64,000 bases of DNA from assembly GCA_030295235.1 (NCBI GenBank), contig AP026164.1, forward strand, positions 1,178,001 through 1,242,000. Reading direction: 5' to 3'. The DNA is from Fistulifera solaris (lineage: Eukaryota). The position numbers and the translations under genes were made by a program. The notes under the pieces are model-generated. The model did no database searches. It was not told where the DNA came from and saw only the letters and a list, made by a program, of their open reading frames with translations. Positions 1-64,000 of the stretch are shown here, one piece after another (the stretch's first letter is position 1; each line of letters opens with the position of its first letter).

Positions 1-668
1 ACCGTGCTCGATGGGGTATTTGAGCGTGAGAACACCTCGCTTGGCCTGGGCTTCGTCACCGACATAGGCATCACGTTGTTCCATACCAACCTACAAGCAA
101 AGGAAAAGAAGAGGGTAGTGTTAGACGTAATGCAGAGGCAATACAGCTCTCGACCAAGTCAAATAATAGTCACCGTCGACGACTCACCATGATTCCAGGC
201 TGACGGGCGCGACCGATCAAAGAAGGGAAAACGGAGCGAGGGGCGTCATCTCCGGCGAAACCGGCTATTAGAGGCAAATAAGAAGGTTAAGACGAAGAGA
301 CGCAAGGTTAGAAAAAGGTTTGCAAGTTTGTACGACACTTTAGATAGTGAAATGACCGCGTCCTGCAAATGTCTTTTCCGCCGCTCGTCGACAGTCGACT
401 TGTTCCGTCTTTCTCGATGGAAAAAGGTGACAAATGACAGCAGCAGATCATTCCTGTCAACACAAGTTGACAGATGAAGGCTTATCGAGCCAAGTCTTCA
501 CCCTTGATACATTGCGATGGCATAGACAAGCCACCAGTCACCCAAAGACGGCACAGACAAGCAACAGGTCGCAATTCGAAAAGCGACTTCGGCCGCTTTT
601 GCCTTACCTTTGCACATTCCGGAACCGTTGTCAACGACAAGGGCGGCAATATCTTCGTCATCAGCCAT
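1..668 (-). CDS. ACT: Actin, copy A (5' part only; the gene continues off the left edge of the window)
   Basis: Reverse complement of 4584-5251. ATG at 668 ([20 protein letters not shown]). Same two introns as copy B. Confidence 0.93.
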
Positions 669-688
669 GGTGAGATTTTAAAGTTTTG
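1..688. repeat. Left arm of inverted repeat, partner 4564-5251
   Basis: Position i pairs with 5252-i with no indels. The ORF track gives identical translations on both arms. Identity ends 20 bp upstream of the actin ATG. Confidence 0.95.
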
Positions 689-1235
689 CTTGCAAAGAGG
701 GGGAGGTCGTGCTGTTGAGCTTCTTTTTATGGACATGAAGTGCGGCGATGCTTTTTGTCGAAGGATCGATGCGCGGCCAAAGTCACCGGACCGAAGATCC
801 AAGACGCTCGCCCCGTTTCCACTTTTTCATTCATACTCCGAAGATTTTGATCATTGCAATGACCCTGCTGGCGGCCTCTACAATGACCGTTATATTTCGA
901 CGGTCCCTCCACGTAGGCACTCCACGCAGCGATCCAATCAAATAATGCGACCGCGCACGCACGACAGATGAACAGACGAGTCACTTGGGTTTTTTGGCTC
1001 GTGTCTTGCTTCTGTCTTGGACGCAAATGACCGATGTTCGGCCTCATTTTTTGGACGAAACGAAAGACACCGTAAAGACCTTCCACGATAAATGTAAATG
1101 AAAGATAATGAAAAAACTGCTACAAAGTTGACAAGATGCTTTGTGTCGCGTCCTCATTCTTCTTCTTGAGATGAGATGAAGTGCAAAAGAAGCTATCACA
1201 AGCCTCGTTCAAATTGTATGGCGGAGCGGTCGCTA

Positions 1236-1236
<1 letters not shown>

Positions 1237-1266
<30 letters not shown>

Positions 1267-1270
1267 ACGA
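1237..1270. repeat. (GAC)n microsatellite
   Basis: About 9 perfect CGA/GAC units in intergenic DNA upstream of actin copy A. Confidence 0.9.
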
Positions 1271-1664
1271 TAGTTGCTTGGCCAGCAACCTTACATCTAC
1301 TTCCGCTGCGGAAGTTAATTTTAATAACTGAATTACCGCTTGTCTTCAAAGCGCTGAGAAAGTCGCTGGACTAAATTCGCGTCTCGTTTCAATTTATTTT
1401 TGAAGAATACGCCCGCTGTCGTCAGTGTTGCAAATAACCCGGTCGACATAGTCGACATACGCAATTTTCGACGAGACAATGTCAAGACAGCAATCAACCA
1501 GCAACGATATTGTACAATCAATCAACACTTTCTTATGCACAAGAGAGGTGTAATGACACTTGTTGATCGGGTTAAGTGAAACTCGGTCGGAGTGAAAATC
1601 TTATTGAGGGTGGTGTTTTCTATACTGGAACATGCAAATCAGTGCTATATTATTGATTTCATGT

Positions 1665-2321
1665 CTAATTTATGGAGCTCTCTCCGCTCCCACAAGATGC
1701 AATTAAGCTAGCAGCCTGCTGCTTTGTCAAGGGAATCCAAACTTCGTTTCGACGAAACATGGGCAAAGTGAAAGGCGGGTTGTAGCCCCAAAACTGATAC
1801 GATTGAAGCACATATTCTTCCGAAAGATCGACACCGTCCTCGCGGAGCTGTTGGCGCAACTCAATGGCCCATTTTTTGCACAGATCTTGGTCGTACGATC
1901 CTGTGTATTGCTTCACGGCACCAACCGACGGCGGAATTTCTTTCAAGAAAACTGTTGCATCCGTCGGTTTCGGGGCTTTCTCTAATGAATCGTACTTGGC
2001 TGGTAGAATAAATTGCATGATTCCTTCTTCGCGAACAACGGGTGCCGTCATGGCGATTTTAGTGCCCTTTCCGTCGGTTCGTACTACTGGGGCCGTCATG
2101 TCGATCGCCGTCCCCCCTTCGTTGGCCGGTTGGTTCCCTACCACTCCTATATATCCAGCTAACTTCATAAAAGGACTACGATCGCTTTCTCCCATTTTCG
2201 TCTCGACGGCAATTCGTTTTCCATATTCTCTGATTTGGTAAGGGACTGCCACGCTTGTTCGGTCCAAAAGAACTTTAAACGCCGGTTCCTCTACGTTAGA
2301 TTTGCCGAATACCACACCCAT
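1665..2321 (-). CDS. SOUL heme-binding protein
   Basis: MGVVFGKSNVEEP, YQIREYG, FMKLAGYIG, duplicated IxMTAPV, MQFILP, YNPPFTLPMFRRNEVWI are typical SOUL/HBP motifs. Confidence 0.9.
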   Translation of the reverse strand: MGVVFGKSNVEEPAFKVLLDRTSVAVPYQIREYGKRIAVETKMGESDRSPFMKLAGYIGVVGNQPANEGGTAIDMTAPVVRTDGKGTKIAMTAPVVREEGIMQFILPAKYDSLEKAPKPTDATVFLKEIPPSVGAVKQYTGSYDQDLCKKWAIELRQQLREDGVDLSEEYVLQSYQFWGYNPPFTLPMFRRNEVWIPLTKQQAASLIASCGSGESSIN

Positions 2322-2795
2322 GATCAACTAATGCCTTTTTTTTTAACTTTAATGTGTATAACACAAAAACGGAGATTGTTTGCAAAAGTTCAAAATCGCG
2401 TATTTCATCCATGGTTCGCAGCTTCGTCCAGCTTTTCGTCTTCGTGTGGAACAAGCCATTATTATTTCATCTCGTCATTCGTTTCTCGCGAAAGGTCACT
2501 CGTGTATCATGCAGTGTCGTACAGGTTCCATTTGGTAGGGCGTGTATATTATTTTTTTGACGACGTTTGCGCACCCTTCGTTCCTTCATTCATTTAGTTG
2601 CATTTAGCAGGTACTTGTATTTGTTTTATGGTCGACGCGTTTCATCTCCATCTCCTTAACAACTTGCACGATAGTTTGATATAGAAACTGATTTAGGTCT
2701 ACAATGGTCCGAATTCTGGGTCTTGGCAAAAGAAAGCGAGGAAGCGGCTGTCACCAGCTGCTCAAACGCCGGAAGCAATCCGTGAAAAATATCCC

Positions 2796-3686
2796 ATGTA
2801 TCAATACGCTTTGAATGAATATGCACAAACTATCGCTCCTGGTACGGGAAACGATGATGGCAAATTGCATAGCCCCGCCGTCATGGATGCTAGTTCGAAC
2901 GAAGAAAGGCTGTACAACAACAATGACAAGCAAAACCAATACGAAGCGATGCCCGACGTGCCGCCATCTCGCGCTGAATCTCATCTACAGCAGACAACAG
3001 ATTTTGGTAGTACCACAAAGAGCTATGCCGAAACTGAGATCGAATCGAATCGAGGCACCAAAGCTACTTCTTTGCTAAGTTCGGAACTTCGACCGAAAGT
3101 AGCAATCCGTTCACCGTTCGAGAATGATATGCCGTATGCAACTTACGAAGAGCACTATGGCGAAGCGTACACCGGTGGACACCTCAAATACATTTACCCG
3201 AATGGATACACTTCGATGCGACCCAGATCCTGCCCCTGGAAATTGAGCATTGTTGTTTGTCTCTTATTTACCTGGCTCTCCGTTTTCATTGTCGGCCACT
3301 GCTCGGACCAAGCCGGTGTCGATCGATACGAAAATGAGGATATTGATGACGACATTGAAGTTCGCTGGTGCGGTAGCCGTCCGCTCTATTTGATATGGGC
3401 GCTAAGCATGCTCATCACCGGTTTGTCGGCTGCGTATTGTGGGGTCATTGGCTACATTAAATGCAGAGACTTCGCTGTGGCCAACAGTCGTAGCCAATTG
3501 CCTGGTATATCAGAAGGAAGATCCGATTACTATGTGCGTGTTGAGGAAGGCTTGTCGCGGTCACCGAGTGCAGATTCCGGGGCAGGTTATCGTCCCACTC
3601 TTTATCAATCTGATGGAACTCCGCAATTTTGGGGCTCGCATATCTACCGACCGACACAAGCGGCAGTTGCTGTCACCAGTAGATGA
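2796..3686 (+). CDS. Hypothetical membrane protein with two predicted TM segments
   Basis: 296-aa ORF with hydrophobic stretches LSIVVCLLFTWLSVFIVG and LYLIWALSMLITGLSAAYCGVIGYI. Confidence 0.7.
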   Translation: MYQYALNEYAQTIAPGTGNDDGKLHSPAVMDASSNEERLYNNNDKQNQYEAMPDVPPSRAESHLQQTTDFGSTTKSYAETEIESNRGTKATSLLSSELRPKVAIRSPFENDMPYATYEEHYGEAYTGGHLKYIYPNGYTSMRPRSCPWKLSIVVCLLFTWLSVFIVGHCSDQAGVDRYENEDIDDDIEVRWCGSRPLYLIWALSMLITGLSAAYCGVIGYIKCRDFAVANSRSQLPGISEGRSDYYVRVEEGLSRSPSADSGAGYRPTLYQSDGTPQFWGSHIYRPTQAAVAVTSR

Positions 3687-4583
3687 CAGTTCGATGCTGT
3701 GAAACTACCATGTACTGGTAAAAATATCAACCTATTTGTGCTTAGTTTATGGGCAGCAGTCATTCGATTCCTAGAGCGGTCAAGGAGAAATAACCTTGCT
3801 AGCGGCTGCTAGAATTTGAGACTGGGCATAAGGGGACAGGTCAATTAGGATTGAGCCAAACTAGCTGCAGCTTTAGTTGCATGAGCTAAAAAATAGAATC
3901 TTGTGAATCTAATGCGCGAAATCAATTTTTTCACTACTATGTTCTAGGGTTGTCTAATCCATCTTGAAAGGCCACGCCGTCTCATAACTTTGTTACCAGC
4001 GTTCTTGTAGCTAATCTTAAGTTCAGTTCTGTGACTCCTATGTAGGTGAGAGCAATTTGTATGAGAAAAGCTATCGACTGGCAACCCAACCCTAGTTTAC
4101 ATTTTGCATTTGTCCGGGTTTAGTATAGCCCTAACCTTAGTCTCAAGTCGTTGTTTCTTGTCTCGTGTCTCGTTGTTTGTTTACAAAGTACATACGGAGT
4201 AGTACCAGGTAGACTTGTTGGAAGACAGACGGTGCCAGTAGTGGGTAGTGGGCTAAAAAAATAATGACCGAATGTCCCATATTTTGAACCGGCACTCGGA
4301 ATCGCAAGCCTCTATTGTGGTTTGAATGGAATGTGACATCTTGTTCAAAACAGGGTCTTGTGCAACGTTTTTGTCCAGGAAATTTCTCAACGGAAGTCCC
4401 GACTGTCAAGTCTTGTGTACCTGATATCTTGACGAGAAAGGTCATTGCTCCGGTCATCGATGAACGTTGCCGACGAGCCAAGATTCGAAAAAGATCAAGC
4501 ACCTCTCATACCTCATAACTTGCTTGACCAAGTGATCTGCAATCTAACGATCCCTATTATCAACAAAACTTTAAAATCTCACC

Positions 4584-6157
4584 ATGGCTGATGACGAAGA
4601 TATTGCCGCCCTTGTCGTTGACAACGGTTCCGGAATGTGCAAAGGTAAGGCAAAAGCGGCCGAAGTCGCTTTTCGAATTGCGACCTGTTGCTTGTCTGTG
4701 CCGTCTTTGGGTGACTGGTGGCTTGTCTATGCCATCGCAATGTATCAAGGGTGAAGACTTGGCTCGATAAGCCTTCATCTGTCAACTTGTGTTGACAGGA
4801 ATGATCTGCTGCTGTCATTTGTCACCTTTTTCCATCGAGAAAGACGGAACAAGTCGACTGTCGACGAGCGGCGGAAAAGACATTTGCAGGACGCGGTCAT
4901 TTCACTATCTAAAGTGTCGTACAAACTTGCAAACCTTTTTCTAACCTTGCGTCTCTTCGTCTTAACCTTCTTATTTGCCTCTAATAGCCGGTTTCGCCGG
5001 AGATGACGCCCCTCGCTCCGTTTTCCCTTCTTTGATCGGTCGCGCCCGTCAGCCTGGAATCATGGTGAGTCGTCGACGGTGACTATTATTTGACTTGGTC
5101 GAGAGCTGTATTGCCTCTGCATTACGTCTAACACTACCCTCTTCTTTTCCTTTGCTTGTAGGTTGGTATGGAACAACGTGATGCCTATGTCGGTGACGAA
5201 GCCCAGGCCAAGCGAGGTGTTCTCACGCTCAAATACCCCATCGAGCACGGTATTGTTACCAACTGGGATGACATGGAGAAGATCTGGCACCACACCTTCT
5301 ACAATGAGCTCCGTGTCGCCCCCGAGGCCCACCCTGTTCTGTTGACCGAGGCTCCTCAGAACCCCAAGGCCAACCGCGAACGTATGACCCAGATCATGTT
5401 CGAGACATTCAACGTCCCCGCTATGTATGTGAACATTCAGGCCGTCTTGTCGCTCTACGCCTCTGGACGTACCACCGGTTGCGTTTTGGACTCTGGTGAT
5501 GGTGTCACCCACACCGTTCCCATCTACGAGGGCTACGCTCTTCCCCACGCCGTGATCCGTTTGGATCTTGCCGGACGTGACTTGACTGACTACTTGATGA
5601 AGATCTTGACCGAGCGTGGTTACTCTCTCACAACCACCGCCGAGCGAGAAATCGTGCGTGATATCAAGGAGTCCTTGTGCTTCGTTGCTGTTGACTTTGA
5701 GGAAGAGATGAAGAAGGCTGCCGAGTCTTCTGCTCTTGAGAAGTCCTTCGAGCTTCCCGATGGTAACATCATCGTGATCGGTAACGAGCGCTTCCGTTGT
5801 CCGGAGGTGTTGTTCCAGCCCAACTTGACGGGTCTTGAAATGGACGGTATTGCCGACTCCACCTTCCAGACCATCATGAAGTGCGATGTCGATATCCGCA
5901 AGGACTTGTACGCCAACATTGTTCTTTCCGGAGGTACCACCATGTTCCCTGGTATCAGCGAGCGTATGTCGAAGGAGATCACTGCTTTGGCTCCTGCTTC
6001 GATTAAGGTCAAGATTGTGGCTCCTCCTGAGCGCAAATACTCCGTGTGGATCGGAGGTTCCATTTTGGCGTCTCTCTCTACTTTCCAGAGCATGTGGATC
6101 AGCAAGGAAGAGTACGACGAGTCTGGTCCTTCCATTGTGCACCGAAAGTGCTTCTAA
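4584..6157 (+). CDS. ACT: Actin, copy B (3 exons: 4584-4644, 4988-5064, 5162-6157)
   Basis: Full-length actin from [20 protein letters not shown] to [24 protein letters not shown] introns at 4645-4987 and 5065-5161 restore the frame. Confidence 0.98.
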
Positions 6158-6272
6158 GTCACCTGAATGGTCTATATAATTGCATCAGAAGGGTTGGAGT
6201 ACCGTTGTGCTAGTAAGTGGATTAGAAAAAATCATACATGTCTTCTTCTTACTTAGAGTGGTTTCCTAAGTT

Positions 6273-7283
6273 TCATCGTAAGGCAACAAACTCCTCCGGC
6301 CGACTGCCAGCTAAATCCAATCTTCCCGTTGGGTTGTTTATGTACATAGCGATTACCGTTCGCCCGTACTTGCGGTTTCTGATTCCAACCATTGCTCTGC
6401 CATCTACTCCAGGAATTACATGAGGAAGACAACCCAACTCGACTGGATATTCGACCAAAACGATGGTGTCATCCGTTATGAGATCAGATGTAGCGACAGC
6501 CTCTAGAAGGTCTTCGTACACTATTTCTTCATAGGGCGGGCAGAGCGTCACAATCTGATACTTCGTCCCTTCCGTGATTCCAACTGACTTCGGCTGCTGT
6601 AATACTTGAAAGGCATCGGCGTTGATGATCTGTTCTTGCCCAGTAAATTGACACCAGTCTACATTTCGCTTAATAGCTGAACAGCAATCATCAGAGAGGT
6701 CGACGAACGTGCAATGAGCCGCCCCTCGACTAAGACTCTCCAATCCAACGCTCCCCGACCCGGAGAAAATGTCCAAGTGGCGTGTGTTCTCCACATCGTA
6801 CAGCCCAAATGACATGAGCGTGCTGTATACGGCTTCTCGCACTTTACCCATCATCGGTCGGAGATAGACGTTCGGTGAATCGAGCCGTTTTCCTCGTGCG
6901 GAGCCTCCAGCAATGCGGAGCATACTAGGATTGTTCATACCCATTTCCCGAGCTTTTCCTTGAGGCCGTAAGCGCGGGTTTGACGATCCTCCGGCTCCTG
7001 GAGTCTTTGTACTTTCTGGTACGATGTGGCCCAAGGGTGTTCTCTTGGCTTGTACCTTTCTTCTTAGATTGGCTGGAATAGCTTGATCCACAACTGATGA
7101 AGAGACTTGACTTGGTGACTTTTTAGGTTTAGCACACAATTTTTGAGTGCGTGCGAGGTGGCCCGTTTGGGTTACTGCTTTTTGTAAGATGAGTGGCGAA
7201 AACGAGAATGCATTGCAAATTGTTGACTTTGACACAATCGAAATAACGACACCGATAAACACAGGGAAAGAGAGGAGCTGCAT
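6273..7283 (-). CDS. rsmD: Plastid-targeted RsmD-family 16S rRNA m2G966 methyltransferase
   Basis: LRIAGGSARGKRL, RPMMGKVREAVYS, LDIFSGSGSVGLESLSRGA, xPPY and RKYGRT motifs. Signal peptide ending NA-FSF resembles a diatom bipartite presequence. Confidence 0.88.
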   Translation of the reverse strand: MQLLSFPVFIGVVISIVSKSTICNAFSFSPLILQKAVTQTGHLARTQKLCAKPKKSPSQVSSSVVDQAIPANLRRKVQAKRTPLGHIVPESTKTPGAGGSSNPRLRPQGKAREMGMNNPSMLRIAGGSARGKRLDSPNVYLRPMMGKVREAVYSTLMSFGLYDVENTRHLDIFSGSGSVGLESLSRGAAHCTFVDLSDDCCSAIKRNVDWCQFTGQEQIINADAFQVLQQPKSVGITEGTKYQIVTLCPPYEEIVYEDLLEAVATSDLITDDTIVLVEYPVELGCLPHVIPGVDGRAMVGIRNRKYGRTVIAMYINNPTGRLDLAGSRPEEFVALR

Positions 7284-7727
7284 TATCGATTTCGAGGCTT
7301 CGGATTTAACAACTCTTAAATCGATGACGGGTCCGCGCGCTGTTTTTCCACAGAAAATTTCGATGAGCAAATTCAAATGCTGAATGCTAAAGAAACAACC
7401 GACGTACGAGTAGTTCTTATCTTGTAAAGTGAAATGTCGAATTCACGCCATGTAGTCGAGACAGAACAATAGAACAGAGGCGACTGATGGCTGGAAGTTG
7501 GAGTTTAAACGATGGGCGAGCAAGCGTCTGACCGACCGCCCATCCGTCTGCACATGATTGAATGCAACTCACATGATTGAATGCCAGTCGTGGGTCCTTA
7601 AGACACTTTTCACTTTGCTTCTTTAGTCTATAATAATTGTTGGGTCTTCGGAAAATATATGGTGGTAAGTAATTACTTTGATTGTGAGCATGAAAACTAT
7701 GGATTAAATACAGTTCCTTGTCGCGTA

Positions 7728-8642
7728 TTAGGTTAAAAATCCATTTGCTCGTTGTAGTTCTGTTGAATCCTCAGATTTTGCAAACCTTCGAAGTGGTGTT
7801 GCGACTCGATTGATCATTTGTTTCAACTCCTTTTGCATTACTTTTCGAGCCATACTACTAATTCTTCTCCCCTGGTGTTTCGTAGTTGGCGTAAGTGAAT
7901 TGTCAGCCAGCGAGCCGCTGTTCAGTGAAGGAAGTGACCGACGCATACTCAAATCGGAAGATCCGCATGTCGTTTCAGGTGCGGTGATAACGGAGGGATC
8001 GTAGCAGCTCGATTGTCCTACAAAACTTCCAACGGATAAAACAGTAGCATGAGACATTTGTCGGGGCGTGTACTTTGGTCGGTTGCCAAGTAGTTGCAAA
8101 GCTGCTATTGATGATCCGGCCTCCGAATATCCGAAGGATCGTATCGATGGAGTCTCTTGAATCAAAGGAAGCTGAGAGTCTTTGTTGGTTAAGGTTCGTG
8201 GGGCAGACAATTGTCGAAGCCTTGACGTTCCCAATGAGGCGGGACGAGGAAGAGGAATTTGGGACCTAATTGCCTCAGTTTTGTCGGGTGATTGAGTAAC
8301 CGAAACGAAGATTTCCTTTGGAGGACTAGCGGTGTCAGCTTCGTCTTCATCGAGTCGCTTTTTAATATGATGTTTGAACGAAGTGTCGGTGACGGAAGAC
8401 ATCGTCGACGCCTCGCTAACGGAATCTTCTTCGTCATTTTCGTCTACAGCAACGTCATCGTTTATTTCAGCAACATCTTCCCGATAATTTCGAACAGGAA
8501 CGGTATCTTCAGTCATGGTTCGATTTCTCGTAGAAAATTGTGCGTAGAAGACGCCCGACAAGGATGTCGACGGCGATGAGGATCCAACCTCGACTTCGCT
8601 TATTGTTGGTGCTCCTCGCAAAAATAATCGACTTCCAGTCAT
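7728..8642 (-). CDS. Hypothetical Ser-rich low-complexity protein
   Basis: Long open frame; first ATG at 8642 (MTGSRLFLRG). No recognisable domain. Confidence 0.55.
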   Translation of the reverse strand: MTGSRLFLRGAPTISEVEVGSSSPSTSLSGVFYAQFSTRNRTMTEDTVPVRNYREDVAEINDDVAVDENDEEDSVSEASTMSSVTDTSFKHHIKKRLDEDEADTASPPKEIFVSVTQSPDKTEAIRSQIPLPRPASLGTSRLRQLSAPRTLTNKDSQLPLIQETPSIRSFGYSEAGSSIAALQLLGNRPKYTPRQMSHATVLSVGSFVGQSSCYDPSVITAPETTCGSSDLSMRRSLPSLNSGSLADNSLTPTTKHQGRRISSMARKVMQKELKQMINRVATPLRRFAKSEDSTELQRANGFLT

Positions 8643-9111
8643 GATGTTGTGCGTTGTTCTTTGTGTTAATGAAGTATGATATGAAAACGGTTCTTTAGAG
8701 GGTAACGGAAATGATAGAAAGATAGGTGAAATGCAACAGAAGTGTGAGTCGTGGTGAAAAAAGTGGAGGGAGAAACTGTTGTCGCGTCTTGGCAAGATTG
8801 ATTTTTCACAAGGTTCCTTTTTGTGCCGTTCGCTGTTCGCTTTGTACATTAGAGAACTATTCCGTCGACACTCATCCGTAATGGAAAAATACAATTAGCG
8901 ATACAGGTACTCGATAAAATTTGACGTGCGTTTGTTGCTTGTACGTGCGTCGCTCGTTTTTGTGTCTGTATGTGGCCCGCTATCTATGCCAACGACAACG
9001 ACCAACCAAAAAGCAAAAATGTTAGCCACCTTTTGCTAAGAAAACGAAGACCGACTTCATTGAGAAACAAAAGAATTCACGACCATCCTCTTTCGACGAA
9101 AATAACCCATC

Positions 9112-9931
9112 ATGGTCAATGTTAACTCGAAGAAATCTGGGCTTATGCTAATACCCGAGTCAATTCTAAAGAAGCGTCATGATTTAGACGATCTTGCTCG
9201 CAAAAGAGCCGCTTCCGAACAACCGCCGAAAAAGGCAGGTGACAGCAAGTCGTTTTATGTTCGAAAACCGGAAACTTTTTTTGGCTAGAGGTCGCGCAAG
9301 ACGTAATAATTCGACTCGGTATCGTCGTGTAGCCAAGAAAGGAATGCAAAAGCGTGCTTCGAACAAGAAGGAGGTCGCCGAAAAGGTAATTGAGGGCAAT
9401 GGTGATTCCCTGACAGTCAAATACCAGTCCAACTCCGTCGGCGCTCCATTTGTTTTTGTTGTGAGAATTCGAGACGATTTGGGAGCTCCACGTGTTGTTA
9501 AAACAGTTCTGGACCAGATGCGACTGAAGAAAGAGCATGAAGGAGTGTTTCTGCGATACGATGAGGCAACACGCAAAAAGTTACATTTGGTAGAGAATTT
9601 TGTCGTTTATGGCAAACCATCGAAAGATATTATCAAAGATCTGATTGAAAGGCAGGGTCATGGGTGCGTAGATAATGAAAGAATTCCTCTTTCGGACAAC
9701 ACGGTGGTTGAACAACATCTTGGCGAGCACAATATTATTTGCGTTGAGGACATGGTCCATGAAATTTACGCGGTAGGAGGATCATTTGATGTAGTGAATC
9801 AATTTTTGTGGCCTTTTTGTCTGATGGATACAAAAACGGAATTTGAGCGGCGAACACTCAAATTGCACGACGGCAAAGATTATGGCGACAGAGGCGACGC
9901 CATCAACGATTATCTCAAGAATGTTCTATAG
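9112..9931 (+). CDS. uL30/L7-like ribosome biogenesis protein (RLP7-like), with one frameshift near 9280
   Basis: IPESILKKR N-terminus, FVFVVRIR, L.L...H.GVF, PLSDNTVVEQHLG..NIICVEDMVHEI, FLWPF, GDRGDAIN. Removing one T from the T7 run at 9276-9282 joins the frames. Confidence 0.85.
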
Positions 9932-10059
9932 AAATCTTTGGCACGTGTACGTTTAGTTGACTACGCATATTCGAGAGTATTACTACCGTATATCAAGGTG
10001 CTTGCTTGATACTTTATCGAGAAGCTTTGCCATGGTCCCAGGTGGAGCGGGTATGTATT

Positions 10060-10907
10060 CTAGATCTGTTGGCTTAAGCTGCTTATTCTTTTCCAGGCAT
10101 CTTCCGCTTCTGTCTCCAATCGTTCTACATGATTTAAAAGAAAAGGATGGACTTTCTTCCTCGACAACTGCTTTACTTGCTCTTCTTCTTCTTTGAGCTT
10201 GTCTCGTTTGCGAGTCGCAGTGTCAAATCGCTTTTCAATTTGTCCCTTCTGCTCCTCGAGTTTACTAGACAGCAAGGCAGTTTTCTCGACAGTTAATGCG
10301 CGTTCCTTATTAATTCTTTCCATCCCTTCCTTGCAAGTGTCTCCTTCGGCAATACTTGCATAGATATTCGGTAGACTGCTTTCTCGGAGTCGTCGGCGAA
10401 CGGAATCAATTATGGCCTTTGTATGACGATCAAATGCAAGGACTACTTGACGGCTATGCGTCCGTTCCCCTTGTGCTCCTGACGAATCTGTCATTTCTTG
10501 GCTTATCTCCATGGCCAAGCGTCGCATCACATCTGTGCTGTAAAAAAGAATACTGTTGTCGAAATTCCTACGCTGGGATTCGTCATCGTCATGAAAGTAA
10601 CTTTTGCGGACATCTGACTTGTCACAGAAGAGTCATTTTCATTGAAATCATTGTTGTGGCTTTTACCAAGATCGACGTTCTTTTTTGTGGATTGTATTTG
10701 ATCAAAGGCTGGTTTAGAGTTGCTTTCCTCATCTGACAATGTGAAAGAGGACGAGGAGGAGCTATCAAACCTATCGTGAGCTTCCGCAAGCGTTCGTTTT
10801 CTTTTATGACCGACCTTTTCCGTTTCTAGTGATGGTTGTGAAAATAAAGCCAGCAAGGAGCTCGGAGAAGGCTTCGACTTCGAGCTTGGTCGTTTAGGTT
10901 GGCTCAT
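10060..10907 (-). CDS. Hypothetical protein with C-terminal coiled coil, frameshift near 10600
   Basis: Two abutting ORFs (10527-10907 and 10060-10530) join with a +1 indel near the A4 run at about 10602-10605. Confidence 0.5.
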
Positions 10908-11442
10908 ATCGACAAAAAAACTTGCAGCAAATCAAACAAAGCAAAGTTCACGAGACCGGTCTCGCTCGAACTCTTCAAGAATAGAACGCACTTGCAAAAT
11001 AGGCATTAAGGAGTAGCGAAGCTGAAGAAAGGGTGTCTCTGTAGACTTTTTAATCACCCATCTAGGAAAATCGTTTCGCGTCATCAAAAAAAAATAACGT
11101 CGTGTCGATCTTGGGGTGCTCCATGCGAAAAGGTTGAGGTTGTAAAAACATTTTGTGAATGTCTCATGACTCATGACTCGTGCTGAATGATTTAGTCTTG
11201 GCTGTGTACGCCTACATCCTACATTGTGGGAGAGAGTCAAACTGCAAAGGTCAGAATTCGTGAGACGTGTCGGCTTCCCTCGCAATTGGAGATGCATTAT
11301 TTTTCTAAGTGTAGCTAAAACACCCAATTTGCTTCCTTGCCATTCGCTATATTGTATAATAAGGTCAGTTTTTTAGTATAACGTAAGTTGCGCAACATAA
11401 CAACACCGAGTTTTTTCAATTATCCAATCCGTAGTCGCAAGA

Positions 11443-12087
11443 TTAGCGATCGTAAAGCATTTTGTCCTTTTTCTTCTTTTTCTTCAATTCGGCTTGTGCT
11501 TTTAATTCTTTTGCTGCAGCAGATGCAGCAACACTTGTCGTTGGATTTGACTTTCGTTTTGTCTTAGCTTTCAACAAGGCAGCCACATCCGCCGGGCCGA
11601 CCGAATGTATGGGAGTCTCTTGTGTTGAAAGAGTAGCAGTGTTCATTTTCTTCTTTTTGGGCCTCCGCCTCTTGGCTTGAGTAGTCGCCAGGCCTTCCTC
11701 TTGATTCGTAACGGGCTCAGTATGTACTACAACGATCTCCTCCTTCTCAACAGTGACTTGATCAATACCAAGTTCATTCAAAATATCATCGAGATTGTTG
11801 AGTTGGTCGTCGATGGACACTTTTGCCAGCTGTTTCTTCGAAGCATTTTCACGGGCTTTCTGTTTGGCAATTTCCAGTCGTCGCTCGCGTTCTTCCGCGT
11901 CTTCTCCGACAGTGACGTTTCCATTTTCCTCTTCAACTTCAGAGTCTGAGTCTGGGATGAGTTTTTCCTTCTCTTTGACTGACGAACGTTCCTGTAATGC
12001 TTCATTAGCCACCGTTTCGGTCGTACTGGGATGATGATCTTCCTCATCCGACGAATCATCATCGCCCCATCGCTGATTTTCGCTCAT
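11443..12087 (-). CDS. Hypothetical acidic/Lys-rich protein
   Basis: 214-aa ORF with WGDDDSSDEE N-terminus, LDDILNELGI motif and poly-Lys C-terminus. Confidence 0.7.
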   Translation of the reverse strand: MSENQRWGDDDSSDEEDHHPSTTETVANEALQERSSVKEKEKLIPDSDSEVEEENGNVTVGEDAEERERRLEIAKQKARENASKKQLAKVSIDDQLNNLDDILNELGIDQVTVEKEEIVVVHTEPVTNQEEGLATTQAKRRRPKKKKMNTATLSTQETPIHSVGPADVAALLKAKTKRKSNPTTSVAASAAAKELKAQAELKKKKKKDKMLYDR

Positions 12088-12563
12088 TATCGCTTCCTGC
12101 TGTCACACTTAATGAGTGACGATACTCTAGGATCTTGAGTTGATGTTACTGTTTACTTTTTCAAAAGAACTTATGCCAGGAATAGCTGTCTTCTTTAATC
12201 TGAAGTCTCGTCGGCATGGATTTTCTTTCGTAGAAAATGTGGCTGTCCGATCAGTTACTACACCAACGGAAGGGTGGACGGGCTGTTGATGTTTTATTGA
12301 ATGTATGAAATAACGAAGCGACACTCTATCTCGTCAACTCTGCTTTGGACGAACCACAGACGAAAGATCCGCCATCGGATCGGAAAATTGTACAAGTACT
12401 TGTATAGTACCGGTACCGGTACCTGGTATGCCGAGTTTTCGTTATTAACAGCAGCCAACGCTGCGGCCCTTCTCATTGTACCTTTTACACATTATCCTCA
12501 CAAAGTTTGTAACGTGCTTCTTAATCTGTGATTTTCCCTTTAACATTACGAAAGGATTGCACG

Positions 12564-14191
12564 ATGAAGTTGCTTTTTCTATCTGCTACTTTGTCGCTCA
12601 TCTTCGCGACTTCAAATGCATCGTCCTTTCAATCTGCACCTCAAGCTCTTCTCGTCCGTGGAGGAGCTCAGCCCAAGGCCAAAAAAAGATTCGTGCGCCC
12701 GCCTGCACCCTTTCGTCCTCCTGCTAAGGCGAATAAGCCTGTTGAGAAAGTAGTTGCTGGTACAGGAACTGCCACGATTCCCCAAGAAGTGTTTAATCTA
12801 GTCAAAGGAATCGTAGGTGTCGGAGTGCTGAGTCTCCCAGCCGGTATCGCTGTGTTCGCCGATAGCCCAGCCGGCCTCGGTCCTGCTCTCTTCCTGATTG
12901 CAGCGATGGGAATCCTGTCAGCTGTGGGTTTTGCTACTATTGGACGCGTCTGTGCTTACACCGGTGCCACGTCTTATCGCCAAGCTTGGAGTCTATCGGT
13001 TGGGCCAAGGACCTCTTGGATTCCCAGTTGGAGTGCTACTCTCAAGACAAGTATGGCGTGTCTCGCTTACTCCATGGTCTTGGCTGATACCTTCTGCTCG
13101 CTGCTTGGGAGCACACAACGTACGACGGTTTTGTTGGGACTGACGGTCGCCATTTTGTTGCCCTTGTGTTGGTTGAAAGACTTGGCTTCTTTGTCACCCT
13201 TTAGTTTGGTATGTACAACACTGCGCGAACGCCCATTTTTCAAAAGTATCTCACGTCCGCTTCTTTTCTCTTCTAGTTGGGGGTGTGCGGTATGGCTTAT
13301 ACAGGTCTGGCCATGACAATTCGCTACCTTGACGGCTCCTATTCCAACCCGGGCAGTTCTCTCCTCGCGGCCGTTTCCGACAATTTGAAACCCAAGTTTG
13401 GTAGTAGCGACTGGACGAGTATTTTTCAACCAAACAGCTTGATCCTTGTATGTATGTTGAGTACTGCGTACATGGCACACTTTAATGCTCCCAAGGTATG
13501 TTGTTGTCTCGAAATATGTAATGTTGCTTCTGTTTCTCATGGGGTGAACGTCAATAACAGTTTTACAACGAGCTCAAGAACAACACGCTTGCACGTTATC
13601 ACCAAGTGGTAGGAACTAGCTTTGGTATCAGTATCTTACTTATGGGTGCCATAACTACAGTTGGGTTCCTTACATTTGGATCTGCTTGCTCAGGACTTGT
13701 CCTCAACAACTACGCGTCGAAGGATGTGCTCATTCAGGCCAGTCGAGTGGCAGTTGCTATCGCCTTGGTCTTTTCGTTTCCGTTGGCGTTCCAGGGATTC
13801 CGTGACGGAGCATTAGATTTGTTGCAAGTTCCTGTTGAGAAGCGCTCGAATCCTCTTTTGAACACCGTGACCATCGTCCTATTGGGAGCCATCACGGCTG
13901 CGGCTGCAACTTTGAAGGATGTCAGCTTTGTCCTTGCATTTGGAGGAGGTATGTGCCAGTGCTTTTGATACTGCTTTCTCAATCAAAAAAAATTCATTTA
14001 ACCTTTTCACTCTTTCCGCAGCAACGCTTGGAAATGCTTTGACTTATGTATACCCTGCGATCATGTATGCATCAGTTGTTCGCAAACAAAATCGCAAAGG
14101 AGAAACAGCGAATGTTTTGTTCAACAATATGTCGGCAGTTCTTGGCCTTGTTATGGGTGCCATTGGCGCTAAAATGGCGTTAGATAAGTAA
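12564..14191 (+). CDS. AAAP/SLC38-family amino-acid transporter, probably plastid-targeted (4 exons)
   Basis: FNLVKGIVGVGVLSLP and TAYMAHFNAPKFYNEL motifs. Introns 13209-13276, 13496-13560 and 13949-14021 restore the frame. N-terminal signal peptide followed by ASSFQ. Confidence 0.88.
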
Positions 14192-14361
14192 TTCATTCGG
14201 TTAAATGCAAAATGATCATCAGACGGAGGAGATTCCGATTTTCCCAAGTTGTCTGTCTGAACAAGGAAACATTACAAATTTGAAAGACGCTAGATAGAAA
14301 AAAGGCACAGACTTGAAAGTGAAATCCCGAATTAGACTTTACAGCTCTAGCATTGGACTCT

Positions 14362-15831
14362 CTAAAGGTAGTTCTGAACTGCTTTGATGGCCCCCACTGT
14401 ACCCATAGCAACACCTAGAAGAGCAGATCCCATTGCAAATTTCGTTTCGCGTTTCTGCATCTTAGTTGGGCTAGATAGTTTGTTTACAGCTCCTCGGAAC
14501 ATTATGGCGGGATAGATATAGATCAGAGCATTCCCCAGAGTTGCACTAATGTCATCGAACACGCGAAGTCAGGGAGCTCGATTCGAACAATATCAGGTGA
14601 TCAAATACGGAACTTACCCAGCAAACGCCATGACAAAACTGACATCTGGGATGATAATAGCCAGCCCAGTGATACCAGACAATAGACCCACAGTCAATAG
14701 ATTCAGAAACTTGTTAGATGCGTTGTTGACCTTCAAAAGATCAAGTACCCCATCACGCGCACCCGTGAATGCCAGTGGGTAAGAAAAGACCAAAGAAAGA
14801 GCGACAGCGAAGCGCGAAATCGACATGAGTCCATCGCGACTAGAATAATTGTTCAGAATCAGTCCTGCAGAGTTCCCGCCAAACGTAAGGAACCCGATTC
14901 CAGCCATACTGGCAAAAAGGCCAATGCTAATGGCGAAGCTAGTGGCCACAACTTTGACATAACGGGGAATCGTGTTGTCTTTCAATTCAGTATAAAACTT
15001 GGGAGCATTGAAATGCGCCATGTAAGCTGTACTGAGCATACCTAGCAGAATGGTTGACGCCGGATTGAAAACGCTACTTTGTGTCCCGAATGCTGGCTGA
15101 AGGTTAACTGGCAGATCCTTGGCGAACTTTCCACCGACGGCATAAGCCTTACTAAAGTACCGTATGGCCATGGCAATGGCTGTATACACCATACCGAGAC
15201 TTCCCAACAGTGAGAAAGGGGCCAATGCGTTCAAATTCTTGAGTAAGCACAGTGGCAGCAGTAAAGTGCTCGTCACTCCTACCAAGGCCATCGATTTGGA
15301 TACGGCGAAACCGGCTGTGGCGAGCAGAGACGCAAATGTATCTCCAAGAATCATACTGTACGCGAGCACAGCAAACATAGTTTTCAATGTGACGGACCAT
15401 GCAGGAATCCATGATGACTTCTCACTCACAGCGGCACTCCAAGCTTGTCGAAAAGTCTTTGTTCCTGTCAAAGCGCACGATCTGCCTATCAAAGCAAAGC
15501 CGTAAGCTGACAAAGAACCGATGGCAGCGATCAAGAATACTGCGGGTGCAACTGCTCCTGGGGCGTTTCCGTACTTCGCAATCCCTGCCGGGAGACTCAA
15601 AACTCCGGCACCGACAATACCCTTGACAAGATTGAAGATCAGTTGTGATACGGTCGCTGTACCTCCTGATGACAGCACCCCCGTGACTTCTTTCGTTTCA
15701 AAAAGCGCCGTTGCCTGGAAGCTCGGTCGCACAGAAAAAGTCGGCTGTCGAATAACAGCAGCTGGCTGAAAGGCGTGAGAAAAGCACAATAAGAGGCTGG
15801 TGATGGCCAAGCAAGCGGCACGGCATGTCAT
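14362..15831 (-). CDS. AAAP/SLC38-family amino-acid transporter paralog, probably plastid-targeted (2 exons)
   Basis: FNLVKGIVGAGVLSLP and TAYMAHFNAPKFYTEL motifs. Intron 14546-14617. Signal peptide ending SHA-FQP. Confidence 0.9.
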
Positions 15832-16472
15832 GATCGGCGTCTGAGGAAAAAGTTTTCGTTGTGCGTCAATATGTGTGTCTGCGATAATGACAAGGCGCGA
15901 CACCGTGGTTACCTCGCTTCAAAAGCAAAGAGATGAAGTTTTGTTGATAAGACGATAGGGGAGGTGTGATGCTTGATTAACATCAGCGATCGCAAAAGCA
16001 AGGCAAAAGGATTGGCATTCTCAAGTATCGATTTTTTACAAGAACTTTATTGGTATAGGAGAAACTGAGAGCACAGCACACCCAATCGAATGCCAAAATA
16101 ACATTGGGTTGACACAAGGACCGTTGGTGGAGACTTAACTTTCGATGCAGTAAGGTTCAGGAATAGGCAAGGGACTCAGTAACCCAAGAACCAAATGACT
16201 GGCAGGCGCGCTACTGTCAGTAATAAATTTAGGAGTCTACTACACAAAAACCTATTCTTTCAGATTCGATATGGTCGAGATAAAAGACTTGGGAATTGTA
16301 GCGAGAAACATACGACTCAAAACAGTCCTGCGTCCTGCATGCTTTGCCAAAAAACGCGACAGCTTTTATGGGCACATAGTCTCCGGGCGTTATCTTATTA
16401 CGACGACAAAAACAAGTATTCAAATTGTCTTTCTCTTGGATTTACTCTTCAGCACTATTATCAACAAAAGAC

Positions 16473-17229
16473 ATGAGTTCAACACAGCACGGAGGAACTT
16501 TTCAACCTTTGCAGCATCGCAGCGGAACGCTTCGAGATCGTTTGCACTCGTATACGAAAAGGACTTTGGGAGCAGGCGGTAGTCTCAACGAAGCAGTAAG
16601 TCCTTTCAATGATCAATCCTCTTTCATAACAAATCTCCATCGCTTACCTTGCCTTCGTCACGTAGGTGGCTCTACCAGCCGGTGAATCCTGCGCCGCGTG
16701 GGTCGCCGTTCATGCAATCGACTTTTACAACGATGTCAGCACAATCTGGGCCGTCATGTCGACGGATCCGTACCTATCTTCTTTTCGTCCAGGGGAGGGA
16801 TTTCCATCTGGAGTCGAATATCGATGGAGTGATAGTGACAATAACAAGGAAGCAGTTTCGGTCTCGGCTCCTGTATATGTGGACAAAGTCCTCGGATGGA
16901 TTGCTGATCAAATGAATGACGAGCGCAAGTTTCCCGATGATGACGACGAAGAACGAGCACTCCGTGTATTTCAAACTCCGCAATTTGCTGCTCTGTGTGG
17001 GCAGATTTTTCGGCGATTATTTCGGGTTTATGCGATCATATATTCGTCATTCTTTGGGACGTTGGAAGCACTTGATATGGCTCCGCATTTGAATTCGTGC
17101 TTCAAGCACTTTATGTATTTTTGCACAGAGTTCGGGCTGTTACCAGAGCGTGAAATTGAACCGATGGAAGTTCTCGTCAAACCAATTCGAAAACAGTACC
17201 ATCAGGGTAGAAACCCCAGTAATCGCTAA
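16473..17229 (+). CDS. MOB1: MOB kinase activator family protein (2 exons)
   Basis: TLG.G.SL.EAVALPAGE...WVAVHAIDFYN, EYRW.D, SAPVYVD, IFRRLFRVYA, HLNSCFKHF. Intron 16596-16665. Confidence 0.9.
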
Positions 17230-17798
17230 CTCGGCATCCTCGAGGTACGGTATTTTTCAAAACAAATTGTTTTGGCCTAGAGCGCATTTGCTTCGACCTC
17301 TTCTCGTTCATACTATACACTTTAGTGATCGCGGATACTTTTATTTGTCATTGCATTCTCTAGTCTAATGGTAATTGTTCATTAGAGACAACGATGGCTA
17401 TGATAGGCCCCATATTTTAGTAAAACCTTCTGATCGACTAATAAGATAAGAAACGAAAACGAATCGCTACCATAATAGCTTCTCTCGTCACAAAATTATA
17501 CGAAGCCTTCGCAAGGGAACTTGGTTTTCGATTCATTACTCATTACACTCTTCCTCTGTCATTTCTCTTCATGTGCGGGGCGTCGCACCTTTTCCTAAAA
17601 GCAGCCCTTGGACCAACTAGAGATGCCTAATCTTCAGCTAGAAATGCTTGTGTGGTCGAATGAAAGCGTAATTCGTGGTATTATGATAATGAGAATGAAG
17701 TATCTAGTTTTCTACGAAACAAACTCCTTTTGCCCCTACCGGGTATGCAGTATCATTCATGAATAAAAAGGCACAATTAGAATGATTTCTTACATGCA

Positions 17799-20592
17799 TC
17801 ATAGCTCGTTCTTACTCTCATCGCGGATTTTCTCGGCCTTTGCTTGCTTTTCCAAGACTTCAGAATCAGCATCGGGGTGATAGTCAAAGTCTTTGGCAGT
17901 GTGGCCTTCTTTGTCCTTGATACTAGCATCAGCACCGCTTTTAAGTAAGAGGTCTACCAGCGCAAGGTGATCATTTAGTGCCTGTTTGATGATAGGACCA
18001 GTACCGCTATCATCGGCTTCGGCTTTGTTTTCTGAATCTCGAACGAATTGATTGTATCTTTCCCATAACGTTTCGACCTGGTTTTTTCCATTATAGGCAA
18101 ACATAAGCGCGGTGTGTCCATCTTTATTTTGCTCATTGATAGATGCGCCAGCCTTTAACAGTTCTTGAACTACTTTGAAATGCCCTCTTGCTGAAGCGGC
18201 CATAAGTGTCGTCGTTTCGTCAGAGTCTTTCATGTTCACATTCGCGCCGCCACTAATAAGAGCAGCGACAACTTCAGCGTGGCCCTCTGATGAGGCAGCT
18301 AACAAAGGAGTTACACCTTCTTCGCTTGCTTCGTCAATGAAACCCTCTTTTCCGCCATTCTTTTCGAGAAGCATCTTAACCACATCAGTAAAGCCTCTGT
18401 GACTAGCCTGTAATAATGTGGTCACTTTCTTGTCGTCTTTATGGTAGATATTGGCTCCTTTTTCAATGAGCAGCTTTGAGAACTCCTCATTTTCAACCAT
18501 AATAGCATCAAACAAAAGATCATGAGACACACCACTGTCGTCCACAAACGGTATGTTCGGATCTGCGCCCGCCTTGACCAAAGCTGTTGCCACCTCACCA
18601 TAGTTCCCTTTGATGGCAAGTGACAACGGGGTTCTCAATTGATCATCTTTTACAAGAACCACTTCGGGACTGTGTTCGAGAAGAAGTTCGACTGTTGCGA
18701 GATGACCGCCTTGCGCAGCTGTGTCACGTAAGATTGGGTAAGAAAATAGAACATGCTTTCAAAGTACGCTTTCCCGATTCTAGAACGTACCAACGTGCAA
18801 GGCTGTGACTCCGTCTACATGTGGATCCTCGTTCGTCATTTTTCCTTCGGCGATCATTTGCGATAATTTCACTAAATATTCAGGAGTAGCACGGGCGATT
18901 GCTTTAACGTCAGCTCCAAGGGCAATAAGCTCCTTAGCGCACTCTGTATGCCCACCAGCTGCTGCGAACATTACTGATGACCCGCCAGAGTACGAAAATT
19001 TATTGATGTGTTCTGTGAGTTGAGCTGGTGTCATAGTCTTCTGCAATGTTTTAATTACATATTTTTGTCCCTCGATGCTTCCCTGTGATGCGATTGCCAT
19101 CAAAGGTGTCACGCCATCGTCGTCGCTAAAGTCTACGGATGCTCCTTTCTCGATCAACAATTTCATCGCTTCCACAGCACCTCCCGTGGCCGCTTCTAGC
19201 AAGGCCGTACCACCGTTCGTATGCTTGGCGTCAACGACAGCGTTCCCTTTCTCTAACAAGACTTTCATGGCCTCGACATGATTGGACGCGGCAGCGTACA
19301 TCAAGGCGGTTACCTTATTCTCGGAAGCACCATCAACTTCGGCCCCTGCCTCCAACAGATACTCAATCGCCGCCGTGTGGCCATGGGCGGCAGCAATGAT
19401 TAATGCGTTGAAACCAGTGGCCGATACAGCATTCAAATAGGATGGATCCTTTGTGTTCTCTGTCAGTGCTTTAATAACCGCTACAGACCCATGCTCGGCT
19501 GCGTTCATCAATGGTGTCAAACCATCTTTGTCGGCTGTTGTGGGGTCAGCACCGTGTTCAAGAAGTAAGTTGATTGCCCCTTCATGACCGCCGACACTAG
19601 CGCTCATCAACGCAGTGAGTCCATCCGCGCGAGTATTACTAGCATCTGCTCCTTTATCGAGAAGAATCTTCATGACTTCGGTTTGACCTTCACTGGCCGC
19701 AAGCCACAAGGCAGTAACTTCTGAATTCGCGGCTGCGTTCACATCAGCGCCCTTTTGAGCAACATCTCCACAATTTTCTTTTGCCCCATAATGCTAGCTT
19801 CCATCAGAGCCGTAATACCATCCTTGTCTGAAGCGTTCACATCGATACCCTCTTTCAAAAGAAACTCGCAAATATCAACGTGACCGGCAGATGCTGCTGG
19901 AATCAAAGCGGTTAAATCATCCCAGTCGCGAACATTAATATCAACCCCTTCGGCTAAGATAGACTGAATCGTCTTTTTGTCTCCGTCAGCGGCTGCTCCA
20001 ATCAATCGTGCCCCCGGCGAGCTCATCGTTTTGATATCTGCCGCCGAAGCAAATTGCAATTGAAGTGGTGTGTAGGGAACTTCCTCCGAGTCGCAAGGTG
20101 CTGTGATAACCTTGGTGGATCCCTTTTCGCGTACTAAACACGTTTTCTCGTCGAAGGTCAACACATAACCGGTGTCAGCGTCGCCGAGAATGTTCCAACT
20201 TTTCGCCCCGCAGTGAGAGCACTTGGTCAATTTGACAGGCCCGATCTTAGTAGAATCTGCTTTGCAATCTTTTTTGGATAGACACGTTCCATCGTCCTCT
20301 TCATTGATGGTTCCGTCGGAGGGGCGCTTGTGTATCTGATACTTTCCTGTCGTCGAAACAAAAAGAAATTAAGCGAAGAGTCCAATACGTCGATAAGAGT
20401 GCATGCAACGTTGGTCTTACCTGGCGAGCCAACGACATAAAATAGCGTGTCAATGGAGCAACGCTTGAATTCCTCTCCAGCCAAACATAAGGAATCGCTG
20501 GGATCTTGTAGAAAGAAAGGAGGAGGGCTGCTTTTGGTTTCTTCGGCAGCCAAAACTGTCGCAAACCAACAAGATAGAAAGAAAAATCTCAT
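17799..20592 (-). CDS. Secretory-pathway ankyrin-repeat protein with Cys-containing N-terminal domain and C-terminal KNEL
   Basis: Signal peptide MRFFFLSCWFATVLA and more than 15 G.TAL..A...GH...V..LL..GAD repeats. Introns 20347-20420 and 18719-18790; one frameshift near 19755. Ends KIRDESKNEL*. Confidence 0.85.
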
Positions 20593-21299
20593 TTCTAATC
20601 AAAAAGAGCGGCACATTGTGAGTGCAAGATAAAGATCTGTTGATGATAACAAAAATGAACCTCCGAGTCGACCCACAAAGCAATTTGCCTACGAAAATCA
20701 TTGGAAAATCGTTGACAGAGTGACGATCCTTTACGCACCTTTGTTTCGTTTCGAAAAATAGTAACAAATCGGGTAAAGGATACTTTGTAGTAAAGAGTGA
20801 CTTACAAATCGCTTTTATAACCGAACTATAAGATCAAGTTTGTGACAAGAGCCAACGCTTCGGTTACCACTCCTTTACAAGCTTTCGCATCAAATGGCAA
20901 TTAAATGCATGGACGTCAAAAGAGAACCCTTGCGAGCCACAACGGATCCTTTCTGAATACGGAGTACTTGGTACTTGGTAATTCCTCGCAGCCTGCGTCA
21001 CGGCAAAACACATGGTACAAGGTACCTGGTACTGGTTTTGGTAGTTCCACCTGGCGGTACCGGTACCATGTTGTGGTCAAAGATTTTGTCGTACCATTCA
21101 TGCTTTGTTTTTCGTATAGCTTTTCGATACTGGATAGACAAGTAAACTTCTGACATTTCTCTTTCTCTCTAGCTCGTAACGTTGTTCAAGCCTAATCATA
21201 CAAGGGACTTATAAGAGGTATATCGAAGAACTATGATGAACCTAGCTAGCTGTTGCAAGAATCCTTCGGCGGGGATTTGAGGATTTCTATTCGATGCTG

Positions 21300-21780
21300 T
21301 TACTTGACGTTTCTCATTGTCTCCTCTAAAGACGAATTCCCTTGACAAGCAAAGCCGTAACATTCCCCATTGATCCGACTGAAACTAGATTTTCGTTGAA
21401 TCCCCTCACGCTCATAGTAAGCATTTTCGCGTGTCCGATCTTCGCGAGCGAGCTGTGGGAAAAAATTTTATCTATCAAATCATTCAAGATATGGTCAAGG
21501 GCTCCGGCCTTCTTGATATCTTTCCCCAAGTGTGTTTGACAAGTCGAGCAGTTGTAATTACCGAAATTGAAAGCTATACCCAGGCACCCACGACAAAACG
21601 TCTCATGGCAATTGACAAGTTAATTGTGATTGGATCCAGTCTAATGAGAACTCCGATGTATTTGTTGTGGCATGATAAACAGGTGGAAAAAGGAACAGGC
21701 AATTTTTCGTCCGGAGTTTGTGGGTTACATTTCTTATCGCTTTCATCCCCGGAGGCTAGATTGTCGACACCCTTCTTCGA
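21300..21780 (-). pseudogene. Broken PCGF/BMI1-like RING-finger gene
   Basis: Manual translation across frames gives EFSLDWIQSQLTCQL / CHETFCRGCL-x8-NCSTCQTHLG-x8-DHILNDLIDKIF / PQLAREDRTRENAYYEREG. No clear start codon; at least two frame breaks. Confidence 0.55.
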
Positions 21781-22455
21781 TTATGAAAATAATGGATGAT
21801 GCCTTTGTTCGTAGTTACTCCTACAGGGTTTTGTAAAACAATCGTCAACCAAAAGAAAACAACAGAAAATACAAAACAGAAAACGGACGTCTGCGGGTCA
21901 TGACTCATGACTGAAACCAGTCGTAGGAAAATACGGACAAAACTTTGATTTGAGACGATTGTGAGTACAAGTAAAGCTATCAGTAATCAATCGAGGGGTG
22001 CATGGTTTATCGCCTCTATCGAGGGATGCATTGCAAATTCTGCCAAGGATAAATTATCGATTATGGATTGCCAAGATCTAAACGGCTCTTCAGTAAAACA
22101 TATTAAGAAGGGAAAAATCATGATTCATGACTGAACTTAAGTAATTCAGTCGTGACGAAAGGTTGCCTACACCTGGGCCTATACTACATCAAATCAATAG
22201 TCAATAAACCTTACGGAAATAAAATGAGTCGCAATAATTTGCAAAACAAATGATGCTGATGGTAATTCATTGCAACAACAAAAACTACTTAGTTATGTCG
22301 GTAACTGTCTGATTCGAGTAATGAATGATGATTCATTCATCGGGGTAGGACGTAAGCTTAACAAAATCTAGCCATCGTTTTAATCGAGGTACATAATAGA
22401 CTAAGGGATGGTTACAATCTGAGGCAAGTGAAGCAAAAGTCAAACGCTATTGTCA

Positions 22456-23650
22456 CTATCTAATACCTTGATTTTTATTACCATTGTATAAGTGGTAATT
22501 GGTGAAGTTGAGCACTGGATTCAAATAGTCTTCTGCGTAGTACATTTCAATAGCTTCTTCTAGCTCTGCTGAAGAGATCTTTTCTTTGAGTTTATCATGA
22601 GCATTTGTAGCATGGTGGCGACCAACTCCTCCAGCTTTTGTCTGGAAGATGGAGTTGTTGCCGCCTTTTCCCCAGCCGGATGCCCCATATCTTTGCCAAG
22701 CCCCAATTTGTCGTAAAAGACGCTTTGCGTCGTCTGCTAGGTTTTCCATACGCCCAACAAAATTGATGTGAGACCAATATTTATCGTCTATCCTTTTCGC
22801 CTGGGGACTTTGCGAGAAAGTATACAATATGTTAGGCGAAAGATAGTGCGAATGACGAGATGTCAACATGGTCAACGAACCTCCAATGCGAATTATCGCA
22901 TTTCATGGCAACACGTAAGAAGCTTTCCAGCGATCTACTGGCATCTCGGATGCAGTCTTCACTTTACCACAACACTTTTCGCGCATGTAGTTGGGATTGC
23001 CCACGCCCTTGTCGAGATACGCCGACACAAGTCTTTTCTTTTGGATCGCGCACAAAGATAGCCCTTGTCCACTCGGGTGAAGTCATGATCTCGTTTGCCT
23101 TTTCAAGCGGAAAGTCGTATAGGTATTTCAGTCCATTTGTCTGGGGGTTCCAAGGTAGCATGTTAACATACTCTTCCGTTGCCCAGTTGGAGTAGCCCAT
23201 TATTCTACGAAATAACTGTTTCCAGGTTGTGCAGCCGACCTTTGGTATAGTGAAGAAGGCGAGCTTATAACGTTCGATGATAATGGGTGCTGCGTCCCAG
23301 TCATCATTCTCGTAAATCCAGTCACCATATTCTACCAGGCTCTTGAGCGGTTCCGGCGGGTTTACGATTTCATCATTAGGTATGCTCGAGCCCGATGTAC
23401 TTTGCAGGTTTTCGTCGAGATGAATATTTTGAATCACCTCAATGTAATCCTGCGGACGCTCATCAGTTTCCAGTGAGTCGACTGATAGCAGAAGCCCTTG
23501 GTAATTGGAGTAAACAGACACGACGACAATTGTCAAAAGCACGATGATTGCAACAAGAAAAGACTTCCACAAAGATGAACGAGAGCTTCGCGGCGAAGCT
23601 GGTGGTGAAAGCGACATGAAGGGAATTATGTTTGGACTTGAAAGATGCAC
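22456..23650 (-). CDS. Golgi type-II carbohydrate sulfotransferase (Sulfotransfer_2/CHST-like)
   Basis: N-terminal TM, TIPKVGCTTWKQLF (5'-PSB), FVRDPKERLVSAYLDK (3'-PB, after indel correction), HW.PQ, FVGRMENL, YAEDY. Intron 22808-22880; frameshifts near 23035 and 22962. Confidence 0.85.
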
Positions 23651-24402
23651 GTGTCGAACGCAATATCATTCAAAGCGGGGTACTTTATTAGTAATTGATG
23701 ACAAATCTTATGTTGTATTTTGCCGCTCGCATTTGTAAAAAACGTTTGTTCATGCTCATTCTTTTCAAATCTGTGACAAAACTTGTTCCGGATAACGGTA
23801 CGAATATCTATTACGAGTTCGGGCTTCCATGTCAGTAAATGCAATCCATCTTTACCGGTCACTTAAAACGGACACATGAACACTTTAAACATCAGAGAGC
23901 GACTGCGACACGTTGGGTTTTCAGTTTGACACTAAAAATTTCTGTACCCAAATTAACTCTAGACTTGCACTACCGAAAACCATACTACGGTAGATGACAG
24001 ATGACACAAGACACAACAACATGGGATTCCTATTCGGGATTTATTGAGTCATGACTGCCATAGCTAGATTACCAGGTACGGTACCGGTACATACTATGTA
24101 GTCACACCCGTTTTCACCTTATGAGTAGATCAGTGAAGATTGAAGCTATGGTCATGGTCTCTACTAGATAATCTCATAGGAGTAACACGGTTGCTCTAGA
24201 TGAAACATTGAAAGTTACTGCGGAATTTGCCATTAACAATAACACTTCCTGCAACAATTGTAAGCTGGCCGGTCTTTTCTTTCCAATAAAAAGAAAGTAT
24301 TGCTCTCTTAGAAATAATTTTTATGAACCATTTAAATGCGCGAATGTGGTTCAGTTTGATCGCTTCATCTCGCATTCGCCTACTACTAAGTAACAACGCA
24401 AT

Positions 24403-25541
24403 TTATCGAAGCTCTCCTTTTCTGCGCCACCATCGCTGCAAAATAATAGCCGCGGTATACTCTCGAAATCTCTGATTCAAAAAGTCGGTTCGATCACGCC
24501 ATTTGTTGTTCGAGGATTGCAGTAAGAGCGCTGTAGCCCCAACCGCTAAAATACCGACAACAGGAATCCAAGGAGCAGCGGCTAGAAGCGACACTTGAGT
24601 AGTTAACCCTGCCACGCCGAGTAAACCTTCGGCTGGGATTGTAAGAGGCAAAGCTGCAGCTATACCAGTGGCGGCCAAAGCCACGCCAGCTTTCTTCACT
24701 GCAGCGTCCAGTAAGACTGACGCCACTTGTGTGGTAGCCCAAACACCTGTTTTGCACCATACAGCTACACACTCGCAGTTGGCTTCCAACAACTCGTAGT
24801 CGGGTAGAACATGAGGATTCCTCACGAGAAAATCAACACGCGCGAGAACGACACGGCGGCAATCACAAAATGCAGAGGTACGAGTTCCGGGGGTGAAGCT
24901 TGACAAAGATCGGTGGGAGCCCCATACTCCACGACGTGCCATTCTTCCGAGTCGAATTCTGATACTCGAAGGCCTCTGATTTCGACTGCGTCGTGTTCTT
25001 TCGGTAGTGAGAGCTGAGACAGTGACGAGCTAGTGAGAGATGTTGGCAATGCGATCGTATTGGAATTGTTTGTGAAGTCGGCGATTTTGAGAATAATCCC
25101 GTCCTGCGGTGCCTTCCGAATATCGAGTAGAATTCCATGGTGCTGATAGTCGAGGACCCCGGCTTTGCAATGCATATAGATATGATCTCCTGGAACAAAA
25201 GTTTTTGCTTTCCTTCTTAATTGCCCATTTACTTTAGAAACGATTCTCCAGTTCACCATTTCGTCTTTTTCTTTGTTCATTTCTGTTAACAAGGAAGACG
25301 ACGAGGCTTCAGGGCAATTGTGGCGGCGGGTTGATGGATCGACCGTTCCCTCAATACTTGCGAGACCATCTTTGTGTGTATTGGCGTGATTCGATTGTTG
25401 AAGTATCTCCCATGGATCAAAAGATGCAACGTTGGCCGGGCTCTCTCGATGACTGACTAGTGTGATCGCATCCATCGTCGCGTCACTTTTTTCGTCAGGC
25501 AAATCCTCCCAGCATTCGGGGTCATCATCGTCGCAAGTCAT
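24403..25541 (-). CDS. LRAT/NC-domain protein (permuted NlpC/P60 acyltransferase/phospholipase-like)
   Basis: PGDHIY and YQHHGI H-box, Y.LLEANCECVAVWCKTG NC motif, C-terminal hydrophobic segments. One frameshift near 24920. Confidence 0.8.
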
Positions 25542-25855
25542 TTGCTTTATTATAACACCGCTACCTCCTACGTCTATCTTCTCAGTGGCAAGAAAATTGA
25601 TGAGCGGGGACGCTGATCAATTATACTACCTGGTACCACCCTATTCCTGCGATACAACGAAATACTTACACGATCAATTTCGTTCCCTGACGTCTCATCG
25701 TCTGCACCGCGATTAAGCTGCACAATAAAACGACGATGGGATGATTCAGGCTCGGGAATGAAGTTTTTGTGAGTCGTGTTGCGGCTATCTCAGATTAAAA
25801 CGGAGTTACTTCATATGGTAGGATTGCATTTAAACAGCAACCGGGAGGAAAATAA

Positions 25856-28800
25856 TTATGCGTATACATAGTCAACTTTGGCGTCATTTGTACCTTCAGG
25901 GTACTTCCATGCGCCACGCTTTCCTTGTCGCGAGTTCCCTCGTTCCTTTTCTTCCAAGCGGATCAGTCTTAATCGCTGTTGCCTATTCTGGTAAATGTAC
26001 CAGATTACGCCAACCACCATGACAATAGAGATGCTAATCCAAGCGACCAAATTGAGAACGAACTTGTTGTACGGCACATTGTTTACTTCGTTATCGGCGT
26101 TGGCGCTCCAAGCTGTCTCGATAAAGACATTGATGCACATTAAAATGGCATCAAACGTACCATGCAGAATGAGAGCAGGAAAAACGATTCGTCCAACGCC
26201 GATACGATGGCCATTATCTCTATCGTGTTCGACGAATTTTCGTATCATGTTTATGCTTTGCATAGCTGCAGCAAGAGCATGGATTGGGAAAATAGATCGA
26301 AAGAAAAGTACAATCCATTCTTCCATGATCTCCTCCTTCCCGTGCGACTGACCGGGACCACCAAAAACGAACACATATAAACAGCTTTCCGCGCATGCAA
26401 ACCCGACAGCGACGCTAATTATTGCGGTGGTAATTGCCATTGCCCTTTGTCGGTGAGTTCGAATATCGTTCTCGTCTTCGTCGAACTCAGTCTCGGTGGT
26501 ACCAGTTGAACGAAGGAGGTTATCTTCGGTGGCCTTGACCTTCTTTGCTTTATCATCGTTACTTTGAATTAACTCCTGAACTTGATGTGAAGCAAAGGGT
26601 ACTTAACAAGGTCGCCGTCGATTGCGCCAGCATCATCTTCCTGACGTTGTAATCCGGTGAGAAACACCAAGTCCGGGTGTTCGACAGCGCGAAACGTGTA
26701 GTACTTGCACAGTTCCTCCACTGATGCGGCAATTACATAGGCATTGAAAAACTCGCTCAATATCCAAATCATTCTCCGATGGTCATCGACCCAGTTAGCG
26801 AACACATCACTAGTGACGTAAAGCACCAATTCTCCAAACAGCACCAGGTGGACAAGCAAGCCCTCCAATAAAACTGCTACCGGCAGCGCAACCAAAAACC
26901 CCGCAGCGAAAAATTTGATGACGGCGTCCAGACTGAGGTCGCTTTTGTGAAAGAGCCAATGAACAACGAATATAATTAGAAAACTTTGGGCGAACGTTGC
27001 ACCAAGTATCACAGCGTCTTGCCATGAAAAGGCAGCTAGTGGATTGAAGAAAATCGCGGCAACAAGAGCAGAGGACGACAGCAGAAAGCCGACAAGGATA
27101 TAGCGGCTTAGCTTCGACAACGCTTGAAAGTGAGGACTGATTCCGCGCAGTCTTTTCGAATATCCTTTCCATCCTTTTCGAAGATCATTTACTTGTTTTT
27201 GATATTCATGAAACGGCTGGTGCGTAATGAAGTCTATCCTTTGGTAACGCGGAGGTAAAAGGAGACGCATTTCCCGTGCTTCCTGAGCAAGTGCGCAAAT
27301 GGATAGGCACTGGCACCAGCATTTACACAACGCTCCACAACATATCGACATCAAACAGTTGAATCCTCTAGCAACGCAGTCTTCATGGTGAGCTTTTTTC
27401 TTGCGACGAACAATACCCTCGTCTGCCACCTCTATGTGCTCGTTAAAAGAACCATCAATTGTATCATCGATGGGATAGCAGCCGAACAGTGTGTGACTGC
27501 AAGCTCCTTCGTATTGGTCTTCGAGTGCGCCATCTAACGCTACGCGTCGTGTCGTAGCCTCGTCGGAAGAGGCGTAATACAAGTGATCTTCTTGGGCTCT
27601 TGCTCTCACAACATAAAACCGTGTTCTCATTCTTCGGCGTCGGCCCAACAATCCTAAGAAAATCAGGAAAAATATGAATATTCCAAGTCGAGCGTGCGAA
27701 CCAGTCTCTTGTTCCCCTAACGCACTAGGCTTGGGCTGTTTAGCGTAGTTCTGCCCTGCGTCATCGTTTGTGTCGTCGCGTGTATCGTCATTATTTACAC
27801 CCGCATCATCGTTGTTCGCATTCGCATCATCATTATAGGCGGCATCGTCGCCGTCTACGCCATAATCTTCAGTACGTCTTCGCTGTTGCCAATCTCGACG
27901 ACTTTCCTCCTGCACTTTATCGTAAATGGCGTACTCGTCGCGTACAAAATCAAGAAGGGGTCGCCAAATAGTTTCATGGCAATCGCGAATTTTGAATATC
28001 CCATTCACGGGATAAGCCGTCCTCTCTTGAGTCGATCTGTTCTGAGTGGCCTTGTAAGATCTTAAACGGCGCTGATCATCATCGTTGTCTCGAGCATTGT
28101 TGTAGTAGCGATTATTGTTGTTGTTTTGAAGGTAGTCGTCCCACCATTGCTCCTCTACGTCTTCACCCTCATCACCGCCATCTTGACTAACGGCATTGTT
28201 GTTGCCGTTACTTCTATTGCCTTTATCATTGTAAAAATCATAGCCGGACATATAATTCCCAGCAATTCCATTCCCCGTGCCGAATCCAAAGACAAGGAAC
28301 GTGGAAAACATAAGGAGCATTGTCACTAGCAAGGCGTACGCCATTAAGCGACTGGGTTGTCGCTTCTTATTGGCTTTGCCCCAACCTCTTCTTTCGTTAC
28401 GAAGCTCAAGTAAGTACTCCGTCCTATTCGAGAGAAGCAGACCAAAACAACCTATACTCGCGCAAACAAGCGGTTCATCCAAGAATAAAGATCGAATGCT
28501 GGTCGAAAAGCCCCGATATCGCAGTACAGGTGTAACGTCCGCCGTCGTAGACTGAGATCGGAATGACTCGATGTGATCATCATCCTCGTCTTCGTCGTCG
28601 TCGGACACATACGACTCGTCGGACTGTTCTTCTTTGTCCGTGCTGTATACGCTGTGATTGGATTGTTCTCTTTCCCGGTTGCCCGTTCTTGAGTGACTGG
28701 TCTCCGAACTAAAATGCTGGCTCATTTCGTTCTCGGAATGGGACTTGCTTTGCCGAAATAACGTAGAAATTTTTCCTGTTAAGCCTACTTTTGGCTTGGG

Positions 28801-28932
28801 AGGTTCCATGACAAAGTCTGCGGTCGGAGCGACAGATTCTCGGGCAACAGCACGACTGTCGAGAGCCGGAGGTACGTAAGATCCGGTGCCCTTATCATCG
28901 GGGCCACTTCGAGCGGTTGGCTTGGTTGCCAT
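25856..28932 (-). CDS. Large membrane protein with PLAC8-like Cys-rich segment and C-terminal PrsW-family glutamic intramembrane protease domain
   Basis: AASVEELCKY, VGFACAES, PIHALAA and LHGTFD are the four PrsW motifs. CCGALCKCWCQCLSICALAQEARE is PLAC8-like. Adding one T near 26596 joins the ORFs. Confidence 0.75.
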
Positions 28933-29629
28933 ATTTTAATAGAAGAAAAGATTGTTTTAGCTGTTCGTGAAAGACGTGCTGTTTACTGAATCAAGTGCTA
29001 TTTTCTGATTCAAAGAAATAATGAGGAATGATATTCATTCCTTGTCAAGAGTAATGATCATGTTGTGCATCAATGGGCATTTTTGCCTGCCCTACAACAT
29101 CATGGCGGGAGGCGTGCACGGTGCAAGTGCTCTTCGCAGCATTCATTGACAGGCGATAGGTGGAGTTTCTGCGATTACGAATCGATCTCCGTTCAAACAT
29201 CTCAACGTCTTTCTACTCTTGCGTAGTACCTATCAGTATCAATAATTGCGCACGATTTCCTATTCAAAAAGCTATGCTTAGTACTTTAAAGCCAAAATTT
29301 TGTTCCGAATTCCGTTCCCAAATTCCAATGCACGATTTTTCTAAAAGGTGATTCTGAACTCTATAACATATAGTATTGGGTACCAGTAAGTCAGTCTCTG
29401 AAAGCACTTCCGAGATGTCATCTGCCACCTTCCCCCACCGCAGTTCACACGCACAGCACCACCCAGACCCAGCCGTAGCCAGTCCTTCGACCCTTCAACC
29501 ATGTGACATGTGAAGAGCCGTTCCTGACGACAAAAGAACGATAATCCGTGGCTGATAGCCGTATTTCTATTGAATGCATGTCTACAACTTGCTCGAGGAA
29601 CAGAATAGGACACGAAACAGAGAAAAGGC

Positions 29630-32600
29630 ATGGCTCCCAAGCGCTGTAAAATGCGGAAGCGCTAAAGAGCGCTGTGGCTGTGAGTGCGAAGAGAAAAGAA
29701 CCCGATGGCAGCGACCAGCAAGAATCACAAATTGTCGCTTCTGATATGAATTGCTCCAATACATGTGCCAGAAACATTGCCCAAAACGAAATTGATGACG
29801 GCGATTCGTCCTCAGATGGTTGTTTGCACTGTCGAAAAGTAGCGGAGGATGGCGATGTGCAAGTCAGATGCTATGATTGCTGCAAATACATATGCAGCGA
29901 GTGCCACTGGTGTCATGAATTTCAAGCGAATCATGAAATTCGAGTTTGTGATCGCTGCGATGCATTTTATTGTCGACATTGCGATGAGATGGATCAGTGT
30001 GATGATTGTGGGGAAGTTGTTTGCGCGTCTTGCAGTACTCTTTTGTCTTGCAAGTTTTGCGGTGGGGGGCTTTGTGAAGAGTGTGCTACTGCTTGCGGTC
30101 GGTAAGTGTAGAGCTCGTGTACGGTTTGCGATTCGTTGATTGAAATTTACTTATTCTATTGTTTCAGCTGCGGGATTGTGTTGTGCAACCGCGATGCGAA
30201 ATTTGCTGTAGACTGTGACACTTGTCGATTATCCTATTGCTTGGTTTGTTTGGCTAGTGGAGGGAAGGATCCTTGCGTGCGTTGCGGGCACAGACCATCG
30301 AAACGCATGGAGCAGTTAGTGCATCTTCGTCTCAAAAGTATTTACAAAGCATTTAAGCAGAGCAGCACGAGTCCCACGCTGACCTCGGCTGTAAGCGTTA
30401 CTGGCCATCATGGAGCCACGATATCCACCGTGGAAAAGCATATCTCGAGAGCGAGAGGTCAAAAGTCAAAAAGCTGGCGGGAGAGAGGCATATCCAATGA
30501 TTTGCAGAATTCGCCATGGGATGATGATGACGGGGATTTTCTGCATGACTGCCCGGTGATACCGCCCGCGACTGATCGCAACCCTTTTTTAGATGCCGAG
30601 GAGAGCGTTGATAGACTCTATAGATACAAGGAAGAGCAGGAGAAAGCTGATGCAGCAGCGGCTGCTTTGTTGGCTGAACTGGAGGAGGAAGAAGAAGCTG
30701 CAAAGTCGAGAAAGAAAAAAAAGAATAAGAAAAAGCAACGTCAAGTCACAGGTCAAGATCATGAAGGAGACGATTTTCAACAAGATTCGAACAATCAGAG
30801 TTTGAAAAAGGCTAGCACGCTAAGTACTCGCGGCCTAGAAAAGCGACCACATGACGCGACGAAGTCAGATGTAAAGTTTGCAGATGATGGTTCACTGAAC
30901 GAAGAGTCGGCTGTACATGAAACTAAGACCCGAGGACAGGATGATATTCCTTTGAAAGATACGACTGATAATCTGGAAAACGAATTGTGGAATCTAGTCG
31001 AAAACTCAGATGTGGATGGCATCAACCAACTTCTGATGTCGATTAGAGGGGTTCCTGGACGCGCTTTGCTTCGAAAGAATGCGAAAAAAGCCTTAAAGCG
31101 TATTCGTATGGATCAAGAGGCAGAATTAGATGATGGGGCTGACGAAGAGTGTGACACTGGAGCTGTTGAAGACGGTGCGCTTTCTGTGGGAGATTTTGTT
31201 GCCAGTGCACTAGAGCCTTCCAGGGAACTTCTTAGCGTAGTTTCCGAGACGCAAGTAAAATCCAGCACGACTACTTTAGGCGCTTCGCGCGGCCGGCCCA
31301 TACAGGCAGGACAGTCATCAGGTAGATGTGAATGTGTTCTTAGTATGTCTCCTCTGATTGTTGGCTGGGTAATTGGCAAAGGCGGTCAGCGTATTCGCGA
31401 TCTGATGGAAGAGAGTGGTGCCCGAATCTGGATTGATCAAGAAAGTGTCGGTCCATCAGAAAATCGTGTTGTATACGTTAGTGGGCAACGGAAAAATGTT
31501 GACGATGCTGTTCATCTAATCAAAGATTTAGTCGGTAAAGCTCCGGTAAGCTCTGCTCAAACCAGGCATAGTGCACCTTCGAGTGACAATCAGGCTGTCG
31601 ATCCCTCAGCTCCTATACCAAGAAGCAACGAGAGCCCTACTAAAGGGCTACCATTAAAGTCTACTGAGAGCGAAGTCAAGTTTGAGCCGTTGAGAGAAAT
31701 AGGCGCGGATCCTTCAAAGCAACAACCGGACGACGTTTCTTCAACAAGGCGCGTTCTAACATGTGATCCGAGATATGTTCCTTTACTGATAGGAAGACGT
31801 GGCTGGGAGATTAAGTCTATTCAAGATAGAAGCAACGCGCAGGTTGATATTGACCAAACTGTTACCCCAAGGCGTATTACGATATCAGGCACAAAAGAAA
31901 GTGTTGCGAAAGCTGCTGAGCTGGTGCAGGATGTCTTAAGGTACCCTACATCACAACTACAAGGACCCACGAACGAAATGGTGCGAATTGAGCAAGTTGA
32001 GAGTGTGGCTTCACCGCCACTTCAACAATCGTACGCGGAGCGCGTGGCAGCTGTAGAAGACGGCAAGCGAAATGTACAAATGCCAGTGGGTCAGGAGAAA
32101 CCGTCATGGCCGAGCAATGTTAATGCGACCCATCAGAAGACAGTTTCTCTTTCTCAAATTGATGTAACGCCGTCGTTAGGTATTTTAAAGAACGATCCAC
32201 GGACGTCACCTCCATCATCCTTGATAATGAACACTGATGCAAAAGTACTGTCTCGGTCTCGTCATCGCTGTCGTCGACTCCAGAGCCCACAATGTCAACG
32301 GTCAAAAGTCCATATGCGCAAAGTTTCCCGCTGCCGTCGAATATGCTTCCGCCAATGAATGGCCAGCTTGGTATAGGTGGCAGCGAGTTGAAGATTGGTG
32401 AAGTGAACCGTGTCAGCCATGCACAACCTGATACTTTGCACCCTTACCACGCTTTCCAACCGTCAGCCCTTTCACCTCGAGTTGCTCACTTCAATCAAAA
32501 TGTTGAACAGCAAAGCGCTATATTTGAACAGAGACATCAATTGGGTCCAGCAGCTGAGGCTAACAACCCTCTGTCATTGTTTCAACTGGGACCACGACAC

Positions 32601-33185
32601 GGCTTGAACCATCATCTGCATTCTGGGCTACATCCTTCAGAAGCTCAAAGCTTTCCTTCGCACAATCACAACGGCCTACGTTCTCAGGGTCTTTTTGAGC
32701 AAACAGGCATTCATGGCCACCAACAAGAATTAGGGCGTTTTGAATCAAGTGAGTTGCCGAACGCGGGTCTGTGGGAACATCCTGTTGAAGCGCCAAACCA
32801 TGTCCCTCAAACAGCCTCGGATCCTGTTGCAGGCTTCCAACTTGATGCAGCGGTCGACTTCCTTCAAAACTCAAACATGCAATATGGCAGTCAAGCAGCA
32901 GTTGGTCCACCTCCTGGACATATCCTTCTTGGTTCGCCTGCTAAGTATGATGCGAGAATTATCGACAGCCTTTTCGCCAGTTCTGGGGAACCAGAATCTT
33001 CTTTACTTCACGGATTTGATGGTCTTTCCATTAATCAAAACGATGCTTCAAATTCGATGTTTGGGCTGTTTGCGACGGGTGGCGCAGGCAATGGCGCTCC
33101 GGCCCCACGTCAAGCTCTCAATGACAGTCATCCTTCCACACAGATTCCGGAAACATTTCCTTCTGGGTTTGCTTGGGATGGATAA
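29630..33185 (+). CDS. Cys-rich (multi-CxxC) protein with two KH RNA-binding domains
   Basis: Tandem CxxC-x4-CxxC repeats, then KH motifs VGWVIGKGGQRI and VPLLIGRRGWEI. Intron 30102-30167; probable homopolymer indels near 29650 and 32243. Start codon uncertain. Confidence 0.75.
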
Positions 33186-33688
33186 TCAGCTGCTGCGCAT
33201 TTGTTCGATATACACCGGGCCTCTCCGCTATTCTCACCAGTTGGTCCAAGGGAGCGAAGGTTTCTACATCATTATGTCCTCTTTACTGCGAGGGAGGATT
33301 TTATTTTGAACTAAGTAATGCGGCTTATTTATTTCTTCTGTACGCTGTGTATCATGTCGCCATCTATTTTTGATGCCGTCCACAAAGGCAGAGAGAGCGC
33401 TTGCTTGTTTTGCACGAAGCAAATAAACGCTTTTAGTTGACCTTGAAACTTTCAGGCTATCGTTTCCTGGTTCTGGCTTTGGAAAACAAGATATTGCCCA
33501 AGAAAAACAACGTCGTCCTGCAACAGATTTTTCATAAAATTGGTTTATAAGATATTAAAACTGCACATCGAACCTTGGTAGGACGATGAGATTCTCGATT
33601 TCAAATACAAGCGTACAATGAGGTGATAAAGTCGGAAGTTAGAAACGTCCAGATCTTCCTCGGGGGATGTAGGTTCCATATACTTTCA

Positions 33689-34045
33689 TCAATTGAAGGA
33701 CTCAATTGAACTTCCACTAGGGGAGAATCCTGAAGGGTTGCTTGAGTTGATGGAATGCCGAAGAAGCATCTCACGAAGGCGCTCGATTTCGTTTTCGGGC
33801 CTTTCAACAGCCTGCAGTAAGAGACGACGCTTCTCTCGATGCAGCCGTCGCGTCAGGTGCCCAATACTTTCGTCAAGCTTCAACTCAGGCTTTGTTGTTA
33901 ACAAAGACTGGGCCTGCAAGCTTGGCATCATAGGTGCATTTTCCGGGAAGAACCCTTGTAGCGACGAGCTTTCTCTGCGCCGAGAGCGCGGAGTTGTCCG
34001 TCGAACAAAGTCAGGCGTCGTGGGTTCAGAGAAAGGCCTTGACAT
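33689..34045 (-). CDS. Small hypothetical protein
   Basis: 118-aa ORF with a short coiled-coil-like segment; may extend to about 33601 via a frameshift. Confidence 0.4.
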   Translation of the reverse strand: MSRPFSEPTTPDFVRRTTPRSRRRESSSLQGFFPENAPMMPSLQAQSLLTTKPELKLDESIGHLTRRLHREKRRLLLQAVERPENEIERLREMLLRHSINSSNPSGFSPSGSSIESFN

Positions 34046-34439
34046 GGTGATCTAGAGCTATCAGACAGAAGCAATGTGAAGTATTCCGCAATAATGAGGT
34101 GCGGTTATTATGAAGAAGAGGAGGAGTAGATATTTTTGTTGATGTCAAAAGTGTCAATCAAACCTTCCGTCGTTTAACTTTCCAACATACTGTAAAGGAT
34201 AGTTGTTTTACATTAGGTCAGTTAGTGGGCGGTTATGTCGTAAGGTTACCAGGTACGACATAAGCACCTTGCATGAGCTATGAGCTATACCTAGTTCTCT
34301 AGCAACCTAGCAACACGACTATGTCATGTATTTGCTGAGACATGGAAACCTTGATATAAGAGTTAATAGCGTGAGTAACGAAGAAGAATCGTTTGTCTGG
34401 TTAAAATAGAGTAAACCTAAAATATTTCCTAAAAATCAC

Positions 34440-35838
34440 CTAAAGACGTGGGTCCAATGGCACAGCCCCTCCCTCTGTCGACATACACACATTTTGAACA
34501 ATTTTCACACCAGCGGCAAGCGCCTCGAGCGTCTTCGGTGGTCGCACATCTTGATCAAAAATCGCCAGAGGAATAGCTAGAGTGGCCACGGCGTTTGGGA
34601 CGTCGACGATTCCCGAAATTCTGCCTTCACACGGAATGCAGCTCAACATGAGATAGACCTGCTCTTCCGAATATCCAAACTGACAAAGGTACTTAATGCA
34701 ATTGAGGACGGCGCGTTTGTAAGCGATCGTGGCATCCAAGTAGTGCTGAACTCCTTTTCATCGACAGAAACTCCCTCGAAGACCAACCACTCCGAATAAC
34801 GCGGTTCGAGTGGTCCGATTTCGAAAATCGGATTGACCGACAAAGGCGAAGGCCCGACGACAGGAAGCATTTTCATTCCTCCCTTGATAATGGAGCATTT
34901 GAGCTCCAAGAAACCAGACATTTCTATAGCACCACAGAAACTAACTTCTCCGTCTCCTTGAGAGAAGTGCATATCACCCATGGACAGAAGGGCACCGGGA
35001 CAGAACACTGGGAAATAAACTTTGCAACCCCTGCTCAGATTCTTAATGTCACAGTTGCCACCATTTTCTCGGCCAGGAACCGTCCGCGCCGCCTCGTTGG
35101 CGATTGCCAGCCATTCACTATCTTCCTGCTTATCCTTAAAGTGGCCGAGTTTTCCCAGCATAGCTCCCTTGGCTTCGGGTAGACAAGCCAACGGACGCGT
35201 GTGCAAGCAACCACACAGCGTTTTCTCCTTGTCGGTTCCTTCCTCGGCAACAAGCGTAGCTTCTCTCTCGTTCCACATTCTGAGCAGCTCGGCAGAAGGG
35301 GCCGTTCCGATCAAACCAGGATGAATCAAACTGAAGAAAGCACGCAATGAGCGCACGCAGTCAGTCCTTTAAACAAGCAGCCCGTCACTTACCCTGCAAA
35401 TCGAACACCGGGGATGTGACGAGAGGAACAATAAATTCCTTCCAAGTCCCAGCAGGCTTTGCTAGCGCAAGGAAAGTGATCCGTCAAAAAGCCTCCGCCG
35501 TTTTCTTTTGCGAAGGATCCGGTAAAGCCCCATTCATCGCCGTCCAATGTACCCAGATTGAGAAACTCGACCTTCAACAAATCGCCGGGTTCGGCTCCTT
35601 CAACCGTGATGGGTCCACTGAGATAATGGACCTGAGACAAGTCGACATTCTTGACGTCGTCGGAGTTGTCGTCATTCTTAATTTGTCCTCCCGTCCAGTC
35701 GACACACTCGACGCGAAAGACTTCTCCCTCCTTCACGGAAGCGACCGGCGGGATATCCGGATGCCAGCGATTGTGCAGAGGAGTCTCCTGCTGCCACGGA
35801 AGCTTTTTGGGGTCCACGGAAATGATCGTCTTGACCAT
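34440..35838 (-). CDS. fmdA: Formamidase (FmdA/AmdA acetamidase-formamidase family)
   Basis: LHNRWHPDIP, DWTGGQI, HYLSGPI, PGRENGGNCDIKNL, GDMHFSQGDGE, SGIVDVPNA. Intron 35331-35392; frameshift near 34755. Confidence 0.93.
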
Positions 35839-36398
35839 GTTACTTTTGTTCACAACAAGGAGAGAAGTTTTTCGGGTTACTTGTGGTAAAAAGTGAGAAC
35901 AGACAATGAGAATGTCGATTGCGTGTGTGTTCTTTTTGTTGCGACGATCGTTTCGGTTCATTTTTTCGGAAGTCGGAACAACTTCCTCCTCGACATCCGG
36001 AGGAAGATATGAGTACCGGTACTGAGATTGTATTGTTTATGACTACAGTCACGCAATCCATGAAGACCAGTAATTGACGGTTAAATTTAAAATATATTTA
36101 TAGACCCTCACAAACAATAAACATTGAACGGAAGCCCTGGTGCGAGAACAAACTCCGAAACATATAGCTAAATTAAGAAGAACCGGTTATCGAATGATAG
36201 GCACGAAACTTGTTAACCGGAAAGGTCAGAAGATAATGCGTGTCGCGTATTGATCGACATGTATGCATTGTTGTCAAGCTTTCATGATAATATCTTACAG
36301 CTTTTATCCCCAAAAACAATCCGCTCATTCAAATGAAGGTTCTAAGGAATTTACCAAGGACCAACAAATTCGAGGGAATCTTTGACGTACAAAGGAAA

Positions 36399-37388
36399 AT
36401 GAATTCTTCTTTCCTATCTCTCTTGGTTTTAGCTATGTCGTCGCTAGCGTTTTTCGTTCTGAACGTATATCAACTGAATACATGGAATACTTCATCTCGG
36501 GTTACAACATTATCACAACAAATTGAAATGAATAGGACCATTCATCATGTGCCAATCCAAATGCGGCCAAAAACACGGGGCAAACTGGTTCAACCCGGAG
36601 ATTTCATTTACTACAGAGATGACAAGCGATGGGACTCGGCGCCCATTGTAATCGAATCCCACAAGTTGGTCTTCTTTACCATTCCCAAGGTCGGCTGCAC
36701 GGTTTGGAAACAATTATTTCGTCGCATGGAAGGATACTCCGACTGGCAGGATCAAGACGGCGAGCGCCTGTTGCCGCACAACCCAAACGAGAATGGTTTG
36801 AAATATCTGTACGATTATTCCATTGAAAAAGCCAACGAGATCATGACCAGTCCGAAGTGGACCAAGGCCATGATGGTGCGCGAACCGAAGCAGCGATTTC
36901 TGAGTGCCTTTCTCGATAAAGCAGTCAGCAACGATCATGCTCACATCAGGAACAAATGCTGTCAGTTTATGGAAGATGCACAGCAATGCGTTGACTCGGC
37001 GCAAACAGCATCTGGATTTTTGGAGTTGATCAAAGCATGTGAGGATGATCATTGGAGAGCTCAGTACGATCGAGTGGACTATAAATATTGGCCTTACATT
37101 GACATGGTGTTGCATGTGGAGACGGCGGAGGAGGATGCAAAGAGACTTTTACAGAAAATCGGAGCATGGGATGAGTTTGGTCAAACAGGATGGTCGTCAG
37201 ATCATCAGAGTCCCATATTTGGCAACGCTGCTAAAAGTGCCGGCGATCACGCAACTTGGTCGCAGTGGCAGGTATGGAAATGGTACACGCCCGAGGTGGA
37301 ACGTCAAGTGGAAGCATTTTACCGAGCAGATTACGAGAATCCACTCTTCAATTTCACCACATACGAATGCTTCACCTGTGTTAAATAA
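36399..37388 (+). CDS. Golgi type-II carbohydrate sulfotransferase (Sulfotransfer_2), paralog of 22456-23650
   Basis: N-terminal TM, WDSAPIVIE, TIPKVGCTVWKQLF, NGLKYLYD, VREPKQRFLSAFLDK, HWRAQ, YRADY. Confidence 0.9.
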   Translation: MNSSFLSLLVLAMSSLAFFVLNVYQLNTWNTSSRVTTLSQQIEMNRTIHHVPIQMRPKTRGKLVQPGDFIYYRDDKRWDSAPIVIESHKLVFFTIPKVGCTVWKQLFRRMEGYSDWQDQDGERLLPHNPNENGLKYLYDYSIEKANEIMTSPKWTKAMMVREPKQRFLSAFLDKAVSNDHAHIRNKCCQFMEDAQQCVDSAQTASGFLELIKACEDDHWRAQYDRVDYKYWPYIDMVLHVETAEEDAKRLLQKIGAWDEFGQTGWSSDHQSPIFGNAAKSAGDHATWSQWQVWKWYTPEVERQVEAFYRADYENPLFNFTTYECFTCVK

Positions 37389-37495
37389 TTTCTTAGAGTG
37401 AGTCATTTGCTGTTTCGATCCACTTCACCTTCTTTGGGTCTAGGTCTTAGACTATGTACTAATTCGAAAACGGAGTGCCGCAAAATTAAATAGTC

Positions 37496-37505
37496 TATAT
37501 ATATA
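37496..37505 (+). promoter_or_regulatory. TATA-like element upstream of the permuted tRNA
   Basis: TATATATATA ending about 20 nt before the leader/CAA motif (37526-37528) and 33 nt before the tRNA 3' half. Confidence 0.6.
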
Positions 37506-37537
37506 CATTAAGATCACCAATTATTCAACTCGCATGT

Positions 37538-37617
37538 TTCGAATGGTCACGTGTTCGACTCACGTTTGGCGCTTAACTAAAGCGTCAATAGCTCAGTGGT
37601 AGAGCGTTCGATTGCAG
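37538..37617 (+). tRNA. trnC-GCA: Circularly permuted tRNA-Cys(GCA): 3' half 37538-37573, 8-nt spacer, 5' half 37582-37617
   Basis: Reordered halves fold into a complete cloverleaf: acceptor GCGTCAA/TTGGCGC, D-stem GCTC/GAGC, anticodon stem TTCGA/TCGAA with GCA, T-stem ACGTG/CACGT with TTCGACT loop, U73 discriminator. Confidence 0.92.
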
Positions 37618-37624
37618 AGGGATG

Positions 37625-37630
37625 TTTTTT
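37625..37630 (+). terminator. Pol III oligo-dT terminator
   Basis: T6 run beginning 8 nt after tRNA position 37, followed by a second T5 run. Confidence 0.7.
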
Positions 37631-37785
37631 GCTTTTTCTACATGTTTATGCCAGTTTCTGTGATACACGGATTGGCGATAGGCGATGCCTTTGATCTTCT
37701 CTTTTGATCGAAGTCGAAAAACCTAATACCGGAGTACCAAGTACTAGGGCATCCATTCCAAACAAAAAAAAATGCCTTGACGACC

Positions 37786-39148
37786 ATGAGATTGAATCGA
37801 CTTTTCCTTGTCATTCTTGTGGTCATTGTTGATTTAGTCGCTTATTTCTACATCAGAGCCTCCTTTGGAATCGGTGGTGATGTTTCAGAATCAGCGCTTG
37901 TCAAAAAGACAGAAAAGCAAACCTTGCCGTCAATAGACGACTCCTCAACAAGCTTGGAAAGAGGAGTCCATGAAAACGCCGTTCGCTCTAGTACCGGATC
38001 TGTGAGGAAATTTAAAGAGCCATTGCTATCTCATAAGGTCACCTATGCCCCAACGGGTGGGAAGCTTCCAGAGGACGGGTTTGACACGTACGACGAAACT
38101 GCATGGAATAAACTAGATAATGGAACATGTCTATTTAAAGATGACGAAGAAGATCAAGCTTTTGAATGGCAAAGGACCTCTCCGTACGCAATACTGTTGG
38201 GCACAATGAAAGGCGGGACACATGCTCTGTCCGAATACTTGTGGCAGCATCCGCTGATAGCCGCACCCAAGAAAGTAGAGAAAAATGGCCATGAGCTCCA
38301 TTTCTTCGACAGCCGCAGTTTTGAAAGGGGGGAATTAGGAATTCCGCGAAAACCCAATCAACTGTCTTACGCTATGAAAGTGCATAGAATGTACCCGGAT
38401 TTCTTTTACACAAAAGAAAGTATGTATACGATTCATGATTCACCACGATACCTGGTGTGGAGTGACCGAATTCCTGAAGCAATCCTGTGTGTGACCCCTT
38501 GGTCGAAGCTTATCGCCGTTTTAAGGGATCCAGTTGAACGTGTGATATCGCACTATCGCTTTCAAGATCAAGGTAGGTTTCATTGTTTTCTCATGTTTCG
38601 CCTGTAGTGTTCTGGAGCGCATATCAACTCAACTGTTGCTAGCTCGATTTCGAAAACACATACCTATGGTAGATTGGGAGACGTGGATACAGGATGACAT
38701 TGAGCGTTTGAAACGAGCGGGAGTACTTCAGGATTGGAATCAAGTAAGTTTTGAGGAGTTTTCGGGCTCGGGAGCTGAACTAATTGCATGGAAGAAATAT
38801 CTTCGATCGCCTACTACTCAGATGATTGTTGGTCGCGGGCTTTACTCCCTACAAATTGAGCATTATCTTGCGGCTATGGACAAAGCGGGGAAACCTCGGT
38901 CAGATTTATTGGTCCTTCGGTCAGAGGAACTTCGGGACGAAACGCAACTGGTCTACAATCGAGTTATTGACTTTCTTAACCTTCCTCAACATGTTCTCAG
39001 CGATACCGAAGCAAAACATAAGACTCAGAAGAGCTCTACTCCGATTCCAAGTGACTTGCGCAAACAGCTGGAAGAGCTATACAGGCCTTACAACCGGCGA
39101 CTAAATAAACTTTTGGACTGGAACAACGTCTGGGATTACAACAATTAA
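37786..39148 (+). CDS. Type-II membrane sulfotransferase, HS3ST/NST-like (2 exons)
   Basis: LGTMKGGTHAL (5'-PSB), ELHFFD, LRDPVERVISHY (3'-PB), GRGLY..QI, LYRPYNRRL. Intron 38573-38642. Confidence 0.88.
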
Positions 39149-39166
39149 AAGGTGAAAAATCTGGTT

Positions 39167-42127
39167 CTAAAGCGGTGTCATGTGGGTCAGTGCAGCACTC
39201 GTTCCGCTTTTTGACAAACTCACGGCACGGGCGTTCGTCTTTGCTCGAGAGTGGTGGAGGAGATCGGCTAACAGCGCGCTTGCTGTAGAATCAGCTCCAG
39301 CACTCGGTCCTTGGACTACCAGAGGGTAGGTCATGTGTCTATGAGTAAAGAAACGGACGCATTCACAGCTTGGCGGTGTCACTGCAAATATGTGATGATC
39401 CGGCACTTCAACAAATCTGATTTCGACCTCACTAGTCGCTATATCCACACTAGAAATCTGTCTGATAACACAACCCTTTGCCCTAGCTTCGTCTACTCGT
39501 TTCTTCACATTGGCATCTATCTCCTGTGTTAAGTTCAGGAAATCAGAGGTATCACCGAGTAACTTTTCGCTTGCCCCAAGAATGTCGTCAGTCTCAAGGT
39601 GATGAATTCCAAGTTCTCTGGAAAGAATCATAAGTACACGGGCAGTATATTCGTTATTCAAGTCCTTTGTTGGGTCTTCTTCCATCAGCCCCAAGTCAAT
39701 GGCTTCTTTGACGGCTTGGCTGAAGGAACATTCACTTTGAAAGTCGGTCGATGGTGATATACCATGATTTCCGTCGGCATGTCCTTTGATTGTCTGCTGG
39801 TCAAACTCACTACATCGACTTGTATCTGCGGGAGGAGAGACACGAAACATGATGTAGGAAAGCGAGACAGAAAAGATGCCATCAACCCGACGAATCTTGT
39901 CGCCGGTATGAAGCAGTGTGCGCGTGGTATTAATGATAGGCAATCCTCCTCCGACAGTCACTTCACGGAGATAATTTGCCGATTGCTTACCAAAGGCTTT
40001 TTCAGCTTTACTTATCTCGTTGCGCTGCTCCTTTGGGCCAGAAAGTCCAGTATTGTTGGCGGTAACAACATCAACACCCGCGCGAAGCCACGTCGCATGA
40101 TATTTTCCAACTTCTTCGTCGTTAGTGCAATCAAACACGACGTGATTCGTGCATTCATTTCGAAAGAGGCGTTCTAACAAAGTTGATATTCCTCCAGGTT
40201 TCGGAATGGCTTTATCGCCTTTATGGGTGACCTCACTGCCGCATGTTACGTTATTGAAGGATTCTAATGTAATCGATCCAGCGCCGCCATCGACATCTTG
40301 TTCCAAACATACTATTTCACTGCTGCTGCCTTGGTCCAGCACAGCAACTATTTGCAAATCGACTTCGTATGTGTATCGTAAAGCCGTGCGACGTTCTTGC
40401 AAAAGCTTGAGCAAGGAATCGCCGAGTTCATTCATACCAATGATAGCCACACGTATTGTGGTGTGTGAAAGGCGGAAAGCAGCATGTACCGCTCTAAGAG
40501 CACGCGCGGAATCTTCCGCACTTACAACAGCGGATATGTTTCGCTCAGAAGAGCCTTGCGCAATCGCCAAAACATTTATTTTAGCATCACCCAAGGCAGA
40601 GAAGAATCTCCCGGAAACGCCTGTTTGCTGCGACATTCCATCACCTACAGCTGCAATGACCGAGCACGGTGCTTTCAAATCAATATTGGTGATTCGATTG
40701 TTTCGTAGTTCCGTGGAGAACTCTTCTTCAATAGCGATCTTTGCCGCTTTGGCGTCTGACTCGACAAGTGCAAAAGTAACGGAGTGTTCCGACGACGCTT
40801 GCGAAATCAAAATGACGTTCACATTTATGGCTTCTAGAGAACTGAAGATTCGTCGTAGAATACCACGAACGCCTATCATTCCAGAACCTTCAACATTAAT
40901 AAGAGCCATGTTTTCAATGCTTGTGAATCCGCAAACAGCCTTTTCCTTGTTCTGCAAAGATGTCGAACGAGTGAAGATCCGTGTGCCACGAAAACTGGCA
41001 TTGAATGTATTGCGAATATAGATTGGAATCTGGGGCTCGGACATGAGAGCCGGTTGCATTGTTTTCGGATGAATCACTTTGGCACCAAAGAAAGCGAGCT
41101 CCATTGCTTCGTTGTAAGAAACTTCATCGAGAACTTGTGCCAAAGGCACTCGGCGAGGGTCTGCCGACAGAACACCGTCCACATCGGTCCAAATCTGTAT
41201 ACTGTTTGCCTGTAGTAGTCGCCCCATGATAGCAGCCGAGTAATCTGATCCATCTCGTTTTAGAGTGCAGGCAACTCCATGTGTATTCGAAGCGACGTAG
41301 CCTGTGACAATGAAATGAAGCATTTTCTCCGTTTCGTCGCTGCTTCCATGTTTTGCTTGAAGCTCCTCCTTGGCTTGCTGGAACACAGATTCAAGCTTTT
41401 TAAATGATTCGTCCCAAACAACCGCTCCATCCTGGACAGCTTCGTCTTCGTCGATGGTGATGACGCGTCGTGCATCTAAAAATACAAAGTCGTGATGGAC
41501 ATCGCTAACAAGATCTTGCAAAGCATCCAACGACACAACTTTCACTTTGTTGGCTCGTTGATTGGATCGTTTCTGTAATAATGCAGCCAAGATCTGAGCC
41601 GACCATACTTCTCCAAATCCTGAAACTAATTCACGAATGCGTTCTGCCTCCCACTTCATAAGCGACACTGTCTTGAGAATATCACTCACGTTGGCGAGAT
41701 CTTGCTGTACAATACCCAGCAGTTTTTCGCGAGTTTCGGGCTCATGCTGGAACAAAATCCCCAAGCACTCGTCGTGCTTGCGCAGAACGAGGGTGGTACA
41801 TTCTTCTTGGGAAGCTAGATCACGTTTGGCGGCATACTTGACCGAATCGAGCAAAAGATCCGTGACTTTCGGCTTTCCACCCATGGCCGAAACGACGACT
41901 GCGAGATGACAATTTGTATTGCCAAGCGATGATGAAAGTGACACGTCGCCGGTCGAATCGGCAATCCCCAGTTGGTCTTCGACGATACGAGCTGCTCGCA
42001 GGAAGCATTCAGCATTTGCGACAGAAGTTCCGCCGAACTTGTGAACTTGCCATTTCAGACCATCAAATCCAACGTACGACTGTTGACTCGCCTCTTCAAT
42101 CGAAACAAGGCGCGATGAGGAAGACAT
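39167..42127 (-). CDS. thrA: Aspartokinase-homoserine dehydrogenase architecture (AK-ACT-ACT-HSDH)
   Basis: KFGGTSV, VVVSAMG, RDGSDYSA, WTDVDGV.SADPR, EAMELAFFGAKVIHP, two ACT domains (QASSEHS, QGSSERNIS), then an HSDH-like domain (EVTVGGGLP, GPSAG..TA). Confidence 0.93.
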   Translation of the reverse strand: MSSSSRLVSIEEASQQSYVGFDGLKWQVHKFGGTSVANAECFLRAARIVEDQLGIADSTGDVSLSSSLGNTNCHLAVVVSAMGGKPKVTDLLLDSVKYAAKRDLASQEECTTLVLRKHDECLGILFQHEPETREKLLGIVQQDLANVSDILKTVSLMKWEAERIRELVSGFGEVWSAQILAALLQKRSNQRANKVKVVSLDALQDLVSDVHHDFVFLDARRVITIDEDEAVQDGAVVWDESFKKLESVFQQAKEELQAKHGSSDETEKMLHFIVTGYVASNTHGVACTLKRDGSDYSAAIMGRLLQANSIQIWTDVDGVLSADPRRVPLAQVLDEVSYNEAMELAFFGAKVIHPKTMQPALMSEPQIPIYIRNTFNASFRGTRIFTRSTSLQNKEKAVCGFTSIENMALINVEGSGMIGVRGILRRIFSSLEAINVNVILISQASSEHSVTFALVESDAKAAKIAIEEEFSTELRNNRITNIDLKAPCSVIAAVGDGMSQQTGVSGRFFSALGDAKINVLAIAQGSSERNISAVVSAEDSARALRAVHAAFRLSHTTIRVAIIGMNELGDSLLKLLQERRTALRYTYEVDLQIVAVLDQGSSSEIVCLEQDVDGGAGSITLESFNNVTCGSEVTHKGDKAIPKPGGISTLLERLFRNECTNHVVFDCTNDEEVGKYHATWLRAGVDVVTANNTGLSGPKEQRNEISKAEKAFGKQSANYLREVTVGGGLPIINTTRTLLHTGDKIRRVDGIFSVSLSYIMFRVSPPADTSRCSEFDQQTIKGHADGNHGISPSTDFQSECSFSQAVKEAIDLGLMEEDPTKDLNNEYTARVLMILSRELGIHHLETDDILGASEKLLGDTSDFLNLTQEIDANVKKRVDEARAKGCVIRQISSVDIATSEVEIRFVEVPDHHIFAVTPPSCECVRFFTHRHMTYPLVVQGPSAGADSTASALLADLLHHSRAKTNARAVSLSKSGTSAALTHMTPL

Positions 42128-42700
42128 TCTTCTGGTCTTATATCAGATTATGTTTGCATGTAACTTGTATGCCATAAAGAACGTCAAAGAAAACAAAAAC
42201 CATTGAAGGTTGACGTCGTTTTGTGGGAAGTTGCAGGAACGAAAAAAACGAGTGGATGGAAGATGGAATGTGTCATCGGTCATCGATCCGCGTTCCCCGT
42301 CCTAAAACATAAGGAAAAGGCACCAAGCGGTATTGCTTTCACGTTTCTCGCCTGCCAAAATGTGATGGTGTGACCAGTGACGGTATTGAAAAGGTTAGGG
42401 ACTAAAAAATAAATAAGCGATGAGCCACGAGCCACGAGCAACTAAGCTTTACGAAAAGGAACAATGGCGTTGACAGCTAAGGTTTTTTACTGATGAAAGC
42501 TCTTTCAGGAGAACAAAAAATTCATTTGTAGTCGACGACTCATAGTTCTATCTGACACAGGGAAAGTCAACGACAAGGTCTTTTTGTCATGAAGAAAAAC
42601 CCCAAATTTCTATCTCCGCAATCTTTTTTGTCCGTTCATCAGCAATCGCCAAGGATTCTCGTTCGATAATAGTGTTCAATATCAATCCTTCTAACTTTCT

Positions 42701-43675
42701 CTAGACAACATCGTCCGGCGTTTGGGTCAGTTCCATCCATAACGACAAGAAACGGTTGGAGGCGTTTCTATTGTTTTCTTCATTCCCGGTAGACTGCAGT
42801 ATATTGTTGCGATATTTCCTTGCTGATAATCGGACTGTATCGTTCTTCTTTTTTTTCTCGTTTATATGATCTTCCTCCATAACCAGCATGTTACGAATCG
42901 ACATTTTTTTGTCATTTTCAACAGAATCATCGTCCATCTCTTCCACCAGTTCGTCTCCTCGTAAAGAATTTGTTTTCGAATTGAGGTGCGGCGATGGATG
43001 TTGAGTTGAGTTTTCTTTGCCTGGTATTCGATGCTCTGAAAAGAGTCTTTTCGTGTTACAGGTGAGCGGGGTTGTGGCTCGACTTGATCTTGTTCAATCA
43101 CAGCACTATCCACGGCAAACGCTTCTGTCGGTTGTGATGATATCATTTTATCTGTTTGTCTCGATTGAGTAATATATTGTTTTAAAAGGCGATGGTGATG
43201 GGTTGAATCTTGAAGCACTTTTGCTACATCTCCACTGGGTGGCTTTTGATGACGCAACAATTCCCAAGTCGACGCAAATTTCCAACTGTCCAAGACGCGT
43301 TTTACCTCCACAGAGTCATTGATGGAAGATGGTTTGCCTATGATCGCCATGCCGTGTCCACCAATGACGTCCAAAGTTCCGACGTGGAAGCATATGGCGT
43401 TTTTTCTCCCGGGCTACGCCCGACTGGCCGGAGGCTACGATATTCCACTGCTTCACACTGACTAACGATCCTGTTCGTAGCGTTCCATTCAATTCATCAT
43501 AAAAAGCATCTACAAAGAACTTTTGATCCGACAAAGTGACAACGTTGCTGTTCGGTCGAATCGAAATCACTTGAACTACCTGCGATGAACGGTCTTGTGG
43601 CTTCTTTTGCTTGTGATACAGCAAAGCTGACACGACACGCTCTTCCATCCACGGTTCACTCAGTAAACTTGCCAT
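42701..43675 (-). CDS. Hypothetical protein with N-terminal TPP1/Est3-like OB-fold signature (frameshifts near 43403 and 42960)
   Basis: After indel correction: LSEPWMEE...VVQVI...TLSDQKFFVDAF...GSLVSVKQW...ICFHV..LDVIGGHG...IGKP.SIND..EV. Confidence 0.5.
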
Positions 43676-43868
43676 TGCATTTTCTTACTTGATTTACTTT
43701 AATTCGTTTTCGTCGTTGTGGGTTCAATGGTTGTTGATGCGCCGGACGGTGTCTTCTGAAATACAATTCCAGAGTTGTTTTTTAATCTTACGGGCCGCGT
43801 TTCAAAACAAATGCATTGCCGCAGGTATTGCCTGGGCATGTACAAGTACAAGTCATGTTCCATGTTCC

Positions 43869-43984
43869 CATAAAATCTGTGTTGGTTATTTTTACGTTTC
43901 CAGAAAATCTGGATACCTGGTACCTAGTGTTTCTACCAGAAAATCTGGGGCTGTGGTGGCTTCAAGTAATCAGAAAATCTGGGG
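43869..43984. repeat. CAGAAAATCTGG repeated at about 34-bp period
   Basis: Copies at 43901, 43937 and 43971, plus a degenerate copy at 43869. Confidence 0.75.
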
Positions 43985-44183
43985 ACGTAAGTGTGAAGTG
44001 GAAAGTCTGGCAAAATGATCGACAGAGAGAACCCGGTTGTTACGGCGTTAAAATTGTGCCTCCTCGTAAACGCTACGTAGAATCTTTTACTGGAGGTAGA
44101 ATTTTAATGCCCTTCCCAGCACCGACATTCGACTCCAACGAGAAAGAATACCTGAATCAAACAACCAACAACCAACTACAAAC

Positions 44184-44615
44184 ATGAAAGCGTTCATTTC
44201 GCTGGTGTTGTCGCTAATCCTGTTGATCTTAGTGAACGACAGTTACGCGCTCACTTTGTCGAACACGTCACGACGATCGTTTTTAGGGTGGACGACAACA
44301 GCCGTCGTTTTTTCAGCAGCCAATGAACCCGCATTGGCAGAGGCCGATTGTTTTACGGATTGTTTCAAAAACTGCCGACTGATTGCGCCCAAAGATCTCT
44401 CGTATTGCCAGGAAAACTGCAAAGAATATTGTGATCAAACGGATCGGAACGATGGTTTATCGGGTTCTGTGTCATTTAGTGGAGGAGAAGTCGGCATATT
44501 GGGAGGGACCTTCGGTACAGGAACCGTAGTCAAGGGCGAAGATAAGCCGCCTTCTATCGCTTTGCCCGGTTTGGACTTTACAAAAGGTGCTGGGAAAAAG
44601 CTAATTGGTTATTGA
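44184..44615 (+). CDS. Small Cys-rich protein, probably thylakoid lumen
   Basis: Signal peptide, SRRSFL twin-arginine motif and ALA-E cleavage site. Mature part has Cx3Cx3C-x10-Cx3Cx3C. Confidence 0.7.
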   Translation: MKAFISLVLSLILLILVNDSYALTLSNTSRRSFLGWTTTAVVFSAANEPALAEADCFTDCFKNCRLIAPKDLSYCQENCKEYCDQTDRNDGLSGSVSFSGGEVGILGGTFGTGTVVKGEDKPPSIALPGLDFTKGAGKKLIGY

Positions 44616-44710
44616 TCTGTGTGGAACTCGTTTTTGAAAGAACTGTTCTGTAGCGCTAACGTCGTAATGCAATCTCGTTAGATATATATTAAAGACTTTT
44701 TCTACCAGAT

Positions 44711-45919
44711 TTAGCGGTAGCCGAGCAATCTCTCCATGTGTACATCCATATTTGATTCGATCCATTCTTTTAGTCCTTTCGGAACGACCCGTTGCCCCAA
44801 GCGCTCCGGCTGAGGACCGGTGGGCTTACATTGTTGGGGTAAAGTTCCCTGCATTCCTGCCACCTCTGAGAGTTTCCTCATTAAAAACTGTGTTCCCTTT
44901 TCCAGCAGGTCCTCGTAACGAACCAGGACAAAACCACCAATACTGAACAGGAAAGGTAAATGGAGGACATGGTTGGCGATTTTGTCGGCGCGCAATTCGA
45001 GGATATTTCGGTAAGCAGTCCCTGAGCCATCATTCTTTAGCTCATATACCGGATACATGGAACGTAGCATATCATCCGGTAACTCTTCCAACGTCGAATT
45101 CAATGTACAGGGAACGACCTCATCGTAACGGAAAACACTTTGACAGAGTCTCTCTGATCTCAACGCTGGGTTAGTCGCCATGCGTTTGAATAATTTTCTG
45201 TCACTTTTCGGGCGTGGCATGGTCCAAGGTCGTGACACAAAGTCGGCCCAAGGTAATGGAGTTACCTCGTTTTTGTGAATGCTAGCCACATGTCCCGGAC
45301 TGTGATACGGCATCTCGTTCATAGCCGACACCCAATCCACTGGATCTCTTACAATGACAACAATAATATGGCGCAGAAAGTTACCCCCGTAATGCAAAGG
45401 TTGAAAGAAATGTTTGGATCGAATGAAATCTCGATGAATCCTTTTGATATGAGGAGCCGATTCGGGCGCGTTGGAAAAACAATGTTGCAGCTCTTTTGTA
45501 ATCCACTTGGTTCCCGAATGTCTTTCTCCAATGATGTGAATTTCAAACGGTTCTTCGTTTCCGGTGTCGTCTTCGGCAAAGAATCGACCCGTCAAACACT
45601 TTTGTACCGAGTCCCAGGTATTGATCCCTGAATTCCGACAATCGGCACTCATCGGCCGTCGCAGTTGAGGAGGCATACAGTCCTGAATATCGTGCCACGA
45701 TTTCAACCGTTTACAGGATACGCGTTGTTGACGCTGTTTAAAGTCTTCGATCATGGCCTCACGATTGATGGATGCACTGTCGGTCTCTCCGACTAGCCGC
45801 AGAGTCGTCCAGGTCGAGAGACTGATGCCCATTGTCGTTGCGAGCATGAGCGCATTCTTGAGGGAAAGGCAGGACCTTTCGCTGCTGGGCAATCTCCTTA
45901 TATTTCCTCGGCTACTCAT
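44711..45919 (-). CDS. Type-II membrane sulfotransferase-like (P-loop) protein
   Basis: N-terminal TM, IIGERHSGTKW, VRDPVDW, VRYEDLL, E..LGY C-terminus. Confidence 0.75.
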   Translation of the reverse strand: MSSRGNIRRLPSSERSCLSLKNALMLATTMGISLSTWTTLRLVGETDSASINREAMIEDFKQRQQRVSCKRLKSWHDIQDCMPPQLRRPMSADCRNSGINTWDSVQKCLTGRFFAEDDTGNEEPFEIHIIGERHSGTKWITKELQHCFSNAPESAPHIKRIHRDFIRSKHFFQPLHYGGNFLRHIIVVIVRDPVDWVSAMNEMPYHSPGHVASIHKNEVTPLPWADFVSRPWTMPRPKSDRKLFKRMATNPALRSERLCQSVFRYDEVVPCTLNSTLEELPDDMLRSMYPVYELKNDGSGTAYRNILELRADKIANHVLHLPFLFSIGGFVLVRYEDLLEKGTQFLMRKLSEVAGMQGTLPQQCKPTGPQPERLGQRVVPKGLKEWIESNMDVHMERLLGYR

Positions 45920-46344
45920 CGGTGGCGCAAAGAATTGTAATGGTGATTTTCCATTCCTCCGACTTCCGACTACATGAAACTCTCTTCCTTCCAGTGGAGG
46001 GAACGTTTTTAGTTGTCGTTGTGACTTTTTCTTTTTTATGACGAGGTCATTATTTTACCGGCAACACTTTTGCCAGTACCGGTACCGGTGCCAGTACAAA
46101 GTATTTATTTTGTTATAGCGCGGTTATAATAATGCGGTGACACGATCTCCGACTCAACGGAATTGCAGTCCCGGAACATCAGTGCCTCCGTCGTCGGTTC
46201 AAGTCAAAAGGTCGTCTGCAACAAAAATGACATTCCGAGCGATTGAGATAACAATAACAATTTGAGAATATATTTTTAAAGTCCTATCCACATTCGTCAG
46301 AGCAAGATCTGAGTCCACACAATACGCTTTGTCAAAACAACAAT

Positions 46345-47262
46345 ATGCCTACTCGAAAGGAATCTGTTGCTTCGGAAGTCGTAGCAGCCGCTTTGGCGGG
46401 CGCTCTATCCGCCACAGCTCTTCATCCTCTCGAAGTCATCAAGACCAATTTGGTGGCCAAAGATGATACGTGTGCGGAGGACAAGGATGAGAGGGATGAT
46501 AATACTGGTAACGGGATGATTGCAACGGCGCAGGCTTTGTATAAGGAAGGAGGCGTTGCTCGATTCTTTCGCGGGGTGCAATTTTCTGCTGTGCAGAGTT
46601 CGATCGAGAAGGCTCTCTACTTCTTTTCGTACACCTGTCTAAAACAAGTTCACAGCACATTTTCAGGCGGAGCTGCCATGAACACGTTGACCAATCTCAT
46701 TCTCGGATATGCTGCGGAGTGGTCTCATTTACCAATTACCTTACCTATTGATTCCATCACGACCGCAATCCAGACATCGTCGAAAGGAGATGGAGCCTTT
46801 CAAGTCCTGATGACCATGCTGTCCTCGAAGAACCAGAAATACTACAATGCAATATCGGCTTACTATCTGCTGTGCCTTAAACCTGCTCTACAGTACACAA
46901 TTTATGAACAGGTCAAAACTGTGTGGCTCCGATCCAAGTCACGCAGGGCGTTGACAGCCGTCGAAGCTTTTGCTTTAGGGATGGTAGCCAGAACAGTAGC
47001 AACAATACTGGTGTTCCCATTTTTAAGGGCCAAAGTCTTACTGCAGACACAAGGCAGCCAGCAAAACAACACAATAGAGGGTGGGGTTTCGAAAACGACC
47101 ACCATGGTACTAAACGAACAATGGAATCGCGCCGGTCTCGCGGGTCTCTATCAAGGTCTGTCGCCGGAACTGACTCGCGGCGTCTTGAGTGCGGCTCTGA
47201 TGCTGATGATCAAGGAACGAATTGCTGAAAAGGTGCAACATGTATTCTCTACGAAATCATAG
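46345..47262 (+). CDS. Mitochondrial carrier family protein, peroxisomal ANT1/PMP34-like
   Basis: Three Px[DE/F]xx[KR]-type repeats (HPLEVIKT, LPIDSITT, FPFLRAK), plus LKPALQYTIYEQ and GLYQGLSPEL. Confidence 0.85.
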   Translation: MPTRKESVASEVVAAALAGALSATALHPLEVIKTNLVAKDDTCAEDKDERDDNTGNGMIATAQALYKEGGVARFFRGVQFSAVQSSIEKALYFFSYTCLKQVHSTFSGGAAMNTLTNLILGYAAEWSHLPITLPIDSITTAIQTSSKGDGAFQVLMTMLSSKNQKYYNAISAYYLLCLKPALQYTIYEQVKTVWLRSKSRRALTAVEAFALGMVARTVATILVFPFLRAKVLLQTQGSQQNNTIEGGVSKTTTMVLNEQWNRAGLAGLYQGLSPELTRGVLSAALMLMIKERIAEKVQHVFSTKS

Positions 47263-47445
47263 TATTTTGCATTTGGTGATAAAATCGCAAACTTCCCCTT
47301 TACTCGTATCGTTATCCGGGGTTTCTGAAGTACTTCGGCGCACGCGAGAACGGGTCGAAGTCTCAAACTCTTTACTATTAAGTGAAAACAGTAAATTATG
47401 CGACTAAGAAAATATGCTACCGGAAACAAAAAGACGAATTGCCCA

Positions 47446-48144
47446 TCAGAGTTGTGATGTCTGTAGGCTTTGCCGAATGACAGATCGGGTCTTTCCTTGA
47501 ATTTCGTGTCGGTTTTGGTGAAGGCGACGACTAAAAAGTTCTTTTCTAATTTGTGGGCAGTGACCAAGTTCGGACCATGCCTTGCGAAAAGACAGTAGCT
47601 GAAGCTTTTTCACCGGAACATGCTTCACTTTGGGAAGTGGAAAGGACGTTTTCTCGGTAAAGTTCGATGCAAGTCGCGAAGCAATTGAAGCATTTGAAAT
47701 GTTTGGACTGGCAAATGATAACTGCTGACCTAGGTGAGCTCGGGTTGCTGGGGTGATGTTGTGGAACTCTGAAAAGTGTGAAGTCCTTGGTAGAACGTGC
47801 TCAAGATCACCCCCCGTAGGAAGTATGGGGCCGTAGCGAGGCATTTGAGTGTTGCTTGCGGGAGTTTCGTATTTCAATTCGTCGACAGAAACCAGTGGCA
47901 GATAGCCAGATTGTTTCAATCGCTGTTTCTCGATCAAGCGTTGAAGCAATAGGTATCTTTCGGCCGTGGCACGAGATGTGGTACCGATGTCTGAGAACGG
48001 TTGCCGGTTTTGCAAAGCGAGCAAAGAGCCTTGAACGAGTTCTCTCGATCTCGTCACTTCCTCGCTCCTTAAAGCACTTCGTTGCAGCTGACAAGCTTCA
48101 ATCATGTGGAGCTGTTCCAAGAGGTAACTCTGCGGATCATTCAT
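47446..48144 (-). CDS. Hypothetical protein
   Basis: 232-aa ORF with a basic C-terminal motif (LSFRKAW...RKELFSRRL). No domain recognised. Confidence 0.55.
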   Translation of the reverse strand: MNDPQSYLLEQLHMIEACQLQRSALRSEEVTRSRELVQGSLLALQNRQPFSDIGTTSRATAERYLLLQRLIEKQRLKQSGYLPLVSVDELKYETPASNTQMPRYGPILPTGGDLEHVLPRTSHFSEFHNITPATRAHLGQQLSFASPNISNASIASRLASNFTEKTSFPLPKVKHVPVKKLQLLSFRKAWSELGHCPQIRKELFSRRLHQNRHEIQGKTRSVIRQSLQTSQL

Positions 48145-48737
48145 TTCTAGTGAAGCTTGCTATATTTAGGAATGAAGAAACTGGAGTAGATGATAGAATC
48201 ACCGACAAGATGAACAAAATGAAGTTAGGGAAGAATGTCAAGGCGTTAAAGCCATTGCCACGCCGCTTATGACACGCTAACTTTGCAGGTTTACTCAGAA
48301 GTTGCGGCAGGCCATTTCAGAGAAGAACGGCGGGGAACGTCGATGACCGCAGATGTCGGTTTAGGGAAAACGCAGACGTTTTCCCAAGTTTAAGAAATGC
48401 CCTTGAACTTGCTCTGGCGTCTTTCTGAGCTAGAAAGTAGTGCAGTACTACGTAAGTACTAATTCTGAGGAAAAAATCTACCTTTGGCTTATATCTTATA
48501 TAGTAATTCTCCGAGATTTTCGTACTAATGTCGGTCGACTCGTCGTCTCTTGCTTTCCATGCGCTTAGACTTAAAGGGCCCATGGAAATAAGCCGTTATC
48601 TTAGTAGTAGTAGAAGGAGAAGGTAGCATGCGGAGTCAGTAGTAAGTTCTTATTTGTACGATTTTAACGATTAACGCCTAACTGGCCGTTGGGTAAAAAT
48701 TAGATATTTACAAATCAACAGACAAAATAATACGAAC

Positions 48738-48820
48738 CAGGACCCAGGACCTGCCACTACCAACTGCCAGGCTGCCAGGCAGGGGCCAGGGGACAGGAGA
48801 CAGGACCCAGGACCCAGGAC
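48738..48820. repeat. Degenerate CCAGGAC/CAGG heptamer tandem repeat
   Basis: ccaggacccaggacc...caggacccaggacccaggac in intergenic DNA. Confidence 0.7.
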
Positions 48821-49526
48821 TACAAGTAGAGTTCTTTGAACCTGAATTTTTACTAGAACAGTCCACAATAATGTGTTAATGGCAGATGGTATTGTGAAAC
48901 GTGAAACTCGTAACTCCTGTGACAAAATGACATTTTCATTTTTACATCATCATCATCTTAAGCTCTAAAAGATATCCCTAGTAAAGACTGGATTTCCAGA
49001 GTGGGAGTCCATTTTCATTTGGCGCTCATTATTAGAACATGGAGCGAATCATCATAACCTTGGATCGCTAAATGGTAATCTCGTTTTCGATACTGGTAAG
49101 GTTAGCTATTCCCCAGGAAGGAATAGACTGCCTAAGTTGCGCTCTGACTGAATTGGCGTGAATGGACTCTAAAGACGATGCAATCCTGACTCCCTCAGAT
49201 TTTCAGTCCTGGAAGTTGTCGACGGCATTTATTGCGATGAATTACTACACCATCCAAAACGGTTAAGGATCGTGAGCGAAGATGGCTTTTGCATAGTTAG
49301 AAAGGCTGATAATTTCGACAACGGATTAGGGTTAAGGCACCTGCGTCTGTCTGTGGTGGTTCGATCGGATCCATTGTCTATGTGGATGGTGCGCAGCTTA
49401 GTGAAAAGAAAGCCATGCGGAAGTGAAACAAAAATAAAATTCCGTCTAGCTCTATGCATTTCAAAGAGAATCATATCCGTTTAAAGTTTAAAAAGTTTCC
49501 TATCTTTTGATTCATATGATCAAAAA

Positions 49527-51176
49527 ATGACTTCTATGGCCTATAATAGCGCTGCTGGGCTTGCAGGAATGCTCAAGGAAGGAACCCGCCATTTCAGTCA
49601 AGAAGACGACCCTACGAATTCGTCTGTTGTCCTTCGCAACATTTCAGCTTGTCTTGAACTCTCACGAATGCTCAGCACATCGCTTGGTCCCCAAGGTCGC
49701 TGTAAGCTTGTCGTCAATCACCTGGAAAAGATAATGGTTACATCCGATTGTGCTGCAATTCTCAAAGAAGTTGAGGTCGAACATCCTGCTGCGAAATTGT
49801 TGGCTTCTGCTTGCAGAAAGCAAGAGGAGGAATGTGGAGACAATACCAATTTTGTTCTTGCTTTCGCTGGTGAACTTCTGTGGCAAACTGCTCAACTCAT
49901 CGCTAAGATGACTTGGCAACCTGCCCCCGAGATCTTGGCAGGGTACCGCCGTGCTTTGGATTTGTGCGAAAGCAAATTCTTTCCTACTTTGGTCTGTGAC
50001 AGTGTCAACAATTTCACTCAGAAAGATCAACTACTGCAACTTCTTCGTCCTGTGCTTGCTTCGAAGCAGTACGGAAGCGAGGGTGTACTGGCGCCCCTTG
50101 TCGTAGAAGCCTGCTTGCGCGTCATGAAAAATGGTCGTGTCTCTGTTGAATCCGTCCGTACGGTCAAGATTCCGGGTGCATCCGTCTCTCAGTCCGTCTT
50201 GTTAGACGGATATGCCGCAAAAAGTGGTGTGGAAACAGTTGTGACGTCGGTTGAAAAGGCAAAGATTGCCGTATTTGCATCGGGCTTTGAGGCTTCTTCG
50301 ACTGAAGCCAAGGGCACGGTCTTGATGAAGACCGCGGACGACTTGAAAAACTACAACAAATCTGAAGAAGCGAAAATGGAAGAAATTGTGCGCTCTATTG
50401 TGGAGTCCGGCGTCAAGATTGTTGTCACTGGAGGAAATCTTTCGGACATGGCCTTGCACTTCCTCGATCGTCACCAAGTCATGTGTCTCCGCATCGGTAG
50501 CAAGTGGGAATTGCGACGACTCTGTCAAGCGGTTGGTGCCACTGCGTTGGTTCGTTTGGGACCTCCAACACCAGATGAAATGGGTTACTGTGATTCGGCA
50601 AGGGTTCAAGAAATGGGAGGAAAGCCCGTCACGATCTTCACAAATGCTGAAAGCAAGTTGGCTACGATCGTCCTCCGAGCGAGTACTACTTCGGTATTGA
50701 ACGATCTCGAGCGAGCGGTTGATGACGGAGTACAAGCTGTAGCTCAAGCGGCAAAGGATGGACGTTTTGTGTACGGCGGTGGCGCTGTCGAGATGGCGCT
50801 ATCGGTTGCCTTGCAACAAGAAGCCGAGAAAGTACCAGGATTGGAACAGTATGCGCTGGCAGCTTTCGGTAAAGCCCTCGAAGTCATTCCTCGCACGCTG
50901 GCAGAGAATGCTGGGTGGGACTCCACTCGCGTCTTGGCGGATCTCCAGAGTTCTCACGCTTCGGTCACAGAAGGCACCATTTGTGATGTCGGTGTAGACA
51001 TTGATCGGTTAGGAGATGACCAAGGTAGCGGAACCACTAGTATGAAGGAGAAAGCGATTTACGACCTGCTAAATACCAAGATGAGTGCGCTTCGTCAGGC
51101 AGTCGATGCGACGGTGACAATTCTAAAAGTCGATCAGATTATCATGAGTAAGCCTAGCGGCGGCCCTAAAATGTAA
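49527..51176 (+). CDS. CCT8: T-complex protein 1 subunit theta (chaperonin CCT8)
   Basis: TSLGPQGRCKLVVNHLEK, EVEHPAAK, GDNTN, TEAKGTVL, SKWELRRLC, LKVDQIIMSKPSGGPK. Confidence 0.96.
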   Translation: MTSMAYNSAAGLAGMLKEGTRHFSQEDDPTNSSVVLRNISACLELSRMLSTSLGPQGRCKLVVNHLEKIMVTSDCAAILKEVEVEHPAAKLLASACRKQEEECGDNTNFVLAFAGELLWQTAQLIAKMTWQPAPEILAGYRRALDLCESKFFPTLVCDSVNNFTQKDQLLQLLRPVLASKQYGSEGVLAPLVVEACLRVMKNGRVSVESVRTVKIPGASVSQSVLLDGYAAKSGVETVVTSVEKAKIAVFASGFEASSTEAKGTVLMKTADDLKNYNKSEEAKMEEIVRSIVESGVKIVVTGGNLSDMALHFLDRHQVMCLRIGSKWELRRLCQAVGATALVRLGPPTPDEMGYCDSARVQEMGGKPVTIFTNAESKLATIVLRASTTSVLNDLERAVDDGVQAVAQAAKDGRFVYGGGAVEMALSVALQQEAEKVPGLEQYALAAFGKALEVIPRTLAENAGWDSTRVLADLQSSHASVTEGTICDVGVDIDRLGDDQGSGTTSMKEKAIYDLLNTKMSALRQAVDATVTILKVDQIIMSKPSGGPKM

Positions 51177-51504
51177 AAAGAATTGCATTACTGAGAAAAC
51201 TGGCGATTTATGTAGAAAAATATCAAGAAAGACTTGAAAAAATCTTCGCGTCTCTTGAGGTAATTTGTGATTTTATTGTGGTAGAGTTAGATGAGTGTCA
51301 TCGTGCGGCTCATCGTGATCCGCTGCTACCGACATGATGTTCAGTGCTGAATCCAAAACGTTTAGCAATTCCTGTTGCCTAGCCGATGAAGTACGAACTC
51401 TACCGGTGCTTTCCGGTGTTAGTTGAAGATTAGCACGTTGTCGTGCATCGGAAGCAGCAGCTCTTTCACACGCTGCATCAAAGCATAAAGGCTGTCATTG
51501 GTAG

Positions 51505-51528
51505 TTAACATTAACATTAACATTAACA
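51505..51528. repeat. (TTAACA)4 tandem tail at the 3' end of the non-LTR element
   Basis: ttaacattaacattaacattaaca directly abutting the left TSD. Confidence 0.85.
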
Positions 51529-54500
51529 TGTAATTTTATATTTACATCCTATCGTTTCTTAGGGGTCCGCACTTTAGTAAGACGCGGCAGCCTGCAATGA
51601 ATCGGATGTCCCGGTTTCCCGAGAGATTTTAATTAGAAGAAACTAATGTCAAGTAACTGGGGCGTTGTCGTCTGAAAAAGGATCTGATGTCCCGCTGGCG
51701 CAGTGGATTTCTGGTTAACCACTGAATATGGCTGTCTTCAATATTTTGTTTGTGATTTATCAACCATGCGTCCAATTGGTCCGTGGGTTGTTGGAGGCGC
51801 TGATCCAAATCCATGTCAAATGGGTATTGTATAATGCACTGTGTTTGAAGTTCGTATAAGCCTGTGATGTGTTGTTGGTGTGCTAACCTTTGTTGTTGGT
51901 CGTGATTTGACATTGCATTGATGGTCATCTTGGTGGACCGGTGGGCCCATCGCCCGATCGTTTGAAGAATGATGAAGTGGCATAAGTCGGTGACCCACCT
52001 GCTTCCAGGTTGGTGATAGTTGTGAATCTGCCGTGTGTGGTAAGATAAGTCAATTTGGCGGGACCATGAGGTGGGGAGGCATCCAGCGAAGGAACAGAGC
52101 AACCGAGAACGTGCTTGTGGCACAGAAGGGCAATGGGGCTGATTGAAACCATGCGGCGAACAGAATTTAGGGTGCACTGGGCAAGTTGTTTTGGGGAATC
52201 GTGTTGAAGGTGCCAGTTATGTAGGTCTTGAATGAACTTTTCCCGCCACTGTTCTTGTAGTGGGCATCTGAGTACATGGTCGAACGTTTCAATCGGGTGT
52301 GGACAGTGAGGGCATCCTGCTTTTTGGGACTCATTCCATCGAAGCGGATCGTTGATTTGTATTGATCCAATTGCAAATCAGTTTTGTGGCGACGTTTGTT
52401 GGCGAACGGATAGTCGTGATCGAGCTCTGTTCCATGCTTGCCAGTCAATGTCATCAATGTCGGCCGTCCTTGATCTTCACGACTCAGATATTCGCGGGCT
52501 ATCCCGTGTCCTGCGCTTTGGGCGCAGTTGTCGAGAGTACTTGCTGGTAATCAGGCGTCCACCGAAGGAGCAGGTGGACCGGACTTCGGTGTAATCGGAT
52601 CCATCAGGGATCCTGTGATAGTCTCGAGGGCATACGTAGCAAGAGCATCAGCTTTGACGTTCAATTGTTCCAACCGTGAGCTGGTGGAAGGGTTTTGTCT
52701 CATCTTGGTGGCCTTTGACGTGAGAATGTTGCTTGGCTATTTGAAGATGTGGCCAGCTTGCATCCAATAATACGATTAAGTCCGGCGTCAGCATTCAGAT
52801 GACGGTACGGGTTTGGGATCAGAGTTCTTTTCCAACCTGTTTCATTTCGCAACAGTTCTTGATTATCAGTCGCTGTCTGGAGGGTGGATCCGGGGGCAAA
52901 TGTTATGTCCAAATATGTCATGTACCTTATTAAAAACCGACATGCTGCAAGCCGGCCGTAAGCTTCGGGCGCGGTAAGAAGACATAGGTGTGCCATGAGC
53001 GGTTCCCCATCCTTCCCAGAGAATTTCGTTTTTGTTGGCAATGACCCACCCATAACTTCCATGTTTTGATTTGTGACCGCCATCAGAGACGAGGAATAAA
53101 TGCTGGTCCTTCTGTAGGAGTGTGTCTAAGAGGGATGTTGTTGAACAGCATGGGGACTGATGGTGTAACAGGTCCCGTTCCCAACCAGGGAGTGTCATGA
53201 TGTAAGATTGGAATGATAGTATTGGTGTTACCTTGGGTATGTCCAGGAAGTGGTGATCAGGTATGTGGTAGGTTTGGTTGTGTATGTGTGCAGCTGGGAT
53301 ACATACAGCTGGCAAAACTCGGTCGGTTTCGATAGGTTGCTTGGCTGTCACCGTGCGTCTATAACGTGCCTCAAGTATGGGGAACACTTTCCACTCCTGC
53401 TCGTGGGCGGACGAGAATGTGGGCTGTGTTCAGATCGAACATCACCTGCCATTGGCGGTCGTAGGGTTGGGGTATCCAAGGTCCTAATGGGTTGCGGAGA
53501 TATGTACCATCACGGGTGAGGAAATCGATAAATCGCCACCATGAGTGCCAACTGATATGGTGGGGGTTGGGTTGGACTGGCCACAGTTCGGGTAGAAACG
53601 GATGGAAACGATTTTGGTGTTAGCGGGAATGTGCCTTTGCGCTGAATGATTTTCTGACCATCCACCGTGCATATGTCGGACAGTCGTGTGACCTGCAAGT
53701 GTAATCGAACTTTGTTTAAGTGTAGTAGATCATTGGCCTGCATACCGAATTTTACTGCTGCTTCCATGATAAAGTCGTCGCCCGACCCGATAGGTGGGAA
53801 GGGTCCGGTCAGTGTCCATATACAAGGATCCGTGGATACTGGCAAGGAACCGGCGATATTCCGTAAACCACAAGCTGGGAAGTGACACGACCTGGCGAGC
53901 AGGGCAGGAAAGAAGTGGAAAGGACACGCCGGGAAAACGTTGGAGCCACTGGAGGTAAATTTGGATAATGGTACCCAGTTGCCGGCCGTTCGCGTAGCTG
54001 TCGGAGTAGGAACGTAGTGTTGAGAATACCTTGTTCGACGTATAATGGAGTGAAACCAAGGCCGCCGTCTCGGTTTCCAAAAATCATTGCTTTTGGAAAT
54101 GAAATAGGATATCCCATTGCTTGTATTGTTGCATTGAGTGGATTAGACTGGATCAGGTGTAGCTGTTTCTCGGACAAGCCGCACATCTGGAGCCGGATAG
54201 AGAGTACGGGAAGGTAGACTGCCAAATAGGTGCGATGTGCCGTGGTGGGATCCATGTGGTGGGCTCGGATGGCCCGTGCTAAGTTGTTACTTCCGGTTCG
54301 TAGGACTGCAAACTGTTCACGGAAATCATTGCTGGGTTTGGCCTGAAATCCCAGGGTGCGGTGGGCTTCATCTGCCGATTTTTGTAGCATGATCTGCTCC
54401 ATGCCATCGGTACTTTGCGTCACTGTAATATTGTAGGACCGTTCGAGGTTGTAAATGGCCTGGTGCCCGTGGTTGTAAAGTTCCATTCGATCATATAAAA

Positions 54501-55576
54501 GAAACACTTTTGTAGTTCGAGTTTTCCACCTGTAGCCACGAGTAATTGTTCCCACCACTGAGTAGCCGTTTGGAGTGTCTGTGCGATGTCGTGTCCCTGG
54601 ACTTCGGTAGAGAGGCTCTGAAGAAAATCATTTACCCAGATGGAGCTGTCATCAACGAAGGACTGCATGTAATGAGAGACCTCCAGGGTGTGATCCGGGC
54701 TGCAAAAATATGTACCTGGGGATTTACTTACAGCGGTGAGAAGAAGAGTGCTCAGTGCCGTCCATATTGCTGGCGAGCATTGGCTCCCCTTGGCCGGGCC
54801 CGTGTAATTTATGGTCAGGTGTGGATCCATAGGATCGTTCTGCCAAGCCAAGTTGTGTCCGAATAAAATATTCCGCATGATTCAGAAATGTGTCAAGCAG
54901 TCGGCAAGCGTCGTACGGAATGCCAAGCTGCTGGCATCGTAATAAGGCCAATGCCATGACTATACGGTCATAGCATGCCTTTGCATCGTTATCCATAACA
55001 GCCAGTGGGGTCCTTGTTACCTCGGAAATTTGAAAGGAGAAGAACTTCATGGCGTAAACATCTGTACAGGTCGCCCTTTCCGAGATCCGCCTTGTTCTTC
55101 AGCCCAAAAAGTGAGAGAGTTCCGCTTTCAGCATCATGCGTCGGCCGAACACAATCCCTGCCCAAGCATTGAAGTCCGCCTCAAATATATGGATCACTCG
55201 TAGTTTGTCAAGTAGAGGGAGTCCAGGAATTTTTTCCAGCATGACGTTGGTAATCTTGCGTAGCGTGCTAAGGAATATCCGGTGAGCACACATATGTTCA
55301 AAATATGTGCTAAGCAATCGTGAGAAAATGGCTCCATGATCAGGTTCTGATAGTAGAGTGAGGTTGGGGTGGAGAAGCTGATCGTAAGGTGTTGGCGTGA
55401 AGGGTTTGCTTGAAATGTTGGATTGTCGCCCTTAAGGATCGCTTTGTACAAACCAAGATGGCGGCCAGATGGTGAAGTAGAGGTGCTTTCTTTCCAACGG
55501 CGAAATTTCTCTCGCGAGAATTGCACCTGAGAGGAGTCCAGAATCTGGGTCGGGATCATTGTGTGCCGCAGAGAGA
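51506..55576 (-). mobile_element. 5'-truncated non-LTR retrotransposon with RT, RNase H and C-terminal CCHC (diatom Ambal/RTEX-like), heavily frameshifted
   Basis: SPSGRHLGLYK, LEKIPG...KLRVIHIFEADFN, DAKACYDRI, GQG...SPAIW, FVDDS, TGGKL, GGLG. RNase H motifs VSDGG, SSYRAE, TDN, HVKGHQD, NVKAD. TSD TGTCATTGGTAGT at 51493-51505 and 55577-55589. Confidence 0.92.
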
Positions 55577-56111
55577 TGTCATTGGTAGTGCTGGCTCCGC
55601 CCGTGGCTCAGAAGCTGCGTCAAAGAAAGCGGGGTTAGGACAGGATGATGCGGACTGCATGACAGCCTAAGATGGAAAAAGAACAGTGTGATGAGTATGG
55701 TAAGCTAAGAACGGCGGTAGATGCTGAGTTCGAGCGGTGATCATGGACGAAATAATTTTGTCAGCGGTTGGAGCTCTGGGGTTTTTTTGGTATTGGTTGT
55801 TGGTTTTCATTTTTCCATTTTCATTTTCACCACAACCTTTCGCACAATAGTGGTTCTCAAAGTTTTTTTTTCCGTCCTCACAACACCGCTCCCCAAGTTT
55901 CGCTACGTCATAATTTGCCAATCACAATTATTTATTTTTGAAAACTTTGAGTCCCCCACGCACCTGCAAAAACTTTAAATTCACCTGTAGAACTTTTTCA
56001 TGTAAAATATTCCAGATTCCAATGGGGATAGTTTTGGTTGCAACTCAGCGTCGTCGGGAAGAGATGCGGTGGCAGAATAAATGGTGAACTTCATTTTATT
56101 TCAAAGAAGAT

Positions 56112-56690
56112 ATGACCGAACCGCAACCTGCAACTGCAATTGCAGCTACAACAGACGCTTGCTGCATTCGAGGCTGCAAGGTTGGCCAGGCATACTGCTT
56201 GGTGAAATGCTACATGTCGCGACAAAAAGTTGCATCAGGAGTGCTGCGACCAAAAGGTGATTGCAAAAACAATCTCGACACTCCGAGGGATCCTGATGGT
56301 AATCTTGTTGCTGTTTGCACCAAGACTTGCTGGAAAGCTTTGGAGAAATCGATGACAAAAGGTTTGCGCTTGTTGTGGGGGGAGAGATGGAAAGAACGGC
56401 GAAAACGATCCCAACTCGTCGGAGGCCATTTTGTTGAATTGGCTCACGGAAGCTGATAATTACAATAGATACCGTGGTAAAGGCAATGAGGGCAAAACAA
56501 AGATTGAGTTTTGCCAAGACATAGCAAATATTATCAATGCGGCGGGAGTTGTGAAGAATCGCAGTGCCGACGGCGTCAAGAAAAAAATTGAGACACTTGA
56601 AAAGCAAATGCGCAAGGCGGCAGAATGGGCTAGCCAAACAGGCGCTGGATTGATGGAAAGTGGTAACCAAACTGCTTTCCGTGAATTCAC
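56112..56690 (+). pseudogene. Truncated Harbinger accessory Myb/SANT-like ORF with Cys-rich N-terminus
   Basis: SSEAILLNWLTEADNYNRYRG..GKTK..FCQDI...RSADGVKKKIETLEKQMRKAAEW.SQTGAGL; frameshifted and cut at the deletion junction. Confidence 0.7.
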
Positions 56691-57240
56691 CTCGCAAGGA
56701 GCAAATAGCTTTAACGACGCGCTTACGGAAAAGTTCCGCTGTGCCTTGGCTTACGTGAAACACAAATCTACCTGCCGCGTTGGAGGCCCCCGAACCTTCT
56801 GTACCAATGTAATTCAGGAACACCATAAGCTGAAACTCTACTGGGGCTTGTTCCGGTCCTCGTCTTCCTCTTTGAAAAACAGGATGATCTTTGATGCGAT
56901 TCAAAATCGCCGTAAATCCTTCCCGAGTGACTCTGTATTTGCGAAGAAATTCACTGTCTGACAGCCAATTCCTCGTATTTGTAACGCTCAAGTCGATATT
57001 GAGGATTTGCCGAGGCAGCGGCGATGATCTGTATCGACCACGTTCAAGATATCTTGTCTGTAAAAAGGCAAAATAGAACATGAACATCCAGAGTATTGCG
57101 TCTTCATCGTCGTCGTCGTCGTCGTCGTCGTCTCCACAAATCAAGCCAGTCGAGAGGCTTGTCATCATGGCATCAAGCTGCTGAGACAGCAGACTCTCAA
57201 CCATTGAGATAAGCTTCAGCCGTTTGTTTCTGCGGGGCAT
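56680..57240 (-). pseudogene. Truncated Harbinger transposase (N-terminal HTH part only; DDE core missing)
   Basis: LSDSEFLRKYRVTREGF..IL..IKDHPVF...QAPVEFQLMVFL..IG..G......FHVSQGT....KRVVKAICSLR, then breaks off. Confidence 0.8.
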
Positions 57241-58061
57241 TATTACAATTAGACAACAAAATGAAACAACAAGAGCGACGAATTGAAAAAATGCAGCGTC
57301 GTAGGTGGAGGAATTTTTCTGAAAGATTTTGGCAAAAAGGCGAGCGGTGTCCGTGTTGTACGCCGCCCGCGTTTCGAAGCTCGCACTTCGTTTTTGGCGA
57401 AATGAGCCAATCAGATTGCAGTGACGTAAGCAAAAACGAAAAACACCGATCGGTGTCGTACACAAAAAAAACTTTGAGAACCACTAATGTATTGAAGTCT
57501 TCAAAGTGCACAGTGCACGCTTAACAGATCTCATACAGACTGTTTGATACAGACTGTACATTCGATCATAAAGCCCGTAACCTTGAAAAGGAATTAATAG
57601 TAAGCCATACGGAATAATAATAATAAATGTCGTTTGTTGAAATGACAGTTGACATTCGACAATTTGAGACGTGTACTTTAGTGTGTTTAATTTGAAACTC
57701 CGACAAAATGATTAATGATTAATGATTAATGACACTTTAGACTTTAGACTGAATTATTTTATATTTTATACTGTACCTCTACTGACGGTTTTGACGCCAC
57801 GCCACGACCCACGACCCACGCACTACGCACATGCAAGCCATTCCAAGTACACATTGACTTCAAGTCAAATCCTTCTCGCGCAAACGTACGTACGACGTGC
57901 GTCGATCGTCAACGTCTGTTTTCCTTCCGTCTTCACCACAGTCAAGGTTCAAGGTCAAGAGCCAACCGACAACCAGCAGCGAGAAAAATCAAAATGAGTG
58001 GAAGAACAAAAACATTTGATCTCGCACTCCAAGCCTTTTCTGTCAAAAAGAAAACAAAAGA

Positions 58062-60398
58062 ATGGAAGATTTACTGCAGGAAGGCGATGTATTTTCTCTT
58101 AATATAGTCGCTACACCGGCTGCGCCGAAACAATCGGTTGCGAAGAAGAAACCAAAGAATAACAAGTACGAGCGTAGACGAGCTCGGGCTGCTCGTGCAC
58201 GTGGTGAAACAAACAGGGAGTCTCGCGGCACGACAATTGAGACACCGGCTACAGGAAAGCAAAAGAAAGCAGTTGAGTATGAGGAGAACGATAAGGAACC
58301 TGAGTTAATCGAATCTGAGCCCGATGACGACGAAAGTGCGGTGGACTTGCAACGAGATCATGCTAGTGTTCCGCAAGAGAAAGCTGTTCAGAAGCGCGAT
58401 AGTCTTCAAGACCCCGAGGAACGAGCAAAATATATGGCCGAATTTCACGCTCGGCCTTTGGAACTTGACCGTAGGTTTGGAGCGACCACGAAACCAGCTA
58501 TAACATCGAAAGACTCGTCTCATCTCTTCGCTACGTCTGCTGAATGGCCCGCAAATTTATTGCATCCGCGTCTTCTCAATACCTTGAAGACATCGGGTTG
58601 GACTCGTCCGACTACGATACAGGCGAGGGCCATGCCTTCATTTTTAGTAACGACGACAATGTAATGATACATTCTGAGACGGGGTCTGGGAAAACGTTGG
58701 CATTTTTTATCCCAATATTGAGCCATTTGGCTGCGAAAGATCAAAAAGTGCGCTGCGAAGGGACTCGATGTGTTATTCTTTGTCCGACACGCGAGCTGGC
58801 TGTTCAGACGTTTGATCTTGTGGAGACTCTTTCGAGCAAGACATTCAATTGGATTGTGTGCGGTCAACTGCTTGGTGAGGAAAAGCGCAAGTCTGAAAAG
58901 GCACGAATTCGGAAAGGTCTTAGTGTGATTGTAGCGACGCCTGGTCGTTTTCTTGACCATTTGTCGCGTACAGAATGTTTGCTGCCTGCTCTTACTTCAA
59001 AAGGTCCTCTGGAATGGTTAGTACTCGACGAAGCAGATCGCCTTCTAGACATGGGTCTTGGTGAACAAGTGAAAAGTATTTTTGATCGTATTCAACAGGA
59101 AGCTAAATCAAAAACATGGCGCTGTGTATTAGTGTCGGCAACGGTAACAGCCAGCGTAGAGGAATTGGCGCTGAAAACTCTGTCGGGGAAAAGTGAGAAT
59201 TGGGTTCGAATTCGTGCGAATGAAGTCGACAAAGCGACTCTTATATCGACGGGAAAGGATGAAAGCGCTGGCGAGGAGGCCTTAGTGAGTTCTACACCGA
59301 GACAATTAGCACATCATCATGTTACAGTTACGGCGAAACTACGACTTGCGGCGTTAATGGCATTCCTTGTACCACGACGAAAAGAGAGGACGGTTGTGTT
59401 TATGAGCACATGTGCCTCTGTGGATTTTCACCATGCTCTGCTCACAAAAATGAAATCACTTTTTGGAGACGAATCTTCAGGAATTTTTGGTTCTGATTGC
59501 AATATTCTAAAATTACATGGAAACGTCCCACACAGTGAACGTCAGCACGTCCTTAAGCGGTTCTTGAAGGAGAACCAAGGAGCGATACTCCTTGCGACAG
59601 ATGTAGCCGCCCGTGGCTTGAACCTTCCAAATGTTGATTGGACAGTGCAATATGATCCACCGAGCGAAGTATCTGATTATGTTCATCGAGCTGGGCGTGT
59701 TGCCCGTGCCGGTAAGGCAGGTAACTCCCTAATCTTCTTATTACCTTCTGAAAAACTGTTCCTTGAAGTGTTGAAACGACAAGGGATTAAGAATATGAAT
59801 GCTTTGTCTCTCACAGAAACTCTCAACGTTGCTGCGAAATGCTGCCCTGAGTTAACATCCAGTGGAATGCGCAGATCAAGTGGCGGTCTGGGAAATACGG
59901 GTAAAGGAAGTTCTAGTAGTCGGTTGGGAGAAGCGTTCTGTTGGGAAATGCAGCATCGTCTCGAGGAATGCGTGAATGAAGATCAGAATCTACCAAAAAA
60001 GTCCTCGTATTCAGTTACGAAGAAACGAATGAAGGCGCAGGAAGATGAGAAAACACTTGAGACACTTCTGGACATTGCTCAAAATGCATTTATCTCCCAC
60101 TTGCGTGCTTATCCGACGCGTGAAAAGGTCGTACGACAAATCTTTGCTGCAAAGTCATTGCATCTTGGTCATGTGGCGCGGTCATTTGGATTGAAAGAGC
60201 CCCCCTCGCGTATTTCGAACAAGAAACGGAAAGTGTCACCACCAGTCGATCCACGCAAGAATAATGCCACCTTTGATTTCAAAGCGAGTCAAGTCTTATC
60301 TGAGTCGTCGAAAAGCTCCAAAGGAAAGGCGACGCCGAAAAGTCTCCCTTTTGGAGAACGCGAGTAGATTAGAGAAGAATGGTATGGATGCTTTGTAA
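58062..60398 (+). CDS. DBP7: DEAD-box RNA helicase DBP7/DDX31 (frameshifts near 58643 and probably 60348)
   Basis: PTTIQ Q-motif, SETGSGKT, PTRELA, GEEKRKSEKARIRKG, TPGR, DEAD, SAT, ARGLN, YVHRAGRVARAG, LHLGHVARSFGLKEPP. Confidence 0.92.
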
Positions 60399-60874
60399 TA
60401 TAACAAGTAACATTACAAGGTGTATATGCTGCACTGTTGCTCATCAAAGGAATAAGTGGTAGTTTTTGGCAAAGTGGGGTCTAAGCTAAGCGCCAAAATG
60501 ATTAAAGGTTCTTTTCGTTTGGTCGTTAGTCGCGAGTGGACCGTGACTCCAAGAAAATGGGCTTGTTTTTTTTTGCGACACGGAAAACTTCTACGGAGTA
60601 ACCATGAACCATGACGAAGGAGATCGAATTGAAAATATAAAGGACATCACAATAATTCATCACTTCTATTTAAATAATTGCTAATGTCTCTCGGAACGCT
60701 CATGAAGCACTTGTCTCTTTGTGAACTCGCTGATGAAAAATGGAGTCACGGGCGCCTGTGGGCATCCTGCCGTTTCCGAGCGCAGGATCCCCGAGAAACC
60801 CGCCCGCTGATTCTCAAGCGACGCTTCCCTCATAATTCACTGCTGCAGTTCAAAACTTCAATATCATACTTAGC

Positions 60875-63848
60875 ATGATTCTTCTCCTCTTTTCGTTTCT
60901 TTTCTTTGTCTCGGCAGCGGCTGCTGACAAAAAGTTGTGCTTCACGAGCAACACTGAACTCCGCCAAGCGGTCCGTTCGTACATGGGAGATCCTTCGCCC
61001 GAGAATATTGTCGCGAAGAAGTATGGCTGGCCGATTGGTGTCTGGTGTGTCGATGCGATTCAAGACTTTTCGAATGTTTTCACAACCATGCGTACCTTCA
61101 ATGACGATATCTCGCGTTGGAACATGTCGGCGGCAACTTCGCTCTATCGCATGTTCGATCGCGCCGAGCGCTTCAACCAGGATCTATCAAGTTGGGGTAA
61201 GTCTATGATACCAGGAACTCTAACTTTTGTTATGTCAGACAGGTTTCTCTAATATTTTCTCTCGGTTTTGCAAAAATAAGACGTCTCAAATGTGAAGAAC
61301 ATGGTTGGGCTTTTCGATGGAGCAAAAGGATTCAATCAGGATCTTTCGACATGGACAACATCTCGAGTGACGAGTTTGGGTACGGCCTTCCGTGGCGCAA
61401 CGAAGTTCCTTGGAAACGGATTGTCGGGTTGGGATGTTGGGCGCGTGACCAGCTTTGGATCTTGTTTTCATAGTGCCACTTCTTTCAATAGTAATATCAG
61501 CTCGTGGGATGTTTCCCGCAGCACATATTTCAATCACATGTTTATTCGCGCGTCATCCTTTCAACAAGATTTGTCGGCGTGGGATGTCTCTTCTGGTACA
61601 GATTTTAAAGCGATGTTCCATGGTGCTCGCCTCTTCAACTCTGATATCTCCGGTTGGAACGTTAGCAACGGTTTGTACTTCAGCTACATGTTTGAAGACA
61701 ACGTAGCCTTTAACGTCGATATCAGCTCCTGGGATGTCAGTAAAGCGATCGAAATGCGCGGTATGTTTGAAAAGGCATCGTCATTCCAGGTGGATCTCTG
61801 TGCATGGGCGCCAAAATTGCTGGGACGGAGTGTGAGGTTCGAAGACATGTTTACGGCCAGTGGTTGCCCCAGTCAGACCCATCCCATGTCTACGACTACA
61901 GCTGTGGGACCTCTTTGCTATTACTGTAGTGACATGGCATGTGATGATGATCGTTCTGATTCGGAATGTCAGTGTTTTGAGCCCGATGGTTCTCTGCAAC
62001 GCGCGGTGGCAGACTATATTCGCGACAGCAGCCAGTTGTCTGCTGTCGCGCACACGTATGGGTCCGTCATTGGGAATTGGTGTACGCATAATGTGACTTC
62101 CTTTGATTACCTCTTCGATCGTGCGGTGACTTTCAATGAGGATTTATCGAAGTGGACGACGGGCAAGGTGACGAGCATGGTAAGCATTCTTTCTCTTTAT
62201 CTACTTAAACGGTTGCCGTTTTTGTAAGTACTCATCTATCACTGCTCTTTTCCAGGTGGGTGTGTTTCGTGGTGCGGTATCTTTTAACATGGACTTGAAA
62301 TGGAATTTGTCCAACGTCGAATCTATCGCCAGCATGTTTGAAGGAGCAGCTGCTTTCAACCGGGACATCGGATCATGGGATGCGTCGAACATCATAGATG
62401 CTAAGAGATTATTTGCGGCAGCAACGTCCTTTACTGGGGGTTCCATATCTTTATGGGACGTTACGCGTATGGTCAATGTAGATGAGATGTTTGCCGGAGC
62501 GTCATCCTTCAATGGAGATTTGAGCAGTTGGAAGTTAGCAAATGCCAAATCGCTTCGTCGTATGTTTGCAAGTGCTACTTCCTTTCGTCAGAATCTTTGC
62601 ACGTGGACCAAGCACCTGTTGTTGAACGAAACAGTAGAAGTAAAGGACATGTTCATCGAGTCTAGTTGCCCTTCATCAGCGGACCCATTCGTCACAGTGA
62701 GAGACGTTGGACCACTTTGTCACTATTGCTCAGAGCTTCCGTGCAATGATAATAATGATGTGACATGCCTTCCATTCGTACTTGGAAATGAATTTCGGCG
62801 TGCAATCGCTGCATATCGACTTGATTCTAGCAGATACACCGCTGTTGCCTCTACTTATGGGCATCCGATCGGAAAATGGAACACATCGCAACTACATGAT
62901 TTTCGTTATGCGTTCTTCAACGACTACAGTTTCACTGATGATATCAGCGAATGGGACACTTCTAACGCCATATCTATGGTGTCAATGTTTAATGGGGCGA
63001 CTTGGTTTCGTGGTGACATTTCAGGATGGGATGTCTCTCGCGTAATATACACATCGGACATGTTCAAGAATGCAGAGTGGTTCAATCAAGATATTTCGAT
63101 GTGGAATCTGTCTAGTATTCATTACGCTGATCGGATGTTTTATGGTGCTACTAGATTCAATCAGAATCTATGCGATTGGCGCAGTCGCTTTCTGTTTAAC
63201 AAGACGCGTCGTGTGGATGATATGTTTTCCTATTCGGGCTGTCCTAACAAGTCCTCACCCCTCGGAATTGGTTCGGGGCCGTATTGCCATGAATGCCCGC
63301 ACAGTCCTTCCACGTCCAACCCGATTAGCTCATCGATATCTCCGACGTCGTCTCCTATCGACAATTTTCCAACGAGCGCTTCGACATATCTTCCGACGAC
63401 ATCCAAATCCTTGCTTCCGGTTGTATCACCAACGAAGATGCCGCCACGTACTGCCTCTATGCAGCCATCAATGATGTATATTTCTTCTGAATCATCAGAC
63501 ATTCCTTCAACCTTGCCAACTCTCTTATCTATAACCCCCGTCTTTCGGCTATCAGACGTCCCGTCGATCTTTCCGACTGTTACTATCACTTCTGATTCCC
63601 CAACGAAGGAGCCCGCGAAAACAGATCATCACCTTCCAAGCGTGCATCCAACATATAAGTCATCGGCAATTCCGCCATTGGCCCAGTATGCACCGGATGT
63701 CTTGAGCGGAGGGTCCTCACCTTTGGAGAGCCAAACGCTGCCTCCGTCGATGAAACCAACTCCAGGAATTCCCAGTGGGGCGTCACGCTGTGTTTCACTT
63801 AACCCGTTCCAGTTCATCCTTTGCATTTGGACCAAGCTGAAGAAGTGA
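60875..63848 (+). CDS. Secreted/surface DUF285 (BspA-like) repeat protein with Ser/Pro/Thr stalk (3 exons)
   Basis: Signal peptide, many FNxDIS.WDVS.V..M..MF..A repeats in three Cys-capped modules, SPT-rich tail. Introns 61197-61280 and 62180-62255. Confidence 0.88.
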
Positions 63849-64000
63849 TTTGGGCGATTTCTTGTCGGGCGCCAATCTCAAAAATGTTTTCCTTGCGGAC
63901 AGCGAAGCTCTCAAAGGTCCATTGTGGGTAACACTCATAGTACTCATTGTAATTCATGACAGATATTGACATTATTATTTTAATTATGAAAGCCCAACAA

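Follow-up and report, generated by a model that had tools for sequence, protein, structure and literature searches.

A probable functional circularly permuted nuclear tRNA-Cys(GCA) gene in a raphid pennate diatom

The stretch of DNA analysed here (64,000 nucleotides, hereafter the window) possesses one locus in which the two halves of a tRNA-Cys are encoded in reversed order. This locus is in all likelihood a functional circularly permuted nuclear tRNA-Cys(GCA) gene of a raphid pennate diatom closely allied to Fistulifera solaris, and it belongs to type II, where the halves meet at tRNA positions 37/38. What was observed directly is the anatomy of the gene, its standing against chance and its conservation, with covariation, across many loci; the permuted order is genuine and not a product of chance. 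As judged from comparison with its relatives, the locus is very probably functional. The mechanism behind such genes, and even a permuted form of this isoacceptor, are known already; the lineage and the apparent environmental breadth are new.

All parts of the locus lie on the forward strand in the order leader, 3′ half, spacer, 5′ half, trailer and T6 run, within the 388 bp that separate two forward-strand sulfotransferase ORFs (36333-37388 and 37777-38607). The 3′ half (37538..37573) represents tRNA positions 38-73 and contains the 3′ strand of the anticodon stem, the variable loop TGGTC, the T arm, the 3′ strand of the acceptor stem and U73, along with the B box. It is followed by an intervening sequence of 8 nt, TAACTAAA (37574..37581), which is predicted to close the acceptor stem as a loop. 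This spacer has neither an encoded CCA nor a T4 run, and its length falls inside the range of 1 to 74 bp published for intervening sequences of permuted tRNA genes (PMC3978253). The 5′ half (37582..37617) represents positions 1-37 and contains the 5′ strand of the acceptor stem, the D arm with the A box, the 5′ strand of the anticodon stem, U33, the anticodon GCA and G37. Both halves were read from the sequence and are supported by ARAGORN on the swapped order; the 3′ half also shows covariation in 42 loci and the 5′ half a partial match to the Rfam tRNA model. The leader (37526..37537) ends in CAACTCGCATGT directly 5′ of the 3′ half and supplies the putative central-helix and bulge strands of the junction, while the trailer AGGGATG (37618..37624) leads from the 5′ half into the T6 run (37625-37630). 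The coordinates and letters given in the preliminary description agree with the sequence throughout.

To obtain the mature order, the halves were joined in silico by coordinates, 5′ half then 3′ half, and ARAGORN was run on the product. It returned a tRNA-Cys(gca) of 72 nt with a 7-bp acceptor stem containing one G-U pair, perfect D, anticodon and T stems, a variable loop of 5 nt and T73, in agreement with the cloverleaf described earlier. U8, A14, G18G19, U33, G53-T54-T55-C56 and U73 can be read straight from the sequence; we take these to be consensus or identity positions of tRNA, U73 presumably being the Cys identity base. Both identity marks of tRNA-Cys, the anticodon GCA and the discriminator U73, are present. 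On the single-sequence pre-tRNA, RNAfold gave a z of -1.83 and a minimum-energy structure lacking the full cloverleaf. In native order, ARAGORN found no tRNA gene across the 64 kb and no Rfam family reached its gathering score in the window, which bears out the expectation that standard scanners would miss the gene. At the locus itself the Rfam tRNA model (RF00005) scored 18.5 bits against a gathering score of 29, and the 5′ half alone was matched convincingly. By RF00005 and ARAGORN, then, the locus is not a contiguous conventional tRNA gene.

A permutation-aware scan was written for this study and restricted to 37/38 junctions. Candidates had to show a T arm followed by the 3′ strand of an acceptor stem and, after 1-80 nt of spacer, its 5′ strand; ARAGORN was then applied to the swapped pieces. 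In the window, 103 candidates yielded a single match, the locus at 37538-37617, and no match was obtained in 300 dinucleotide-preserving shuffles of the window. Such a search had been proposed in the preliminary description, and its outcome, together with ARAGORN on the swapped halves and a covariance match of 104.1 bits described below, upholds the identification of a circularly permuted tRNA-Cys(GCA) with a 37/38 junction. Each tRNA half is present in one copy in the window. Within 300 nt on each side of the locus, no relics of lost outer tRNA halves rose above the level of shuffled sequence.

The ORFs of the window encode a TCP-1 chaperonin, an SPB4-type DEAD-box helicase, a bifunctional aspartokinase-homoserine dehydrogenase, KH-domain proteins and sulfotransferases. 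TCP-1 theta (49527-51176) showed 99% identity to a Fistulifera solaris protein, and its next named relatives were from raphid pennate diatoms, Mayamaea at 66% followed by Amphora, Seminavis, Epithemia and Nitzschia. The sulfotransferase immediately 5′ of the tRNA showed 91% identity to a F. solaris protein. These identities confirm the diatom host suspected earlier, and by the protein matches the tRNA locus is placed in ordinary diatom nuclear DNA.

Relatives were collected from a metagenome collection with a 28-mer as search word. The 28-mer covers tRNA positions 8 to 36, that is the D arm, the 5′ strand of the anticodon stem and the anticodon, and fits conventional and permuted genes equally. 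It identified 84 loci with 85 matches. The same word gave no match in 185,579 prokaryotic species (one genome each) and none in IMG/VR viral contigs, and the metagenome loci are for this reason presumably eukaryotic. With the window included, the 86 matches comprised 54 permuted, 21 conventional and 11 other arrangements. The last group was made up of four copies whose T arm contains an insert, three permuted-like copies in decay (L023, L059 and L027), two permuted copies truncated at the end of a contig and two conventional copies with mismatches or truncation. Removal of duplicates and of three copies truncated by contig ends left 42 distinct permuted rows (41 environmental loci and the window), representing 20 distinct mature sequences. 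All 42 were called as tRNA-Cys(gca) of 72 nt by ARAGORN after swapping, and in native order a Cys gene was called in none of them. T73 is an invariant column in the 42 permuted loci and is also present in all 21 loci classed as conventional. Among permuted loci, the closest relative of the window is the L009 type (7 loci), which differs at 6 of 72 positions, and the nearest conventional gene is the L001 type, which differs at 10 positions from the mature sequence of the window. The environmental loci suggest that the permuted layout is common in marine eukaryotes; the contigs may include prasinophytes, where permuted tRNA-Cys is already known.

In some environmental loci a tRNA-Ala gene is situated 6-12 nt 5′ of the permuted tRNA-Cys. 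Conventional and permuted forms of tRNA-Cys were both found beside the same tRNA-Ala gene.

Pairs were counted in the alignment of 42 rows, to which the structure had been applied in its permuted order. The acceptor stem was 99.7% paired, with two-sided changes in 7 of its 7 pairs, and the T stem was 99.5% paired, with two-sided changes in 4 of 5 pairs. The classifier had set a minimum of 4 out of 5 pairs for the T stem and of 6 out of 7 for the acceptor stem, and these percentages are hence partly built in; the compensatory changes are not explicable in this way. The D arm, the 5′ strand of the anticodon stem and the anticodon are identical in the set by construction of the 28-mer. Over the whole structure the covariation score was 0.387 against a shuffle mean of 0.129, and none of 500 shuffles was as high; with the partners slid against each other, the score reached at most 0.101. 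The 42 loci are related to one another, and the cells of the alignment are hence not independent events. A covariance model built from the 41 environmental loci, with the window left out, found one match in the 64 kb (37522-37633, 104.1 bits, E ~1e-29), and the next match in the window scored 9.7 bits. The recurrence of the permuted layout in 20 mature sequences that carry compensatory changes requires selection acting on the joined tRNA. Across the 41 environmental loci the permuted order is conserved and under selection for the joined structure.

At the junction, the conserved part of the leader is confined to four columns. They form a 4-mer that ends 2 nt before the junction and is mostly GCAA, GCAG, GCGA or GTAA. 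Against U32-U33-G34-C35, this 4-mer is paired at all four positions in 32 of the 42 loci and at three of four in 7, the window among these; in other registers, full pairing was seen in only 0-5 of 42. The central helix is 91.7% paired across the 42 loci, the full 4-bp form being absent in 10, and the variation in the 4-mer is one-sided and wobble-compatible. The fully paired register leaves two 3-nt bulges. One is composed of two leader bases and U38; in the other, A36 and G37 are joined by the base that opens the trailer, an A in 28 of 42 loci. Both predicted cleavage sites fall after the second bulge base. The window carries GCAT (37532-37535) as the strand opposite U32-C35, giving three pairs and a U.U facing U32. 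This is a slightly weaker version of the motif, of a kind common to six other mature types. The pair facing U32 corresponds to the anticodon-intron pair, which is important for 3′ cleavage in yeast (PMC3978253). The leader GT (37536-37537) together with U38 would make the bulge that carries the 3′ cleavage site, and the first trailer base with A36 and G37 would make the one that carries the 5′ site.

The preliminary description had proposed a relaxed bulge-helix-bulge (BHB) motif with two elements. The pairing of GCA with U33-C35 between two 3-nt bulges stands, in a register kept in 32 of 42 loci. The outer helix between the leader (CAACTC, 37526-37531) and the trailer (GGGATG, 37619-37624) does not. 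In the window its best run was 5 pairs against a shuffled mean of 4.86, a value equalled by 56% of leader shuffles. Over the family, the mean best run in free register was 4.57, compared with 4.35 for shuffles and 4.31 for cross-locus pairings, and in fixed register 53% of positions were paired. A non-random outer helix was seen only in L003/L054 and L048, where at most 0.5% of shuffles were equal, and in weaker form in L036 (7.5%). An outer leader/trailer helix was rejected as a general feature, being at chance level in window and family alike. With the outer helix at chance, the motif is a relaxed hBH and not a fuller BHB. In the window it is predicted to consist of the anticodon stem, a 3-nt bulge and a central helix with three of four pairs. 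Permuted genes of green algae and nucleomorphs are reported with this hBH form, which suits the eukaryotic endonuclease, an enzyme that recognises the mature domain and the anticodon-intron pair as well (PMC3978253).

Signals for transcription surround the permuted unit. A TATA-like element, TATATATATA (37496..37505), is situated 33-42 nt 5′ of the 3′ half and is a probable promoter for RNA polymerase III, and TATA[AT][AT] was found within 70 nt upstream in 20 of the 42 permuted loci. At the other end, a run of T4 or longer starts 3-14 nt after G37 in every one of the 42 loci (median 6, in the window 8), and no T4 run lies between the start of the 3′ half and G37 in any of them. The T6 run of the window is accordingly described as a probable terminator, and it would complete, with TATATATATA, a putative transcription unit. 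Spacers in the 42 loci measure 5-28 nt, with a median of 7. Permuted genes of Cyanidioschyzon merolae are described with the same arrangement; their internal promoter is considered unusable owing to the inverted order of A and B boxes, and TATA-like upstream elements were proposed to drive their transcription (PMC3978253).

How such genes mature via a circular intermediate was established in C. merolae, with partial confirmation in green algae (PMC3978253). We infer each processing step, as well as the use of the tRNA in translation, by analogy; the C. merolae pathway is assumed here because the anatomy agrees with type II permuted genes in every testable respect. RNA polymerase III would start downstream of 37496-37505 and stop at the T6 run (37625-37630). 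The transcript would fold into a cloverleaf, with the spacer closing its acceptor stem and with its anticodon stem lengthened by a helix of leader GCA(U) with U(32)33-C35 between two 3-nt bulges, the hBH. The tRNA splicing endonuclease would then cut at 37617|37618, after G37, and at 37537|37538, before U38, and tRNA ligase would join G37 to U38, giving a circle of 80 nt. Homologues of Trl1-type ligase are said to occur in diatoms in the accessible text of one source (PMC4090602). RNase P and tRNase Z would open the circle at G1 (37582) and after U73 (37573), dropping TAACTAAA, and CCA would be added to the opened tRNA.

The locus might instead be a non-functional relic of two tandem tRNA-Cys genes that were rearranged or half deleted, either untranscribed by now or unable to mature, with conventional genes elsewhere supplying tRNA-Cys. 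The U.U at the anticodon-intron position of the window would fit decay, as would the existence of decayed permuted-like copies (L023, L059, L027), and in some environmental organisms a conventional tRNA-Cys has the same T arm, the L001 type being 10 positions off. A relic, however, should hardly retain four intact stems and the conserved positions, nor a terminator placed exactly 3′ of the 5′ half with none internal, and no remnants of outer halves flank the locus. The recurrence of the layout in 20 mature sequences with compensatory changes and the 104 bits against a model made from other loci also speak for a gene under selection, and a relic is considered improbable. An assembly artefact, in which a tandem of ordinary tRNA-Cys genes was collapsed or mis-joined, is hardly credible. 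Tandem arrays of such genes do exist in some environmental contigs (L011 and L012 share one contig), but here the halves are single-copy in unique intergenic DNA between two diatom sulfotransferase ORFs. The same order was moreover found in 41 loci that were assembled independently and that each have a leader, spacer and trailer of their own. Neither a conserved 4-mer in the leader nor a terminator right behind G37 would arise from a collapsed tandem.

Another reading is a tRNA-like non-coding RNA working outside translation, for example a mimic of YrlA type that binds tRNA enzymes or Ro60. Over the whole locus (37522-37638) the best Rfam match was indeed YrlA (RF02553; 34.5 bits, E 7.9e-6), and YrlA RNAs are described with the same module order in the accessible text of 10.1101/312249. 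The score is half of the gathering score of 69, and the sub-threshold match arises because YrlA itself has the order T arm, acceptor, D arm; the alignment thus amounts to an independent recognition of that order at the locus. The two share a T arm, a closed acceptor-like stem, a D arm and a closing stem in succession. In the alignment, however, the pairs of the long closing stem, the part that binds Ro60, are marked as non-standard, and the 42-locus family has no conserved stem of leader and trailer. The diatom locus further differs in its eukaryotic host, in keeping the full anticodon arm with GCA, G37 and the Cys identity base U73, and in a cleavage-compatible bulge geometry that is register-specific; the 28-mer is also absent from the 185,579 prokaryotic species genomes and from IMG/VR. 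A YrlA-type mimic is for these reasons very improbable, and a functional permuted tRNA-Cys gene is the reading preferred here.

Known permuted tRNA genes were compared with this gene. By 2014, 34 of them had been tabulated from six algae and one archaeon (PMC3978253). Those closest to the diatom gene are the type II tRNA-Cys(GCA) genes of Ostreococcus lucimarinus, O. tauri and Micromonas pusilla (PMC3978253, tabulating Maruyama et al. 2010). They agree with it in isoacceptor, 37/38 junction, absence of an intron, hBH junction, AT-rich upstream region, T-stretch and lack of an encoded CCA, and differ in host, which is here a stramenopile, and in the intervening sequence (26, 38 and 12 bp against 8 nt). 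The maturation route, which the preliminary description suggested might be undescribed in this lineage, is not new in itself; the same isoacceptor and junction type had already been tabulated in these three prasinophytes (PMC3978253). The permuted genes of C. merolae (Soma et al. 2007; PMC3978253), from which the circular-intermediate pathway is taken, differ in having junctions at 20/21, 37/38, 50/51 and 59/60, often with a strict BHB and extra introns, and tRNA-Cys is absent among its 11 permuted genes. Ordinary pre-tRNAs with a 37/38 intron resemble the diatom transcript in the place of the cleavage sites relative to the mature domain, and in the anticodon-intron pairing, a helix of the anticodon loop with sequence just 5′ of the 3′ site that includes the position facing 32. 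In the diatom gene, by contrast, the 'intron' is two free transcript ends, so ligation would make a circle and the acceptor end would need later opening.

Permuted tRNA genes added later, as far as the accessible text of the sources goes, are those of the trebouxiophyte Auxenochlorella (PMC12633428) and of chlorarachniophyte nucleomorphs (PMC4494063). They were found since tRNAscan-SE gave an incomplete tRNA set, and they belong to green-lineage genomes, unlike the present one. Permuted tRNA genes are a textbook rarity, recorded from very few genomes. The hosts named in the accessible portions of the sources are one red alga, some prasinophytes, a trebouxiophyte, chlorarachniophyte nucleomorphs and one archaeon (PMC3978253, PMC4033280, PMC13578239, PMC12633428). 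A 2026 review of photosynthetic organisms names permuted tRNAs, in the accessible part of its text, only for red algae, O. tauri and B. natans, and mentions Phaeodactylum tricornutum there only for its small number of tRNA genes (PMC13578239). In the literature on permuted tRNA no report from a diatom or other stramenopile was found, in line with the preliminary description; papers since 2014 were taken by title, among those listed, and preprint supplements lay outside the search. Nothing on the nuclear tRNA-Cys of diatoms was found in papers dealing with their aminoacyl-tRNA synthetases or with 'missing tRNA genes'. The diatom case brings permuted tRNA genes into the stramenopiles, which are ecologically dominant and offer good genetic models.

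A bolder reading joins these points and is offered as possible, though unlikely as a whole. In it, permuted genes would be the sole source of cytosolic tRNA-Cys in the diatom and in a broad range of marine eukaryotes that includes diatoms and perhaps other ochrophytes. They would have a single ancient origin beside tRNA-Ala(UGC), possibly shared with or transferred from prasinophytes, and copies linked to tRNA-Ala would be dicistronic. If true, splicing endonuclease, ligase and an RNA circle would be obligatory for the reading of every cysteine codon. The layout would also be a rare genomic character of use in the dispute over the contribution of green algae to diatom nuclei, and transcription from the internal promoter of a tRNA-Ala 6-12 nt upstream would solve the problem of the inverted A and B boxes. 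The matched conventional and permuted forms beside the same tRNA-Ala make a duplication-and-loss model of their origin directly testable.

The accessible text of one source gives tRNA-Cys(GCA) as the only cysteine isoacceptor (PMC8007984). A genome with all its tRNA-Cys genes permuted consequently looks unable to decode cysteine under tRNAscan-SE or ARAGORN, an annotation gap that is closable with a simple covariance model. In the 400-nt flanks of the environmental loci, the ORFs were mostly reverse reads of tRNAs or low-complexity stretches.

Among the metagenome loci matching the 28-mer of tRNA-Cys positions 8-36 (L-numbers), a tRNA-Ala(TGC) gene was found directly adjoining the tRNA-Cys gene on its upstream side in both the permuted and the conventional layout, that is, with the 3' half upstream of the 5' half or with the halves in normal order. 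This neighbour is present in permuted loci L009, L020, L021, L025, L055, L058, L063 and L070 and in conventional loci L006, L007, L010, L019, L046 and L069. The tRNA-Ala discriminator base lies only 6-12 nt from the junction where the tRNA-Cys gene is permuted, and 6-9 nt from G1 where it is conventional. Such gaps leave no space for a separate tRNA-Cys promoter, which suggests that the two genes may be transcribed as a dicistronic Ala-Cys unit. The mature tRNA-Cys of permuted L063 and conventional L006 differ by 2 nt, which represent one compensatory base pair. On this sequence comparison, the two loci look like a before-and-after pair for how the permutation arose. At the window locus, tRNA-Ala is absent upstream of the permuted tRNA-Cys.

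A clearly non-random leader/trailer helix of 7-9 bp, giving a fuller bulge-helix-bulge motif, was observed in a few permuted loci (L003/L054, L048/L053 and L036). L003/L054 lack the central 4-mer, the leader bases facing U32-C35, and possess the longest spacers among the permuted loci (28 nt, G+C-rich and self-complementary). The helix-bearing loci, together with the missing 4-mer in L003/L054, indicate that at least two predicted junction designs coexist in the permuted tRNA-Cys family.

Some conventional matches (L030, L037, L071, L084 and L029) lie within dense tRNA arrays in AT-rich DNA, with the gene orders Asn-Met-Leu-Lys-Cys, Ala-Ser-Phe-Cys and His-Asp-Cys. From this organization, the DNA looks organellar or giant-virus-like. 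Even so, the 28-mer gave no match in IMG/VR viral contigs or in 185,579 prokaryotic species genomes (one each). Separately, L016, L043 and L078 have normal-order tRNA-Cys with an insert of ~70 nt within the T arm; L049 belongs with them and is cut by its contig end. In L016 and L078, the sequence ~100 nt past G37 holds the corresponding acceptor 3' strand, then T and a T-run. These four resemble the T-loop-intron genes that the PlantRNA 2.0 preprint describes for red algae.

The proteins encoded at 36333-37388 and 49527-51176 of the window share 91% and 99% identity, respectively, with proteins of Fistulifera solaris, and both counterparts are situated on one 683,746-bp contig. The window is thus syntenic but not identical with that scaffold, which is the pattern that a homeologous chromosome or the genome of a sister strain should give.

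The Rfam model of YrlA (RF02553), a bacterial Y RNA-like RNA, aligned end-to-end with the permuted gene at 37522-37638 (E 7.9e-6). Sub-threshold YrlA matches in eukaryotic DNA may offer an inexpensive way of spotting permuted tRNA genes; conversely, permuted genes may yield false Y-RNA calls. Several permuted copies share a contig, as in L011 and L012 (three copies, spaced 328 bp in L011) and in L076 and L077; L023/L059 contain two decayed permuted-like units with ~140 nt between them. When introns were allowed, ARAGORN mistook such tandems for a 'tRNA-Phe' gene interrupted by a >200-nt intron.
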